Shown piece by piece: positions 1 through 64,000 of a stretch of DNA of 64,000 nucleotides; within the stretch, counting starts at the first letter, position 1; every line of letters begins with the position of its first letter. Source of the DNA: Heterodontus francisci (lineage: Eukaryota). The translations under genes were made by a program, and so were the position numbers. The stretch lies in contig NC_090376.1 in the NCBI RefSeq assembly GCF_036365525.1, forward strand, positions 121,495,388 to 121,559,387, in the 5' to 3' direction. The notes beneath the pieces are model-generated. The model saw nothing but the letters and a program-made list of their open reading frames with translations. It had not been told where the DNA came from and made no database searches.

Positions 1-302
1 GATGAAACAGAATTGGTTACGAAAAAGGAGAAACAACCATGGTACCTCCTTAATTGTCTAACAGCTATAAAGCAGAGACAGCATGAAAGGAACCTCCAGC
101 CACGTGAAAGCCATTAAGTGCATAACCAGCAATAGCTCAAATATTTATATAAGGATTACACTACAAAATCAGGACTTGCAATACCTCTAAGCTGGCTGAT
201 AACATTGTAAATCATAGGTTAAATCTTAAATAACTTAAAAACTTCAAACCTAAATGTACACTCCCAATCCCAATGACAAATATAACTTTTAATATCCCAT
301 TA

Positions 303-752
303 AAGAAAAAGACCTGCATTTATATCACGCCTTCACAATCTCAGGTTGCCCCAAAACACTTTATAACTTTTGAAGTGTCGTCACTAATGTAACGTAGGAA
401 ACGCAGCAGCCAATTTGTGCATGACAGGGTCCCACAACCAACAATGTGATAACGATCAGATAATCAACATCATTAAAAACAGACTGAGGGATAAATATTG
501 GCGAGCACATCAGAAGAACTTCCCTGCTCTTCTCCCGGATAGTGCCACGAGATCTTTTACGTGCACCTGCAAGGGCAGATCGGGCCTCGGTTTTCACGAT
601 TCATCAGAAAGATGGCACCTCCAGCAGTGCAGCACTCCCTCAGTACTGCACTGGGAGTGTCTGTCTGGATTTTTGTGCTCCAGTCTTTGGAGTGGGTCTT
701 GAACCCACAACCTTCTAAGGCAAGCTTGCTACCTACTGAGGCACAGCTGACA
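303..752 (-). mobile_element. SINE of the same Deu-like family
   Basis: Reverse-complement match to 4938-5380. Confidence 0.8.
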
Positions 753-1771
753 ATGTAGTATATGCATCTGTTCCGCCAAGTGACCGTCTGGGCAGGTTGG
801 AATCATTATTTTGTACACCGTAAAAGGAATGCTGAGAGAGTGATTACAGGAGGAGGTATGACAGTTTTTAAACTTCTATTATTTCTTTCTTTCTTATGCT
901 TTGTTAAGATCCTTGATAAACCTGTTAAAGCTTTTAAGAATTTAATTATACTCTGCCATTCCATAAAGTCATGGCTGATCTTCTACCTCAACTCCACTTT
1001 CCCACCCTATCTCCATACCCCTTGATTCCCTTAAGGTCCAAAAATCTATCCACCTCAGTCTTGAATATACACAACTGAGCATCCAAGATCTCTGAGACAG
1101 AGAGTTCCAAAAATTCACAATCCTGAGTGAAGAAATAAATGCAAGATTAATTTCCAGGACAGTGCTGTGAGTAACCTTAGAGAAAAGTCATAGGGGAATG
1201 ACCAAAAATTATGTTCTTTTTCCCCCCCATTTTCTTTATAACTTATCAACAAGTGTTCAAAAAAAATTTCTTTCATTAGTTATAAAGATATCAGAGACGG
1301 CAGTGGGAAGCTCTTTGATCAATGTGTAATGAAGAGTCTGTTTGCTTTCTGATTGCTACAGGACGGTGGTGGCACTGCGAGATGGACGTGTCGGGCACCC
1401 ACTGGCAGGAAGGTGGGGATTGGCGCCGGGTGCAAGTCCTCCAGGAGGTCCCACAATGTGTCAAACCAGAATTGACAATTCTAGGGGCCTTCAAAAAATG
1501 GGTAGGCAGTGCACAGAGGCTGCAGGTAACCCCTTGAGCAACACCGTCTGAGCAGAATTGAAAAAATAGTAATTTTCAGCTGCCAGTTCCCATAGTACAA
1601 TCTTGTGCAGCTGGAACAAAATAAATCGACAGAACTTTGGAAGCCTCGATCTCGGGAACGCTTTTTTTAAGCGGAGTCTTTCTCACTCTTCTAGTCTTTT
1701 TGAGGCTGGTTAAACATGCTACAGCTTGAATTTTAGCAATGATATCACCAACATGACACAGTTCTTCTCTT

Positions 1772-2140
1772 AGACTTGAGCATAAAATCCAGGCCGACAC
1801 TCCCAATGCAGTTCTGTGGGAGTGCTGCACTGTTGCAGGTGAACTCTTTTGGAAGAGATGTTAAAACAAGGCCCCATCTGCCCCCTGAGGTGCATATAAA
1901 ATGTCCCATGTAATGATTTCAAAGGGGAAGGGGAGCTGTCCCCAATGTCCTGTCTTATATTTATCCCTCAACTATCACTAAAACAGGTTATCTGGTCATT
2001 ATCACATTGCTCTGCGCAAATTTGACTGCTGCATTTCCTACAGAGTCTACACTCCAACAAAGATACTTTGTTGACTACAGAGCACTTTGGGACAGATTGA
2101 GGTCGTGAAAGGCACTGTGTAAGTGTAAATCTTTCCTTTT
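1772..2140 (+). mobile_element. SINE of the same Deu-like family (head missing)
   Basis: Matches the body and tail of 4938-5380. Confidence 0.78.
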
Positions 2141-3049
2141 CTTTATCAATATGGTGAAGTCAATGCTTAGCACATAATGTCCTGGCCAGTTTATGTATGT
2201 AGAGAAAGGCATAGTTTCCACAGTGCAGTTGGCTTACAGGACAACAAGCTGCATGTTACAAAGGTAAGTGTGGGAGTCATCTCATTCTCTAAACTTTGAA
2301 CTGCGATACAAAAACCACTTCCTGAACGGTTTAATATTAATGCATTCATGAGTGGACAGTGACACGAATGACCCCCGTTTATAAACTTAATTGCTGTACT
2401 CCCAAGCGGGTACTCCAAGTTCTTCTCACATGATAATATCATCAGAGACCAGTTCATTATGTTGTTCAAGTCATTATTGAGATTTCACCTAGATTTGAAA
2501 ATATTGAGCTGTCTATGCACCTTGATTTTAAGTAACTGGCCACAAGTTGAGTTCTTAAGCTCAATTTTTAGTGCAAGTTATAATCAGAATATGCTCAATC
2601 TGGATGTTTTGACAGAGAAAAGAGTAGAATGCGATTTTGCTTCATTGCCCTACCAATTTCAATTGTAGGAATAGCTGAACTGTTAGCAGGAAGGATATAG
2701 TATCTCTAGGTTTCCTTAATGCCTAATACTTCACAAAATTCAAGTGCACAGCCCTTTGTTGAATTTTGTTCTATTTTTACTTTTGAAAGGGGAAAATTGA
2801 CCTTTGTAAAAATATGTATTTTCGTAACGTTTTACTAGTTTTTGAAAAAGTCTGAACTGAAGAAACAGAATAAAATGACACACTGTGGACCCCACATATG
2901 GTTAGTGAAGTGTACAAAAAAAATACTCTCATTAAAAATATCTCAGAAATATTTTTAAATGTATTTGCTCAAGAAGGTAGACTTAAAATTACAGGATGCC
3001 ACAAAGCTGGCTCCATTCAGAGCAGCAAAATAGGGAAATATGTTGCTGC

Positions 3050-3238
3050 TCCTTCATTGTCACTGGGTCAAAATCCTGGAACGTCTTTCCTAACAGCACT
3101 GTACATGTACCTACGCCACATGGACTGCAGTGGTTCAAGGTGGCAGCTCAACATCACCTTCTCAAGGGCAATTAGGGATGGCCAATAAATGCTAACCTTG
3201 CCAGCAACACCCACATCCCATGAATAAATGGGAAAAAA
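3050..3238 (+). mobile_element. LINE (L2/CR1 group) 3' end
   Basis: SF...GSKSWN.FP-like remnant, then CACCTTCTCAAGGGCAATTAGGGATGG..AATAAATGCT and an A-rich tail. Confidence 0.6.
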
Positions 3239-4937
3239 GCGAGGTTAAAATATTGCTCCAGTATTATTTCTCAAATTTTATACAAATCACCAGCATTTTT
3301 GATTCCAAGTCATTTAGTTCTAGAAATAAACAATTCAAAGCCAGTTGTTTGTAATATTGTTGGTATCACAGGAAAAGGCATTCGCTATTCAACTCAAGCA
3401 TGCTCTGCCATTGTTAGATCATGGCTGATCTGTACCACCAAACCAATACCCATGAGTTATAGGATTTGTCTCCTTCCAGAGAAAGAAAGGAACTCTTATT
3501 TCTATAGCACCTTTCATGACCACAGGACATCCTAAAGTGCTTTAAGTATTAAGTACTTCTGAAGCACAGCCACTGCTGTAATGTAGGAAATAAGATCTTT
3601 CCTACTCGCGTGTAAAATTCAGCTAATTTTCCACTTGAGCACCACAAAAATCTGACCTTCAAAGGATGCATAAAAGTATCAACATTTTAATTTTAATCAT
3701 TGGGGTTTGCTGACCTCAGCTGGCATGGAAGCAGAGAGCCAAAGTTGGCTTTAGTATCCCTGGAACAGGGAAGGAGAAAGAAAAAAAAAAATCCAGGATT
3801 TTCTTTTCAGATCATCATCCTGTGATTGTGGTTGGAAAATATATACGTGTGGAGTCATTGCTGAAGACAGGATCAGCTGTTGACAATCTCCTACCAACCT
3901 GATGAATAACCTGCTGAAAACCCATTTAAGGTAGGGCGCCCAGAGATCTGCTGGCACCCATGTGCAATGGCACTCACCATCTTACCGCATGAAATAGTGT
4001 CAATTCAGAAAATTTGAAAACAAGATTCAATTTACTGCTGTCTACTCCTGACCATCATTGATAAGTGAATTGCTAACAACCAAAATTGTCATTAAAGAAT
4101 GCAGTGTTTCGCCTCCAGTTCCGATCCATGAAATTTTAAGTTCGTAATTTCAATTTTTGAATTGTTGCCGTTGGTGTAGCTTTGATGTGCAATTCATATC
4201 ATCTTTTTCTTCAAAAATAAAAACCCTACAAGAAAATGTGCAGTCTTGGTCATATGATAGGAAAAGGCCAATATGTTGAAAAATTTTAATGCTGAAAAAT
4301 TATGTGTTGTGTTTCACTGATATACTTGCTCTCCTTTGTTATAATGAAGTAGCTGACATACTGTGATGAAGTAATTTAATGATAAACCATCATACAGACG
4401 TTTTCAATTGAAAATCAGAATGCTGGTCCAAAACAGTGGTAAAATATGTACAGAACCTACAGGGATAGAGGTCAATTTATTGCAGTAATAATTTAGAAAA
4501 CCTAAAGTAAATTGAAGTTTTTTTTAAAATTAGCAATTAAAAGAATTGTGTTTGATTACTTGAGCGTAATGTCATGAAGTGAACTTCATTATAACTAGTT
4601 TTACAAGCATGTTAGAAATGTAATATTAAAATGATTCATATTAAGTTATGTTTGGAAGCAAAAGTTTTTTTTGTATTATAAAGTGATCTACACTCTTAGC
4701 CTTAAAAAGAAAAGGGTAGGTAATACAAAGTATTACACTTATGTAATATGAAAAAAACCATCAATTTGATTAGTTTCAGTAACTACTATCTGTTAAGTGA
4801 ACCACACTGATATATTTGACTGGTCAGAAAATCTACCAACAATTGCCACTGAGCTTAAAATACGCACATAATTTCCTCTTTAAGTAGATACTCACTTGTC
4901 TTTTGAAAGTTACTATTGAATTTGCTTGCACTACCCA

Positions 4938-5380
4938 GACTGTGGCTCAGTGAGTAGCATTCTCACTTCTAGGTCAGAAGTTTGTGGGTTCAAGTCCCAC
5001 TCCAGGGACAAAAACCTAGGCTAACAGTCCAGGACAGTGCTGATTGAGTGTTACATTGTTGGAGATGTTGTCTTTCAGATGAGGCACTAAACTGAGGCCC
5101 CGTTAGTCCTCTCAGGTAAACATCCCATGGCACTATTTCGAAGAACAGCAGGGGGAGTTAACCCAAGTGTCCAGGCCAATATATATCCCTCAATCAACAT
5201 AACTAAAACTGACTATCTGGTTATTACCATATTGTTGTTTGCGGGATCTTGCTGAAAGCAAATTGGCTCCTGTGTTTCCTACATTACAACTGTAACTGCT
5301 CTTCCAAAAGTACTTCATTAGCTGTAAAATACTTTGGGGCATCGTGAAAGGTGCTATATAAATGCAAAGCAGTCTTTCTT
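4938..5380 (+). mobile_element. tRNA-derived SINE with Deu-domain-like core (SacSINE1/DeuSINE-like); representative near-full-length copy
   Basis: A box TGGCTCAGTG, B box GGTTCAAGTCC, core TCTTTCAGATGAG...ATCCCATGGCACTATTT, tail GCTATATAAATGCAAAGCAGTCTTTCTTT. Family name assigned from memory. Confidence 0.75.
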
Positions 5381-5496
5381 TCTCTCTCATTTCACATTCC
5401 ACATTCAGTTTTTGTCCTTCACACTGTAAAGCACTAACATCTTTCACATCACAAAGGAGAATATCAGGAGTAACATTTTTTAAAGCTATATTGACA

Positions 5497-6272
5497 CTTT
5501 GGATGGGATTTTATGGGTCCCCGATCGGAGACAGGGGAGCATGGAGTATCGCGACGGATGGCGGGGGCAGAGGGCCCATCGCCTCCCCATCACCAAGCGA
5601 TCTTCCCTGGGGTGGGATAGGATGACGACGGCCTTCCACTCAGAGGCCAATTGAGGCTTTTTAATTGGCCTATTAACGGCCAATTAATAGCCTCTTCCCA
5701 CCACCGCTGGGATCTTACCAGCAACGGGGAGGGGGTGGCCTCCGCCAAACAGGGAGGTTGCCTTGTAACACGAGGCCCACTCCCTGTGGCCTTTAGGGGG
5801 TGCAGTCCCTCTTTCATGTGCAATTTGTGGCCCATGGAGGACCCCCACCAAGAACCAGTGTACTCCCCGGGACCCCCTGGACTGCACGACCACCTCCTCA
5901 CCCACCACTCCTCACCCACCACCCCACCCCCTTGCTGGGGCCTTCCAGACTGGTCCCAGCAACCCTTCCTCACCTACCTCTTGTCCAGGGTTCCATCACT
6001 GGACCTGGGTCCGAGGCCTCTGCAGTACCGTTCCCGGTGGTGCTGCCGATACTGCTGAGCTGCCAGCCCTCCCTGATTGGCTGGCAGCTCATGGAGGCAT
6101 CATTCCCGCCTTTAAAGGGACGGGGACCCCTTCCCGTGAAACATAAGGCTTAAAAAGACCGGAGGATTGCTCCGGGGTGGGGTGGTGGGCAGGAAAAGAC
6201 CAAGGCAGGGCTCCCCCCTGCCTTTTCAGCCCGACGCCTGGAGCCCCACCTCCTACACAAAATCCAGGCTTT
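5497..6272. mobile_element. GC-rich non-autonomous element (MITE-like)
   Basis: Abrupt GC/CpG-rich insert with degenerate inverted ends (GGATTTT ... AAAATCC) and internal palindromes; its ORFs carry no recognisable motifs. Confidence 0.5.
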
Positions 6273-6495
6273 TAGCTCAAAAGGGCTTTCTAATATGTAG
6301 CAAAGTTACAAGTAGTTTCTAACTTTGTTAAGCAGTTTTTCACAAACAGGACTTCTTTTGGAACTGATTCTAATTAAAAGGCAATTTCTGCAAAATTAAT
6401 TGTGCAGTGCATTTAAAAGAAAATCAACTCATTTATGAATCTAACATACAAAGTAAAAAGAGGATTAAGTTGTAGAGTGATAATTAGTTACTTAC

Positions 6496-6564
6496 AGCAT
6501 TGGAGTCCACATCGCTGTGAATTGCAACTGTTTTTATGCCCATCTTCTTACAAGTCTTAATGAT
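6496..6564 (-). CDS. PCCA: PCCA coding exon 4 (IIKTCKKMGIKTVAIHSDVDSNA); gene continues beyond the left edge of the window
   Basis: Biotin carboxylase motif continuing exon 3; ttctgtAG acceptor and GTAAGT donor; 69 nt. I found no exon 5 (VHVKMADEA...) in 1-6495. Confidence 0.95.
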
Positions 6565-6614
6565 CTACAGAAGTAACACAAATATTCATAAGCCAGTCAC
6601 TTATTTGTTAATAT

Positions 6615-6895
6615 AAAAGCAAAATACTGCGGATGCTGGAAATCTGAAATAAAAACAAGAAATGCTGGAACCACTCAGCAGGTCTGGCAGCATCTGTGGA
6701 AAGAGAAGCAGAGTTAACATTTCGGGTCAGTGACCCTTCATCGGAACTGACAAATATTAGAAAAGTCACAGGTTATAAGCAAGTGAGGTGGGGGTGGGGC
6801 AAGAGATAACAAAGGAGGTCTAGATTGGACCAGGCCGCATAGCTGACCAAAAGGTCACGGAGCAAAGGCAAATAATATGTTAATGGTGTGTTGAA
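6615..6895 (-). mobile_element. Short 3' fragment of the same Penelope-like family
   Basis: Near-identical to 26477-26762; perfect 17-bp TSD CACTTATTTGTTAATAT at 6598-6614 and 6896-6912. Confidence 0.88.
6712..6748 (-). ncRNA. Minimal type I hammerhead ribozyme motif, core-mutated copy
   Basis: Minus strand AGUU-CCGAUGA-A-GGGUC-ACU-GACCC-GAAAU-GUU-AACU: perfect helices I and II, U4>C in the core, C>U in helix III. Confidence 0.65.
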
Positions 6896-7787
6896 CACTT
6901 ATTTGTTAATATCTTTTCAACAGAATTTTGCAAAGCTGTTTGCATCTATTGAACATTCCCTCCCTTTATTTTTATCCGATGGCTCCTCGCAACACCAAAA
7001 CAACTGGATGACAACATTCATAATCAGATAAGAGGAAAAATATCAGACTCCTGATATAGCGTACCAGGCCACCAATTCCCATTGTCAGAGCAGCAAGGAA
7101 TGCAGGATTATTGCCGCATTGCTGGCTGCCAACTCCTCTAAGTCTTTATGCCACCCCGAGTCAATGATTTAAGGACAGAAAAAGGAGAAAATTAGGGAGG
7201 GGTGAACAAAGCATACAAAAGGCAAAATCTTGCATTTAAATCATAAAATCATACAGCACAGAAGGAGGCCATTTAGCCCATTGTGCCTGTGCTGGCTCTT
7301 AGAAAGAGTTAGCCAATTAGTCCCAGACCCCTGCTCTTTCCCTGTAGCTCTGCAAATTTCGAAGTTTTTTTAATGTATTTATCCAATTCCCTTTTGAGAA
7401 TTACTACTGAATCTCCCTTTCAGGCAGTGCATTCCAAATCATCATAACCCGCTGAGTAAAAAAATAATCAGGTATTATTAACAACAATGAATAAGGAAAA
7501 ATTAATTAGCTCCTTTATATTAATTAAAATGCAGTGATGAAAATTGGGTCATCTACCTATACATTTTATTGCAGTTTAAAGACTTAATTAATATAAGAAA
7601 TTAGTTTTCAAAAAGTACTATGCAGCTGATATTCAAACAATAAAGTTCCAGTAATGTTAGCCATCTCCCATGGCATTGCTCAAACAGGAAAATCTCTCTT
7701 TCTCTTTCCATGTCATTGTCTCCATCCTTGTCATCCATTCTTTAATTGGAGGGTTTATTGCCCAGACATGCGAGTGATTTTGAGGAA

Positions 7788-8164
7788 ATGTCTGGAAGAG
7801 GAAAGACCAGAGATAAAGCTGGAGCCAAGGCCAAGCTACGCTCAAGCCAGACAGGACTGCAGTTCGGTCAGCCATATTTACAGGTTCCTGGGAAAGGGGA
7901 ACTATGCTAAGAGTGTGGGAGCCGAAACCCTGGTCGATCTGAGCACTGTGCTCGAGTACCTTGACGGCTGAAATCCTGCAGCTGGTCAACAACACAGCCT
8001 GTGACATCAAGAGGACCTGCATCACCAGCAGCTATCTCCAGCCGGTCATCACCAACAAGGAGAAGTGCAACACGTTGCCGGGGTGGCTCACCATCGCTCA
8101 GGGCAGAGTGCTGCCTAATATCCAGAACAAAAAAAAAAAGAGCAAAAAGAGCAGCCAAGACTGA
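7788..8164 (+). pseudogene. Decayed, intronless histone H2A pseudogene, antisense within PCCA intron 3
   Basis: MSGRGKTRDKAGAKAKLRSSQTGLQF / frameshift / VSHIYRFLGKGNYAKSVGA..VLEYL / frameshift / TAEILQL..TIAQGRVLPNIQ is collinear with H2A, with two frameshifts and many substitutions. Confidence 0.92.
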
Positions 8165-8545
8165 ATCTAATAATCAAAGGCTACTTGGGGGCAAAAATGA
8201 GGCACTGAGCTCCCTTTGTGAATGCGTCAGGGCTAGTAAACAGTGCAGTGCAAACACCATCAAAAGGATCCAGGCTTGAGGCAGTAAGCACAATACCAGC
8301 CCAAGCCTCCCAGAAAGAGGGGTTAGCTGCTTATGCAGGAAAAAATTATTGGGAGCTAAGGGCAAGTTTGAAAAGTGTTGCGTGTTTTTTCCCCAAAACT
8401 GTTTTTTTTTTAAAAAAGATATATAGTGAGACGTGTGGGAAAAAGAGAAAGGATAATCAAATGACTTAGGGAAAAATACTGTAAGGATGTGATTTGTCTC
8501 CTCTTATCTGAATGGAAATTTTTTGAGAAGTAAAAATATGTATTT

Positions 8546-8805
8546 ATCATCGTCGTCCATCCCTCGATTCGAGGATGACGTCTACTCAAGGTCACTAGTT
8601 TTTGCCATGGGTCTTCAGGTGACTGAACAGGCCGATTCCCGACCCGCCAATTTTTAGGCACATGGGGTAGGACGTCCCACGAGGTAATGGAATCCGGAGT
8701 TCAGGATTTGCTTCCTTTTCTTTCCTTCTCTGCCGCTGCTCTGCCTCCTCATTAAGGCGTTTGGACTCAAAGCAAGACACAGTTCGATGAACAAGCTGTC
8801 GCATT
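8546..8805 (-). mobile_element. 3' end of a second RTE-like LINE family
   Basis: Translation ...FESKRLNEEAEQRQRRKEK...KIGGSGIGLFSHLKTH* resembles the RTE C-terminus; short (GAT/GAC)n tail. Confidence 0.65.
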
Positions 8806-11800
8806 TCTAGCGCCTTTAAAATAGTAAACATGTCACAAGCCACTTCACAGGAGCGTTATCAAATAAAATTTGACACCAAGCCACACAAGGCGATATTAGG
8901 ACACCTGGTCAAAGAAGTAGGTTTTAAGGAGTCTTAAAGGAGGAAAGCGAGGTAGAGGGGTGGAGAGGTTTAGGGAGTGAATTCCAGAGCTTAGGGCCAA
9001 GACAGCAGAAGGAACAACCTCCAATGGTGCAGCGATGAAAATCGGGATCTACAAGATGCCAGAATTGGAGGAGCGCAGAGATCTTGTAGAGCTAGAGGAG
9101 GTTGTAGAGATAGAGAGGGGCGAGGCCTCAGAGCGATTTGAAAACAAGGACAAGAATTTTTAAATCGAGCTGGTGCTGGATCGGTAGCCAATGCAGGTCA
9201 GCAATCATAGCAGTGATGGGTTTATATGATGTTCCAAGGCAGTTAACAGGTCAGCGAAATGAAAGTCAGGTGCCAAGCCATAAAGGTCTGCAAACATTTG
9301 TTTCCTCAACCAGCTAGCAACTGAACAGACTGCTATGGTGCACAAAGTGTTAACCTGGAGTCAAATATTAGAACCATTTTCACGCAGTTCTCCCAACCAA
9401 TTCTTTATTGCCACTGCTCTTTCAGCATTATCGCTAATCTTTGATATTCTTCTATTTATTATCTGTTCAGTTTAGGACGTCATCCAGTTTAGTTTAACTC
9501 AGATTCACAGTGGTACATAAACTAGACAATAAAACAGAAGAACATTCAGAACTTTGAACATTTTAACGATTTTTATTTTAACCATTACTCTGCCAAAAGT
9601 CTGAAAACTCCATTTGAACATGCAGTAGACACTTGCAAGTTGCAAACTGAGTTAACTATGAAATTAATAAAATTCTAAGTATGTCATGTGGCTGAAGAGT
9701 ATGGCTAAGCCTTCAATTGCATGCTCATCTTTTTTCTAAAACTACCTTCAACTTTTTTTTAAAACCGTACTAAAAAAATTGAAAATATCACATGAAAAAA
9801 AAGAGTTCAATTTGAGAACATGATATAACTATTTTTTTTGCTTCTTTCTGTAGCCTTCCAAGACGACTACTGGCCAAGACCAGAGAAAGTCTAGTTCCAC
9901 TGGGCTGGCTAGTTTCATAAGTTTACAGTAACGCAGAACAAGATCAGTATTGTGCAATTTGTACCTGGCAGATGCGAGTCACCAATGCGCCCAACATTGA
10001 CTTCATTCACAAAAATATCATATGTTTGTACTGGGTATTTTAAAAAGCATGGCTTTGCACCAGGCTAGAAACTCAAATGGAATGTGTCAACCACTAGAGA
10101 TGTTCTCCTATTTCAAAGTCTCAGAATGCTTGGGAATCAAATTGAGACCCAACTCCCAAGTTACATTGCCATTTTTGTATTGGCATGCATTGGAAACCAC
10201 TTCAAATTAGAATAAAGATGGTAGGGTGATCGCAGTTAAAACCAGCATTCTTACAGTAATCTTCATTGGTCCAGCATTCACAGAACTCTGTTCTCCAGAT
10301 TTCATTTAAGGCAGGACCTAGGAACAGAAGTAGGCCATTTAGCCCCTCGAGCCTGTTCTGCCATTCACTGAGATCATTCGGCCTTGAACCCTTGGTTTCA
10401 GACTGTACATGGTTGCTCTTTATTGACTCGAGTATTACAGAGTTATGGCTTGCAGGTTATGAACGTTGTTGGCTAATTCAGATCCTTTTTTTCTATTTTG
10501 TTTTAACTTTGAGCCAAGCAAAGGGAAACTCTGAACTAAACTGTAATAATTTTCTTGGCATCCATAAAGCATTCCAGACCTTGCGGTGCCCACCCATAGT
10601 GGAAGGACGTAAGCGTACCAGCAGACATCATGCATTCCTTCTCCAAGGTTGCCCGGGCACAGACACGACTGCGGAGGAGAGGCAGGGGGCTAGAACAATC
10701 TGCCTCCTGGGCAGCATCATCCTGGAAATAATCCTGATTTTATTGACAATCTCTGCTGCAGTTTTGGTTAAGAGTTCTGTTTGTTATAGTTTGTAGAGAC
10801 TCCAAGTAAATAGATTCTGTTTGCTGCAAAATATTCTGCTGTAAAATAGAAAGTTTGCCATAATAACATAAAAATAGGAGCTGGAGTCGGCCATTTGGTC
10901 CTTCAAGCCTGCCCCACCATTCAAGATGATCGTGGATGACCTTCTGTCACAATTCCACCTTCCCGCACTATCCCTCAATTCCCTTCATTCCCAAAAATAT
11001 ACCGACCCTTGTCTTGAATATACTCAAGTATATAAGTCCCGCCCCTCCAATTCATTTCTGAGAGTTGTTCAATACTCATTTCTATATATCCACATGTTTT
11101 CTCATTGTATCAGTATTTATGTCTAGTTGTTATTCTCATTCTTTGCCTTTCCTTCCCTCTTCTCTCTTTATGCCTCATGTGTCTTTTACTCCACTCTCTC
11201 AATTTTCAGTGTTATATTTATGATTCCTGTTTTGTATTCCTCACATACATTCTCTCAACCAGTTTCTCTTGTTCCCCTCAACATCGCAAAGTCCTTGAGC
11301 TAGACTTGGGCTCCGACTCATTGTTACTCATTAATTATATTGTCTCTCCCTGGAAGCAGAGGGTGGAAGCAGGGGAGAAGAGTGACAACGTACATCATTG
11401 ATCAAGGTTTGCTTGCATGTTTAACCTTCAAGCCATAGTATTCCAACCCTAACCAAAACCTCCCGAATCCCTTCTAACCCAGAGAAGAATGTGCAGGGAG
11501 GGCAGAGCTGAATGGCAGTAAGCTGCAATGCCAGAAGGGAGCAAGCAAGAGGGCTAACCCTGGGAGAATACCTGCAAGGAGGCTGAGGTATGCCTGGCAT
11601 CTAGTGGTGGTAATGAAGTTTGAGGCTGGCACGCAAGACAAAGTGGGCCCTTTCCATGCCCAAATAAGTAGTGAAACCCAGTATAATCAAACACATACCG
11701 CTTAATAAAAGACCATTCGGCCCATTAAGTCCACAAGCCAGTTCCTCCGTGAGCAACCTAGGTTAATCCCACTCTCCTGGCAGCTCGCCACAAACCCTTT

Positions 11801-12697
11801 AATATTCCATTTTTTCAAGCAACTATTCAATTCCCCTTCAAAGCAATTTATCAGCTCCACTTTCACAGTGGTTGTCACCCCAGCTAAGTAAGTGACAAAG
11901 ATCCCCAAGATTCACATGCCAATGTCCAAGGTTGACCTCATTGAGTGACGTGTCCTAAACTTGACCAGGTTGTTCTTTAGCTTCCTCACCAATTTCTCTC
12001 CAAGAACTTTTCTCTGGCCCCTGCTCGAAGGTTCCAACTCCTTGCTGGAGCTTAGTTACATGGATACCACACACCTCCATCACCACATCAAAGTAGCCCA
12101 TTGCTCAGAGTGTGTTGGCAGACTATTCAAACATACAGAGGAACATCACAGATAAACTGGACCTTATCTTCGCGCAATGTCCGGAAGCATGCACCTCGAG
12201 CAGAAATTGGATAAGAAACCCTGACAAATTTTGGCCCTTCCAAGTCCAGTGCCACTGAGCCCAATTGCAGCAACCCTTCTAATGCATTGGTATGGATCAG
12301 CTACCTTAACAGACCGGGGTCAAACCTGGAATCGTCACTGTCTGCATAACTCAGCTATTCACTAGATAAAGTGACAGTCATCAGCAGAGCTAAGTAGCTC
12401 AATCTCCACTAAGTTCCTCAACATCCAAATGAGAAAAGTCTGTCAGCTGGCACCCAGAAATAAACTCAGCTGCAGTGAACTAACTAATGAAGTTATGAGT
12501 AGAACAAAAACAAATTATCAGCAGTCCCTTGCTATCGTACAAGACCACCAAGAAATGGCCACAGGATTATACATTATCTGCACTTTGAAATAAAACAGAT
12601 TATAATTTTATTACAAAACAAGATGCTCATGAGAACTGATAGATTTTGGTAACTCCCTTCAATTGGATAAGCCTGTGATAATTTATACAGAGCCAAT

Positions 12698-12730
12698 TCG
12701 AGATAAGGAGGCCCAAAAGAAAAGAAAAGA
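12698..12730 (+). mobile_element. Extremely truncated RTE 3' terminus
   Basis: TCGAGATAAGGAGGCCCAAA plus an A/G-rich tail, identical to the end of 27142-27893. Confidence 0.7.
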
Positions 12731-13199
12731 ATTGTAGCTTTGGTCTCTTTAATCTCAATTATATAACACACAGAAGTAGATTGAAGATTTTGCCTTCTCC
12801 CAAAATTTTGCTTTTGCCTTGATGCCCAAAAATAAGGAGTACATTCCTGCGTTGTATACACTGCTGGTGCAAGCCTCACCCAGCCCAGGAACGCACGTTA
12901 CAAAATAGGATGCGCACCATGGTTTTTTGTGCAGCAAAATTAACGGATGGAAAATCCTTGACTGCGCGTTTCCCAATGTGCAATCCCAGCAGACCAGAAA
13001 AATGCACCCTTCAGAATTAAACTTGGAAAAAAGAAGTTGTGCTTTCAATCTTAAAAGATAAAAGTACACAATTAACATGAAAGTATATTTAAGTATGTTT
13101 TGCACAAAGAACTCCCATTTTGGTAGAAAATGACAACTTTACTGTAAATTCAAGACCTTTTTTTTTTTAAATTGTTTATTTAATTGCCAATATGGTTCC

Positions 13200-13712
13200 C
13201 CTCAAGTAGGGTCTGTGTCTTTCCGAGTCAGAAGGTTGTGGGTTCAAGTCCCACTCCAGAGACTCGAGCACAAAATCTAGGCTGACACTCCAGCGGACTC
13301 CAGCACTGTCAGTGGTGCCGTCTGTTGGGTGAGATGTTTGAAGCAAGGCCCCAGTTGCCCCCTCAGGTGGTTGTAGAAGATTCTAGGGCACTATTTAAAG
13401 AAGAGCAGGACTGTTCTCTACAGTGTCTTTGTCAATATTTATCCCTCAACCAACATTACTGAAAAATGCTAATGAAAAATTATCTGGTCATTTATCTTGT
13501 TGCCGACTGCTGGACCTTGCTATGTGCAAGTTGGCTGACATATTTCCGAAAGATTGCACTTCCGACAGTGCAGATCTTCCTTAGCACAGCACTGGAGCGT
13601 CAGCCTAGATTGTAAAACAGTGACTACACTCCTAGAGTACTTCATTGGCTGAAAAACACCTTGGGATGTCCTGCGGTTGGGTAGAAAGAACTTCATTGAT
13701 ATGGCACCTTTC
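13200..13712 (+). mobile_element. SINE of the same Deu-like family with an internal inverted segment
   Basis: B box GGTTCAAGTCC; about 13545-13615 is the reverse complement of the SINE 5' body. Confidence 0.75.
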
Positions 13713-13797
13713 TTTTGTCCTTCAATTAGGACACTTCAATTAAAAGGAAATATCTCCACAGAAATATCTCTGTGGGTCCCACTGAGTTACCATCTAT

Positions 13798-14205
13798 GGT
13801 AGCATAGTGGTCATGTTACGGGACTAGCAATCCAGTGGCCTAGACCAGTGATCCAGAGACACAAGTTCAAATTTCACCAGAGCAGCTGGGGAATTTAAAT
13901 TCAATTAACTAAATAAATCTGGAATAAAAAGCCAGTATCAGTAATGGTAACCATGAAACGACCAGATTTACATAAAAATGCCTCTAGTTCACTCATGTCT
14001 TTCGGGGGAGGAAAGCTGCCATCCTTTCCTGGTCCAGCCTGCATGTGACTCCAGGACCACAGCAATGTGATTGACTCTTAAATGCCCTCCAAAATGGCCT
14101 AGGAAGACACTCAGTTGTCAAGAAGGCAACTCACCATCATCTTCTTGAGGACAATTAGGGATGGGAGTAAATGCTGGTCTTGCCAACACCCACATCCCAT
14201 GAATT
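13798..14205 (+). mobile_element. Second tRNA-derived SINE family (an inverted partial copy lies at about 14595-14897)
   Basis: A box TAGCATAGTGG, B box GTTCAAAT; 3' tail shared with the LINE end at 3050-3240. Confidence 0.7.
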
Positions 14206-15240
14206 TGCAAATAGCAGAAGATGTAACAGTAAACCAGCCTGCTGCCTGTCCCTGGGAAATCATCTAGATCCTGGAAAATGTACATTCTAAAACTAGCAAC
14301 ATGTCCCTGTTGCCTTGGCCAGGTGACTCCAGAGTGGCTCTCGAGCCAGTTGGAAGTCAGATGTCCCACTGTTTACAATGGTGCTGCTCGAGGCCATTCC
14401 CTAATGATGACAGAACAGCTTAACAAGGAGACAGACCCTACTGCCTGTCACCAACAAAACAGATTTATTTTTCAAAAAAGAAATTGAAGATGTCTATTTT
14501 CTTCCGCAATGAAGGGTTCTGATAGAATTTTAAAAAGCCCTCTGGTTACTGACCCACCTGCCAGAGGAAACAGTTTCTCCTTATTTATTCTTTCATGGGA
14601 TGTTGCAAGGCCAGCATTTGTTGCCCATCCCTCAAAGCCCTTGACAACTGAGTTGCTTGCTAGGCCATTTTAGAGGGCAGTTAAGAGTCAACCACATTGC
14701 TGTGGGTTTGGAGTCACATGTAGGCCAACCCAGTTAAGGACAGCAAATTTCCTTCCCTAATGGACATTAGTGTACCAGATGGGTTTACGACAATCGATGA
14801 TCATTTCATAGCACCACGAGAGACTCGCTTTGAACCCATTTCTCCAGGGCAATAGCCTCTGGAATACTAGTTCAGTGACATTACTATTATATCACCAGAA
14901 GGGAAAGGAAGTGAAATCTGCTTTATACAGTGAGTTGTTGTAATCTGAAATACGCTGCCCGAAGGGGCAGTGGAAGCAAATTAAATTGAAAGTTTCAAAA
15001 GGCGAAATGGGTATAAATTTGAAAAGGAAATAGTCGTAGAGGCATGGGGAAAGAACAGGGGAAGGGAACTATGTAGATAGCTCTTCCAAAGAGCTGGAAC
15101 AACACGATGGGCTGAATGGCCTCCTCCTGTCCGGTAGGATTCTATGATTCTTGAGGAGAGTACCTTTGAACAAATGTATTCCTCACACTTTGTTCCTCTT
15201 TAACTAGTAAAGGATACATTATAAAGAGAAAATATCTTAC

Positions 15241-15288
15241 CCTGCAGGCAATCTCTCCTCTGTTTGCAATTAGGATTTTGTCAAATGT
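15241..15288 (-). CDS. PCCA: PCCA coding exon 3 (TFDKILIANRGEIACR)
   Basis: Canonical biotin carboxylase N-terminal motif KILIANRGEIA; cccctcAG acceptor and GTAAGA donor; 48 nt. Confidence 0.96.
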
Positions 15289-15524
15289 CTGAGGGGAAGA
15301 CAAACACGAAAAAATAGTAGCTTAATGACTGATGAACACAGTTTATTCGAGTATTAATTGCCAGAAAGTTATCAATATTTAAAGCAGGAAAATTAATGTT
15401 TCATTCCCAGCACCTTTGCTAATATTCTCCCATCCTCTCCTGGCTGTATTAAGTCCATGAGCTAAGGCTACCCGTTAGTACCTGGTCCATGGGGACATTA
15501 TTCATGTGTATTATTCAGCCTTCC

Positions 15525-15768
15525 TTCTTTGGCCTCCTTATCTCGAGAGACAATGGATAAGCGCCTGGAGGTGGTCAGTGGTGTGTGGAGCAGCGCCTGG
15601 AGTGGCTATAAAGGCCAATTCTAGAGTGACAGGCTCTTCCACAGGTACTGCAGAAAAATTTGTTTGTCGGGGCTGTTAAACAGTTGGCTCTCCCCTTGCG
15701 CCTCTGTCTTTTTTCCTGCCAACTGCTAAGTCTCTGACTCGCCACACTTTAGCTCCGCCTTTATGGCT
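15525..15768 (-). mobile_element. Short 3' fragment of the same RTE family
   Basis: Matches about 20703-20950; candidate TSD GCCTTCC at 15518-15524 and 15769-15775. Confidence 0.85.
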
Positions 15769-16320
15769 GCCTTCCACTGATCACTAAATAGGAATCAAGT
15801 ACATGAAGCCTGGTTGATTTCCCCCTCCTTACCCTAAAGGTGCTGAGGCAAAGTGTAATAGCCCTACCAATTAACTAACACAGAACAAATCTGACCTAAC
15901 TCTATGTGTCTACACACCTGGCTCCTTCAACTCTCTCCCCGCCCCCCGCCCCACAACAATAACCCTATTTTATGGGTATACTTAATTTCATTGTTGTTTA
16001 CCAAAATATATTACATTACATCACATTTCTCTACATTGAACGGCATCTGCCATCTATCTTCCCACTCCACTAACCTATGATCTTCAAACCCTTGCTCAAT
16101 TTGCCATGCCCCTTAATTTGGTAACTGCAAATTTAAATATCATTCCTTCTGTACCTGTGACCAAATCATTTTCAGAAATGGGAACAAAATCACCATATGT
16201 GGGTTTATTAGTAACTATCTTATATTTATGGCCCCTACTGTTGGTCTCACCACAAGCAGAAACATCTTCACTACTTCTACTCTGTCGAACCCTTAAAGAC
16301 CTCTATCAAGCGGAACTTAC

Positions 16321-16398
16321 TGGTTCATTTGAATCATGAACTGTAGAGTATAACACACGAGAGACAGCAAAGCTGCACCTGGAGCGGGATGATGCATG
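16321..16398 (-). CDS. PCCA: PCCA coding exon 2 (HASSRSRCSFAVSRVLYSTVHDSNEP)
   Basis: tttttccAG acceptor, GTAAGT donor, 78 nt, phase 0. Same length as, and weakly similar to, human exon 2 ([26 protein letters not shown], recalled). Confidence 0.85.
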
Positions 16399-17469
16399 CT
16401 GGAAAAACAGAAAAATCACATCATTAGAATTCTGATTTACTGAAATCAGGGCCACATTCAGTAGCAACAAGTTGCATTTATATAGAGCCTTTAAATATAG
16501 CAAAATGTCCCAAGGTGCTTCACAAAAGAGATGAAGCAACATTTGACACTGATCCACATAAGGAAATATCAGGACCAAAGGCTTTGACCAAAAGCTTGGT
16601 CAAAGGGATAGGTTTTAAGGAGTGTCTTAAAGGAGGAGGGAGCGATGGAGAGGTTTCAGGAATCAGAACAAACTAAGGGACATAGGAACAGAAGGAGGTC
16701 ATTCAGCCCCTCAAGCCTTTCAATTAAATCATGGCTAATCTACATCTTTACTCTATTTACCTGCCTTAGTTCCATATCAGTTAATAACATTGCCTAACAA
16801 AAATCTATCCAACTCAGTTTTGAAATTTTCAATTGACCTCCAGCCTCAACAGCTTTTTTTTTAAGGGGGGGGGGGGGGGTGGGGGTGGGGGTGGGGGGAA
16901 CAAAAGAAAGAGAGTTTTGGATTTCCATTACCCTTTGTGTGAAGAAATGTTTCCCGACATCACTCCTGAAAGGCCTATCTCTAATTTTAAGGCTATGCCC
17001 CCTTGTTCTGGACTCTCTGACCAGAGGAAATAGTTTCTCTCTATCTATTCTATCAAAACATTCAACACCTAAATCAAATCACCCTGGGGATCTAAGCTGT
17101 AATCCTTCTGAGATTTATGATGGTTCCTCTGCAGTCAGCTCCCAGGGAGCACCTCAACCCTTGGCCCTCCACTACCTCTTTAGCCCTTTCTCACCCAAAG
17201 TCCTCTCTTCCACTGGCTCAAATAGTGGAAGCATTTTAGCCCTAACTGCTAGTTTAACCCACCACTGCCCATCCCCCAACCATGCTTGCATCTTGCTTCC
17301 CTCAGAGAGCTCTGGACTTCTCCGGTCATCAAAACTACGTTTCCGCACTGAACTACACCACAAGACTCAGTTACTATATCTCTGAGCTGCAATTATAAAA
17401 GGCTTTGGTGAGACCACATCTGGAGCGCGGACAGTTTTCGTCTCCTTACCTAAGGAAGGATATGCACAG

Positions 17470-18260
17470 TGTCAGGCAAACCTCTGACCTGCCTCGACTG
17501 AGGCACACATGATTTTGCCACATGAACATTAAAACTTAAAAATTGCAAGCCCCTGACTGGAAAGACATTTGCACAGTACCAGACAATGTTGAAACAAAGG
17601 GAACCAGTCCCTGCCCCAATACACAGAAGAGACCTGGTCAAATCAGTCGGTCACAAGACCACCCGTTGGCCAACTCGGGGAGTTTTAAATTGGAAAAACA
17701 GAATTTGAACTCAAAGCTGTGTGCTCACAGACTGAGAACATCTCCTCTCTTGTCTGCCCTCATCTCACTCACCAGCTTCGGAAACCACTGAAGACACGTA
17801 AACTCAGAGAGAAAGATCTCCTGCATGAACAAGGTTTAAGATGACTACTGGGCCCCGACAAAACGCAAGACCGTATCTTCAATCAAGGACTACAGCGAGC
17901 TCGAAAAACAGTAACAAGCTATTGCCTCAAACCGTTCTACTTATCTTTTCTTCTGCCCTTTTCTGTTCCTATTCGCACGTGTGTATTGCGTGTGCATGCT
18001 AGCATGGGCGCGTCGTATATCCATAGGTGTCAACTGTATTAGAGTTTAAGTTTAAGGTTTAATAAATTTCATGTTTTCTTCTTCAAAAGAAAGAAAGCCT
18101 GTTTATGCTAATTTCTTTGTCTTATAATTGGAAAGCTGTGAACAAGAATTCACAAAGGGGGAGCTCAAAACACTGCGTGTTTAAAATTAAACCCTGTTAC
18201 AATAAGACAAGGTGAAGAAAGTAACAGACCCCTAGACACCCTTCTCACCTAGTTGTAACA
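17470..18260 (+). mobile_element. Solo LTR (791 bp) inserted into a CR1-type LINE
   Basis: TG...CA termini, 4-bp TSD ACAG (17466-17469 and 18261-18264), internal AATAAA at 18061; CR1 RT-tail sequence is continuous across the two flanks. Confidence 0.75.
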
Positions 18261-18264
18261 ACAG

Positions 18265-19545
18265 CTTAGCATGGATGCAATAAAGGTTCATAAGGTTGAT
18301 TACTGGGATGAGAGGGCTGAGAGGGATGAGAGTTTGAGTAGAATTAGCCTTTATTTTCTGGCATTTAGAAGAATAAGAGATGATCACATTGAAACATATT
18401 AAATTCTTGAAAGACTTGGCAGCGTAGATACGGAGAGGCCATTTCCCTGGCTGGCAAATTAATTTCAACTTAGATAAATGTGAGGTATTACATTTTGGTG
18501 AGAAAAATAAGAAGCTCACATATTATTTTATAAAATAAGAATCTGAATGGAATAGAACAGCAAGAGAATCTGGGAGTACAAATACACAAATCACTAAAAG
18601 TTGCAATGCAGGTGAATAAGGCCTTAAGAAAATCAAACCATGCACGAGGCGTTATTTCTAGAAGGAAGGAATTGAAAAGTAGAGAAGTTATACTAAACTT
18701 GTACTGCACCTTAGTTGGACCACACTTGCAGTACTGTGTATAGTTCTGGTCGCCATATTATAAACAAGATATGGAGACACTTGAGAGGGTTAACAGAAAT
18801 GACACCAAAACTGTGAGGTTATATGTATCAGGAAAGGATGAACAGGCTGGGTCTCTTCGCTTGAAAAGAGAAGGCTGAGGGGTAACCTAATAGAGGGTTT
18901 TAAAATTAGGAAAGGTTGTGGTAAAGTAAGAAAAAGAGGGTGCATTTTCACTTGTGGGGAAGAGCAAAACTAGAGGCCATCAATATAAGATAGTCACCAA
19001 GAAATTAACTATGGAATTCAGAAGAAACTTCTTTACCCAGAGAGAGGTAAGAATGTGGACTTTGCTAATGCAGGGAGTAGTTGAGAATAGCACAGATGCA
19101 TTTAAGGGAAAGCCAGATTAACATATGAGGGAGAGGGAATAGAAGGTTATGCTGATAGGGTTAAAGGAGGACAGCTGGGAAGACGCTCTAGCGGAACATT
19201 AATGCCAGCACGGATTGGTCTGCCTGTGTCTGTGTTGCATATTCAATGCAATTCTATGTAAAACTAGGGGTCCTAGTCTCAAGATAAGGGTCGGCCATTC
19301 AGAACTGAAATGAGGAGAAATTTTTTTCACAGAGAGTTATAAATCTTTGGAATTCTCTACCCCAGAGAGCTGTGCATACTCAGTACTAAGAGCGATAGAT
19401 TATTGGGCACTCAGGGTATCAAGAGATATGGGGATAGAACAGGAAGGTGGAGTTGATGTAATAGTTCACCCATGATTTTTTGAATAGCCAAGCAAACTCA
19501 AGGGGTTTATGGCCTAGTCCCACTCCTAATTTTTATGTTCTTAAA
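18265..19545 (+). mobile_element. Degraded CR1-type LINE 3' regions (one copy at about 18455-19260 inserted in another)
   Basis: Remnants of LVRPHLEYCVQFWSP, LGLFSLEKRRLRGDL and TRGH motifs; the outer copy resumes near 19262. Confidence 0.7.
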
Positions 19546-20698
19546 CTAAGTTTCCAACTGCCCTCTCAGTCGGACATGAGAGATCCCACAGCATAATTTG
19601 AAGAAGAGCAGGGGAGTTGTCCCCAGTGTTGAGGTCAATATCTCAACTAACACCTAAAAACAGGTATATCTGGTCATTTATTTCATTGCTGTTTGTGAGT
19701 GCTAGCTGCGTGCACGTTTCCCACAATACAACAGTGACTTCAGACTATTAAGTACATTTGAAGTCTAAAGTGCTTCAGGCCATCCTGAGATCACGAAAGC
19801 ACAGGGTTCCCTCAGTACAACTGCCTACCACATCCATGAGTACTAAATTCCACTGTGCTGCCAACAACTATAGTTTTGGGACATTTATTACCACATTTCT
19901 CCTGTGATTTTTATCCCCTGCATCCTGAAAGTTGTAGTCTGTGCTCTGCTATCAGGGATGCACATACCCAGAAATCTAAGAGTTCTCATTTGCTGTCATC
20001 AGCTTACTGGAGTTAATAGTTTTATTCTACGCTATCCAATTCGCTTTGAAATTACAAACATTACCACCCGCAAACACACAGCAGAGGCTTAAAGACTAAA
20101 GCCACTTTTATATTTACTTTCTAACAGTGATATGAAGCATCAGTAGCAGCAAAAGACTAAAATTACAATACATTTGTAAAAGCACATTGGAAATATTCAT
20201 AATTAGCCATGGGGGAAAAATGGCTACCGATCTAGTTCAGTTAAATTAATCTGTTAATATGACAGGCAAAAATCAACACATTCCAGACTTCTACCCATCT
20301 CCCCCTCCAGCTTCAAGCTTAAAAGTCTCACTAAGATCTTCACAATCTGCTCTAGCCAACAGCTTCCAAATGAACTCGTCTGGTGTCTCCTCAGGCATCA
20401 AATGCCACGCTTCTGGGAAATGTTATAAGCTGGGCTTCCCCTCCCCCCAACAAATCAAAGAATACTTCACAAAGTATATATCTTAATTAATGCAATGCTG
20501 ACCGAGATATAAACAATTCACACATCTATACTGAACATAAAGATCACAACAATGGAATACACCACATGATTTTGATCAAAAGAATCGCCTACTAATTTAA
20601 CAAACCACTGCAATTTTAGATCGAAGAGAGAATGTGAACAAAGTCACAGTGATAAACAATTCAGACAGTCACAGATATCTTACAAGCAAATACAAAAT

Positions 20699-21617
20699 TC
20701 TTCTTCTTTGGCCTCCTTATCTCGAGAGACAATGGGTAAGCGCCTGGAGGTGGTCAGTGGTGTGTGGAGCAGCGCCTGGAGTGGCTATAAAGGCCAATTC
20801 TGGAGTGACAGGCTCTTCCACAGGTGCTGCAGAAAAATGTGTTTGTCGGGGCTGTTACACAGTTGGCTCTCCCCTTGCGCTTTTGTCTTTTTTCCTGCCA
20901 ACTGCTAAGTCTCTTCGACTCGTCACACTTTAGCCCCGCCTTGATGGCTGCCCGCCAGCTCTGGCGAACGCTGGCAACTGACTCCCATGACTTGTGATCA
21001 ATGTCACAGGACTTCATGTCGCGTTTGCAGACGTCTTTAAAGCGGAGACATGGACGGCCGGTGGGTCTGATACCAGTGGCGAGCTCGCTGTACAATGTGT
21101 CTTTGGGGATCCTGCCATCTTCCATGCGGCTCACATAGCCAAGCCATCTCAAGCGCCGCTGACTCAGTAGTGTGTATAAGCTGGGGATGTTGGCCGCCTC
21201 GAGGACTTCTGTGTTGGAGATACGGTCCTGCCACCTGATGCCAAGTATTCTCCGGAGGCAGCGAAGATGGAATGAATTGAGAGGTCGCTCTTGGCTGACA
21301 TACGTTGTCCAGGCCTCGCTGCCATAGAACAAGGTACTGAGGACACAGGCCTGATACACTCGGACTTTTGTGTTCCGTGTCAGTGCGCCATTTTCCCACA
21401 CTCTCTTGGCCAGTCTGGACATAGCACTGGAAGCCTTTCCCATGCGCTTGTTGATTTCTGCATCTAGAGACAGGTTACTGGTGATAGTTGAGCCTAGGTA
21501 GGTGAACTCTTGAACCACTTCCAGAGCGTGGTCGCCAATATTGATGGATGGAGCATTTCTGACGTCCTGCCCCATGATGTTCTTTTTCTTGAGGCTGATG
21601 GTTCGGCCAAATTCAAT
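20699..21617 (-). mobile_element. 5'-truncated RTE-clade LINE (end of RT, C-terminal Cys/His motif, 3' UTR, (AAG)n tail)
   Basis: Open ORF LEVVQEFTYLGS...RRLRWLG...RIPK..LY.EL..G.R..GRP...CSTCGRACHSRIGLYSH. 13-bp TSD GCAAATACAAAAT at 20686-20698 and 21618-21630. Confidence 0.92.
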
Positions 21618-23652
21618 GCAAATACAAAATGCTAGACATAAAAACAAACCCATTAATGGTCCCAGCAATCTCAAATCGAGAGCCACAATCAGTTGGGCCC
21701 AACTGCAATCATCCCTCACAGGACCAGGTTTGCCAACTCTGGAGACTTAATTGTGTGACCTCCCACCTCTAACCAGCCTGTCTAGTCAAACACCCTTTTG
21801 TCCCATTTCCACAATATTTATAAGTGTTCAAAGGAAATTAAAAGAAACAAATGCCCCAACGGTTTTTCTGCTGAGTTGGTCACAGCAGTGTCCATAGAAT
21901 CATACAGCACAGAGACATGAGTTAAATATGTTTACTCCATGACACAAAATCATTTGAATCCTCAAAGGTCTTATGCATTTAAGCCTTCTAGCACCTGACA
22001 AGTTCACTCATTTGGTCATGAACAGGCTCAAGGGGTCATGCATAAGTTTGCTTAGCAATAGAGCTCCTTCCATATTTAACATCAAACAATGTCAGTGTCA
22101 CTGGTTTTTCCCTCATCAATTCTCTCCTTTCCTAAAGGCATTAACGACCCAGAGTGTTTCAATCTGTGGGCATCCACCAGTGCCATTATTCAAAGGTGAG
22201 CCTCAACAATGAGTACTGACCATGTTGGGGGTGGGAGGGGAGGTGAAGGGAGTGGCATCAGTCAACCCCAATTCTGCACTGACCCTATAGCTACATCTCA
22301 TAGCTATCCAATGAGATAAGTCCAATTCTACATGTTAAACAATAATTAAGAGGCAGAACCCTTCCTAACCCAGGGACACTGACATTCCCTGGATCATCTC
22401 TACTGCCAATGCAAGCTAACTTGGCACAAAGAACAAAGCTGACACTTTGCTGGTCTCTATGGCTCAGTTAAGCCCACAAATCACTGGAGAACCTTCAAGG
22501 GTCACTTGCTTCAACTACAAGCAAATAATACTGGCGATTTTAGGCTGGGTCAGTCTGAAGAGATGACAGGTGTTGGGGCACGTTTAGAGGCACATGTTTT
22601 ATGGACAAAAGAAGATTAAAGCATTTAGACCAGAAGCCTTATTGAAGTGCAGATAAGACATAGATTCTGATAAATAAATCAGACTGGAGGTACTTTGCCA
22701 AGATCATCAAGATCTAAACTACTACATAATACAGTATAATCAACAACATCCACTTATAGGAAAAAAGATGAATTTCAGGATAAGCATTTTTGCAACTGTG
22801 TTATAATGGTATCGTTGTCTCCTGGTTCAGGAAACAAACATCAGAAAATAGTAACATCAATGCCATTGTACTTTCCTTGTAGGAAGAGTAAGCAAGGATA
22901 TCACACTTAATTATCCTGCATTTAGTGGATATTAGAAAACAAATGTTTACTTAATTGCCATAAGATTACCTTGATACTGAGCGTCAACCTTCATTCTCCA
23001 CTACCAAAACAAATTTTAAATTTGGCAGATAACTCAAGACCTTTGAAATCATATCAGCAATTCTTTTTGGCCTGCTGAGAATATACATATCAATGTACGG
23101 GGCAACTGACTCTTAAATATACAACTGCAATGGCTGAATCAAAAAGAATAAACTATCATAGAAAGAATAGATCAACAAATGTAACCAAGATCAGCCAACG
23201 CCAAAGTGTGAGCTGTGTCCAACAATAACCAAGATGTCTTTTTCCCACTTAAAGCCATGCAGCCATATGTTTATAAGACTAACATTTATGTAGCACCTTT
23301 CACAACGTCAGAACATCCTATAGCACTTTACAGCCAGCAAAGTACTTTCAAAGTGTAGTCACTGCTGTAATGTAAGAAATGCTGCATCTAATTTGTGCAC
23401 AGCAAGCTTGCACAAACAGCAATGTGATAACAATCAGGTAATCTGTATTTTGTGATGTTGATTGAGGAATAAATATTGGCCCAGGAGACCAAGGAAAACT
23501 CCCCTGTTCTTCAAAATAGTGCCACAGGATCGTTTACATCCACTTGAGGGGTCAGACAGGGTCTTGATTTAATGCTTCATCTGAAAGACAGCACCTGTGA
23601 CAGTGCAGCACTCCCTCAATACTACACTGAGGTGTCAGCTGAGATTTTTGTG

Positions 23653-23686
<34 letters not shown>

Positions 23687-23779
23687 GAACGAGCCACCAT
23701 AAGCGACGAGTCATAAAAGAAGTTAAATTAATAAATGAAACTTTTTTTAAAACGTCACTGTTAAGCAGATAGACAGAGG

Positions 23780-24120
23780 GTCATGACCCAGATCTGGGCC
23801 TGGTCAGGCCGGGCCATCCCATTAAAGCAGGCGCCGTATCCCCGGTAACGAGCCACAAATAAACCCGGCTTTTTCCCTTTATAAACGCGCAAAGAAACCT
23901 CCCCGTTCGGTGTCCCTTGTATTTTTATCCCCGTTATTCAAGCCGCTCCGCTTTAAAACCGCTCACCTTCAGTGTCAGGATTGAACGCCGCACAGCAACA
24001 CTCAGACTGTGGGCCGCCATCTTTGTCTGACCTCTCACCCCTGGGGCTCGTGATCGAGCCAATCAACACTCAAGCTGAGTGACGCAACAGCTCCAGCCCT
24101 GCTGCCATTGAAAGGCAAGA
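23780..24120 (-). promoter_or_regulatory. PCCA CpG-rich promoter and first-exon region
   Basis: Local CpG enrichment in otherwise CpG-poor DNA. YY1-type AAGATGGCGGC overlaps the ATG (about 24013-24023), CCAAT at 24059-24063, CRE-like TGACGCA near 24080. Confidence 0.7.
23967..24020 (-). CDS. PCCA: Propionyl-CoA carboxylase alpha chain, coding exon 1 (MAAHSLSVAVRRSILTLK, mitochondrial presequence-like)
   Basis: ATG at 24020 in a CpG-rich patch; 54 nt ending AAG|GTGAGC donor. Ends in TLK like human PCCA exon 1, is Arg/Ser-rich with no acidic residues, and joins in frame to exons 2-4. Confidence 0.88.
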
Positions 24121-26573
24121 GCTAGAATGAAATAACATGTGTATGTGTATGGCAATTAATAATAACAACACACTCTTTAGGAATGATACTGATTGTTTAT
24201 TTTTAAAGTGTAACCTGTTTTAATACATTTCTCTTTGATGATTAAATGAGTTTCAATCTGCTCCAAACTTTTCCTACATTGCAACAGTGACTACACTTCA
24301 AAAATACTTATTGGCTGCAAAGTTCTTTTCCTTTCTTCTTTCCTTCCTCCTTCCCTTCTTTTGTTCCTTCCTCCCTTTTTCCCTTCTCCTTTCTTTACTC
24401 CAATAAAAAAGAAGGATTTGCATTTCTATAGAGCCTTTCACTTTTGAAGTGCAGTCACTGTTGTAATGGAGGAAACGCAACAGTCAGTTTGCATACAGCA
24501 AGCTCCCACAAACAGAAACGTGATAATGACCAGATAATCTGTTCTATGATGTTGACTGAGGGACGAATATTGACCAGGATACCAGGGATAACGCCCCTGC
24601 TCTTCAAAACAGTGCCACAGGATCTGTTACATCCACCTGAGAAGGCAGACAGGGTCTCAGTTTAACATCTCATTCGAAAGACAACACCTCTAACAGTGCA
24701 GCACTCCCTCAGTAGTGCACTGGAGTGTCAGCCTTGATTTTTGTGCTCAGATCTCTAGAGTGGGAGTGAACCCATAACCTTCTGAGTCAGAGGCAATAGT
24801 GCTACCAACTGAACCATGGGGATTAAAAAAATGGATATCCATAGTGCTGGCATGTGAAGGTTTTATCTCTTGTTCTCTTTCTCTAATGGCAAACTGTTCA
24901 CATTTTATCATGGCACAGGAAACCGGTATTTGGGACTTTGCTATCACTGAATGGAAAACCAAACTGTTCTTCAGCCCTTCTCAGCACAGTTCCAAGCTCA
25001 AGTTTCCATCTATCTGAAAACTGACATAATTGAACAGGTCAGAGGCTCCTTGCATCTTCAATTAAACATTCTGAGAAGCTCTTCAATAAGTCAGGCAGAA
25101 TGACAATACTACATTTAGGAAGCATTCACTATTATTCCATTATTCAACATTACAAATAGAGAATTTTAAAAAGAAGTGCTGCAATCTTTTCAGAAATGCC
25201 TGGAACAAATTCTCCAAAATCATTCACTGCAATGCCATCCAACACATCATTGATGATAACATGAAATAAGATAGATAACAGCAGGCAAGGTTTCCTCAAT
25301 TCTTCTTCAAGGGTAATCAGTAGACTCAATCACAGATGATATGGTCAGTGACATTCGTTTCTCTGCAGCCAACGTCATAAAGGAACCAAATCCAGAGACT
25401 GATACTCGCTCATCCATTAAGTCCAATCTTGTAAAGGAACCTGCAAAGATAAGGAGAATTATTAAGTGAAAGCAATGCTTGTAGCCTCTTGAGAACTATC
25501 AAGAGTCTCACTTCCTTGCCATTTCTCCAAACACTTCTAAATGTTCTTTATAATATTCATCCACTTCCCTTTTAAAAGCTCATATAGATTTTGCTTCCAA
25601 CACTATTTCTAATAGTGTGTTCCATGTCTTAACAATCTTCTACATTAAAAAAATCCTGATGTCTTGCTTTATTCTCTTGCTGTTGATCTTTAATTAACAC
25701 CTACTAGTTCTGAACTCATCCATGAGTAGAAATTTTTCAAATTTTTAATACCTCTATTGGATCTCCAAATAAAATGCTTCTTTAGTCTGTCCTTATAAAA
25801 AGTAAAAAGAAAGACTTGCATTTATATAGCGCTTTTTACGACCACTGGATGTCTCAAAGCACTTTGCAGCAAATTGAGTACTTTTGAAGAAAAGTCACTA
25901 TTGTAATGTAGGAAATGCAGCAGCAAGCTTCCACAAACAGCAATGTGATAATGACCAGATAATCTCTTTTTGTGAAGTTGCTTGAGGGATAAATATTGGA
26001 CAGGACACTGTGGAGAACTCCCCTGCTCTTTTTCCAACTAGTACCGTGGGATTTTTCGGTCTACCTGAGAGGATAGATGGGGCCCTTGGTTTAACATCTC
26101 ATCTGAAAGATGGCACCTCTGACAGTGCAGCACTCCCTCAGTACTGCACTGGAATGTCTGCCTTGCTCTTTGTGCTCAAGTCCTGGAGTGAACTTTGTGA
26201 TTCAGAGGTGAGAGTGCTATCAACTGAGCCACAGCTGACACAGCTCAACACTGGGTTCATCTCATTGAATCTCTTGTGCACTTTCTCTATGGTCCTAATA
26301 TTGTTCGTGAAGTAAGATGCCCAAAACTGCAGCTTAACCGATGATTTGCATAGATTGAGCTTTACCTCTTTACTTTTGTACTCGGTGCCCTTATTTATAA
26401 AAGCTAGAATCCCATTAGCTTTTCCATAGCTTGACAATTTGTTCTCCAACCTTGAACTGAACCCCTAAGTTTTTCTAAAAGCAAAATACTGCGGATGCTG
26501 GAAATCTGAAATAAAAACAAGAAATGCTGGAAATACTCAGCAGGTCTGGCAGCATCTGTGGAGAGAGAAGCAG

Positions 26574-26610
26574 AGGTAACGTTTCAGGTCAGTGACCCTT
26601 CATCAGAACT
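26574..26610 (-). ncRNA. Minimal type I hammerhead ribozyme motif in the Penelope terminal region
   Basis: Minus strand AGUU-CUGAUGA-A-GGGUC-ACU-GACCU-GAAAC-GUU-ACCU: intact catalytic core, 5-bp helix II, palindromic loopless helix III (ACGU), one mismatch in helix I. Confidence 0.75.
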
Positions 26611-27141
26611 GGCAAATATTAGAAATGTGAAAGGTTATAAGCAAGTAAAGCGGGGTTGGAGCAAGAGATAACAAAGGAGAAGGTGTAGATAGGTCAAGGT
26701 CACATAATAGCTGACCAGAAGGTCATGGAGCAAAGGCAAACAATATGTTAATGGTGTGTTGAAAGACAAAGTGTTAGTACAGATAGGGTGTTAACGGACT
26801 GAAAATTGAACAGCCGCAAGTACAAACATGAAAAAAAACAGTGGGTAAGCAAACTGAACAAACTAAGATGAAATAAGATAAAATAAACTCAATGTTCAGT
26901 CTGGCAGGCAGTAGTGTGCCTAATCGGTAAATGAGATGCTGTTCCTCGAGCTTGCATTGATGTTCACTGGAACACTGCAGCAATCCCAGGACAGAGATGT
27001 GAGCATGAGAGCAGGAGGGAGTGTTGAAATGGCAAGCAACCGGAAGCTCAGGGTCATGCTTTCGGGCTGAGCGGAGGTGTTCTGCAAAGCGGTCACCCAG
27101 TCTGCGTTTGGTCTCCCCAATATAGAGGAGACCACATTGTG

Positions 27142-27893
27142 CATGGGTAAGGCTTCCACTGCTATGTTCAGACTGGCCAAGAGAGTGTGGGAAAATGGCG
27201 CACTGACACGGAACACAAAAGTCCGAGTGTATCAGGCCTGTGTCCTCAGTACCTTGCTCTACGGCAGCGAGGCCTGGACAACGTATGCCAGCCAAGAGCG
27301 ACGTCTCAATTCATTCCATCTTCGCTGCCTTCGGAGAATACTTGGCATCAGGTGGCAGGACTATATCTCCAACACAGAAGTCCTTGAAGCGGCCAACATC
27401 CCCAGCTTATACACACTACTGAGTCAGCGGCGCTTGAGATGGCTTGGCCATGTGAGCCGCATGGAAGATGGCAGGATCCCCAAAGACACATTGTACAGCG
27501 AGCTCGCCACTGGTATCAGACCCACCGGCCGTCCATGTCTCCGTTATAAAGACGTCTGCAAACGCGACATGAAATCATGTGACATTGATCACAAGTCGTG
27601 GGAGTCAGTTGCCAGCATTCGCCAGAGCTGGCGGGCAGCCATAAAGACAGGGCTAAATTGTGGCGAGTCGAAGAGACTTAGTAGTTGGCAGGAAAAAAGA
27701 CAGAGGCGCAAGGGGAGAGCCAACTGTGCAACAGCCCCAACAAACAAATTTCTCTGCAGCACCTGTGGAAGAGCCTGTCACTCCAGAATTGGCCTTTATA
27801 GCCACTCCAGGCGCTGCTTCACAAACCACTGACCACCTCCAGGCGCGTATCCATTGTCTCTCGAGATAAGGAGGCCCAAAGAAAGAAAAAAGA
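27142..27893 (+). mobile_element. 5'-truncated RTE LINE of the same family, nested in the Penelope element
   Basis: ORF nearly identical to 20754-21719; A/G-rich tail; 8-bp TSD ACATTGTG at 27134-27141 and 27894-27901. Confidence 0.92.
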
Positions 27894-28914
27894 ACATTGT
27901 GAGCAGCGAATACAGTATACTACATTGAAAGAAGTACAGGTAAATCGCTGCTTCACCTGAAAGGAGTGTTTGGGGCCTGGTATAGTGAGGAGAGAGGAGG
28001 TAAATGGGCAGGTATTACACCTCCTGCGATTGCAGGGGAAGGTGCCGTGTGAAGGGGACGAGGTGGTGGGGGTAATGGAGGAGTGGACCAGGGTATCGCG
28101 GAGGGAATGATCCCTTTGGAATGTTGACAGGGGAAGGGAGGGGAAGATGCGTTTGGCAGTGGAGTTTTCCCTAAGTTTTTCTGTTCATCTACTCGATTAA
28201 TCTTTTACCATTATTGTCTATATCTTGTTTTTAGTCTTACTCTCTAAATGAATCAGCTCAAGCTTCATCTGACATCTAACTGCCCAATCTCTTAACCTGT
28301 TTAAGTTCTCCTTCAGTTATTTACAGTCTTCTTCACAGTTATTATGCTCCCTGTTTTCAAGTCACCTGCCATGTCTAGTTCACTTATATAGATTGTGAAG
28401 AACAGTGGTCCTATCACTGTCCTAAACAATGTTTACATTCTTCCTTTCCAAAAACAAACATCCTATTAACGAAGAATCTCTGCTTTCTGATCTTTAGCCA
28501 TCCATGCTGACACACACCCTTTAATACCATGTGCCTTAAATTTGTCAGCAAGCATCCCATATGCACCTTTTAAGACATCATTACAAAATCCACAAAAACA
28601 ACGCCCACTCATTTCCTTTATCAGTACACTCCATTATTTCCTCAAATAACTCTATTAAATTTTCCAGACATGACTTACCTTTTACAAACTCCCACTGACT
28701 GTCCTAATTAACCCATGACTTTCTAGGTGAATATCAACATTTAAACAAGAACAGCAGGTTGTGTTCATCTTCAGGAACACTTTCCAAGAATTGCAATCAT
28801 AGACTGATTCCATATCTTATTTTTGCAGTTTTATCAACTTGTCCTCCCCCTCTTAAAGACTTATGTATCTGAGCATCTTTACTGCTGAGAGGCAGATGTC
28901 TGATACCTTTTTCA

Positions 28915-29170
28915 AACAGCTATTATTTATGTGTGAGCCTTACGGTGAATCTCAGCAGGCTAGTTGACCACAACAAGCGTCACAGCCAAACCAATCTTGT
29001 CCTCATCTGATGTCTTTTTGCACTACCAGAAGGGGCACTAGGCAGCAATCAAGAGCAGGAGCATGATATTGCACTTGTTCTACCAGCCCAGGGACAATGG
29101 AGCCAAATGTAACAGAGCTAATTGGCACTCCAGCTGAGGACAGCAAAGACCACAGACGTTCAAATCATGT
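28915..29170 (-). mobile_element. Old third SINE family (AmnSINE2-like); related remnants at about 12090-12360, 15490-15910 and 22190-22475
   Basis: Recurrent degraded motif (GGCTATTCGAC..CATCACAGCC..CCCAGGG.CACTGA.GCCAATTGTA..CAGCTAAC). Family identity is from memory and uncertain. Confidence 0.4.
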
Positions 29171-29249
29171 GGCACCTTTTAAAACAAATTGAATCTTCAA
29201 TCTGTATAATATTTCGGAATATTTTTTCATATGATCAGTTATTAGAAAT

Positions 29250-30760
29250 AGAATCATAGAATTATAGAAACTAACAGCACAGAAGGATGCCATTTGGCTT
29301 GTCGAGCCTGTGCTGTCTCCTTGAAAGAGGAATTGTGCATCTCCCACATTCTCACTTTTTGTCCTTAACCTTGTACGTTCCTCATCTTCAAGTACCTAGC
29401 AACATCTTTTTTAAATTATTTATGGAATCAGCTTCCACCACCTTTTCAAATTGAGCATTCCAGATCCGAACTATTCTCTGAGTAAAAAAATTCTCATCAT
29501 CCTCTCTTTAGATCTTTTGCCAATGATTTTGAATCCATGACCTTTTGTTATTGACCCACTCTCCAGAGGGAATAGCTTTTCTCCATATACTCTGTTAAAA
29601 CTTCTTATCAACTTGAAAATCTCTGTTTGGTCACCTCTTAACCTTCTCTGTTCCAAGGAGAACAGTCCTAACTTTTCCAACTTCTCCTCATAACTGATGT
29701 CCCTCATCCCTGGAAACTTGGTAAACCTCCTGTGTACCTTTTCTAATGTCGTTACATCTTTCTTTAAGTGTGGTGTCCAGAATTGTCCACAATACTCCAG
29801 CTGAGGCCTAACCAATGACTCATGAAGTTCTAGCATAATCTATTTGCTTTTTTATTCTATTCTTCTATTTCTAAACCAAGTAATCCATATGCTTTTTTAA
29901 TCTCCTTACCAAATTGCCCTGCCATCTTTAAGGATTTGTGCAAATGGACATCAAGTTCTATCTTCTCTTTAACACTTTTCAAAATTGTGCCTTTTTTTAG
30001 TATACTGCCTTTCCAATTTTAAGCCTCCCAAAGTGATCACTTCACACTTCGCTGTATTGAAGCAGCGCCATGCTTCTACCCATGTCACCATTCTGTCCAA
30101 GTCATCCGGAGGCCTCTGACTATCCTCATCACTATCTAATACTTTTTCAAGTTTTGTATCATCTGCCAGCTTTATAATGTTGCTCCCTAAATCTGAGTCT
30201 AAGTCATTAATAAAAACTGCAAAGAGAAATGGACACAAAACTAAACCTTTGGGAACACCAATGCAAACCACCCCCTAATCTGAAAAGCATCCTTCCACCA
30301 CCATCAGCCTCTGCTATCTGTCAATGAACCAATTTTGTATCCAAACCACCCATAATATTCCGCTCAATACCATGGGCTTCCATCTTCTTAATAAGCCTTC
30401 TGGTAGCCTCCACTTCGTCGATAGTCTTCTGAAAGTCGATATATATAATATATATATAAAAATCTACTGCGCTGTCTTGATCAGCTTTCTCTGTTATCTC
30501 ATCAATTAATTCAATCAAGTTAGTCAGACACGATTTACCTTTAACAAATCCATGCTGGCTCTCCTTAATTAACCCATGCCTTTACAAATGAAAGTTAATT
30601 CTGTCCCTGATGATGGTTTCCAGTAACTTCCTCACCACCGATGTTAGACTGACTGGCCTGTAGTTTCCTGGTTTATCCCTCTCCCCATTTTTGAATAGTG
30701 GTGTAACATTACCAACCCTCCAGTCCTCTGGCACTACTTCTGCATCCAATGAGAATTGTA
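29250..30760 (-). mobile_element. Degraded CR1-clade LINE ORF2 (RT region to 3' end)
   Basis: ORF fragments VPEDWRVGNVTPLFKNG..PGNYRPVSLTS, GVPKGLVL, KLADDTKL, LVRPQLEYCGQFW, with frameshifts. Confidence 0.9.
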
Positions 30761-33700
30761 AGTTATTGTGATTATAATATATATTTTGTTTGCAAGTTGT
30801 CAAGAGTAGGATGTAATATAATGTAAACTTTACACAGAAACCATAACTCCTTTAGTTTCACACTTGTGGTTTATGATGTCACATGAAATCCCAGAGTAAA
30901 CGTGCTTTTGTTATTCTTACCACTAAAGGTCTTGCATGCAGGGTGTGTCTGTATGAAAGTGTATATCACACATCAAAGTGTCACATAGAAACTGTCTGTC
31001 ATTCATTAATTATCATACTTACAAGATGTCCTAGTGAAAAAAAATCCTGATTGGTTCAACTGTAATGCTTATATCAAAAAGACAATCACATAGAATTACC
31101 TAGATAGATTGTACAGCACAGTAAACACCATTCAGCCTAACTAGTGCATGCTTGTGCTTATGCTCCACATCAGCCTCCCCCCATCCATCTTCATCTCACT
31201 CCCTATCAGCAGATCCTTGTACTCCTTCCTCCCTCATGTATTTATCTAACTTCTCCGTAAATGCATCCATGCTTAAGGTTATTCACCTTAACTACTCCTT
31301 ATTGTAGCAAGTTCCACATTCATTCTTAACTGAGCAAATCATTCTTAACTGAACTCCACCAATTATCTCAAATGTTACTGAACAAGTAGTAAAACTATCA
31401 CTGAACAAACTTCAAACATTAAGAAACTGCCAATTTCTTTTTGTAGTCGTGTTGGCTTTTGAGCCATTGATGATGTACACCAAAAAATAGATTTATGACA
31501 AGGTAAACACATAGAAAATGAAATAATTCTGAAAGACAGAGTATTCCACATGTAGCATTCCCTCAATACTGCACTGGGCTATCGCCCTAGGGGAAAAGAT
31601 AGTGTAAACATGAAAAAAAAGTGTGAAACAGCAAGCCAAACTTGTTTTTATTTTTCTTTAATTCCCTTCAATTCTGTTTCCTTTCTCTCCTCGTGTTGAT
31701 TTATGGCTCCCCGGGCACCAGCCGATGTCTTGTCCGGATAGCTTTCCTTCATGTTTGAATCTGAATATTCAGTGTCGGCCCAGGTGAAAGACTATTGTAT
31801 TTTACATGACACTAGAAAGAGAGATCGACATTAAAATGTAGAATTGTGACAGATCATTATGTTACCAAGTATTAAATATCACATCAATTAACATTGTAAA
31901 ATGGTATCGGATGGCAACTGACGTATTAAATCCTATTGTTTCCGTATTAACAAAACGTTATTACACTGCAAACCACAGATACATTGGTTTGTTGAAAGGT
32001 TCATTGCTTCGAAGGCTACGTTTTCTTGCTGCTTTATAAACCTAATCTTAATCTCTGATCATTTTCTAAAGTTAAAAAACCGTAAAAGTGTTATGAAAAT
32101 GAATGGATGGGTCAGTGTCGAATTGGAATATTTGCTTTCTGTTACTGAGGGTTATTATGGGATATATCTTATTGGGTCTCACTATTTATTGGAAAAAGGT
32201 CGGGAGGCGTTAGCACTGCAGCTTTAATTCAAACAATATGTTACAGTAAAAACAGATTGTATTTTGTAATTGATATATAGAAGAAAAAATATTGATACGT
32301 AAATATATCATTTTCTTATATCAGCATGTTTCTCCATGAGAATCCGGATGTAACACTTCTTTGAACCTGTTATGTTTCTAAGTTACTTAGTTATTTTTAG
32401 CAATGAAATGTCATGTGTTTTGACCAAGCAAAGAGGAAAAAGAGGTTAGAACGATATAAACCTCGTATAAAGTTCGACACAAAGACGGTACTTCTTCAAT
32501 GAATAGAGGAAGCGTTTCTTCTCCAGTCTGTCTTTGGACCGGAGTTTTTCCAACAGCAATAATATGATACAGTTGGAATAAGCGCTCAGCTAAAGAATGC
32601 CAGGGACATTGCTCGAACTACCAGCTAGACATGCAGCTGCTGAGCTAATGTCAAGAGTGCGGCAGAGCTCCATCATATCGAATCGCCACTATAAGTGGAG
32701 GGATCGGCCATTCACATCCCTGTGGTCGATCTGATTTTAAAAAATAGCTCCAAAAAACAAAGAATGGAAAGTGTAACTTATTATACAAATGATTGAAATC
32801 ACGACTTCCATTTCACAAGGTAACTTCGGCTGAATTTCTAAAACGACCTAAACTTTCTTATTAATGTCATTTTAAAAATCGTGTATTTATTTATCTAAAA
32901 GATATATATATGATTGTACTGAAGCTGCTGAACTATATTTTTCACTCAACTTCTATAAAGGCTGATAACCAAACTATTCACCGGATTAAAATAGGTTAAA
33001 ATAGGAAAGCAATCTTTTTTTTCCTCTAGAAAGCGACTCCAGTATATCACTTCCTAATCGGAGACTTTATTCCTGCTGTCACAACTAGGAACAGCGATAA
33101 TATTCGTGCAAATAACTTATTGAACTTGTCGAAATATCCCTTTTTTAAAAAATAAAACACTGATCATCAAAACCCTGGCCAAAGAAAAAAACAGTTGGGA
33201 CTTAGTCTGACTCGGTAAAACAATGAGAAAATGAGTGATCCGAGCACAATCACAGGGTAAAGACAGTGAGCGGACAGTGACTGTACTTTGCCGTTCCCGG
33301 ACTGGATCAAACTCTCCCGCCCCGTTAGAATTCAAATCGAATAGAAATGAAATCGTTCTCCAAATTCTCACACGAAAATAGCAGCCATCCTTTAGCCATA
33401 CAAAGCAAGAATATGTCAATGAATGATTTAATATGTGTGTATTTTAAAAAGGACAAAATCTTCACGTTGACAGTTACTTGGCGATTAGAATAACCTTTGC
33501 CTAACATCATTTCAGAAAATTCGTTTGATCCTTAAAATGAATGTACATATCAAAATAAATATATCACATTGAAATTGGAACTCCAGTGCGGGTTACAATA
33601 ATAATTCTCCACAAAGTTGTGGTACATGCCGGTTCTCCATTATTTAGTGAAGCACTCAAAACTATATCAATAGTCAGAATCCGTTCCGTACTGTACATTA

Positions 33701-36700
33701 GGCTTATAATGTTAAAATCTCCAGATGAAGAAACTATTTTTATCGACCATTACCTGTAAAGGTAAGAATCCAGGTTGCTTTTAGTGCTTGATTTGATTTC
33801 ATACCATTGCAGACACCAACTGATTGTCCAGAAATAACAATATGCTTTCTAGTGTGCGGTAGCAATTCGGGTTTGATACCAACTCTCTGATTAGACTGTG
33901 AGAGCCTTCAGCTGGAAACCAGGTAGCGATCCTGATAATTCAGCCTAACACGTTATTATTATATACTAGTGAACCACGATGGATAGTCCTGTATTTTAAG
34001 GTCAAATTAATTCGGAAGTATAAGGGATGTGGAAAAAGCAGAGAAAACGCTCCATTTTCAAGCTTCGCAACTACAACAGACCCAACTGATTACTAATTTG
34101 TAACCTGTGCTAATTATATGACAATTGAAGAACCATACCTACGTGTAATTAAAGTATAAGTTAGTACAAAATATGTTACCAATTACAAAATATTCTGTCG
34201 CTCTGTGTTTATTTTTTGAGGTTATATAATATACATTCTTAGAAATATGTTAAACATCGCGTGTTCATTGTCAACAAACTGTTGTGAAAGTGCATTCAGC
34301 AATGAAAGGGTTAATCTGGAGACAGCATGCGGGGGATGTGACACTTTCTAAAAATGTCCAAATCTGTGAACAAATTTGCACAATTTCAAAACACCATATT
34401 ATATAGAAACATCTAAAAAAAACATACATGTACATGTATAGTGTGCAGAACTGATGTGTAAATGTAAATTTACCTTTTGCACAAATTGCTATTTGCATAA
34501 TAACATTTTCACCGATACCTGTGCACATGGAACAACACAATACCAAGTTCTATGGATGGTATTGGAATTCCCAGAATTGCGTCAAGTGTGTAGTCGTGTA
34601 CCGTGCACCTGACGTTTTTGAGTCGTGTGTCAAGTGTTGCAGAATCTAGTTACAAATGTGAAGTTTGAAATATGTAGTCTACAACTGGTGTTTCTAGGAA
34701 AATACAAATAACAAAAAAGAAATCCGAAGCACCCACTGCAAGGGATTGTTTAATCGATAGTACTTTTGAATAAAGTAGAGCTCTACTAACATTCAAATTC
34801 GGCAGAATCGGTATTCACCTCTAAGGATATAGCTTTTGTATTCACTTTCTATCATGGATCAATATCATAACAGCGTGTGTCAGGAATGAGCAGATATCTG
34901 GACACGGTATGGGGCTGCCCTCTGACCCTTACTGTAAGTTGTTAAATCATCATCATCACCAAATTCACCATCAACGTTGTTACCCTGTACAGGTTCATCT
35001 TCATAATTATCTTTACACATCTTTATTGTTCTCTGTAGCTGGGCTGACAGCGGGAGTGGTGGGGATTTTTCCCCTTAAAAAAAAACCTGAGTGATTTTCT
35101 TAAGTCACGTCATCAACACAGAGTAATATTTTTCCCAGACGAACCACTGTCACATTTTAATTAACGAGTGGCGATTGTATAATAGAGCAGTCAAAGAGAT
35201 TAATTTATCTTCCAAGGAAAATAATTTGTACGCTAACGAACACAAGCTTGTGATCATTTTAATTGGTGAAACTTAAGTAACCAAATTACTCCCACTCACC
35301 CACTTTGATCGACATAAATGCATGTTAAGCCATTAATATAAAACAGAATAAACCATTGCTAATCCCCTAATAAATGCACTGATTCGTTTATTATTAATTT
35401 AACTCATAACGTAATTATGCGCAGAACTGGAAAATATGAATAAAAGATATAATTGAAATATATTCCTCAAACATTACACGAACACTAGACGGTAGTTCGA
35501 GTTTTAAAAATTGTAGTTAATGTCATAACTTTCGGGCTACCTTACCAATGAAACATGTTATCGATTAGTATGTGTCCAACCTTCAAACCACTATTGAATT
35601 TGGTTGTGGCTGGTTTTAGCATGAGTGAATTGCGTTTTCATATTTATGAACACAAGTATAATGCCTGTATTCATCTAGTTTTACGAAAACAATAGAAATG
35701 CAATTCATACACGGAATATTGTTGAGGTCTTACCGTGCCTGCTTTGTACAGGTGATGCAATTTATTGTAATTGATGCACGGAGATTCCAATTTACTGACA
35801 GTCTTTTCTCCCTGCTTTGACCTTTCATGAAACACATTTACAGCTTTATAATGCAAAATTATGTTTTCACGGTGAACACAGCCTTTCTCCTTTTAGATTT
35901 TATACCCTTTAACGAACATAAAGAGGACGCACTGGACAACAAAACTTCATCCATGGGCAGCAAATTGCGTTGATTGTTGGTTCAAAAATATTACAATGTG
36001 TAAAAGTACTTTTCCATAATGTGCATTTGCAGAATTTGTTTTGAATTTACTTCTTTGGAATGGTATTTCTTGTCTCTAATTTATGGTACGATGCAATATA
36101 TTCAACCACAAGATATAAACACATGCATTCCAACCCACAACATCAATTGTGGTCCTTACTGTAACGTTATCGTTGTATTGTTAATCATTAATAGCAGGGT
36201 CAATTGAATTATCTCTTAAAATTGTCTTATAACTTTGAAACGTACCATAAAATCTGCCGATTTGAGGGCTACAATTGAATGTTTATTGGGGCAGCTTTAT
36301 AATTTATGAGCTGCCATTTCGAGTGACAGGGACTCGCCATATCCCCCTGTAATTATCAATACAGCAGTCACCGTGCCCTCAGGTCGGTCTCTATCCGTAA
36401 TTTATAGAGCATTTAGCCGTCTCTTTATGAGATTATATCATAACGTGGTTTCAGTGTTATCACCACTCCATTGATTTTGGAGTGTTATGACTGCACGTTG
36501 CAGCTACAAAACGCTATTGCATTGGACTCTTTGATAATCGGACCTCAAGGTCTATTTACTTCCGAAATCTTACGGATTAACATATATAATATATATAAAA
36601 ATAAAAGTAACTCAATTGATAGACCTACACCATTGTAATAGATATGATGGAATTCATAACGATTTTCATGCTGGCGTTGTTTTGAGATAGGGAGCTGGAA

Positions 36701-38328
36701 ATATCACGTTAACAGTCCCTTCTAATGTTCTCTTTTAAATCTCAATTTTCCCTTGTCAAAGTTCCAAAACATACTTCGCCAAAAAAATACCGCGGTCGGG
36801 ACATCTACATACTCATTTTTCAATAGTTGTAAATGTTAAATGAAATCACAAATCGAAGCAAACAGAACAAAATGGTACTTACATTTCCCAGCAGTTCAAA
36901 TTCCTCTTGGCATAGTCTCAAAATATTTATTTGATGATGGTGGGAGGGGAGTCGCGAGATATTTTACGATTTTGAGGGAATTCACTTCTTAAATAACTCC
37001 ACCGGAGCTGCGACGTTAGATCGGTAACGGAAATACTATTAACGCAACACATAGGAAGTGTAGAGAAAAATATAGACGACTCGCGAGAGGGACAAGAGTG
37101 TTTAACTGTGTAGCATGGAACTAGAGCTGTAAACAATGACCCAGAATAGGTCCGAGTGACGCAAAGTCAAGTTCAAGTTCTTAGTTAAAAAAAAGTTGCT
37201 TTGACTGGGTTTACGGTTGTGTTCGTTTAAAGCTAGCACAGGTTTCTTAATTTAGTTTAGACCCAAATCTACCAGATTGAGATTTAGTGCCTTCACTTTT
37301 TTTTTCTCGTGGAACAGGGTGGGAAGTTGGTTTTGCAAGTTACTTCTCTTCAGCTGGTACGACTGACTTGGTCACTAAACTGACTGTGTAAAGGAGCCGC
37401 CAGAGTGTCGTGTTTCATTGTGAGTTCTGTGTACAAAGAATTACGAGAATATTTCCACATTTTTGGTTTTGTATCTGCAGCAACCTTCGGACGTCGCATT
37501 ACCCTTCTAAATTGCACATTTTATTTTTCTGTTCGAGTAGGTTTAGAAATAAATCTCATTTTCAACAGACTGTATATAACAAGTAGCAGATGCAGTGCTC
37601 ATTCAGATTTTTATAGGGAATTCATAACCTCCCCCATCCCAATAACTTGCATTCAAATATGTGTCTGCTGCTTGCGGTCATTCAAAATGCAAACGAAAAC
37701 ACCTCTCACACGTGTCTGGTTTGTGATTGTGCTGTAATGAATTCCACCTCCATTTCCATACAATTGTGTGCATTTTTGCGTTTTACCAATCCCATATGCA
37801 GGAACTAATTAACATCGACTACTCACTTCTCCCCTCCCCCCTTGGATGATTTTCCATTGCTATCTAACTTGCTTTTTTAATTTTGCTGGCTTTACTTTCA
37901 GTCTACAGGACACCCAGCAGATTAAAAAAAGCAGATACATCTTTTATAAACGTCGTGAGCGAATCATCTGCCATTGGCTGTTGTGAAAAATGTGCCTGAA
38001 TATTTAGTTTACAAGCTACTTTACAAATAAACAATTAATATGATGATCAAAGTCAAATCTGTACCATTGTCCGCGTTTTAATTAGACTCGTCATATTGAC
38101 TTTGCTTCCCAGTGTGTTTAGATATTTTAAGAAAACTAGTAGACTATTTCATACTGTTGCCTTCACTCACCACCCCCCCACCCCCAAAAAAACCACAAAA
38201 CAGTTGTCGAAAAACCTTAAACAGCTTGGCTGAGATGAATTTCAACAAATATGACACAGGTTAAAAGCAGAGACGAATTATCTGGGACTCAAATAATAAC
38301 GATGTCAGCAGGTTCACTTGCAACACGT

Positions 38329-38334
38329 TTTATT
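38329..38334 (-). terminator. Candidate ZIC2 polyadenylation signal AATAAA
   Basis: AATAAA on the minus strand about 890 nt after the stop, at the end of an AU-rich 3' UTR-like stretch that has a Pumilio-type TGTAAATA at 38553-38560. Confidence 0.55.
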
Positions 38335-39222
38335 ATATATTTGTATGCTGTTAATTATCTCAGGACATCGCACATGAAAAGAGGAAACGTTGTTTGATCT
38401 AGAAATTAAAACAAAACAATCTGAACAATCTCATGTTTAACTCACAATTGTACATATTTATAGTTAAGAAACATTCTTTATAAATATTGTTTCATGTGTA
38501 GCAAGTTAATACCATAATTTAATTACAAATGGGATAAATATGGTAACGCGGGTATTTACAGAATGAGTACTGTTGTTACAAAAATTAACGGCACAACCTT
38601 TTTTCACAATCTTCCAATAGAATTTCACAATTCAAACTTGCAAAGCACATAACATCACAAGATAAAAACCCAGCTAACAGAAAAAAAAAATACATTCACA
38701 AGCAATTATTTGCGTTTTCTGTGTGTTTGTGAACTGTAACTTGACTTTGGCACAGTTTCCACTCTATATATGATTGCATGAAGATTCTACAAACGGTCGC
38801 CCTGAAAAGGTGACATAATTTCAGCATTAATATACAACGACAAGGAACTCATCCTTTCTGTCCTTTACTTTTCCATTTAGTGCGCAATCTGGAAATGTCA
38901 CCTCAGGAAAGATATCCATAGCCACCGCAGAATGAACGCTATATATCAAGGATCCCAGGTACAGTTCAGCTGACAGACTGCAAGGCTCTGTGTTGGAAGT
39001 TGTAAAAGTAGTCAAAATGTTTGTTCAGTAAGACATAAATAACGCCGATCTTCACTTCTGCAAAATCTCTGGAACTCGGTATTGCTTGTATGGGGATTAT
39101 ATCGTTCTCCGTTTCCCATTCACAGATTTTAGAGAAAGTTTTTTTAAATTTTTGTTTTCAATTTTAAGTTAGCACAGGCGCCGCTCTCCCATGTTTGGGG
39201 CCTGTAGTCTTTGTGTTTTTTT

Positions 39223-39408
39223 TTAAACGTACCATTCATTGAAGTTGGAGGAAATTCCGGCGTTAGTGTGCACCGCAGAGGAGGCAGGAGATAAATTATT
39301 GCTGTTTTGGGGGTCGGTGGACGGGGAAACCAGGACTGGGGGAGTAGAAGATTCATAACCAGAGCTGGCTGCCGGTGAGGACTCAGAACCTTGTGACGAT
39401 TCGTGGAC
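39223..39408 (-). CDS. ZIC2: ZIC2 coding exon 3 ([24 protein letters not shown]...SSNFNEWYV*)
   Basis: tatgcAG acceptor; ZIC2-type C-terminus ending NFNEWYV. The three exons total 1350 nt = 449 aa plus stop. Confidence 0.96.
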
Positions 39409-39457
39409 CTGCATAAAAGTCGAGGACAAGAAAAAAAAAACAATCAGTCGTTTCCTA

Positions 39458-39736
<279 letters not shown>

Positions 39737-41686
39737 TCAGTCAAGCAAAACCATGAATCCCTCAATCTTCCACCGATTGCATTTCGCTCGGTGATCACCG
39801 TATTCCACACTGCTCAAAGCACTTCGACTTAAATACTTACTGAATATCCTAACCATGGTGTTTATAACCCGTCCTGGCATTTTTAGTCGCGAGCAAAAAA
39901 TAAAACCCAAACAAATTATTTCAAATGAGCCATCCTAAATCAAAGTCTTGGGCTGTGGACGGAAATGCGCTTGACAAAATTGATTCGCGTTTAGATTTGT
40001 GTGATTAATGCGAGTGTGCAAAGTCCTTGGTTTCCAGGTCCTGTATTGCTCGGGTCCCTTTTTCTGAATGGAAATAGTCACATTAACAGAATCGCAGCTG
40101 CCTTTCTCAGCTGATTGCAACACACGGAAAGGAAATAGTTCATCGCGTTTACACAATGGCAGAATGTAATTAAAGACTCTGCTTAGACTTGCAGAATTGA
40201 TCTGTATTAAATCAATTGATCCAAACCAATTCTAGAAATAAAATAACCGAACAATGATTAACCAACACGAGCCCCAGTTTAGGGCCATCGCGTAGATATC
40301 CATACGTAGGGATTTTTAACAGTCCCTGGATAATTGTTTATGTTCCTCTGCACTTATTTATGGGAATACACGTTCTAAAATTGGCAATTGTATCTGGAGC
40401 GTTGAAAATTTCCCGTCTGAACTGTGTATTTTACTGAGCGGCGGAACCAGGAGGTGCGAATCACACAGGAATCTTGCTGAATACGGGGAGGGGAGGTTGG
40501 GGAGAATGTAACATTACACTCTATTAGCATTTAAATTGTTTCCGAAAAGATATGTAAACCGCTTCGAATTCTGAAGGATAGCTACTCTGAGGAAATAAAT
40601 TTCGCAGTTGAAAACCTTGCTAAAGACTTGTCTGGCACCTATGACTAATCATACACTTGAGAGAACAATAGGCCTTCATCCTCTTACCACTCTCTGAGAA
40701 GCAAATAGTTATTGTGTGTGTGTTTTAAAAAAAATCTTATTAATTAATTACCGCTTTTGTTTTTAACTCCTTTGAAGAACCAGTGATTTAGAAAGTAATA
40801 AAATGATTAAAAATAATGAACCCCACACGGGTGAAGCTCGGATGAAATTTCTCAGTTGCCACGTTTTACACACAAGAACCTCTGTCCTTATATTACATGC
40901 TGACCCATATTCAAAGTTTATGCCCCAAATACAGGTCACTGCCGATGACATAATCCTACACACTCGAGAGAAATATTATGCAATACAACATAACTGTAAC
41001 TCACAGCTCCTGTCCTTGAACAGTTTTTTTCTGGTTTCTAACAGTAGATGTGTTTATCTGATATATGTTAAACTTGTGGCCCAAGTTAACATTCCCAAAT
41101 TTAAAATTTCCAAATATTTTCATGTATTAATTCTTTTTTTTAACATGCGAAACATCCATAATTCAATTGTCTATCATAGGACCATAACTAAGCAGAATTT
41201 GTGTAATGTATTTATTCCGTAAATCACCAAATAGAAGATTTTATTATTTTTGGCATTTAACTTGAGTATTTTATTAAGGATCGAACAGCGATCGGAACAG
41301 ATTTAACGTTAAAATGTGTCACAATAATTTCTAAACTATTTATTTGCCGCACATCTGTTTCCCCAAATCACAAGCATTAAAAATTACTCCTATTGTTACA
41401 ATGTGAAACATCCAGAATGGAGATTTCTCAAGTGGTTTAAAAAGTGTTTTGGAAAATAAATTTTCATTGTAGAAGGCAGTCACATGAATGTTATTTTGCG
41501 GTTTACAGTCCTTTTTATATAAAAAAATCATTATTGCGGTGCACGGAAAAATACAAACGAACCATCAAATGACTGAGGAATGTGGAGAGATCCGCGCTCT
41601 TACTGGGCAGCGCAAAGGTGGCGGCAGTCCGAAGGGGTTCGGGGGGTGGGGGGTTGTTGGAGAGGAAGGGAGACTCCGGGTTTTAC

Positions 41687-42686
41687 CTGTATGGGTGCGT
41701 TTGTGGATCTTTAAGTTCTCCGACCTGGCGAAAACTTTTCCGCAGCCCGGGAAGGGGCAAGGGAACGGCTTTTCCCCCGTGTGGACCCTGATGTGATTCA
41801 CCAGTTTGTATTTCGCTTTGAAAGGTTTTCCCTCCCGGGCGCAATCTTCCCAGAAGCAGATATGGTTGGTCTGCTCGGGTCCACCGACATGTTCCACCGT
41901 GACGTGGGTGACCAGCTCATGCATGGTGCTGAAAGTTTTGTTGCAGGACTTTTTGGGGTTGCTCATCTGCTCGGGATCGACCCACTTGCAGATGAGCTCC
42001 TGTTTGATGGGCTGCCGCATGTATCTGAAGAAGGCTCCGGGACCGTGGTGAGCTGCCATATTCATGCTCATGTTCATATTCATGTGGCCGTAGTTGTGGT
42101 GGTGATGGAGCTGCGCCGCCGAGTAAGGGTCAGTCCTGGGACACTGGTCCGAGCGGCCAAACACTTCCCCAGGCAGCCCCAAGCGCATCTGCCCGTTGAG
42201 GACGTGCGTGTTTGGAGACGAGTGGGATCCTCCTTGCTCGTGGATGCCGGGGAACAAGATGTGTCCCGAGGTGTCTGAATGCGGGTGATGGAGACTGGCC
42301 GGGTTGGGTCCGAAGATGCCGTGCTGGTTGGAGCCCGCGCTTGAATCGCTGAAGCCGCGACTGCGGAAGATAAAATCCCGGGTGGAGTTGAACGCGGCGC
42401 CCGAGTAAGAGCTGACATGGGCGGCGTGGGGAGCCAGGGCGGACGCGTAGCCCGAGCCAGCGGCCGCTTGCGAGCTGAAAGCCGAGCTCTGGCCGGCCGA
42501 CGAGAGGTCATGGTGGACTCCACCGTTCAGCTTGAAAGCCCCCATGTGCGCTGAGTCGACGAAGGTGTTTTGAGACAAGCCCAGGTCCCGGTCCGACATG
42601 TCGGCGGTGGAGTGGTGATGATGGTGATGTCTGGCAAAAGTGCCCACCCCGAGGGTCGGGAACTGGGGTCCCGCATCCAGCAACAT
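41687..42686 (-). CDS. ZIC2: Zinc finger protein ZIC2, coding exon 1 (N-terminus, ZOC motif, ZF-NC, ZF1-3)
   Basis: [22 protein letters not shown]...[12 protein letters not shown]...[19 protein letters not shown]...HKRTHTG. ZIC2-type rather than ZIC1-type residues ([30 protein letters not shown]). 1000 nt, phase-1 donor CAG|GTAAAA. Confidence 0.95.
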
Positions 42687-42744
42687 GCTTCTAAAACCAG
42701 GGGAGAAAACAAACAGATCTCTCCCCCCCTCCCCCCCACCCACC

Positions 42745-42793
42745 CACACAGCCACACACACACAAAAACACACGCACACACACACACACACAC
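42745..42793. repeat. Imperfect (CA)n/(TG)n microsatellite in the ZIC2 5' leader
   Basis: Seen directly, about 60-105 nt upstream of the ATG; next to a C-rich tract (G-rich on the sense strand). Confidence 0.9.
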
Positions 42794-43199
42794 GGGGATC
42801 AACCGGCAACTTCAGAGACGCCTTCTTCTTGTTATTGTTTCTGATCGATTCCGAAAGAAGCCAAAACGCACCAGTTCAGAAATTCAACAGATCGAGACAA
42901 ACGATTCGCCTTGCTCTTTAACAGCTTCTGTTTTTCTTGAGGGGGGGAAAAAGCGATGACAAGTAGACCGAGCCAAATTATCACGTACAACTTTTTTTGT
43001 CCTCTAAAGCAGTTTTTATTGCGATCACGTAGAAGTTTTTGTTTTGCAGCAAGAATTCCCACGGAGTAACCGTCTTCTTTGAAGCCTCTTCTCTGTCTGT
43101 TCGTCTCTCTCACTCTCTCTCTCAGTAGATGCAGTGTTGCCAGTGATAGCGGTAATCAAAAAGGCAGTTAAATGAGAAGTAGAGATAAGAGCATCCTTA

Positions 43200-43480
43200 G
43201 GATGAATGTGTGGTGAGGGAGGAGGGAGGAGGGGGATCTTAAGCTGGTCCCGCTCCTGTCATATGATGCAGAATGCGGCGGCTGAATGGAGTGACGGCGC
43301 CTCTCCCAACACCCCTTTTAAACAGGACAGCGGGCACTTTCTAATGGCTTTTCATTGGACAACTCCGCCTCATCTATCCCAGGTAGCTTGCTCCAAACGG
43401 GTCGCCATTTTTCATTAATTACGCCTACTTTGATTTGTTTTTTTCCTTCAGCTCGGCCATTTCTGCGCCACTCCTTTCCT
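43200..43480 (-). promoter_or_regulatory. Candidate ZIC2 core promoter
   Basis: CpG-containing block upstream of an ATG-free leader of about 500 nt; CCAAT (minus strand) at 43354-43358; YY1-like CGCCATTTT near 43403. TSS not determinable from sequence. Confidence 0.5.
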
Positions 43481-45212
43481 CACGACGAAATCCATGTAGG
43501 TAGCAACATCATATTTTCACTGCGAAGCAATAAAAGTTAATCGAAATCCGTTCTAATGACTTGCGATCAAATTGTGCGAGGTAGTAGGGAGGGTGAGGGG
43601 AATGCAGTGTTACTACAATACGCGTTTCCTCCCCCCTCTGTTTAATTGCTGCCTTTTGCATTGTAAGCGTGTAACATGATGTAAATCAGAGAACTTTTTT
43701 TTAAAGAAACTTGTCAAATGATTTCCACCCCAAGGTTTGAGATATTACCTCGGTGAAACGGACAAGTCCGGTTCTGATCAGATCCCACCTATGAGAAAGC
43801 CCTCCAGCATCCTTTCCTTTTGCACACAGGCTTTGCTTAGAAGGGTTTGTGCCAGAAATAAAGGGGAGGGGGTTAATCCGATTTGCCACCTACTAAATTG
43901 CACACCATATTCTTTGCAATAAAAGCTGTCTGTATTTTCTTCTGCTCAAATTCGATTTTTTTGGAAAAAGATTGAAAAGTGTGCTTAAATAAGGGAGGAT
44001 TAGAAATAAAACGTTGATTAATTCAAGGGATTAAAAAAAATAATCCCTTTATTTCCTTATTGTCACGAACGAAAAGCGCCATCATTTCACTTGTTACCAT
44101 TTTATTTTTTGCAGAAAGAGAACACTGGTGCCTGATCTGTTTTGCTTAGGGCAGAACCTGTATTAAAGGGCAGGTCTGGAAACAGAAAACCAACCAAACG
44201 TCACAGAAACAATCCCGTGTTCTACTAAATCACCCATAGTTAATTATAAAATCTGTTCTTATGCTACTGTGTACTGACCCCGCATTTTTCAGAAATGTCA
44301 CCACCTTGTCTGTGATGAACAGAACACATATCATTTAAATCAGACCGGAAGGTTTTTTTTTGGGGGGGGGGAATGGGTGTGGGGGGGGGGGGGGGAAATA
44401 AACACAACAATGATTTTAATTTGTGTACAATAATGTATGAAGTTTGATGCTTGTTTCCAGCACTGCGATTTTTTTGTATCAGACATTCATGTGGCAGCCT
44501 TCTTACTGCTTTTTCAGTGATCATCTGTTCTGGTTTTGGTGTTGTTTTAATTTTCTAATTTCAGTCTAAAGCAGCACAGCATCGTGCTCGCTGCCATTCT
44601 TTCACTTATCCAGGGCTACTCTGCAGGAAATACAGGAGCTGATCCAAGTTCAAAGTCACGTTTGCCGACTTCTTTACAGAGCTGTATTATTTCACTGCAA
44701 AACCTCCCCCCCCCCCCACCCCGCCCTCCCCGCAAAAAAAAAACTCTGTCCTTGGTCACTGGGGTTGGGAGAGAGAGAGAGAGAGAGGGAGCGAGAGCGA
44801 GAAATACAAAAATTCAATTGCATTTCAGTACCATTGTACCAGAAATGCAGGCAGGGGCTGGAGGTGAGAAGTGAGAAAGACCAGCGGCTGGTAATCTAAT
44901 CATTTAATGGTACTTCAACAGGTTTGGAGAGGTAAGTAATGAACTTACTATATGAGAGATGGTGCTCTAAGGCTGAGAAGAATGTCTTTATCCAGTTATC
45001 AAATCCAGAATCCGCATTCTTTATAGCGACAGCACTTCTTTTGTTAGCCTGCAGGCTTGTTTTAATAACTGCCAACAATGGAACCCCTACAATATCCTCT
45101 TTCATCTATATTTATCTTGTCACATATTTCAATCTATTTTTGAATAAAGTCAGTCAAAGCACGCCGGAGAAGTCAACGCCATTTTTCTGACAAGTTGATG
45201 AGATTTTATTTT

Positions 45213-45256
45213 TTGGTGGGGGGGTGGGGGGGGGGGGGTGGTGGGGGGGGGGGGGG
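45213..45256. repeat. Poly-G/G-quadruplex-prone tract; similar tracts at 16865-16898, 44362-44396, 44706-44731 (C strand) and 52871-52904
   Basis: Runs of G interrupted by single T residues, seen directly. Confidence 0.8.
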
Positions 45257-48200
45257 TAGATAGAACTTTTATAGGGACCAACTACTCGACAATATCTCTG
45301 TGCTGACTGTAGATAGTTTAAAGCTTTCTATTCGGCCGTTTGGTTGCAGTCTTGTTAGTTTTGAAAAACGCTTTGACCAGAAAAAAAATCCCTCCTTAAA
45401 TATATTTATTGGAGAGCATGTATGTAGGAAGCAAGGGATAGGAGAAGAGAGACGAATTGCTTTTTGTGCGTTGCTTTGGATAAACAACGCCTAGAAATCA
45501 TCTAAAGCTGCCAGGTTACTGGTCGCAATGAATGCCATACTTTTTGTTATTTTTTTTAACAGAAAGTGAGTTAGGGAATGAATTGTACATTATCAACTGA
45601 AGCTTTCGCTATTGGGTTTTTTTTGCAATGATTCCTTAGTCTTCAAACTCGCAACAAAGGTATACGCGGAAATTTCCCATGAACAATACAATTAGAATAC
45701 CCTTTGTTAGTACATTATCGTGCAATAAACATTACTGTATTTTGAGTAGTGTATACAGCTATTCGCCATAGCTACTGTATCAATATAAAGTGTTATTTAA
45801 TCTGACTGGAACACATCAATGATTTGCTTATTGTTGCATTTTGTTCAGGCAACATTGGATTTAATGAGTGCTGGTAAAACTCACAAGCTCACATTTTGTA
45901 CCAGGAAAAGTTCCCATCCCTTGTTACCTGTGTCAATCAAATCTTGGATCCAATTGAATTAGTCAAATGACTATTACGGTACAAATTACCTTTGGTTTGG
46001 TTTACTTTGACTACGATCTAAGGCCCACGGTTAAGCATATATGTGCTCCTCCCTTTAAATCAATAAAACATCCTTATTCAGTGCAATTAGAATTTATGTA
46101 AAATGATGTAACAGACTACAAGATATTTATTGAGTACTTACGTAACCCTTTCTCAGTACAGCGACATAAAAGAAATTATTGAACATTTTAAAAATATAAA
46201 TGTGCATTCTGATCTCGTAATACAAGTCCCATGACACAAAAGTCGCAATATATAAATTATTGCGTTCATTAGACACAGAGATCGCGTATCTTTTGCATAC
46301 TGAGATGGAACAACACAGACAACCTTGAACAAATGCAGTGTTGATAATTTATCCCATACTTCAAAGAGGATAGAATTACAGTGTGTATGGATCTGTTAGT
46401 CTGTGGGAGGGTTCGAAGAACACAGCTGAATGAATTCACTCACTAGATTGTGAAATGCTCTCCCACATGTATATATATTAATGGCTAGAAATTATGGAAG
46501 CCAGAGAATCCAACCCAAATTAATCTTAAATTCAGCTAAAGTCAACGAAGGACTGAGAGATGTCCGTGTGAATTTTATGTATTTAAGCAATGGACAGAAC
46601 AAACCCACCCCTATGTTATACTTTTAAAGACTGTTTTTTGATAGCTTGCAGAGTGAGGAGTTATGGCCTGTTGCTTACTGTCAAACTGCACACATCCTTT
46701 GATATACACATGTACATTACAGCGTTGCATTTACAATGAGTGGGTATGAACGCTTGTCGGCCCTTTGGCAAAGCGCTTCCAAAAACATTTTTACGATGGC
46801 ATGTTAGAGAAAAGACAAATGAAAGTGACATGTGTTATCAGTTTACGAGTTGGCGACCTATGATTGTTATTCCATAAATTATATCTGCAGTTAACCCCTG
46901 TAAAGTCTGTCGCGTTTTGAAACACATTACTAGTGTAATTTATTTCGGTTGTAGTCTGTGGGTGTTCTGCACTTCCTTGTTTATCAGTATTGCAATTCAG
47001 TTCACATAAGAAATATAACCATTGTGTTAAGGTAAGGGTGGCATGCGGCAAGCGTGGGTAGTATTTTTCTTGCAACTGTAACTGTTAAGTTCTTGTTATC
47101 AGTAGATCATTATTTACGAATGAAGGAGAAAGCAGAGGAAAGGAATTGACAAACAAAGAGATAGAAAAATATGGTGGGGTGACGAATGTCAGAAATCAAC
47201 CAATAAAGTAATGAGTTTCTAAAAGACATTTAATCATCTGTAACATTGACCTTCGTAAACCTCATGACATCAAGGGCAAATTAACAATGTTTGGTGCGTT
47301 TTCATAAACGGTGGACGAAAATTGATATAATTGGAATACAACATTTATCAAATACAAATGAGAAAGGTACAATGTTTCAATTTGCAACAATCTATATATC
47401 ATAAAGAAACGCCTCTCACCGGTGTTTCTGATAAGAATTTTTAAGTATAAAATTACATGGATGAAAAAATATAATTTGAAGGAAAACATGATCTTACCGT
47501 ACGTCTTAAGAACTTGTACATATTTCCTGCCAAATTTTTACAATGAATAATATTTGAAGAATATTGTGCCTTTAATATGCAACATGAATACTGATACCAT
47601 TTTGCCAACATTTTCGCCAATAACGCAGTTACATATATATATAAAGTTAAAGGAATAATCAACGCATTAGCAAAACAAAACCTGCCTCTGATGAATGGTG
47701 CATTAAGGATACAATTGGTTTTTTTTCTGAGATGTGTACCACGAACCCAGAATGCAGAGTTTTGCGAAAACAGCATTGTTTTAAATTATATGTGTTGCAA
47801 AAACCGACAGAAAATGTGAAACTCCCAAGTTTGCTCATTATGTATCTGCATAACCTGATCTGTTTGGGTGTGTGACTATCAAAAAGGACACGAACACAAT
47901 ACCTCTATTCGCGTTCTTTCATATCGGTTTGAATAAGTAGAAACACATTATAAACAAACAGTGTTAAACCGCCAGGAAGTGTTGAGTTCAGTTTACTGAT
48001 AGTCTATTAATTACCCCATCCATTGAAAAGAAACATGTATCTGTTCAATAATTAAGGGCGTGCAATCAAGCGTATGGGGATTTATGTGAATCCAGCCTTA
48101 CAAGACATGAGGTAATGGAGCGGTGGATTGCAATGAGGACATGGCTTGTATGATGTGGCCATTGACAGACAGCATTGGCTTTGTAGGCAAGTTGTTGTGG

Positions 48201-51200
48201 TTTACCACCAGTACGTACTGGAATGGAAAGAGAGTCAAATATTAAACATATGCCGCAAAACTTTCAACAGAAGGCTGAAATTGCATTTCACTTCCCTGCA
48301 TTTATCTCCATATAACGGTGAAGAGCAACATTATAGTTCTCTCCTGAAGTTGATATTAACGAGTCATCGTGCCTACCTTGTTCAGCAATTAGTATATTTG
48401 TGTTTCTCGTGGATTTGGACTTCTTTTGCACATTCATCGAATATCTTACATTCTCTTGTCGTTGTTCCGTTCCATCCAACTCTTCCTTTCCAAATGTTCC
48501 CTTTCCTTTGTTACATTCTCTGTCTCCCATACCTGGTTACTTGACGCCTTAACATTATTCCACTTTTGGATTGTTAAGGCGATATAATACAGACTTCTGT
48601 TTCCTTAATTTGAACCCCATGTTTCACATCATTGAGTTTACCCAAGCTACATTAATAACTTCATAGCCCCACTACATCAGTTCACAATATTACTTATACT
48701 GCTAAAATTCGCATTCTTGTACCTCTTTTTGACAATAGCACGAACCTGTTTGATAATTTGACGTATTTTGCGCAGTCGTTGGTATCCTATCAGATAGAGT
48801 GAAAAGCTAAAATTAGAATTTTGAACTGGAAATACAATTATTCTTTGAAAGTGTAATGAGAGATAATAAAACCCTGGGAAATCGGAAGCAATTTCCTTAA
48901 AAATACCCATGCCTGGAAAAACAGAACCAGGAAACCAATTCATTATAATTATAACGCAAGCACAGTGTTTAATGAGTATTTAGCTTGGTGCTTTAGACTG
49001 AACGGACAAACGCAACACAGGGTTATAGCAGCTCAGAAGAAGGAAATTAGTGCCAGATATTTATTATTTCTGAATTGCGTTCCACACTGATCGCATTGTG
49101 AACATAATCCTAATTTACAAGTAACTGGAGGATTCCGCCAAAGGAAGGGAACTTTCTGCAGGGTGTTGTTTGGCGTCTATTAAAGTGTTCTTTTATGCTT
49201 TGTTTAAAATCTATTAAAATCAATGGAATCAATTGGAGCATTCGGGTTTTACAAATTGTAACAATCTTTAGAAAAACAAGTGGGAATAAATAAATCGATC
49301 ACAGAAGTAAGTATATATTAAGACATATTAATCGATGACAGATACACATCATGCTGCGTTGATCAAGGACAGCGACAAGGAAACGCGTGTAACATCAAAA
49401 CCCCTTTACAGTACAATCAGCATACCTCGGCTGCTGAAATTATAAATCTTCATTTTTTTTGTAATCAGTAACACCGAGCAAACTTTATTTTTAAATGAAA
49501 AATAAAACTGGAGAGTGGTATTTATTTCATTGCAGGTAGCAAGCACTTGTAGCAGGAAAACTTCCTAGGAATCTTTTGTGCCTCTTTTAAAAAGTGGCTT
49601 ATTGACAGGGAACTGCCTAAATTACATACTTGTATTGTTTTTGAATTTCAAATTGCAGTCAGAAAGACTCCTCGAACGCAAACTCCTTATGCACTTCATA
49701 GCACACAGTTTCTGTTTCAATATATGTTCAAATGTTGTTACAATAGGGCTCGTAGAATGACGTAACCTGATTTAGCATGAAGCTTAAAGAACAATATGCA
49801 ACATCCAATTCGCTAATACTGTTTATTAAAACATTTTTGAAAAAGTTCCAAACAGTATTCTTAGTTCAGACAATAGAATAAAGATTGGACAACACACAAT
49901 AAATAATCAGGTATCACCTTTTATGCTACTTTTCCAGAAAATTAATTGTGTGTTAGAGAATGTGCAGCCGTTCTGTATGTGTTAAAGGTGTGGCGATCGT
50001 TTCTGCTTGGCTGGTTTATATAGGAGGAAACCAAAGTGCTTCACAACAAAATGTCAGAGGCGCCTGCTCGTTGTTCGGCCGTCATTTGTTCTATTGTTTG
50101 CTAAATAATGTGTACCAACACTTCTGAATTGTGTAAATTATTTGTTAGTGTCAGTAATGCAAATTTGGATTTCTTGTTTTTTTTTTGGCACATGCCCTGG
50201 TGAAGGTTTGGAGCGATACAAATACCTGATGTTCGCAAAGGACGTTTGAAGGACATGCACCTAGCCAGGCATGGAATGGTGCAGTAAATGGAAATTCATG
50301 GAGAAAGATAACAAATGTATTTAACAAAACGATGGCAAAAAGTTCGAAGTAGTATAAAATATGTGAAATCAACGGACATACACATACATATAGCATATAC
50401 ACGCAGAACTTATAATGGGTCTTACAGCATACAGGTAACAGTGCCAAATTATTAACAATAAAACGCCACAACGATAAGCATTATAAATACGAACTATCTG
50501 GAAATATTGGCCTGCTGGATGCCTGCAGTAGAATCACAATAATATGAAGCATGAGTCAAACGTTAAGTCAGTTTAGTTACTAAAGCGACCAGTCAGAAAG
50601 CTCTATAAATATTGCGATTCTAGGTGACTACATGGAGAATCAGTGTTGTTTAGACCAGTCTGTCGGGTAACATACTGCATTGTATCCCATCCATTGTGCT
50701 CTGTTTTGGTCTTCTCTGTTAAAACTCTGAATTTTATAGAAACATTAAGAAAGATTTGAGGGGATGCCGTATTGTGAAACATCTATACATACAGAATATA
50801 TGAGACATAAATACGCCTTCAAAATTACATGTATCAACTCTGTTTAATGGTTTAACTTTGTCACGTACCGTTATTTTGATCTGTTTGCGTTAGTCTATTT
50901 CTAATCACTTTATTTCTTCGCAATTTTAAGTAACTAACTGCACATGAGTTTCTCAGGTAGATTCATATGCAAGTAGAAAGGTACATCAAACAAGAGAACA
51001 GTTCATAATGGTGTTTGTATATATTTTTTACATTTAGTACACAATTATTTTTATGCTATAATTAATAATTTATATCCTTTATCAATTCCATAGAGCTGAA
51101 GTCTACAAGTTCACATGAAACATTTGCCTTTGAAAAACATGAATTGTTACTTGTGTGATAATTATTCCTGTTATTTTCTCTATATCAAAATGGAGTAGTT

Positions 51201-52464
51201 TAACATAGCATTTTTTAAAAACAAACACAGCCTTCTGTCAAATAAACATATTTTTCTGCAATTAATTTTGTGTTGTGACCTTTCAGAACGATTGATTTTT
51301 CGTTATATAACAATATGCGTTACATTATTTCACCTGGGATGAATGGTAAATCTTACCTAAGTCAAACGATCTAATCGTGTTAAATTTCACTGACAAATTA
51401 TATTTCCAACTATTCACAACATATATATATTTCTATATTACTTATCTAGATGTTAAAAATGACAATCACCAAGTTTTATAGATGATTGAAATAAATAAAA
51501 AATGGAAATCAGAAAAATGACACAAAATGTACTTGAATCCCTGGTAAGGAGATACAATGAGAGATGTCGAGGACAGGGGAAACATTATTAGGCACAGTAT
51601 TTTATGATGCAAGAGAGAATGTCGACTTAGTTTAGCTAGATTGAAACATTGGCACATATGCATAAAACCCAACAACAATAAAAACGTAGTAAGATAGTCC
51701 TTGTGAAGACTGGTGTCCTGATCTATATTACGCTTTCCTTCATATCTTCAAGCAAGATGAAAACAGAAGATCTTGTCCTGTCACATTTATGCACTTCCAA
51801 CCAAGCCAACTCTGGTAAATAGGTTTTCAACTGTAAAACACAATGGAATATTAGGGTGCCCTTTCTTTCCACCCGTCGGTTTAAATATTTCCCCTACGTT
51901 TATTTATGTGTAATTTGATACACCGATATTAATTTATAATAGATCATAAAAGACGAAATCGAATTTCAGAAATCATGCATATATTATTCTTCCATCAATT
52001 TACATTATTTGCCGCACTTTGTTCAAATATTTCCAAACCCTTAGTTTTATTTGTGAATGCGTATACGCTTTAGAGGCATATGAAGTTTCAATTAGTGCTC
52101 ATGTAAAAATAATTACCCTAACTGATCTGAAAATTGGTTATTGGTTATTATAGTCATATAGTAACAATGAGCTCTGGCTATATTTACATAATTACAGCAT
52201 AATTTTGATTACTGTAAGTGAGTTCAAAATTGATAGAATGCTGTAAAATTCCAAGATATAACACGACTTCCGTTATATTTACATTAGAATTGTAGAATCA
52301 GTTTATAAATGATTTGTGGAACCAATTTTTTTTAAAAATCTGTAAACAAATCACTATTCGTACAAGTGATATGTCACCAATACTTCCTCGCCAAGAAGCG
52401 ATTTTAAAGACTGTTCATAATCGCAACTAACATTCCTACATAAAATGCTTAAATTCTCCGGAGG

Positions 52465-52800
52465 TGGGTAGGGGCGGGGCGGGGAGGGGGTAGTTTATTG
52501 CAATTCTTTAATGACCAGTTATGGGGTTTCCATGCCATATGAGCCGGTTAAAACAAGTGCCTATTTTCCTGAAGTTTCCGAGTCAAAACTTAAGCAAGAG
52601 GAACATTGTGGGAAGTGTGAGCAGGAGGTGGGAGGATCCCGCTGCGCCGCTCCGCTCAAAACGGGCGAATTGCCTGAACGGCGCATCTGCCAATCACCCC
52701 AAAGTCGCCAATCCCGGCCCTGCCATCTCTGAACTATATTTCCCCACTGTGTCGCCTAACCGCTCTATGTTCTGCCAATCGCTTGAGGACAGAGTGAGAA
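52465..52800 (+). promoter_or_regulatory. Candidate ZIC5 promoter
   Basis: Tandem GC boxes GGGGCGGGGCGGGG at about 52471-52484, three CCAAT boxes (52690, 52708, 52775), CpG-rich. Confidence 0.6.
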
Positions 52801-52940
52801 AGGCAGAGTTAAGAGTGCTCAAAAAAGTGCTTTAACTGCGCTCAATAATATATTTTTAGGCTTTGTTTTTGGGGGGTGGGGGGCGGGAGGGTGGGGGGTG
52901 GGGGGAAGAGAAAAAAAAACTGTACCACCAACTAGCGTGG

Positions 52941-52958
52941 ATGGATAGGCTTGTGTAG
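52941..52958 (+). promoter_or_regulatory. Upstream ORF (MDRLV*) ending 2 nt before the ZIC5 ATG
   Basis: ATG GAT AGG CTT GTG TAG tt ATG, read directly from the sequence. Confidence 0.65.
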
Positions 52959-52960
52959 TT

Positions 52961-53963
52961 ATGGAAGCCGCGTTAAGCAAGCGGAATCCGGGACTGAGAT
53001 TAGCGGACTTGGCAGCAAACAAATACCATCCCCATCAGAATATGTCAGGCTTCCCGGGGCTGGGGAGCCATACACACATCCACCCTGGGGAGATGAACAA
53101 CGATCCCAGCGTGACTCTCACCCCTTTCGGGCCCGAGCACACTGCTCTCAAACTCAGTCCATCTCAACACATGGCTGGACATCCCGAAACGCAGACAGCG
53201 GCGATTTTCGGCTCTGCACAGAACTCGGTCAGCTACCCAGCGGGTCATTCCCACTCAGGCTACGCAAGCGGCAGGGACTACATCCTCAGGAGAGATCTCT
53301 CAGCATCTGCCATGCATGGACTGACTGAACAGCACCCATCTTCTTCCTCCCTTCACCATCAGCACCACCATCACCACGGCGTGTTTCTATCCACAACAGG
53401 TAGTTACGGACACCCGGAGATCTTCCCGGGGCTCCACGAGCAGTCTGCACCGGGATCCCACCACACTTTAAACGGACAAATGCGCCTGGGGTTGCCGGGG
53501 GATCTCTATAGGCCAGAGCATTTTAGCCACAGAGCTGAACACTATCCGGCCTCTTCGCTGCACTCTTACAACTCCATGAACTTAAATGTTAACCTGGCAG
53601 CGGCTCACCATGGAGCCGGTGCATTCTTTAGGTATATGAGACAGCCCATCAAGCAAGAGTTAATCTGCAAGTGGATTGACCAAGAGGAGACTTCAAAGAA
53701 ACCTTGTTCTAAAACTTTCAGCACCATGCATGAGTTAGTAAACCATGTCACTGTGGAGCATGTCGGAGGACCCGAACAGAGCGTTCACATTTGTTACTGG
53801 GAGGATTGCCCCAGAGAAGGGAAACCATTCAAGGCGAAATACAAACTGGTAAATCATATCAGAGTTCACACAGGCGAAAAGCCTTTCCCGTGCCCGTTCC
53901 CGGCCTGTGGTAAGGTATTCGCACGCTCGGAAAACTTGAAGATTCATAAAAGGACTCACACAG
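52961..53963 (+). CDS. ZIC5: Zinc finger protein ZIC5, coding exon 1
   Basis: [19 protein letters not shown] matches the ZIC5 N-terminus (MEPPLSKRNPPALRLADLA, recalled). Contains [11 protein letters not shown] and ZF1-3; 1003 nt with donor CAG|GTTAGT; head-to-head with ZIC2. Confidence 0.95.
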
Positions 53964-56900
53964 GTTAGTGCTTCTAAACAGTTTTCGCTTTGTTCCAAAG
54001 GCCCTCAACAAGCACATCTTGCTATATCGCGGGCAAAGCACTGTTAAGTTAAAAAGAAAAGTGATTACTTTTCCTGAATTGCGAATCTAACGAGTATCAT
54101 TCTCAATATCTCACGAGTACGCTCGTAAACTAATATACTTTATCTACACAGGCTCACAAATTTTAGAATGTGCAACTAAAGCAACGCAGTTTCATTTGAA
54201 AGATTCTGGAGATTTGGGATGTAAGCTAACAGGCCGGGAACATTTTCAAACGGGTTTAAAACTGTGGCGTTCCTTTGTTTCCTGCCCGGGAATGACGATT
54301 CAAGATGTCACAAACTTAAAATGAAGCGACCAGCGCGATTATTGGAAGCGCTGTCAGGGCTGGTTTTAAGAGGCGAAGGCTCCAATTAAAGTCATATATT
54401 TCAATCCAACTTAAAAAAAAAGAATGATCAGGATAAAGTGAAAGACAAGAATTATAAATTAGGATAGGAAGATTTCAACGCAGTCTTGTGAAAGGCTTAG
54501 GAAAAGGAAGGGAATCAAGTTTGTAATCAGACCGAACAAGTTGGACATTTTGGTGTTGAAATATGGTCTTTAAGAGTCTCTGAGAGAAACTATGCCGATA
54601 CACTTACAGGCAGCATGCTAGTGTTCGACTTCATAATTAGAATCATGAAGATTTTTGTGATCTAACGGCAGTAAACACGCCGAAGGATGAATCACTGCAT
54701 CTAAATCCCCCGAGGGTGCGCCCTATCTAACTTGAACAAAGTTTACTACGGATCTCTCGTATATCGTTTTAGTTCCTGGCGAAATCAGGTAACCTGGTCA
54801 GAATTTATTGTTGCAGACAGATATTATCCCTTGGAGAATGTTTATTGACGTATGCTTTGCTTAATTGTTTCTACTGATTTATAGCGTGCTGTCACAGGGT
54901 ATAAACAGATAGTGTTACACCTATTCGTTTAATGCCTTCTTAATTTGTTGTTTAAATGTTAAAGCAAATGGTCCATGACTGCTCTGATTACAGATTTTAT
55001 CTAAAGAATATGTTGCACAAGTTTTTTTTTTAAAAAGCATGGCGAAGTGGGGAGTGGCAGCGAACTGGGGACCTGTATTCCAGCTGTGTTAGTAAAGAGC
55101 CAATTGTGGGATAGATCCTCCATCTCTACTATAAGAGGAATGTGGAAAGAAATGAACAAGTTTTAAAACTTCAATTTTATTTAAATCGAGGTATTCTATC
55201 TTTCCAGCACTGTATGCTAAAGCAGGAATTATAAATGAGGACAGTACAACTCACTGGAGTAGTGAACACTCCTGTTTCCTTGTGTCTTTTCAAGGCCTTT
55301 TCCTGGTTGCAAACTCGAGCTATAAAATGGCCATTTGTTAACCTTTTGAATAGTGTCCACTTCGACCTAAAAAAAACTGGAGTTCAGGCAGGAAACGTTA
55401 ACTGGTCACATAATAATTACTTTAAAAAATGGGTCATAGATTAAAAATAACACAAAAATGGTAATTAGCGTCACACAGGGAAGCAGAATTACTTTCTTCA
55501 CTCCAGTGAAGCTACAAGGTAAAGTGCTCCTAAACTTCGAGTCCATCCCAACAAATGGAAATGCTGTTGCTACCAGTATGTTAAGGAGTAGTTGCAGTAT
55601 ATAGTTCGCCGCAGAAACACAACTGCGCTGCAGGAGCTAGTTTCGCCACTGCATTTCAAAGACTGTGTTTGGAAAAATAAAATACAGATATATGTCAATG
55701 TAACCTCAGGCATAAGCACGCACAATATGGCGATGAGAGCCAAGTGTGTTGGTAAAGTTAATTACCATAATTCTGTGCTTTAAAAAATTGTGTTTTCGAA
55801 TGGATATGTGTTATCCGCCTTTTGGTTTCAGGGTTGCAGAATTGATAAGATTGGGAAGCCCTAAGTGTTCAGCCACATGCGTTGTCTTACCCTGGGGTTT
55901 GCTGAGAGTGTGTGTTGTGTTTGATACATCAAGTAGAATGGGCTTGTGTTTGTGTTGTCCAAACGAAGTCATTGATGTTATGAAAGCCACATCCTTATAA
56001 GAGGAAATTCTACTCTGGCTCTGCTTTGTATTGATTCACACAAAAAATGTGGTCTAAACAATGCAGCTTAAATAGGACGATGTCTTGGACCACGAGGAAA
56101 TATGACCACCAAACTGCACAGGTTCATAATGACAGGAAAGTGATGCCAGGTTCAAATGGGTTCTGTTTACTCGCAAAGTCAGGAACGAGGTTATGTTTGA
56201 GGGCGAATCCGTTTTTATCAGTCAAGTGCTTTCTGCATCTCAGCTCACGCAAAACGCAACTCGGCAATCAAAAGCTGTCAGTGTCTTTTTCCTAACATGC
56301 AGCTTGGGGCGAGAAACTCCGAAGGAACCGCCAGGCCAAACGCCAGGCGCATTCGAAGTGCTAGTTTATGACCAGCCTGTGGGATTCATGCACTGCATCG
56401 AGCTGCAGCAGAGCTAAATATAAATATTTACAATATACAAATAGAACCGAGCTGGCGGAGAACTGGAAGGCGCCGATGGTCACTGCATTAGTTCATCTCC
56501 ATCTCAAACCCTACGTAAGAATATTAGCACGAAATGCATCTAAAACAGGGAGATTTTTTAAAAAAAAGATTCCGCCAAGTGCATGTCAGATTCTAAGATA
56601 TTGAATGCAAGTAAGTTTCAACCATATTAGAACGAACAGTCCAAATATTTTAATTATGCAAAATGCGTGTTCTTACAAAGATGGCCACCAATCCTGGTGT
56701 TATTGTCCACATTCCATTTAACTTCAAGCACAGGATCGAAATAAACAATAACGAATGTGATATGAATCCGATTTCCATTGAAAACCTAATCTAAGAATAA
56801 ACATGTAAGCGAGATAACTGGCTGGCTAGTTTTTGAGAAGTTGGCCTATATTTGTGGCGTTGCTCCTGGTGATTTGGGAAATGTTAATGTAACATGCCCT

Positions 56901-57565
56901 AACTCTTAATACTGTACATAAGTATCAGATTACTAGGGACCGAATTACAGAATAAACAGTGAAAGGAACGCACTAAGGTGAAAAAAAGCGAGGCCCCGGC
57001 TTGATCTTCACAGTGGCCTAACCGGTTTAATTCGACTTTTTACAGATTTTAAACTGAACTAATCCTGACTATTCAAATATCAAGCACCAATATTCCCTTC
57101 GCAATTACCCCGCCGAACAGCCTGGAAGGTCGTATGAAAGAGAAAGATAAATTTTAAAATATATCAGCGGAAGTATTTTTTTAAAGTTGTCTTAAAACTT
57201 CTGGCCAACGAGTTTACAATCATATCAGCGCTAATTTCACTTTCCAAGTTAAACCTTGGGGATTAAAACTGTTAGTCGAAGTTGAAAGCTTTTCAATATT
57301 TTAGAGGAAGCATGTGGAATTTGCCTGAAATGCGTTTTAGGCAGAGAGATGACTTTAATTTTCGCATATTATTCAGGACAATCTTAGGAAACAGAAACGA
57401 TCCCACCAAACTACAGAGTAAATTAAGTAATTTGCTTTCAAAACTGAGTTTTCCATATGTCCTCCAGAACACAAAGGAAAGCTATGATATCTCGTAGATC
57501 CCTTAACTCCGCCAGCTGGCCACCGTCGTAAAGTCTCCACTTTAAAAACATGTATAATTAAAAGA

Positions 57566-57672
57566 AGAAAACTTGCATTTCTATCGCGCCTTTCACGATC
57601 TCAGGACGTCCCAAAGCGTATTACAGGCAATGAAATACTTTTTGATGTGCAGTCACTGCTGTAATGTAGGAA
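57566..57672 (-). mobile_element. Isolated SINE 3'-tail fragment in the ZIC5 intron
   Basis: CTTGCATTTCTATCGCGCCTTTCACGATCTCAGGACGTCCCAAAGCG...GTAATGTAGGAA matches the tail of the Deu-like SINE. Confidence 0.8.
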
Positions 57673-57815
57673 CTTACTTATGTAACCAAGACTAAAATCA
57701 TTGCAATAAACGTTTGAATTCTGAACAGTCTACACAATCAGTAGAAAAATGAAAAAATTACTGCGTAAAACCCCTCGATTTTGTCCCCTCATTGTGTTTT
57801 TCTTATTATTTGCAG

Positions 57816-58249
57816 GAGAGAAGCCTTTTAAATGCGAGTTCGATGGCTGTGACAGAAAATTTGCCAATAGCAGTGACAGGAAAAAGCATTCTCATGTCCA
57901 TACCAGTGATAAGCCGTACAACTGTAAAGTGAGAGGCTGTGACAAGTCTTACACTCATCCTAGTTCGCTTCGCAAACACATGAAGGTGCATTGCAAATCT
58001 CCCCCACCTCCTCTCAGCTCTGGCTACGAGCTCTCAAACACATCCTTGGGGATGGTGTCTCCGGCCTCAGAACCAGTCAGGGGCCGCACTGCCAGCGTCT
58101 CTTCGCAAGTCACCAACCTCAATGAATGGTATGTCTGCCAGGGGAGCGGGGCTGCCAATAGCCTCCACACACCTTCAAGCAATGGCACCTCATCCGACAC
58201 CGAGGATGAGGAGGCCTACAGGAACTCTGATCCCAGGACTATGCTCTGA
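57816..58249 (+). CDS. ZIC5: ZIC5 coding exon 2 (ZF4-5 and C-terminus ...[11 protein letters not shown]...[16 protein letters not shown]...)
   Basis: tatttgcAG acceptor, phase 1; ZIC5-specific tail after NEWYV. The two exons total 1437 nt = 478 aa plus stop. Confidence 0.96.
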
Positions 58250-59733
58250 CATAGGAGTGTTGGAGAAGTGTGCATGTGGGCACCATGAGAAGTGCCAAGA
58301 GAGGGTTTGTGGCAATGGCGGCCATCAAATAAAACCAGTCAAGGTGTCCTATGGCCATCTTAAACCAACTAGGTTCAAACCTCGTAGGAAAACAATTTAA
58401 GGGCTATAGACCTGATCCTATGCAGCTTTCTGGCCTATGCTCTCAATCTCTGTGTCAGCCAAGATTATTGTGTGAACATCGAAGCTAAAGAGACTCACAA
58501 TTTGATTTCTTTTAAGACTGTAAATATTGAGTATATGAAATCAAATGTGACTTAAAGAAATTAAAACATATCATCTGACCTACATCGGGCTAGTAATAGT
58601 ATTTACTGCCGAGCAGAAAACATCTCCGCTTTCTGGAACTGGTAGACTACATATCCAGCCTTTCTTAACTCCCCATACAGACAATTCCCCTCGAGTGCTG
58701 GAAATGGCTTTTAGGGCAGTGTTGTAGTGTAACAAATCGACGGTCTGAGCGAAGGGATCTCCCACACTTCTGTGACATGACGGTGGCCAATATGATACAA
58801 GCTCTGGAGAGGAAAAGATCGCCACGTTGACCCGGTACTGTCGGGGTTCGGTTTTAAAACACAAGCAAGAGTTCATGTATATCTGCCCCAAAATATGCAC
58901 TGTTGCAAAAAGAGCTGAATTAGGACTTTCCTATTACATGTGAAACGAGTCACACATCCGTAATGCTGAAACTCGCGAGGACTCTATTTGACCATGTGAA
59001 ATCAATACCGACAATATATCAACTTTTAAAACCAAGGGCCCTGGGATTCTGTAGAACCAACCTTTTATGTGATCTTCTATCCACCATGGTATAGTCAAAA
59101 TATTCATACTTTCCTTATAATTATTCAGGCCTTCATACAAACAAACTAAAGAGCACTAATATGTCCTCAGAGGCCAGAAGACGCCAAAATGACAGGCCTG
59201 TCCCTGTAGGGTTTGTACATAATTGTTGTGGGCTGCTAGTCGTTGATATAATCGTTAGCTACCTTAAGATTTTCGTCCGTAAATGCTCTTTTATTTGTAA
59301 ACTATAATTTATTTGCTGATGTGTAATATCTTTCTGCAATAGTACAGATACACCAAAGAATATATTATTACGTTTGGTGCAGTATCGTGGTGTTTATGAA
59401 CCTGTGGATTGTCAGAACATTTATTTTCTGCTTACTTGAATGAAATGTGAAATGTGAAAATGAAAATATGTGATTGTTTATTTCTTCCTGGTGCTGTAAC
59501 TACAGTATTGGTGCATATGTTATTATTACGATGCATGTTGCAGTCATTTTGCATTTCCCTTACATTAACAAACACTGCTCAGAACCTCTGATTGGAATCT
59601 ACAAACCCAAACAAAAATGCAACGGAGAGATAACAGTCCCTTTAAAGCAATGAACGATCTACGTGTATTTCGATTTAGAAATGTGTTTCAGTGAAGGAGG
59701 TTTAACCATGTGACAATGTATTTTAAAATTGTG

Positions 59734-59739
59734 AATAAA
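59734..59739 (+). terminator. Candidate ZIC5 polyadenylation signal AATAAA
   Basis: AATAAA about 1.5 kb after the stop, followed by GU/U-rich sequence; Pumilio-type sites at 58519 and 59214 in the intervening UTR. Confidence 0.55.
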
Positions 59740-62700
59740 CAAATATTGTTTTTCCTCAGCGTTAATAACCGTATTGTGTGTTAAATGTGTAAATCCTAAG
59801 CATAAGTCCTTGGATTGCGGATATGGAAATCCTTATCTCGAAGATGGAGAATCAAATCATTTTGGCTAATGACCTAAAGCTAAATGATTCAGGGCGCTTG
59901 ATGTACCTTTTATTTTCATGTCTATTGTTGCATGAGAACCTTTGTCTCTGGCCAATATTTACCTGTCTATCGCATACAGGACGCACAGAAGGACTTTAGT
60001 AAACATGGAAGATGCTACTTGGGTAAAATTGGCAGACGGGAGATGAAACAATTCCTAATATTGTCTGTAATTAACATTTCGACATGACGTCAAAGGGTAA
60101 GAAAGGGAGTCACGTTTTCCCTCTGGGATTGTATTGCCTCCCCTCCCCGCCCCACAACTCCAAAAATACAGGTAAGCAGCGAGCTGCAAGGTATACTAGT
60201 TGTAAATTGATGTCTAAAACAGGTGACAAAATCCATCCCTCTTTTACAAATCCAAACACATGTACACGAAGATATTTAGTTGTGGCTACTTTTAACAGAT
60301 TGGCAGTGATGTTGTAACATTGCACTTGATGGATTACACACAAACAGTACACGAATCTCCAGTATAAAAACAATCCAGAAACAGTTCAAGCCAAAAAAAA
60401 AAGGAGAAAGTCAATTTCTGTTCGTCTATTCCCCGAAATCCCAGATTTAATTGTCGACTTTTCCAAAATTCCATGCCTGTCTCATAACTGCCAAATTTGG
60501 TCCGAGAATCAATATGGATAATTGTGTTATTATCGGCGGTCGACTTTAAATGTGATGTTGGCGGCGTTTTCGCTTTATAAATGAGTTTTTAAAACAACTC
60601 GACCCATCAGATAAAGTGGTTTTAACATGCAACTTCACTCAGTATCGCCTTGTTAGGGCAGGTATCTTACACCGTGCAAAAGGCTGAGATATAATCTCTG
60701 CGAACTCAAGACATAGAGCAGGCAAGCCTGGGGGTGGGTTTTCCAGTTTAATGTACATTCTGCTGATACATTGCTGATAGAACGAAGCAACAGGAACCAC
60801 ATTCCTTTTGGCCAAAGTGTCAAACAGCAGATGGAAATGTGGGTAAAAGAACAGACCCGGGAAGCAAGAAAGCAATTCGAAGAATGAGTGATATGTCTCC
60901 TAAATGAAATAGGTTGTTTCTGTGAGATTCACAATTAAAAGCATATGAGGCAGAAGAAGACTCATGTAAATGAAGGCGCCAATCAATGGGGAAACTTATA
61001 GCTCTCTAATGAAGTTTCTGGTGAAAGGAAGGGTTGTACAAAGGCATCCAGACATGAATCATTCATGGCAGATATAAAAGATAAAAGATATCCAACAATA
61101 AGCAGATCGTTGTAAAGAATGTAAAAAAACACGCTTTCCCTCCGTACTTGCTGCATTAAAACGCACAATCTCGCTCTCCTAGTATTCACTATCCCTTCCT
61201 ATAGAGTTAAAATGTGACCAGTAGCAGTCCTGCGCCACTTCAAAGCAATCTACTCCAGAGCGGAAGACTTGGCGCTTGGACACTCTTCATGCTGTGTTAG
61301 GATTTCTATGGCAATTGGCAAACCCGATCTCCACATTTGAATATATTTACAATAAAGCTCACTTATTAGGTCTAAGCAGCACATGATTTAAGCGGAGATA
61401 ATGTCCATCCTCCCCCCCACCCCCCTAAACCGCCGCACGGTAACAACATACACCTTGCACTGCAGGAAAAACACATTTTTGTAGGGAATATGTGCTGCCT
61501 CATCAGTGAGTCTTGTCATTTGTTCAAGTACCGCGTCTCTAACTCTCAGGCAAGTAAACAGAAACACGAGTCAAAAGGGGACCCGTGTCCATTCCACACA
61601 CACATTATTTTTGATGTAAACATGTACATTCTGCTGATACATTGCTGAATAAACATGTTAAAACATTGATCAATGCCCTTTGTCAAAATTACATGGATTT
61701 CTTATAAATAATCGGCGGATAAGCAAATGATTTCGCTCAACCTTTTCAATTTCGATGCAGGCGAACGAGATTTTTTTTCCCAGGGTGCTGGCAGATTGGA
61801 TCAGAAATAATGTTGAAAACAGCATATATGCAGTCTAAACAAAAGGGATTACTGTCTCTTCAATCTATAGTGTGTGCAAGTGCGCTTGGTTTGGTGAGGA
61901 TCATGTTGTCCCTTTGCAGTTTACACGTGGAAGGAATCAGATGCAGAGCAGTTCAAGTGGTTTGATAAAAAAGTGGGATCACGTTTAAAGAGACAAGGCG
62001 CAAGTTTCTCCCCAAGGAATAACCCATATCTTTAGTTTGTCGCTGACCAATTTGGAGCAGCTAAGCATAACAAGAGTGGCGAAGAAGCGCAACCCAAGAC
62101 AACAACAAAAAAAAAAGCAAAAAAAAAAGCGCAAGAGTCTAATCAGGCAAGGGAAGGTTCAAAGGCAAAATGCTTTGAAATTCAAACTACTGCTTTTACG
62201 GTATATCAACATGGCGTGTTAAGATTGCTATGGCAATGAGCAAGCCCAAAACAGGCTGCATTCAAAGCAGTCTACCTCGATTCGCGACAGTCTATTAAGA
62301 TACAGTTGCATTGACCTTTAGTTTCATGCTATGTTAGTTCAGTCAATTTTCACTGCATCAGAATCTTTCATATTTTGTTTTTTTCCCCCCACTGGGCGAC
62401 TCTTTCCTCTGTACCGTACCTTACCCCTCCTTTTCCCCTCCCCCCTCCTTTCCAAATATCACTGAGTTTATTTTTATGGATGGGTCTTGAAGTGTTTACT
62501 CGGATCTTTTTTTCTCTTTTTTGGGGGGCTTACCAACCATTGTGTGCAATATGTTATCGCCCTTTGTTTATCTAATACAAGTACTCTGTGAATGGTGAAA
62601 AATAAACACGATGAAAAATAACCAAACAGATGATTCCTCCGAGTGAAAAACCCGGGGACTTAATAAAAGAGCGAGGCAGTCACCGTTGAATGGAAAATCC

Positions 62701-64000
62701 TTTGAAGTGGAACTTATTATCTGAGGAATACTTTGCCGTCGTCCTAACGACACAGCTGAATTGAAAAGCGTTCCCTTTTGTCAGCGATTTGTTCTCCTTT
62801 ACTAGAAAGCCCACTGGAATTACTTACATGAACTGCCTTAACATACAGACTGGAAATCAGTAACTTTGCAAGTCAGACTCTCAGACGCCACTCTGTTGAA
62901 TGTGAGGGGAGGTGGTGGGTGTGGGGTGAGGTGGGGGGAATGGAATAGCCGAAGATGAACAGATCGCAAGGGTTTTATGTGTGTGTATGTTGCAGAGGAG
63001 TAGCTACAATCTCGATTTCAGCTCCACTTCATGTATGTTCTTAAACCACCGCTTTAGACAGCATTATGACAGATATCTGGCCACATATTCCCCCATTCAC
63101 ACTCCGCCTCGCCACAAGATTAAAAAACAAGAGCACCATAGCTGGCTGACGCTTTTTCTCCCCTCTTTCTGCAAACCACATCCTGTTTTATCCAAATTTA
63201 TTCATAACAGATGCACAAGATAAACAATCGATTTCGGAGTCAAGCAGCAAAAAGAGTAAAGTGTACTTGGAAAGTTGCAAAATCGTTTTATCTTCTCGTG
63301 CAAGTAATTATTTATTTTGAAATATTTGTATTCCATCTGAGATTCCATATTACTAGAAAATAATCAGATGCGAATAATTTCACCACGTTAACAAGAGTAA
63401 TTGTATTCTAAAAACAGACTTTATGTGCAGTCCATTCTCAAATGTTCCCATCTTTTCTCGCTTGTTTCACTTTAATTGGAATGTATTTTTGGTTTGTAAT
63501 AATTAGCTAGACCCACATCTGAGCTTTTTAAAAAACGGAAATATTAAAAGGGACCCCCTAAATACATTTAGTACAGAATTATTTTTGTTGATTTTAAAAA
63601 AAACAGCTAATGTTTAATAGTTTCTGAAAATAGATTGTCTCTGACTATAATTTAAATATTATTATATTTAGCACTTTTTGCATTCTCTCCGAAGAGGGGC
63701 TGTCTTTTAGTCTGACCATCGTGAAAAGTAATGTACTTGCTGAGAACCGAGCACCAGTAGCACCATTACAAGCAGAGTGCATTAAATATTGAATGACACG
63801 AGGAAAAAAAGAGCTTGTCAAGGGGCACTCAGCCTGAAAGTCTTTCTTTGACTTTTTTCTGCACTGCCCTGTCCGACTATTTAAGCTGGTGTTAATTAAG
63901 GCTGCTTACGATTCAGCTCGATCCCAGCTTTGTCTATTTACTCACCAGACTTGTCAAACGACATCGTTAGTCCAACCAGCTTTTTGCACACATATTTAGT

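Follow-up and report, generated by a model that had tools for sequence, protein, structure and literature searches.

A minimal hammerhead motif at the likely RNA start of a very abundant Penelope-like element in Heterodontus francisci

The stretch of Heterodontus francisci DNA that we analysed (64,000 nt of contig NC_090376.1, positions 121,495,388 to 121,559,387; the window) carries a minimal hammerhead sequence in the pseudo-LTR (pLTR) of a very abundant, apparently Neptune-type Penelope-like element (PLE). The family copies suggest that the element RNA starts at helix I of the hammerhead, that it serves as a template uncut, and that reverse transcription is primed in the tail, a reading to which we give a probability of about 70%. 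The arrangement of motif and element has already been published; the fresh points are a lineage with a U4C core and the uncut-template signal in the copy ends. The window motif itself is merely one more copy.

Read directly, the minus strand from 26610 to 26574 is AGUU-CUGAUGA-A-[GGGUC acu GACCU]-GAAAC-GUU-ACCU, exactly as quoted in the original prediction, and it lies on the strand of the GIY-YIG remnant and 3' of it, as had been claimed (Table 1). The sequence contains the core expected of PLE minimal hammerheads, C3 U4 G5 A6 N7 G8 A9 with G12 A13 A14 A15.1, and its cleavage triplet U16.1-H17 is GUU. In helix I the 3' strand ACCU pairs at three of four positions; the C at 1.2 is private to this copy, since 76 of 79 aligned family copies have A there. 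A full descriptor including both helices and the palindrome matched once in the window, at 26610, and in none of 100 Markov controls. The motif is no chance match, and the descriptor match and the pLTR location support the predicted minimal type I fold with palindromic helix III in a PLE. A loose core pattern gave four matches in the window against 1.9 expected, which is not significant alone, and the Rfam hammerhead families gave no match in the window at the gathering threshold. An alternative cut at an upstream GUC was rejected: it is not followed by a matching core, and the triplet varies between subfamilies.

Table 1. Coordinates of the hammerhead motifs, their host elements and related features. 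Positions are those of the window except for the arrays.
Feature	Position	Strand	Remarks
Hammerhead motif, minimal type I, predicted	26574..26610	-	canonical core U4/U7, G-U closing helix II, ACGU palindrome
Helix I 5' strand	26610-26607	-	numbered on motif sequence
Core C3-A9	26606-26600	-	CUGAUGA
Extra A after A9	26599	-	
Helix II	26598-26594 with 26590-26586	-	5 bp, closing pair G-U, loop ACU
G12-A15.1	26585-26582	-	GAAA
Palindromic ACGU (helix III)	26582-26579	-	no loop
U17	26578	-	predicted cut 26578/26577
Helix I 5' border, start of short family copies	26607..26612	-	inferred RNA 5' end
Region downstream of cut site, +1 to +101	26477..26577	-	family end points near +68, +102
Neptune-type Penelope-like element (putative), 5'-truncated	26477..28168	-	Cys linker, GIY-YIG remnant, pseudo-LTR, hammerhead, tail
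14-bp target-site duplication, tail side	26463..26476	.	
14-bp target-site duplication, truncated side	28169..28182	.	
LINE 3' fragment, unrelated, inside PLE ORF	27142..27893	+	between Cys linker and GIY-YIG; 8-bp duplication 27134-27141 / 27894-27901
Second family copy, 281 bp	6615..6895	-	17-bp duplication 6598-6614 / 6896-6912
Hammerhead motif, second copy	6712..6748	-	C4 core, G-C closing helix II, full helix I, palindrome broken
Intact tandem PLE arrays	C1:104.03-104.05 Mb, C1:23.22 Mb, C2:19.30 Mb		L141-L144

The 1.7-kb host element is 94% identical to intact tandem units in its ORF part and 85% in its pLTR. It has a C-X4-C-X2-C linker, and its GIY-YIG remnant matches Pfam with E 0.066. 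Assigned from the Cys linker rather than from an RT tree, the element points to the Neptune/Nematis type; we take it to be Neptune rather than Nematis by host range. The LINE fragment in its ORF, which we presume to be RTE-like, belongs to a young family with three window pieces (27142-27893 on the plus strand, 20703-21746 on the minus strand, and 15524-15735) that are 95-97% alike and match DUF6451. An older dispersed repeat of ~400 bp, probably a SINE, has many copies, including 359-716, 23284-23696, 24404-24816 and 25802-26231. Zic zinc-finger genes (Pfam zf_ZIC) stand head-to-head in the window, 41565-42875 on the minus strand against 52949-53968 and 57725-58249 on the plus strand; the N-termini of the pair presumably resemble Zic2 and Zic5.

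We can hardly credit that the window copy is an active ribozyme co-opted by the host downstream of the Zic gene. Its core is canonical and it shares its strand with the Zic ORF 41565-42875, but its helix I mismatch is private, the copy is 96-98% identical to ordinary family copies, and the closest family copy detected on its strand within the window is damaged and lies 19.9 kb off. The window copy is a lone and, with its helix I mismatch, probably dead hammerhead, and likely an inactive passenger of a truncated insertion. The prediction had also drawn on the second window copy for the helix I partner AACU. That copy does supply it, but its core position 4 is C (U4C) and its palindrome, lost through a CpG change, reads AUGU; both differences had been omitted.

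Conservation was assessed on copies chosen by a downstream anchor, 79 of 100 being in register and 21 dropped as truncated or gapped. U16.1 is present in 79/79, U17 in 77/79 and the extra A after A9 in 75/79, and position 7 varies freely (U 49, A 28). Inherited G5A or G12A changes were not found among the 79 aligned copies. The pair G10.1-C11.1 stays paired in the family and is often not G-C, being G-U in the window copy and G-C in the intact arrays. This closing pair of helix II is G-U in 45 copies, A-U in 22, G-C in 9 and A-C in none; the absence of A-C has a P of 0.04 if copies are independent, which the lineages are not, and the covariation concerns one varying pair in few lineages. The CpG of the palindrome (CG 53, TG 11, CA 11) decays evenly after insertion, so the source elements have kept it. 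At the other two CpG sites (TG 60 vs CA 4; TG 66 vs CA 1) the dominant change is the C-to-T form, the one that hammerheads tolerate. The ratio of TG 60 to CA 4 rules out CpG decay as the origin of the U4 form. Nearest-neighbour calculations for dimers gave −6.5 kcal/mol for the double-hammerhead fold of the window copy, against −23.0 for the lowest-energy fold, and −13.7 against −24.8 kcal/mol for a young unit. Because the model does not score core contacts, these energies show at most a possible need for folding help, a need already described for PLE hammerheads (PMC4209133; PMC11167929).

The family is very large in the 6.0 Gb of genome searched. The best 40 of 1,501 candidates, the window copy among them, were 96-100% identical. 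The 29-nt core of the window copy has 4,454 exact genome matches, its own subfamily numbers 5,804 copies by exact counts, and two downstream anchors occur in 25,035 and 35,347 exact copies genome-wide. Otherwise perfect motifs, the counts of which are biased toward young copies, number 14,720 with U4 (the canonical core) and 33,419 with C4. That the genome has been seeded with many such ribozymes, as had been proposed, is borne out by the 14,720 perfect canonical motifs as far as number goes. The phrase overstates the likely activity because most dispersed copies stand alone and damage is frequent, with 22/79 retaining the core, the two helices and the palindrome together. Damaged family copies are also amplified inside larger repeats with a period of ~2.07 kb at C45:17.35-19.12 Mb, and a damaged, identical family variant occurs on many small unplaced contigs (C334-C1960). 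The family is present in assembled-contig sets, mostly presumed RNA, in which contigs cannot show starts, ends, strand or level.

A tail-to-ORF junction pattern found in 1,735 copies led to three intact head-to-tail arrays. Their period is 3290-3296 bp and their open ORFs are 904-924 aa long, each a single ORF with RT, a C-terminal GIY-YIG domain and the C-X4-C-X2-C linker. Both Pfam matches (RVT_1, E 2e-5; GIY-YIG, E 0.002) are below the curated cut-offs. There is one motif per unit (every 3.3 kb); it sits ~140 nt before the next ORF begins, C3 lying 168 nt ahead of the first ATG, and helix I is 4 bp in the family and in the intact units. Tandem pLTR units could supply the partner for a dimer. 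Features of EN+ PLEs are present: tandem pLTRs, inverted partners and two 3' end classes ~34 nt apart. Each unit further has an extra open frame of 200 aa on the same strand, overlapping the main ORF, which is perhaps a by-product of codon bias.

In the three arrays the search pattern matched nine motifs, every one of which reads CCGAAGA with a G10.1-C11.1 pair; one further pLTR, in L142, gave no match. An identical nearest neighbour over 57 nt was found for 66% of C4 copies vs 38% of U4 copies (n = 26), and C4 copies look younger. The U4C branch is the most numerous and likely the youngest of the family. Twenty junction copies comprised 8 with C4, 4 with U4 and 8 without a motif; two of the 20 had an open ORF, both C4 and both from one array. 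No intact U4 source element was found in the few loci inspected. The original prediction had named a family consensus lacking CUGAUGA as evidence against itself. This core does occur in the perfect canonical motifs, but the commonest perfect form and the array motifs are CCGAAGA, so the prediction stands only in part.

Known already as a natural change, U4C reduces in vitro activity considerably but still leaves enough for viroid infectivity (PMC3088659). The change is expected to weaken cutting. Our literature searches turned up no report of U4C in PLEs, although such variants may be listed by Lunse et al. 2017 in their work on dimers of PLE hammerheads. The fold might now act mainly as a protein-binding or promoter element, catalysis being a relic either in the youngest lineage alone or in every lineage. 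The 33,419 perfect C4 motifs, the 9/9 C4 motifs in intact arrays and the lowered activity would fit this, as would the spread of Naiad PLEs without hammerheads and the core mutants that had no effect on insertion in vitro (PMC11167929). We nevertheless consider it quite unlikely, as the rest of the core is conserved along with the two helices and the palindrome, G5A and G12A are not inherited, and the remaining U4C activity suffices for a viroid.

The reading that uncut RNA is copied was examined through the ends of the copies at the first 100 anchor matches on contig C1, with A1.1 as +1; this anchor misses the youngest subfamily. The 5' ends lay beyond -36 in 36 copies, at -35 to -28 in 39, inside the motif in 18, within 3 nt of the cut in 1 and further down in 6, with a peak at -34 to -32, the first letters of helix I. 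The 3' ends fell at +56 to +75 in 43 copies, at +95 to +112 in 51 and beyond in 6, clustering near +68 and +102. A duplication of at least 8 nt was found for 21/100 mapped copies only, so many junctions are not pinned down. We infer that the end points near +68 and +102 would mark the PLE tail and starts of reverse transcription. In the window (26477-26545) and in the L141 pLTR both 3' end classes are preceded by a repeated 11-nt motif and a T-run. The tail region 26477-26545 is predicted to be able to form a hairpin, a candidate RT-binding site.

For the C4 branch, 60 regions picked from the list of matches held 51 distinct motifs, of which 27 do not extend into the upstream pLTR. A few of these 27 are long inverted or slightly longer pieces, and long C4 copies are undercounted because identical contexts were merged. 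Head-to-head stub pairs joined near the hammerhead 5' border were seen at L037, L083, L110, L189, L205 and L234. These often have one short-tail and one long-tail end, as expected if both DNA strands are primed.

A genome-wide proxy for starts at the cut matched 210 of 35,347 copies, vs 111 at +4 and 189 at -3, without excess at the cut. Inspection of 25 of the 210 matches, partly by eye, yielded 2 clean +1 starts with duplication and ~2 unclear cases, the remaining ones being inverted partners or internal deletions. In about one third of the matches listed for one of these proxy searches, the helix I 5' strand is joined directly to the 3' strand, which could be a deletion of the whole core between two GTT triplets. 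Neither the end mapping of 100 copies nor the genome-wide proxy revealed a cleavage footprint in genomic copies. Since 39/100 starts are at the 5' border of the motif and 1 is near the cut, with no proxy excess, the RNA that was copied had likely not been cut, and its 5' end likely lies at the ribozyme.

A published model has tandem hammerheads dimerise to cleave the precursor, after which reverse transcriptase copies the unit-length product, either linear or circular (PMC4209133). In its favour are the arrays with their 3.3-kb spacing of motifs, the 2 of 25 inspected copies that start cleanly at +1, and the consideration that religation into a circle would erase any trace of the cut. If the template were linear and cut, however, stubs beginning at +1 would be expected, and 1/100 was found with no genome-wide excess; a circle does not account for the pile-up at -33; and the intact arrays are U4C. 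We regard this model as improbable for the present family.

The border at helix I is probably the transcription start, judged indirectly from where short copies begin. We take its context at 26607-26612 to be initiator-like. A precedes the border G in 18/27 short copies, and a check for a cap-derived G, with G in 7 of the 27, did not demonstrate one. An exon end would also give the A before G, and the border could instead be a splice acceptor or a stop of RT or repair. It reads ...CAG/UU after a pyrimidine-rich stretch, and the intron of D. virilis Penelope ends at the helix I 5' end (PMC4209133). This explanation is unlikely: the duplications found abut the border or leave a few nt, without shared exon sequence; inverted partner pieces stop at the same border; and no recurrent spliced joint at the border was seen among the contig joints listed. 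An internal Inr promoter has been described for D. virilis Penelope (PMC2377424).

Under the favoured reading of an uncut template, the element RNA would begin at helix I, probably by a Pol II start, and RT would be primed within uncut RNA at the tail sites. Use of the front site would yield stubs of 100-135 bp, and use of the rear one long truncated copies such as the window element. Cleavage, judging from published work, would be slow and need a dimer formed by the ACGU palindrome or the element's protein. It would take off the first 33 nt instead of generating the template. Self-cutting is probably weaker still in the U4C branch, which spreads well nonetheless. A tentative extension, which we hold to be possible and still doubtful, is that the hammerhead, as the first 33-37 nt of the element RNA, would act as a slow self-decapping off-switch rather than as a template maker. 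Because only uncut RNA would be copied, the U4C lineage could have out-spread its canonical relatives and would now supply the intact sources. If so, the family would amount to a natural test of the function of PLE hammerheads. Their role is stated as unclear in the literature, and the family offers two inexpensive ways into it: the ends of its copies, which would mark the start of the template RNA and point to an uncut template, and two sister lineages one core base apart, with intact arrays for the variant.

Minimal hammerheads in the pLTRs of metazoan PLEs were described by Cervera and De la Pena 2014 (PMC4209133), with reports from fishes, coelacanth, frog and reptiles. The H. francisci motifs resemble these in being type I without a helix III loop, in the palindromic 15.2-16.2, the extra nucleotide after A9 and the 4-bp helix I, and in their pLTR location, thousands of single copies and some close inverted pairs. 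They differ in that G-U or A-U often replaces the highly conserved G10.1-C11.1, and apparently also in the U4C majority branch and in copy starts at helix I. Our literature search yielded no report of a PLE hammerhead from a shark, and sharks do not appear in the text of PMC4209133 that was searched; its supplements and those of the bioRxiv papers may hold examples. Non-LTR retrozymes, PLE-related hammerhead repeats, have been reported in one chondrichthyan genome (bioRxiv 10.64898/2026.07.22.740005). Unlike these short ORF-less tandem repeats, the tandem unit of the present family is 3.3 kb long and coding; its short copies are dispersed or in inverted pairs and are pieces of an autonomous element.

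The architecture agrees with that of Neptune/Nematis EN+ PLEs (Craig et al. 2021, bioRxiv 10.1101/2021.04.23.441226), which have RT, a CX2-5CxxC linker, C-terminal GIY-YIG, tandem pLTRs, inverted 5'-truncated partners and a 30-40-bp tail. For the anole Poseidon PLE (Anolis carolinensis, Frangieh et al. 2024, PMC11167929) an uncut RNA template and two internal RT starts were found in vitro, and the hammerhead cuts only with the element's protein. The H. francisci family is similar in having the hammerhead near the ORF start, two RT starts that would define the tail, and almost no copy starts at the cut, where Poseidon has no RNA ends. In Poseidon, however, the hammerhead overlaps the start codon, whereas here it lies wholly in the 5' leader; and the family described here, known from genomic copies alone, has a Cys linker that points to Neptune.

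Follow-up and report, generated by a model that had tools for sequence, protein, structure and literature searches.

The window, the whole 64,000-nucleotide stretch of DNA from the shark-like fish Heterodontus francisci that was analysed here, contains a ZIC2/ZIC5 gene pair in head-to-head arrangement. The open reading frame beginning at position 52961 shows 92% identity to named shark ZIC5 proteins and, spliced from 53963 to 57816, encodes a protein of 478 amino acids. ZIC2 exon 1 lies head to head with it on the reverse strand at position 42686, approximately 10.3 kb away; no ATG is present in the 150 nt upstream of that exon, where GT repeats and a G tract are found. In a catshark model (P0242) ZIC5 is fused to upstream sequence resembling the opposite strand of ZIC2, probably as an artefact of prediction. 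Elsewhere in the window, the open reading frames at 20754-21653 and 29471-29836 on the reverse strand and at 27143-27832 on the forward strand are presumably fragments of LINE retrotransposons. The genome as a whole has three ZIC pairs, on contigs C6, C11 and C15; by similarity to named proteins, the locus on C11 (L003) is ZIC4-like and that on C15 (L002) ZIC6-like. For the pairing scheme of the ZIC genes and the subclass B ZIC proteins we relied on passages of PMC7403390. Coordinates of the features discussed are collected in Table 1.

Table 1. Features at and around the ZIC5 start in the window, in order of position.
Feature	Position	Strand	Basis and remarks
Three CCAAT boxes (52690, 52708, 52775), putative ZIC5 proximal promoter	52690..52779	+	Motif positions; promoter function inferred
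TATA-like element	52846..52854	+	Motif only, function inferred; mouse counterpart directly 5' of the MFLK ATG
TTG at the probable site of the lobe-finned upstream ATG; not ATG, out of frame	52863..52865	+	Weak match, score 16; tentative
G-rich tract followed by A run	52871..52919	+	Length varies by species; relatives' contigs break there
Predicted hairpin, -8.2 kcal/mol, upstream AUG in 3' arm	52920..52948	+	Single-sequence prediction
30-nt leader block homologous to ZIC4 codons 1-10	52931..52960	+	16/30 identical, ungapped; 3/30 and 5/30 further upstream
Out-of-frame (+1) five-codon uORF, Met-Asp-Arg-Leu-Val-stop	52941..52958	+	Direct reading; geometry matched in mouse and organism B
TAG in ZIC5 frame	52946..52948	+	Only in the window's genome of five compared; CAG in B, CTG in C, D and G
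ZIC5 exon 1, coding part, main ATG at 52961	52961..53963	+	92% identity to named shark ZIC5
Met28, next ATG in any frame	53042..53044	+	83 nt past the uORF stop; candidate reinitiation site
ZIC5 exon 2 to AATAAA at 59734, CDS end 58249	57816..59739	+	Exon end inferred from length of a relative's contig

Directly before the ZIC5 start lies a short upstream open reading frame (uORF), consisting of an ATG at 52941-52943, four sense codons, a TAG at 52956-52958 and then TT before the main ATG, so that both an AUG and its in-frame stop are found 5' of the main start. An earlier sequence-only reading of this DNA had described a five-codon uORF ending 2 nt before the main ATG, and had read the leader in the ZIC5 frame as interrupted by a TAG at 52946-52948; direct reading bears out both descriptions. 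The upstream ATG (uATG) is the sole ATG within the 190 nt upstream of the ZIC5 start. Its context, with T at -3 and G at +4, is intermediate to weak, that of the main ATG, with G at both positions, strong. Further downstream the ATG of Met28 has A at -3, and the next Met after the ZIC5 start falls at residue 28 or 29 in 164 of 175 orthologues. Within window positions 52961-53041, the first 20 residues of the protein include the invariant residues R, P, L, R, L, D and L common to ZIC4, ZIC5 and ZIC6-like proteins, a motif that would be absent from an isoform starting at Met28. Taken in one species alone, the uORF geometry is not far above chance and its support comes from conservation: at 44.5% of 127,200 window positions an out-of-frame ATG occurs no more than 50 nt upstream, and at 6.4% such an ATG has a stop ending within -5 to +4.

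Conservation was assessed against five sequence runs from four related organisms (B, C, D and G), alongside the window's own genome. Two of these bear on the extent of the mRNA. A contig of 2972 nt from organism B, presumed to be RNA, begins at 52912, 29 nt before the uATG; counted along exon 1 from that point and on through exon 2, its length ends at 59735, on the AATAAA at 59734. It fits a spliced mRNA with the uATG inside. A contig of 2894 nt from organism G likewise spans the uATG, although assembly breaks at the A run, where both contigs begin, and the true start site may differ. The sequence-only reading depended on transcription not starting downstream of 52941, and the mRNA-length contig of B, which contains the uATG, is as that reading would have it. 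Since the last 49 nt of the leader are inside this contig, they are not promoter only. In two runs cover is lacking on the 5' side of the G tract, a side that DNA runs do cover; because contigs break at the homopolymer, we did not take this as a guide to the start site.

The uATG and the TAG at -5 to -3 are unchanged in B, C, D and G among the differences listed, which comprise all 5 for B, 19 of 41 for C, 36 of 42 for D and 7 of 12 for G, the remainder probably lying near the ends; for D every A and G change is accounted for, and two T bases are not covered. The leader of B differs only at 52946, leaving the uORF intact. For C, D and G, changes at 52946, 52947 and 52949 are among those listed, and the third codon of the uORF is TGA. 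The five-codon geometry abutting the main ATG is therefore not fixed, giving way in three of the four relatives to two codons ending 11 nt before the start. The probability of chance retention among the sharks, given 6 variable sites in 45, is 0.64 for the ATG and 0.40 for the TAG. The latter is kept in G, and probably in D, although the uORF already stops earlier there; because the uORF of G ends earlier, the TAG at -5 to -3 is not explained by the uORF. As to the TAG in the ZIC5 frame, it is by this comparison a recent change, and we rejected it as an ancient feature on its absence from all four relatives, which have CAG or CTG. For the same reason it has no bearing on the human N-terminal extension, against whose coding status it had earlier been invoked. 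A conserved uORF peptide was also rejected: neither peptide nor length is kept, the window and mouse sharing only Met and the last Val, and C, D and G having two codons.

At greater distance, the mouse Zic5 leader (NM_022987, read by eye from a supplement row of PMC9456764) has an ATG at -20, four codons, a TAG and TT before the annotated start, and the context of its uATG, T(-3)/G(+4), is the same as in shark. This arrangement at this place had been anticipated by the sequence-only reading, partly from the human protein, and the agreement is thus not fully independent. The human extension quoted there is matched by the gibbon (P0127) and siamang (P0187) proteins, whose Tyr-Gly and Val-Val are compatible with the ATG and the TAG. 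The main-frame codons that carry the two triplets specify His and Ile in mouse, Asp and Val in shark, so that ATG and TAG are kept though the residues differ. Of the final 30 leader bases, 18 are identical between shark and mouse, and all six bases of ATG and TAG are among them (p about 0.03; for the ATG alone, p 0.20). On this alignment the ZIC5 leader is conserved as DNA between the two animals. Further upstream in mouse, the MFLK ATG at -70 is out of frame and opens a uORF of 19 codons, which is nested with the five-codon uORF from -20 in a different frame. Two vole-family rodent proteins (P0081 and P0280) begin Met-Met.

Other vertebrates were surveyed through 90 orthologue proteins annotated with at least 10 residues before the main Met, a set in which only in-frame leaders are visible. 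Wobble bases being invisible in proteins, an ATG or TAG was scored as possible where the residues allow it, which does not prove it present; by this measure 80 of the 90 could have the ATG and 83 the TAG. Residues incompatible with the ATG occur in lungfish, kangaroo rat, pika, shrew, two lorisoids, two sirenians and two poorly aligned fish models. The eight well-aligned cases represent about six independent losses, a rate similar to that of adjacent bases. For two species no stop is possible ahead of the start. The uORF is consequently not the jawed-vertebrate-wide element first proposed, failing in those eight well-aligned species, and the conservation of uATG and TAG expected on that proposal holds in mouse and in organism B, with a shortened uORF in C, D and G and no possible ATG in 10 of the 90. 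Among 28 distinct non-mammalian decapeptides the pair of residues carrying the ATG and following G is the least variable (Gly in all 28; Asp in 26, with His in one more); Asp, Tyr and His at the carrier site each permit xAT, and the residue after Asp-Gly tolerates replacement of Leu by Arg or Pro. In mammals the carrier pair changes about as often as neighbouring residues. Constraint seems, from these comparisons, to act on the AUG and adjoining positions rather than on peptide or length, and to be loose, with loss in several mammals. In mammalian ZIC5 proteins P0126-P0139 and P0185-P0196 one additional Leu codon precedes the main Met, giving a pyrimidine at -3; with this codon the context of the main start would be weaker in most mammals than in other vertebrates.

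Comparison with the paralogues provides a likely source for the uATG. In ZIC4 of the same genome a +1-frame ATG is positioned at exactly -20 from the shared Met. The ZIC4 N-terminal decapeptide (PMC7403390, in the passages used) resembles the ZIC5 leader in register to that Met, at 16 of 30 bases and with the ATG at -20, and is well conserved across 34 ZIC4 proteins. The ZIC4 block differs in following its own ATG and being annotated as coding, the out-of-frame ATG being internal there and upstream in ZIC5. In L003 the ATG at -20 from Met11 opens six codons, the TGA of which overlaps the Met11 ATG inside the annotated CDS; the N-terminus of this protein has four in-frame Met codons within 11. 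In the ZIC6-like L002 there is a six-codon +1-frame uORF with its ATG at -26 and a TAG ending 5 nt before the start. That uORF resembles the ZIC4 one in sequence, and further uATGs occur at -100, -125 and -131. In a chimaera ZIC6-like model (P0082) an ATG at that place is impossible. The out-of-frame ATG is likely, on these alignments, to be older than the paralogue split and to be built into an Asp codon. It would consist of the last two bases of that codon plus the next G, derived from an old ZIC4-like N-terminus, and would become an exposed uAUG in a gene lacking the first Met. Loss of Met1 by ZIC5 and its gain by ZIC4 are both compatible with these alignments, as no jawless-fish outgroup was found, with no lamprey or hagfish protein among 47 and 15 matches. 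A teleost ZIC6 (P0287) is annotated to start at the Met homologous to Met28, which suggests that a shorter form of ZIC5 may be possible.

Our preferred reading, to which we attach about even confidence, is that the five-codon uORF captures a minority of scanning ribosomes and modestly lowers the production of full-length ZIC5. By general scanning rules, together with passages of PMC4890304 and PMC3045505, most 40S subunits would leak past the uAUG with its T(-3) and initiate at the strong main AUG. Ribosomes that translate the uORF would stop too near the main AUG for good reinitiation, and would then drop off or resume scanning to Met28. A short intercistronic distance is associated in passages of these papers with less reinitiation and more repression, and C/EBP-alpha, according to the review PMC3045505 in the part drawn upon, reinitiates well across 7 nt. 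Ordinary start-proximal vertebrate uORFs, as portrayed in passages of PMC4890304, are like that of ZIC5 in their AUG start, weak context, predicted leaky scanning and modest repression; the ZIC5 uORF is unlike them in lying in the zone depleted of uORFs, in having its position held from shark to mouse and in mapping onto a paralogue's coding N-terminus. As regards existing catalogues, the supplements of PMC10032668 have no ZIC5 entry; short ORFs were called there mainly in heart, making this weak evidence against translation. ZIC5 was likewise not found in the supplements of PMC4890304 and PMC11057154 or in the parts searched of PMC9789052 and PMC5701008, and Zic is not mentioned in the portions of bioRxiv 2020.06.29.165878 that were covered.

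The region upstream of the uORF has the appearance of a promoter. Conservation of its CCAAT block at the DNA level extends to mouse, teleosts, frogs, turtles and a crocodilian, and in mouse the upstream ATG adjoins the TATA-like element, 3' of the CCAAT boxes, the same blocks being present in the window. The long N-termini annotated for teleost, turtle, frog and crocodilian ZIC5 were rejected as real protein, being promoter read in different frames. The promoter block at 52707-52853 in the window corresponds to the annotated N-termini of P0007, P0179, P0148 and P0125, which are likely over-extended annotations. A YY1-like motif was considered as a possible cause of the conservation.

Is the leader, instead, coding? 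An extension of 23-24 residues is at issue. Of 19 lobe-finned orthologues retrieved by a search that could not see it (one more being without the motif), 14 carry it in frame in their annotation, and so do 46 of 47 cluster members (9 partial members set aside), nearly always with 23 or 24 residues; these counts may be inflated where annotations were copied from one another. These figures, together with a register equal to that of the ZIC4 N-terminus, well conserved in 34 proteins, favour a leader translated as this extension, or as a 10-residue ZIC4-like one from a non-AUG start, under selection at the protein level, with the uATG as a by-product of the Asp-Gly codons. We nevertheless judge this unlikely. 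The MFLK-type extension occurs in 0 of 60 ray-finned (11 without the motif) and 0 of 17 cartilaginous-fish proteins, and neither the window nor mouse combines an in-frame start, an open frame and conservative substitutions: the extension is frameshifted in mouse, while the window's genome has a stop codon and offers neither GTG nor CTG at the codon equivalent to Met1. Substitutions in the extension are radical (mean BLOSUM -0.98, 64% negative) by comparison with those in the next 23 residues (-0.32, 41%), and identity is 0.69 against 0.83. The proposal that the human extension is really untranslated leader thus stands for shark and for mouse, but is too strong elsewhere, given the in-frame extensions of the other lobe-finned orthologues. 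We infer that the upstream ATG of the extension lies in or near the core promoter, and that most tetrapods kept the frame mainly because an in-frame extension would be harmless and an out-of-frame AUG costly.

More serious, though still something we would bet against, is the possibility of a passenger uATG: the block would be what remains of a ZIC4-like coding sequence, preserved at the DNA level, for instance as core promoter just downstream of the start site or as Kozak context of the main ATG, and the uORF would have little effect. The promoter and leader are indeed kept in shifting frames from shark to mouse, the ATG at -20 is also found inside the ZIC4 coding sequence, and it has been lost repeatedly among orthologues. 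The same possibility draws on the human ZIC5 leader's place in a list of hyperconserved 5'UTRs (table S1 of PMC7484617), on the report in passages of PMC9456764 that such leaders are mostly promoters, and on the Zic5 row of the latter, where 10 start-site reads are internal and 0 fall at the annotated 5' end; the passages and rows of both papers that were consulted make no mention of a Zic5 uORF. ZIC5 is like these hyperconserved developmental leaders in being listed in both papers and in having CCAAT and TATA-like elements inside the mouse leader, and unlike the promoter-only ones in that a relative's mRNA-length contig takes in the final 49 nt of its leader. Against a passenger, shark and mouse have both wobble bases needed for ATG and TAG in common though the residues differ; furthermore, uATGs are depleted near starts (PMC4890304, in passages), and a neutral one would therefore tend to be purged. 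It is highly improbable that the conserved feature is an RNA hairpin masking the uAUG or setting the pace of scanning. Its folding is more stable than expected over 100 nt (z -2.2; 3 of 200 shuffles as stable), and two of the relatives' changes, judged by eye, preserve pairing, but the stem is weak and comes from a single-sequence prediction, one relative's change disrupts a pair and no mouse counterpart is obvious by eye.

Beyond the modest repression that we prefer, the uORF could serve an isoform switch in the style of C/EBP and as old as the jawed vertebrates, an idea we consider improbable. After duplication of subclass-B ZIC genes, loss of the first Met would have turned a ZIC4-like coding N-terminus into a leader and exposed the AUG; the uORF would route ribosomes to Met28, producing, in proportions that depend on the translational state of the cell, a ZIC5 without its conserved first 27 residues. 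C/EBP-alpha and C/EBP-beta (PMC3045505, in the part drawn upon) likewise have a small out-of-frame uORF just before the main AUG, as is found here, the gap being 7 nt in C/EBP-alpha versus 2 nt in shark ZIC5 and mouse. A downstream in-frame AUG within reinitiation range is also present, Met28 lying 83 nt on with no ATG between. The ZIC5 of lobe-finned vertebrates is further C/EBP-like in having an in-frame upstream start, annotated in most orthologues and giving an extended form, besides the conserved in-frame AUG further down. Unlike in C/EBP, however, the window has no upstream in-frame start for ZIC5, the mouse one is out of frame, the short and extended isoforms are putative, the short form would be without only 27 residues and the uORF is lost in several mammals. 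Met28 may be conserved as a residue rather than as a start.

No paper on a ZIC5 uORF or on the choice of its start codon was found in full-text searches whose coverage lies mostly outside subscription journals. From the comparisons presented here, the ZIC5 uORF is real and positionally conserved from shark to mouse, if labile in length and lost in several lineages, and its origin is traceable to paralogue coding sequence. Were the uATG a passenger, the finding would reduce to a note on annotation. ZIC5 is a developmental transcription factor also studied in cancers, in the sources sampled, and a uORF held from shark to mouse offers a one-base test of translational control; the comparison bears, too, on the choice of start codon in tetrapod ZIC5 annotations. 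If true, the preferred reading would make this a clear example of coding sequence that has turned into a regulatory uORF, legible since ZIC4 still codes there.
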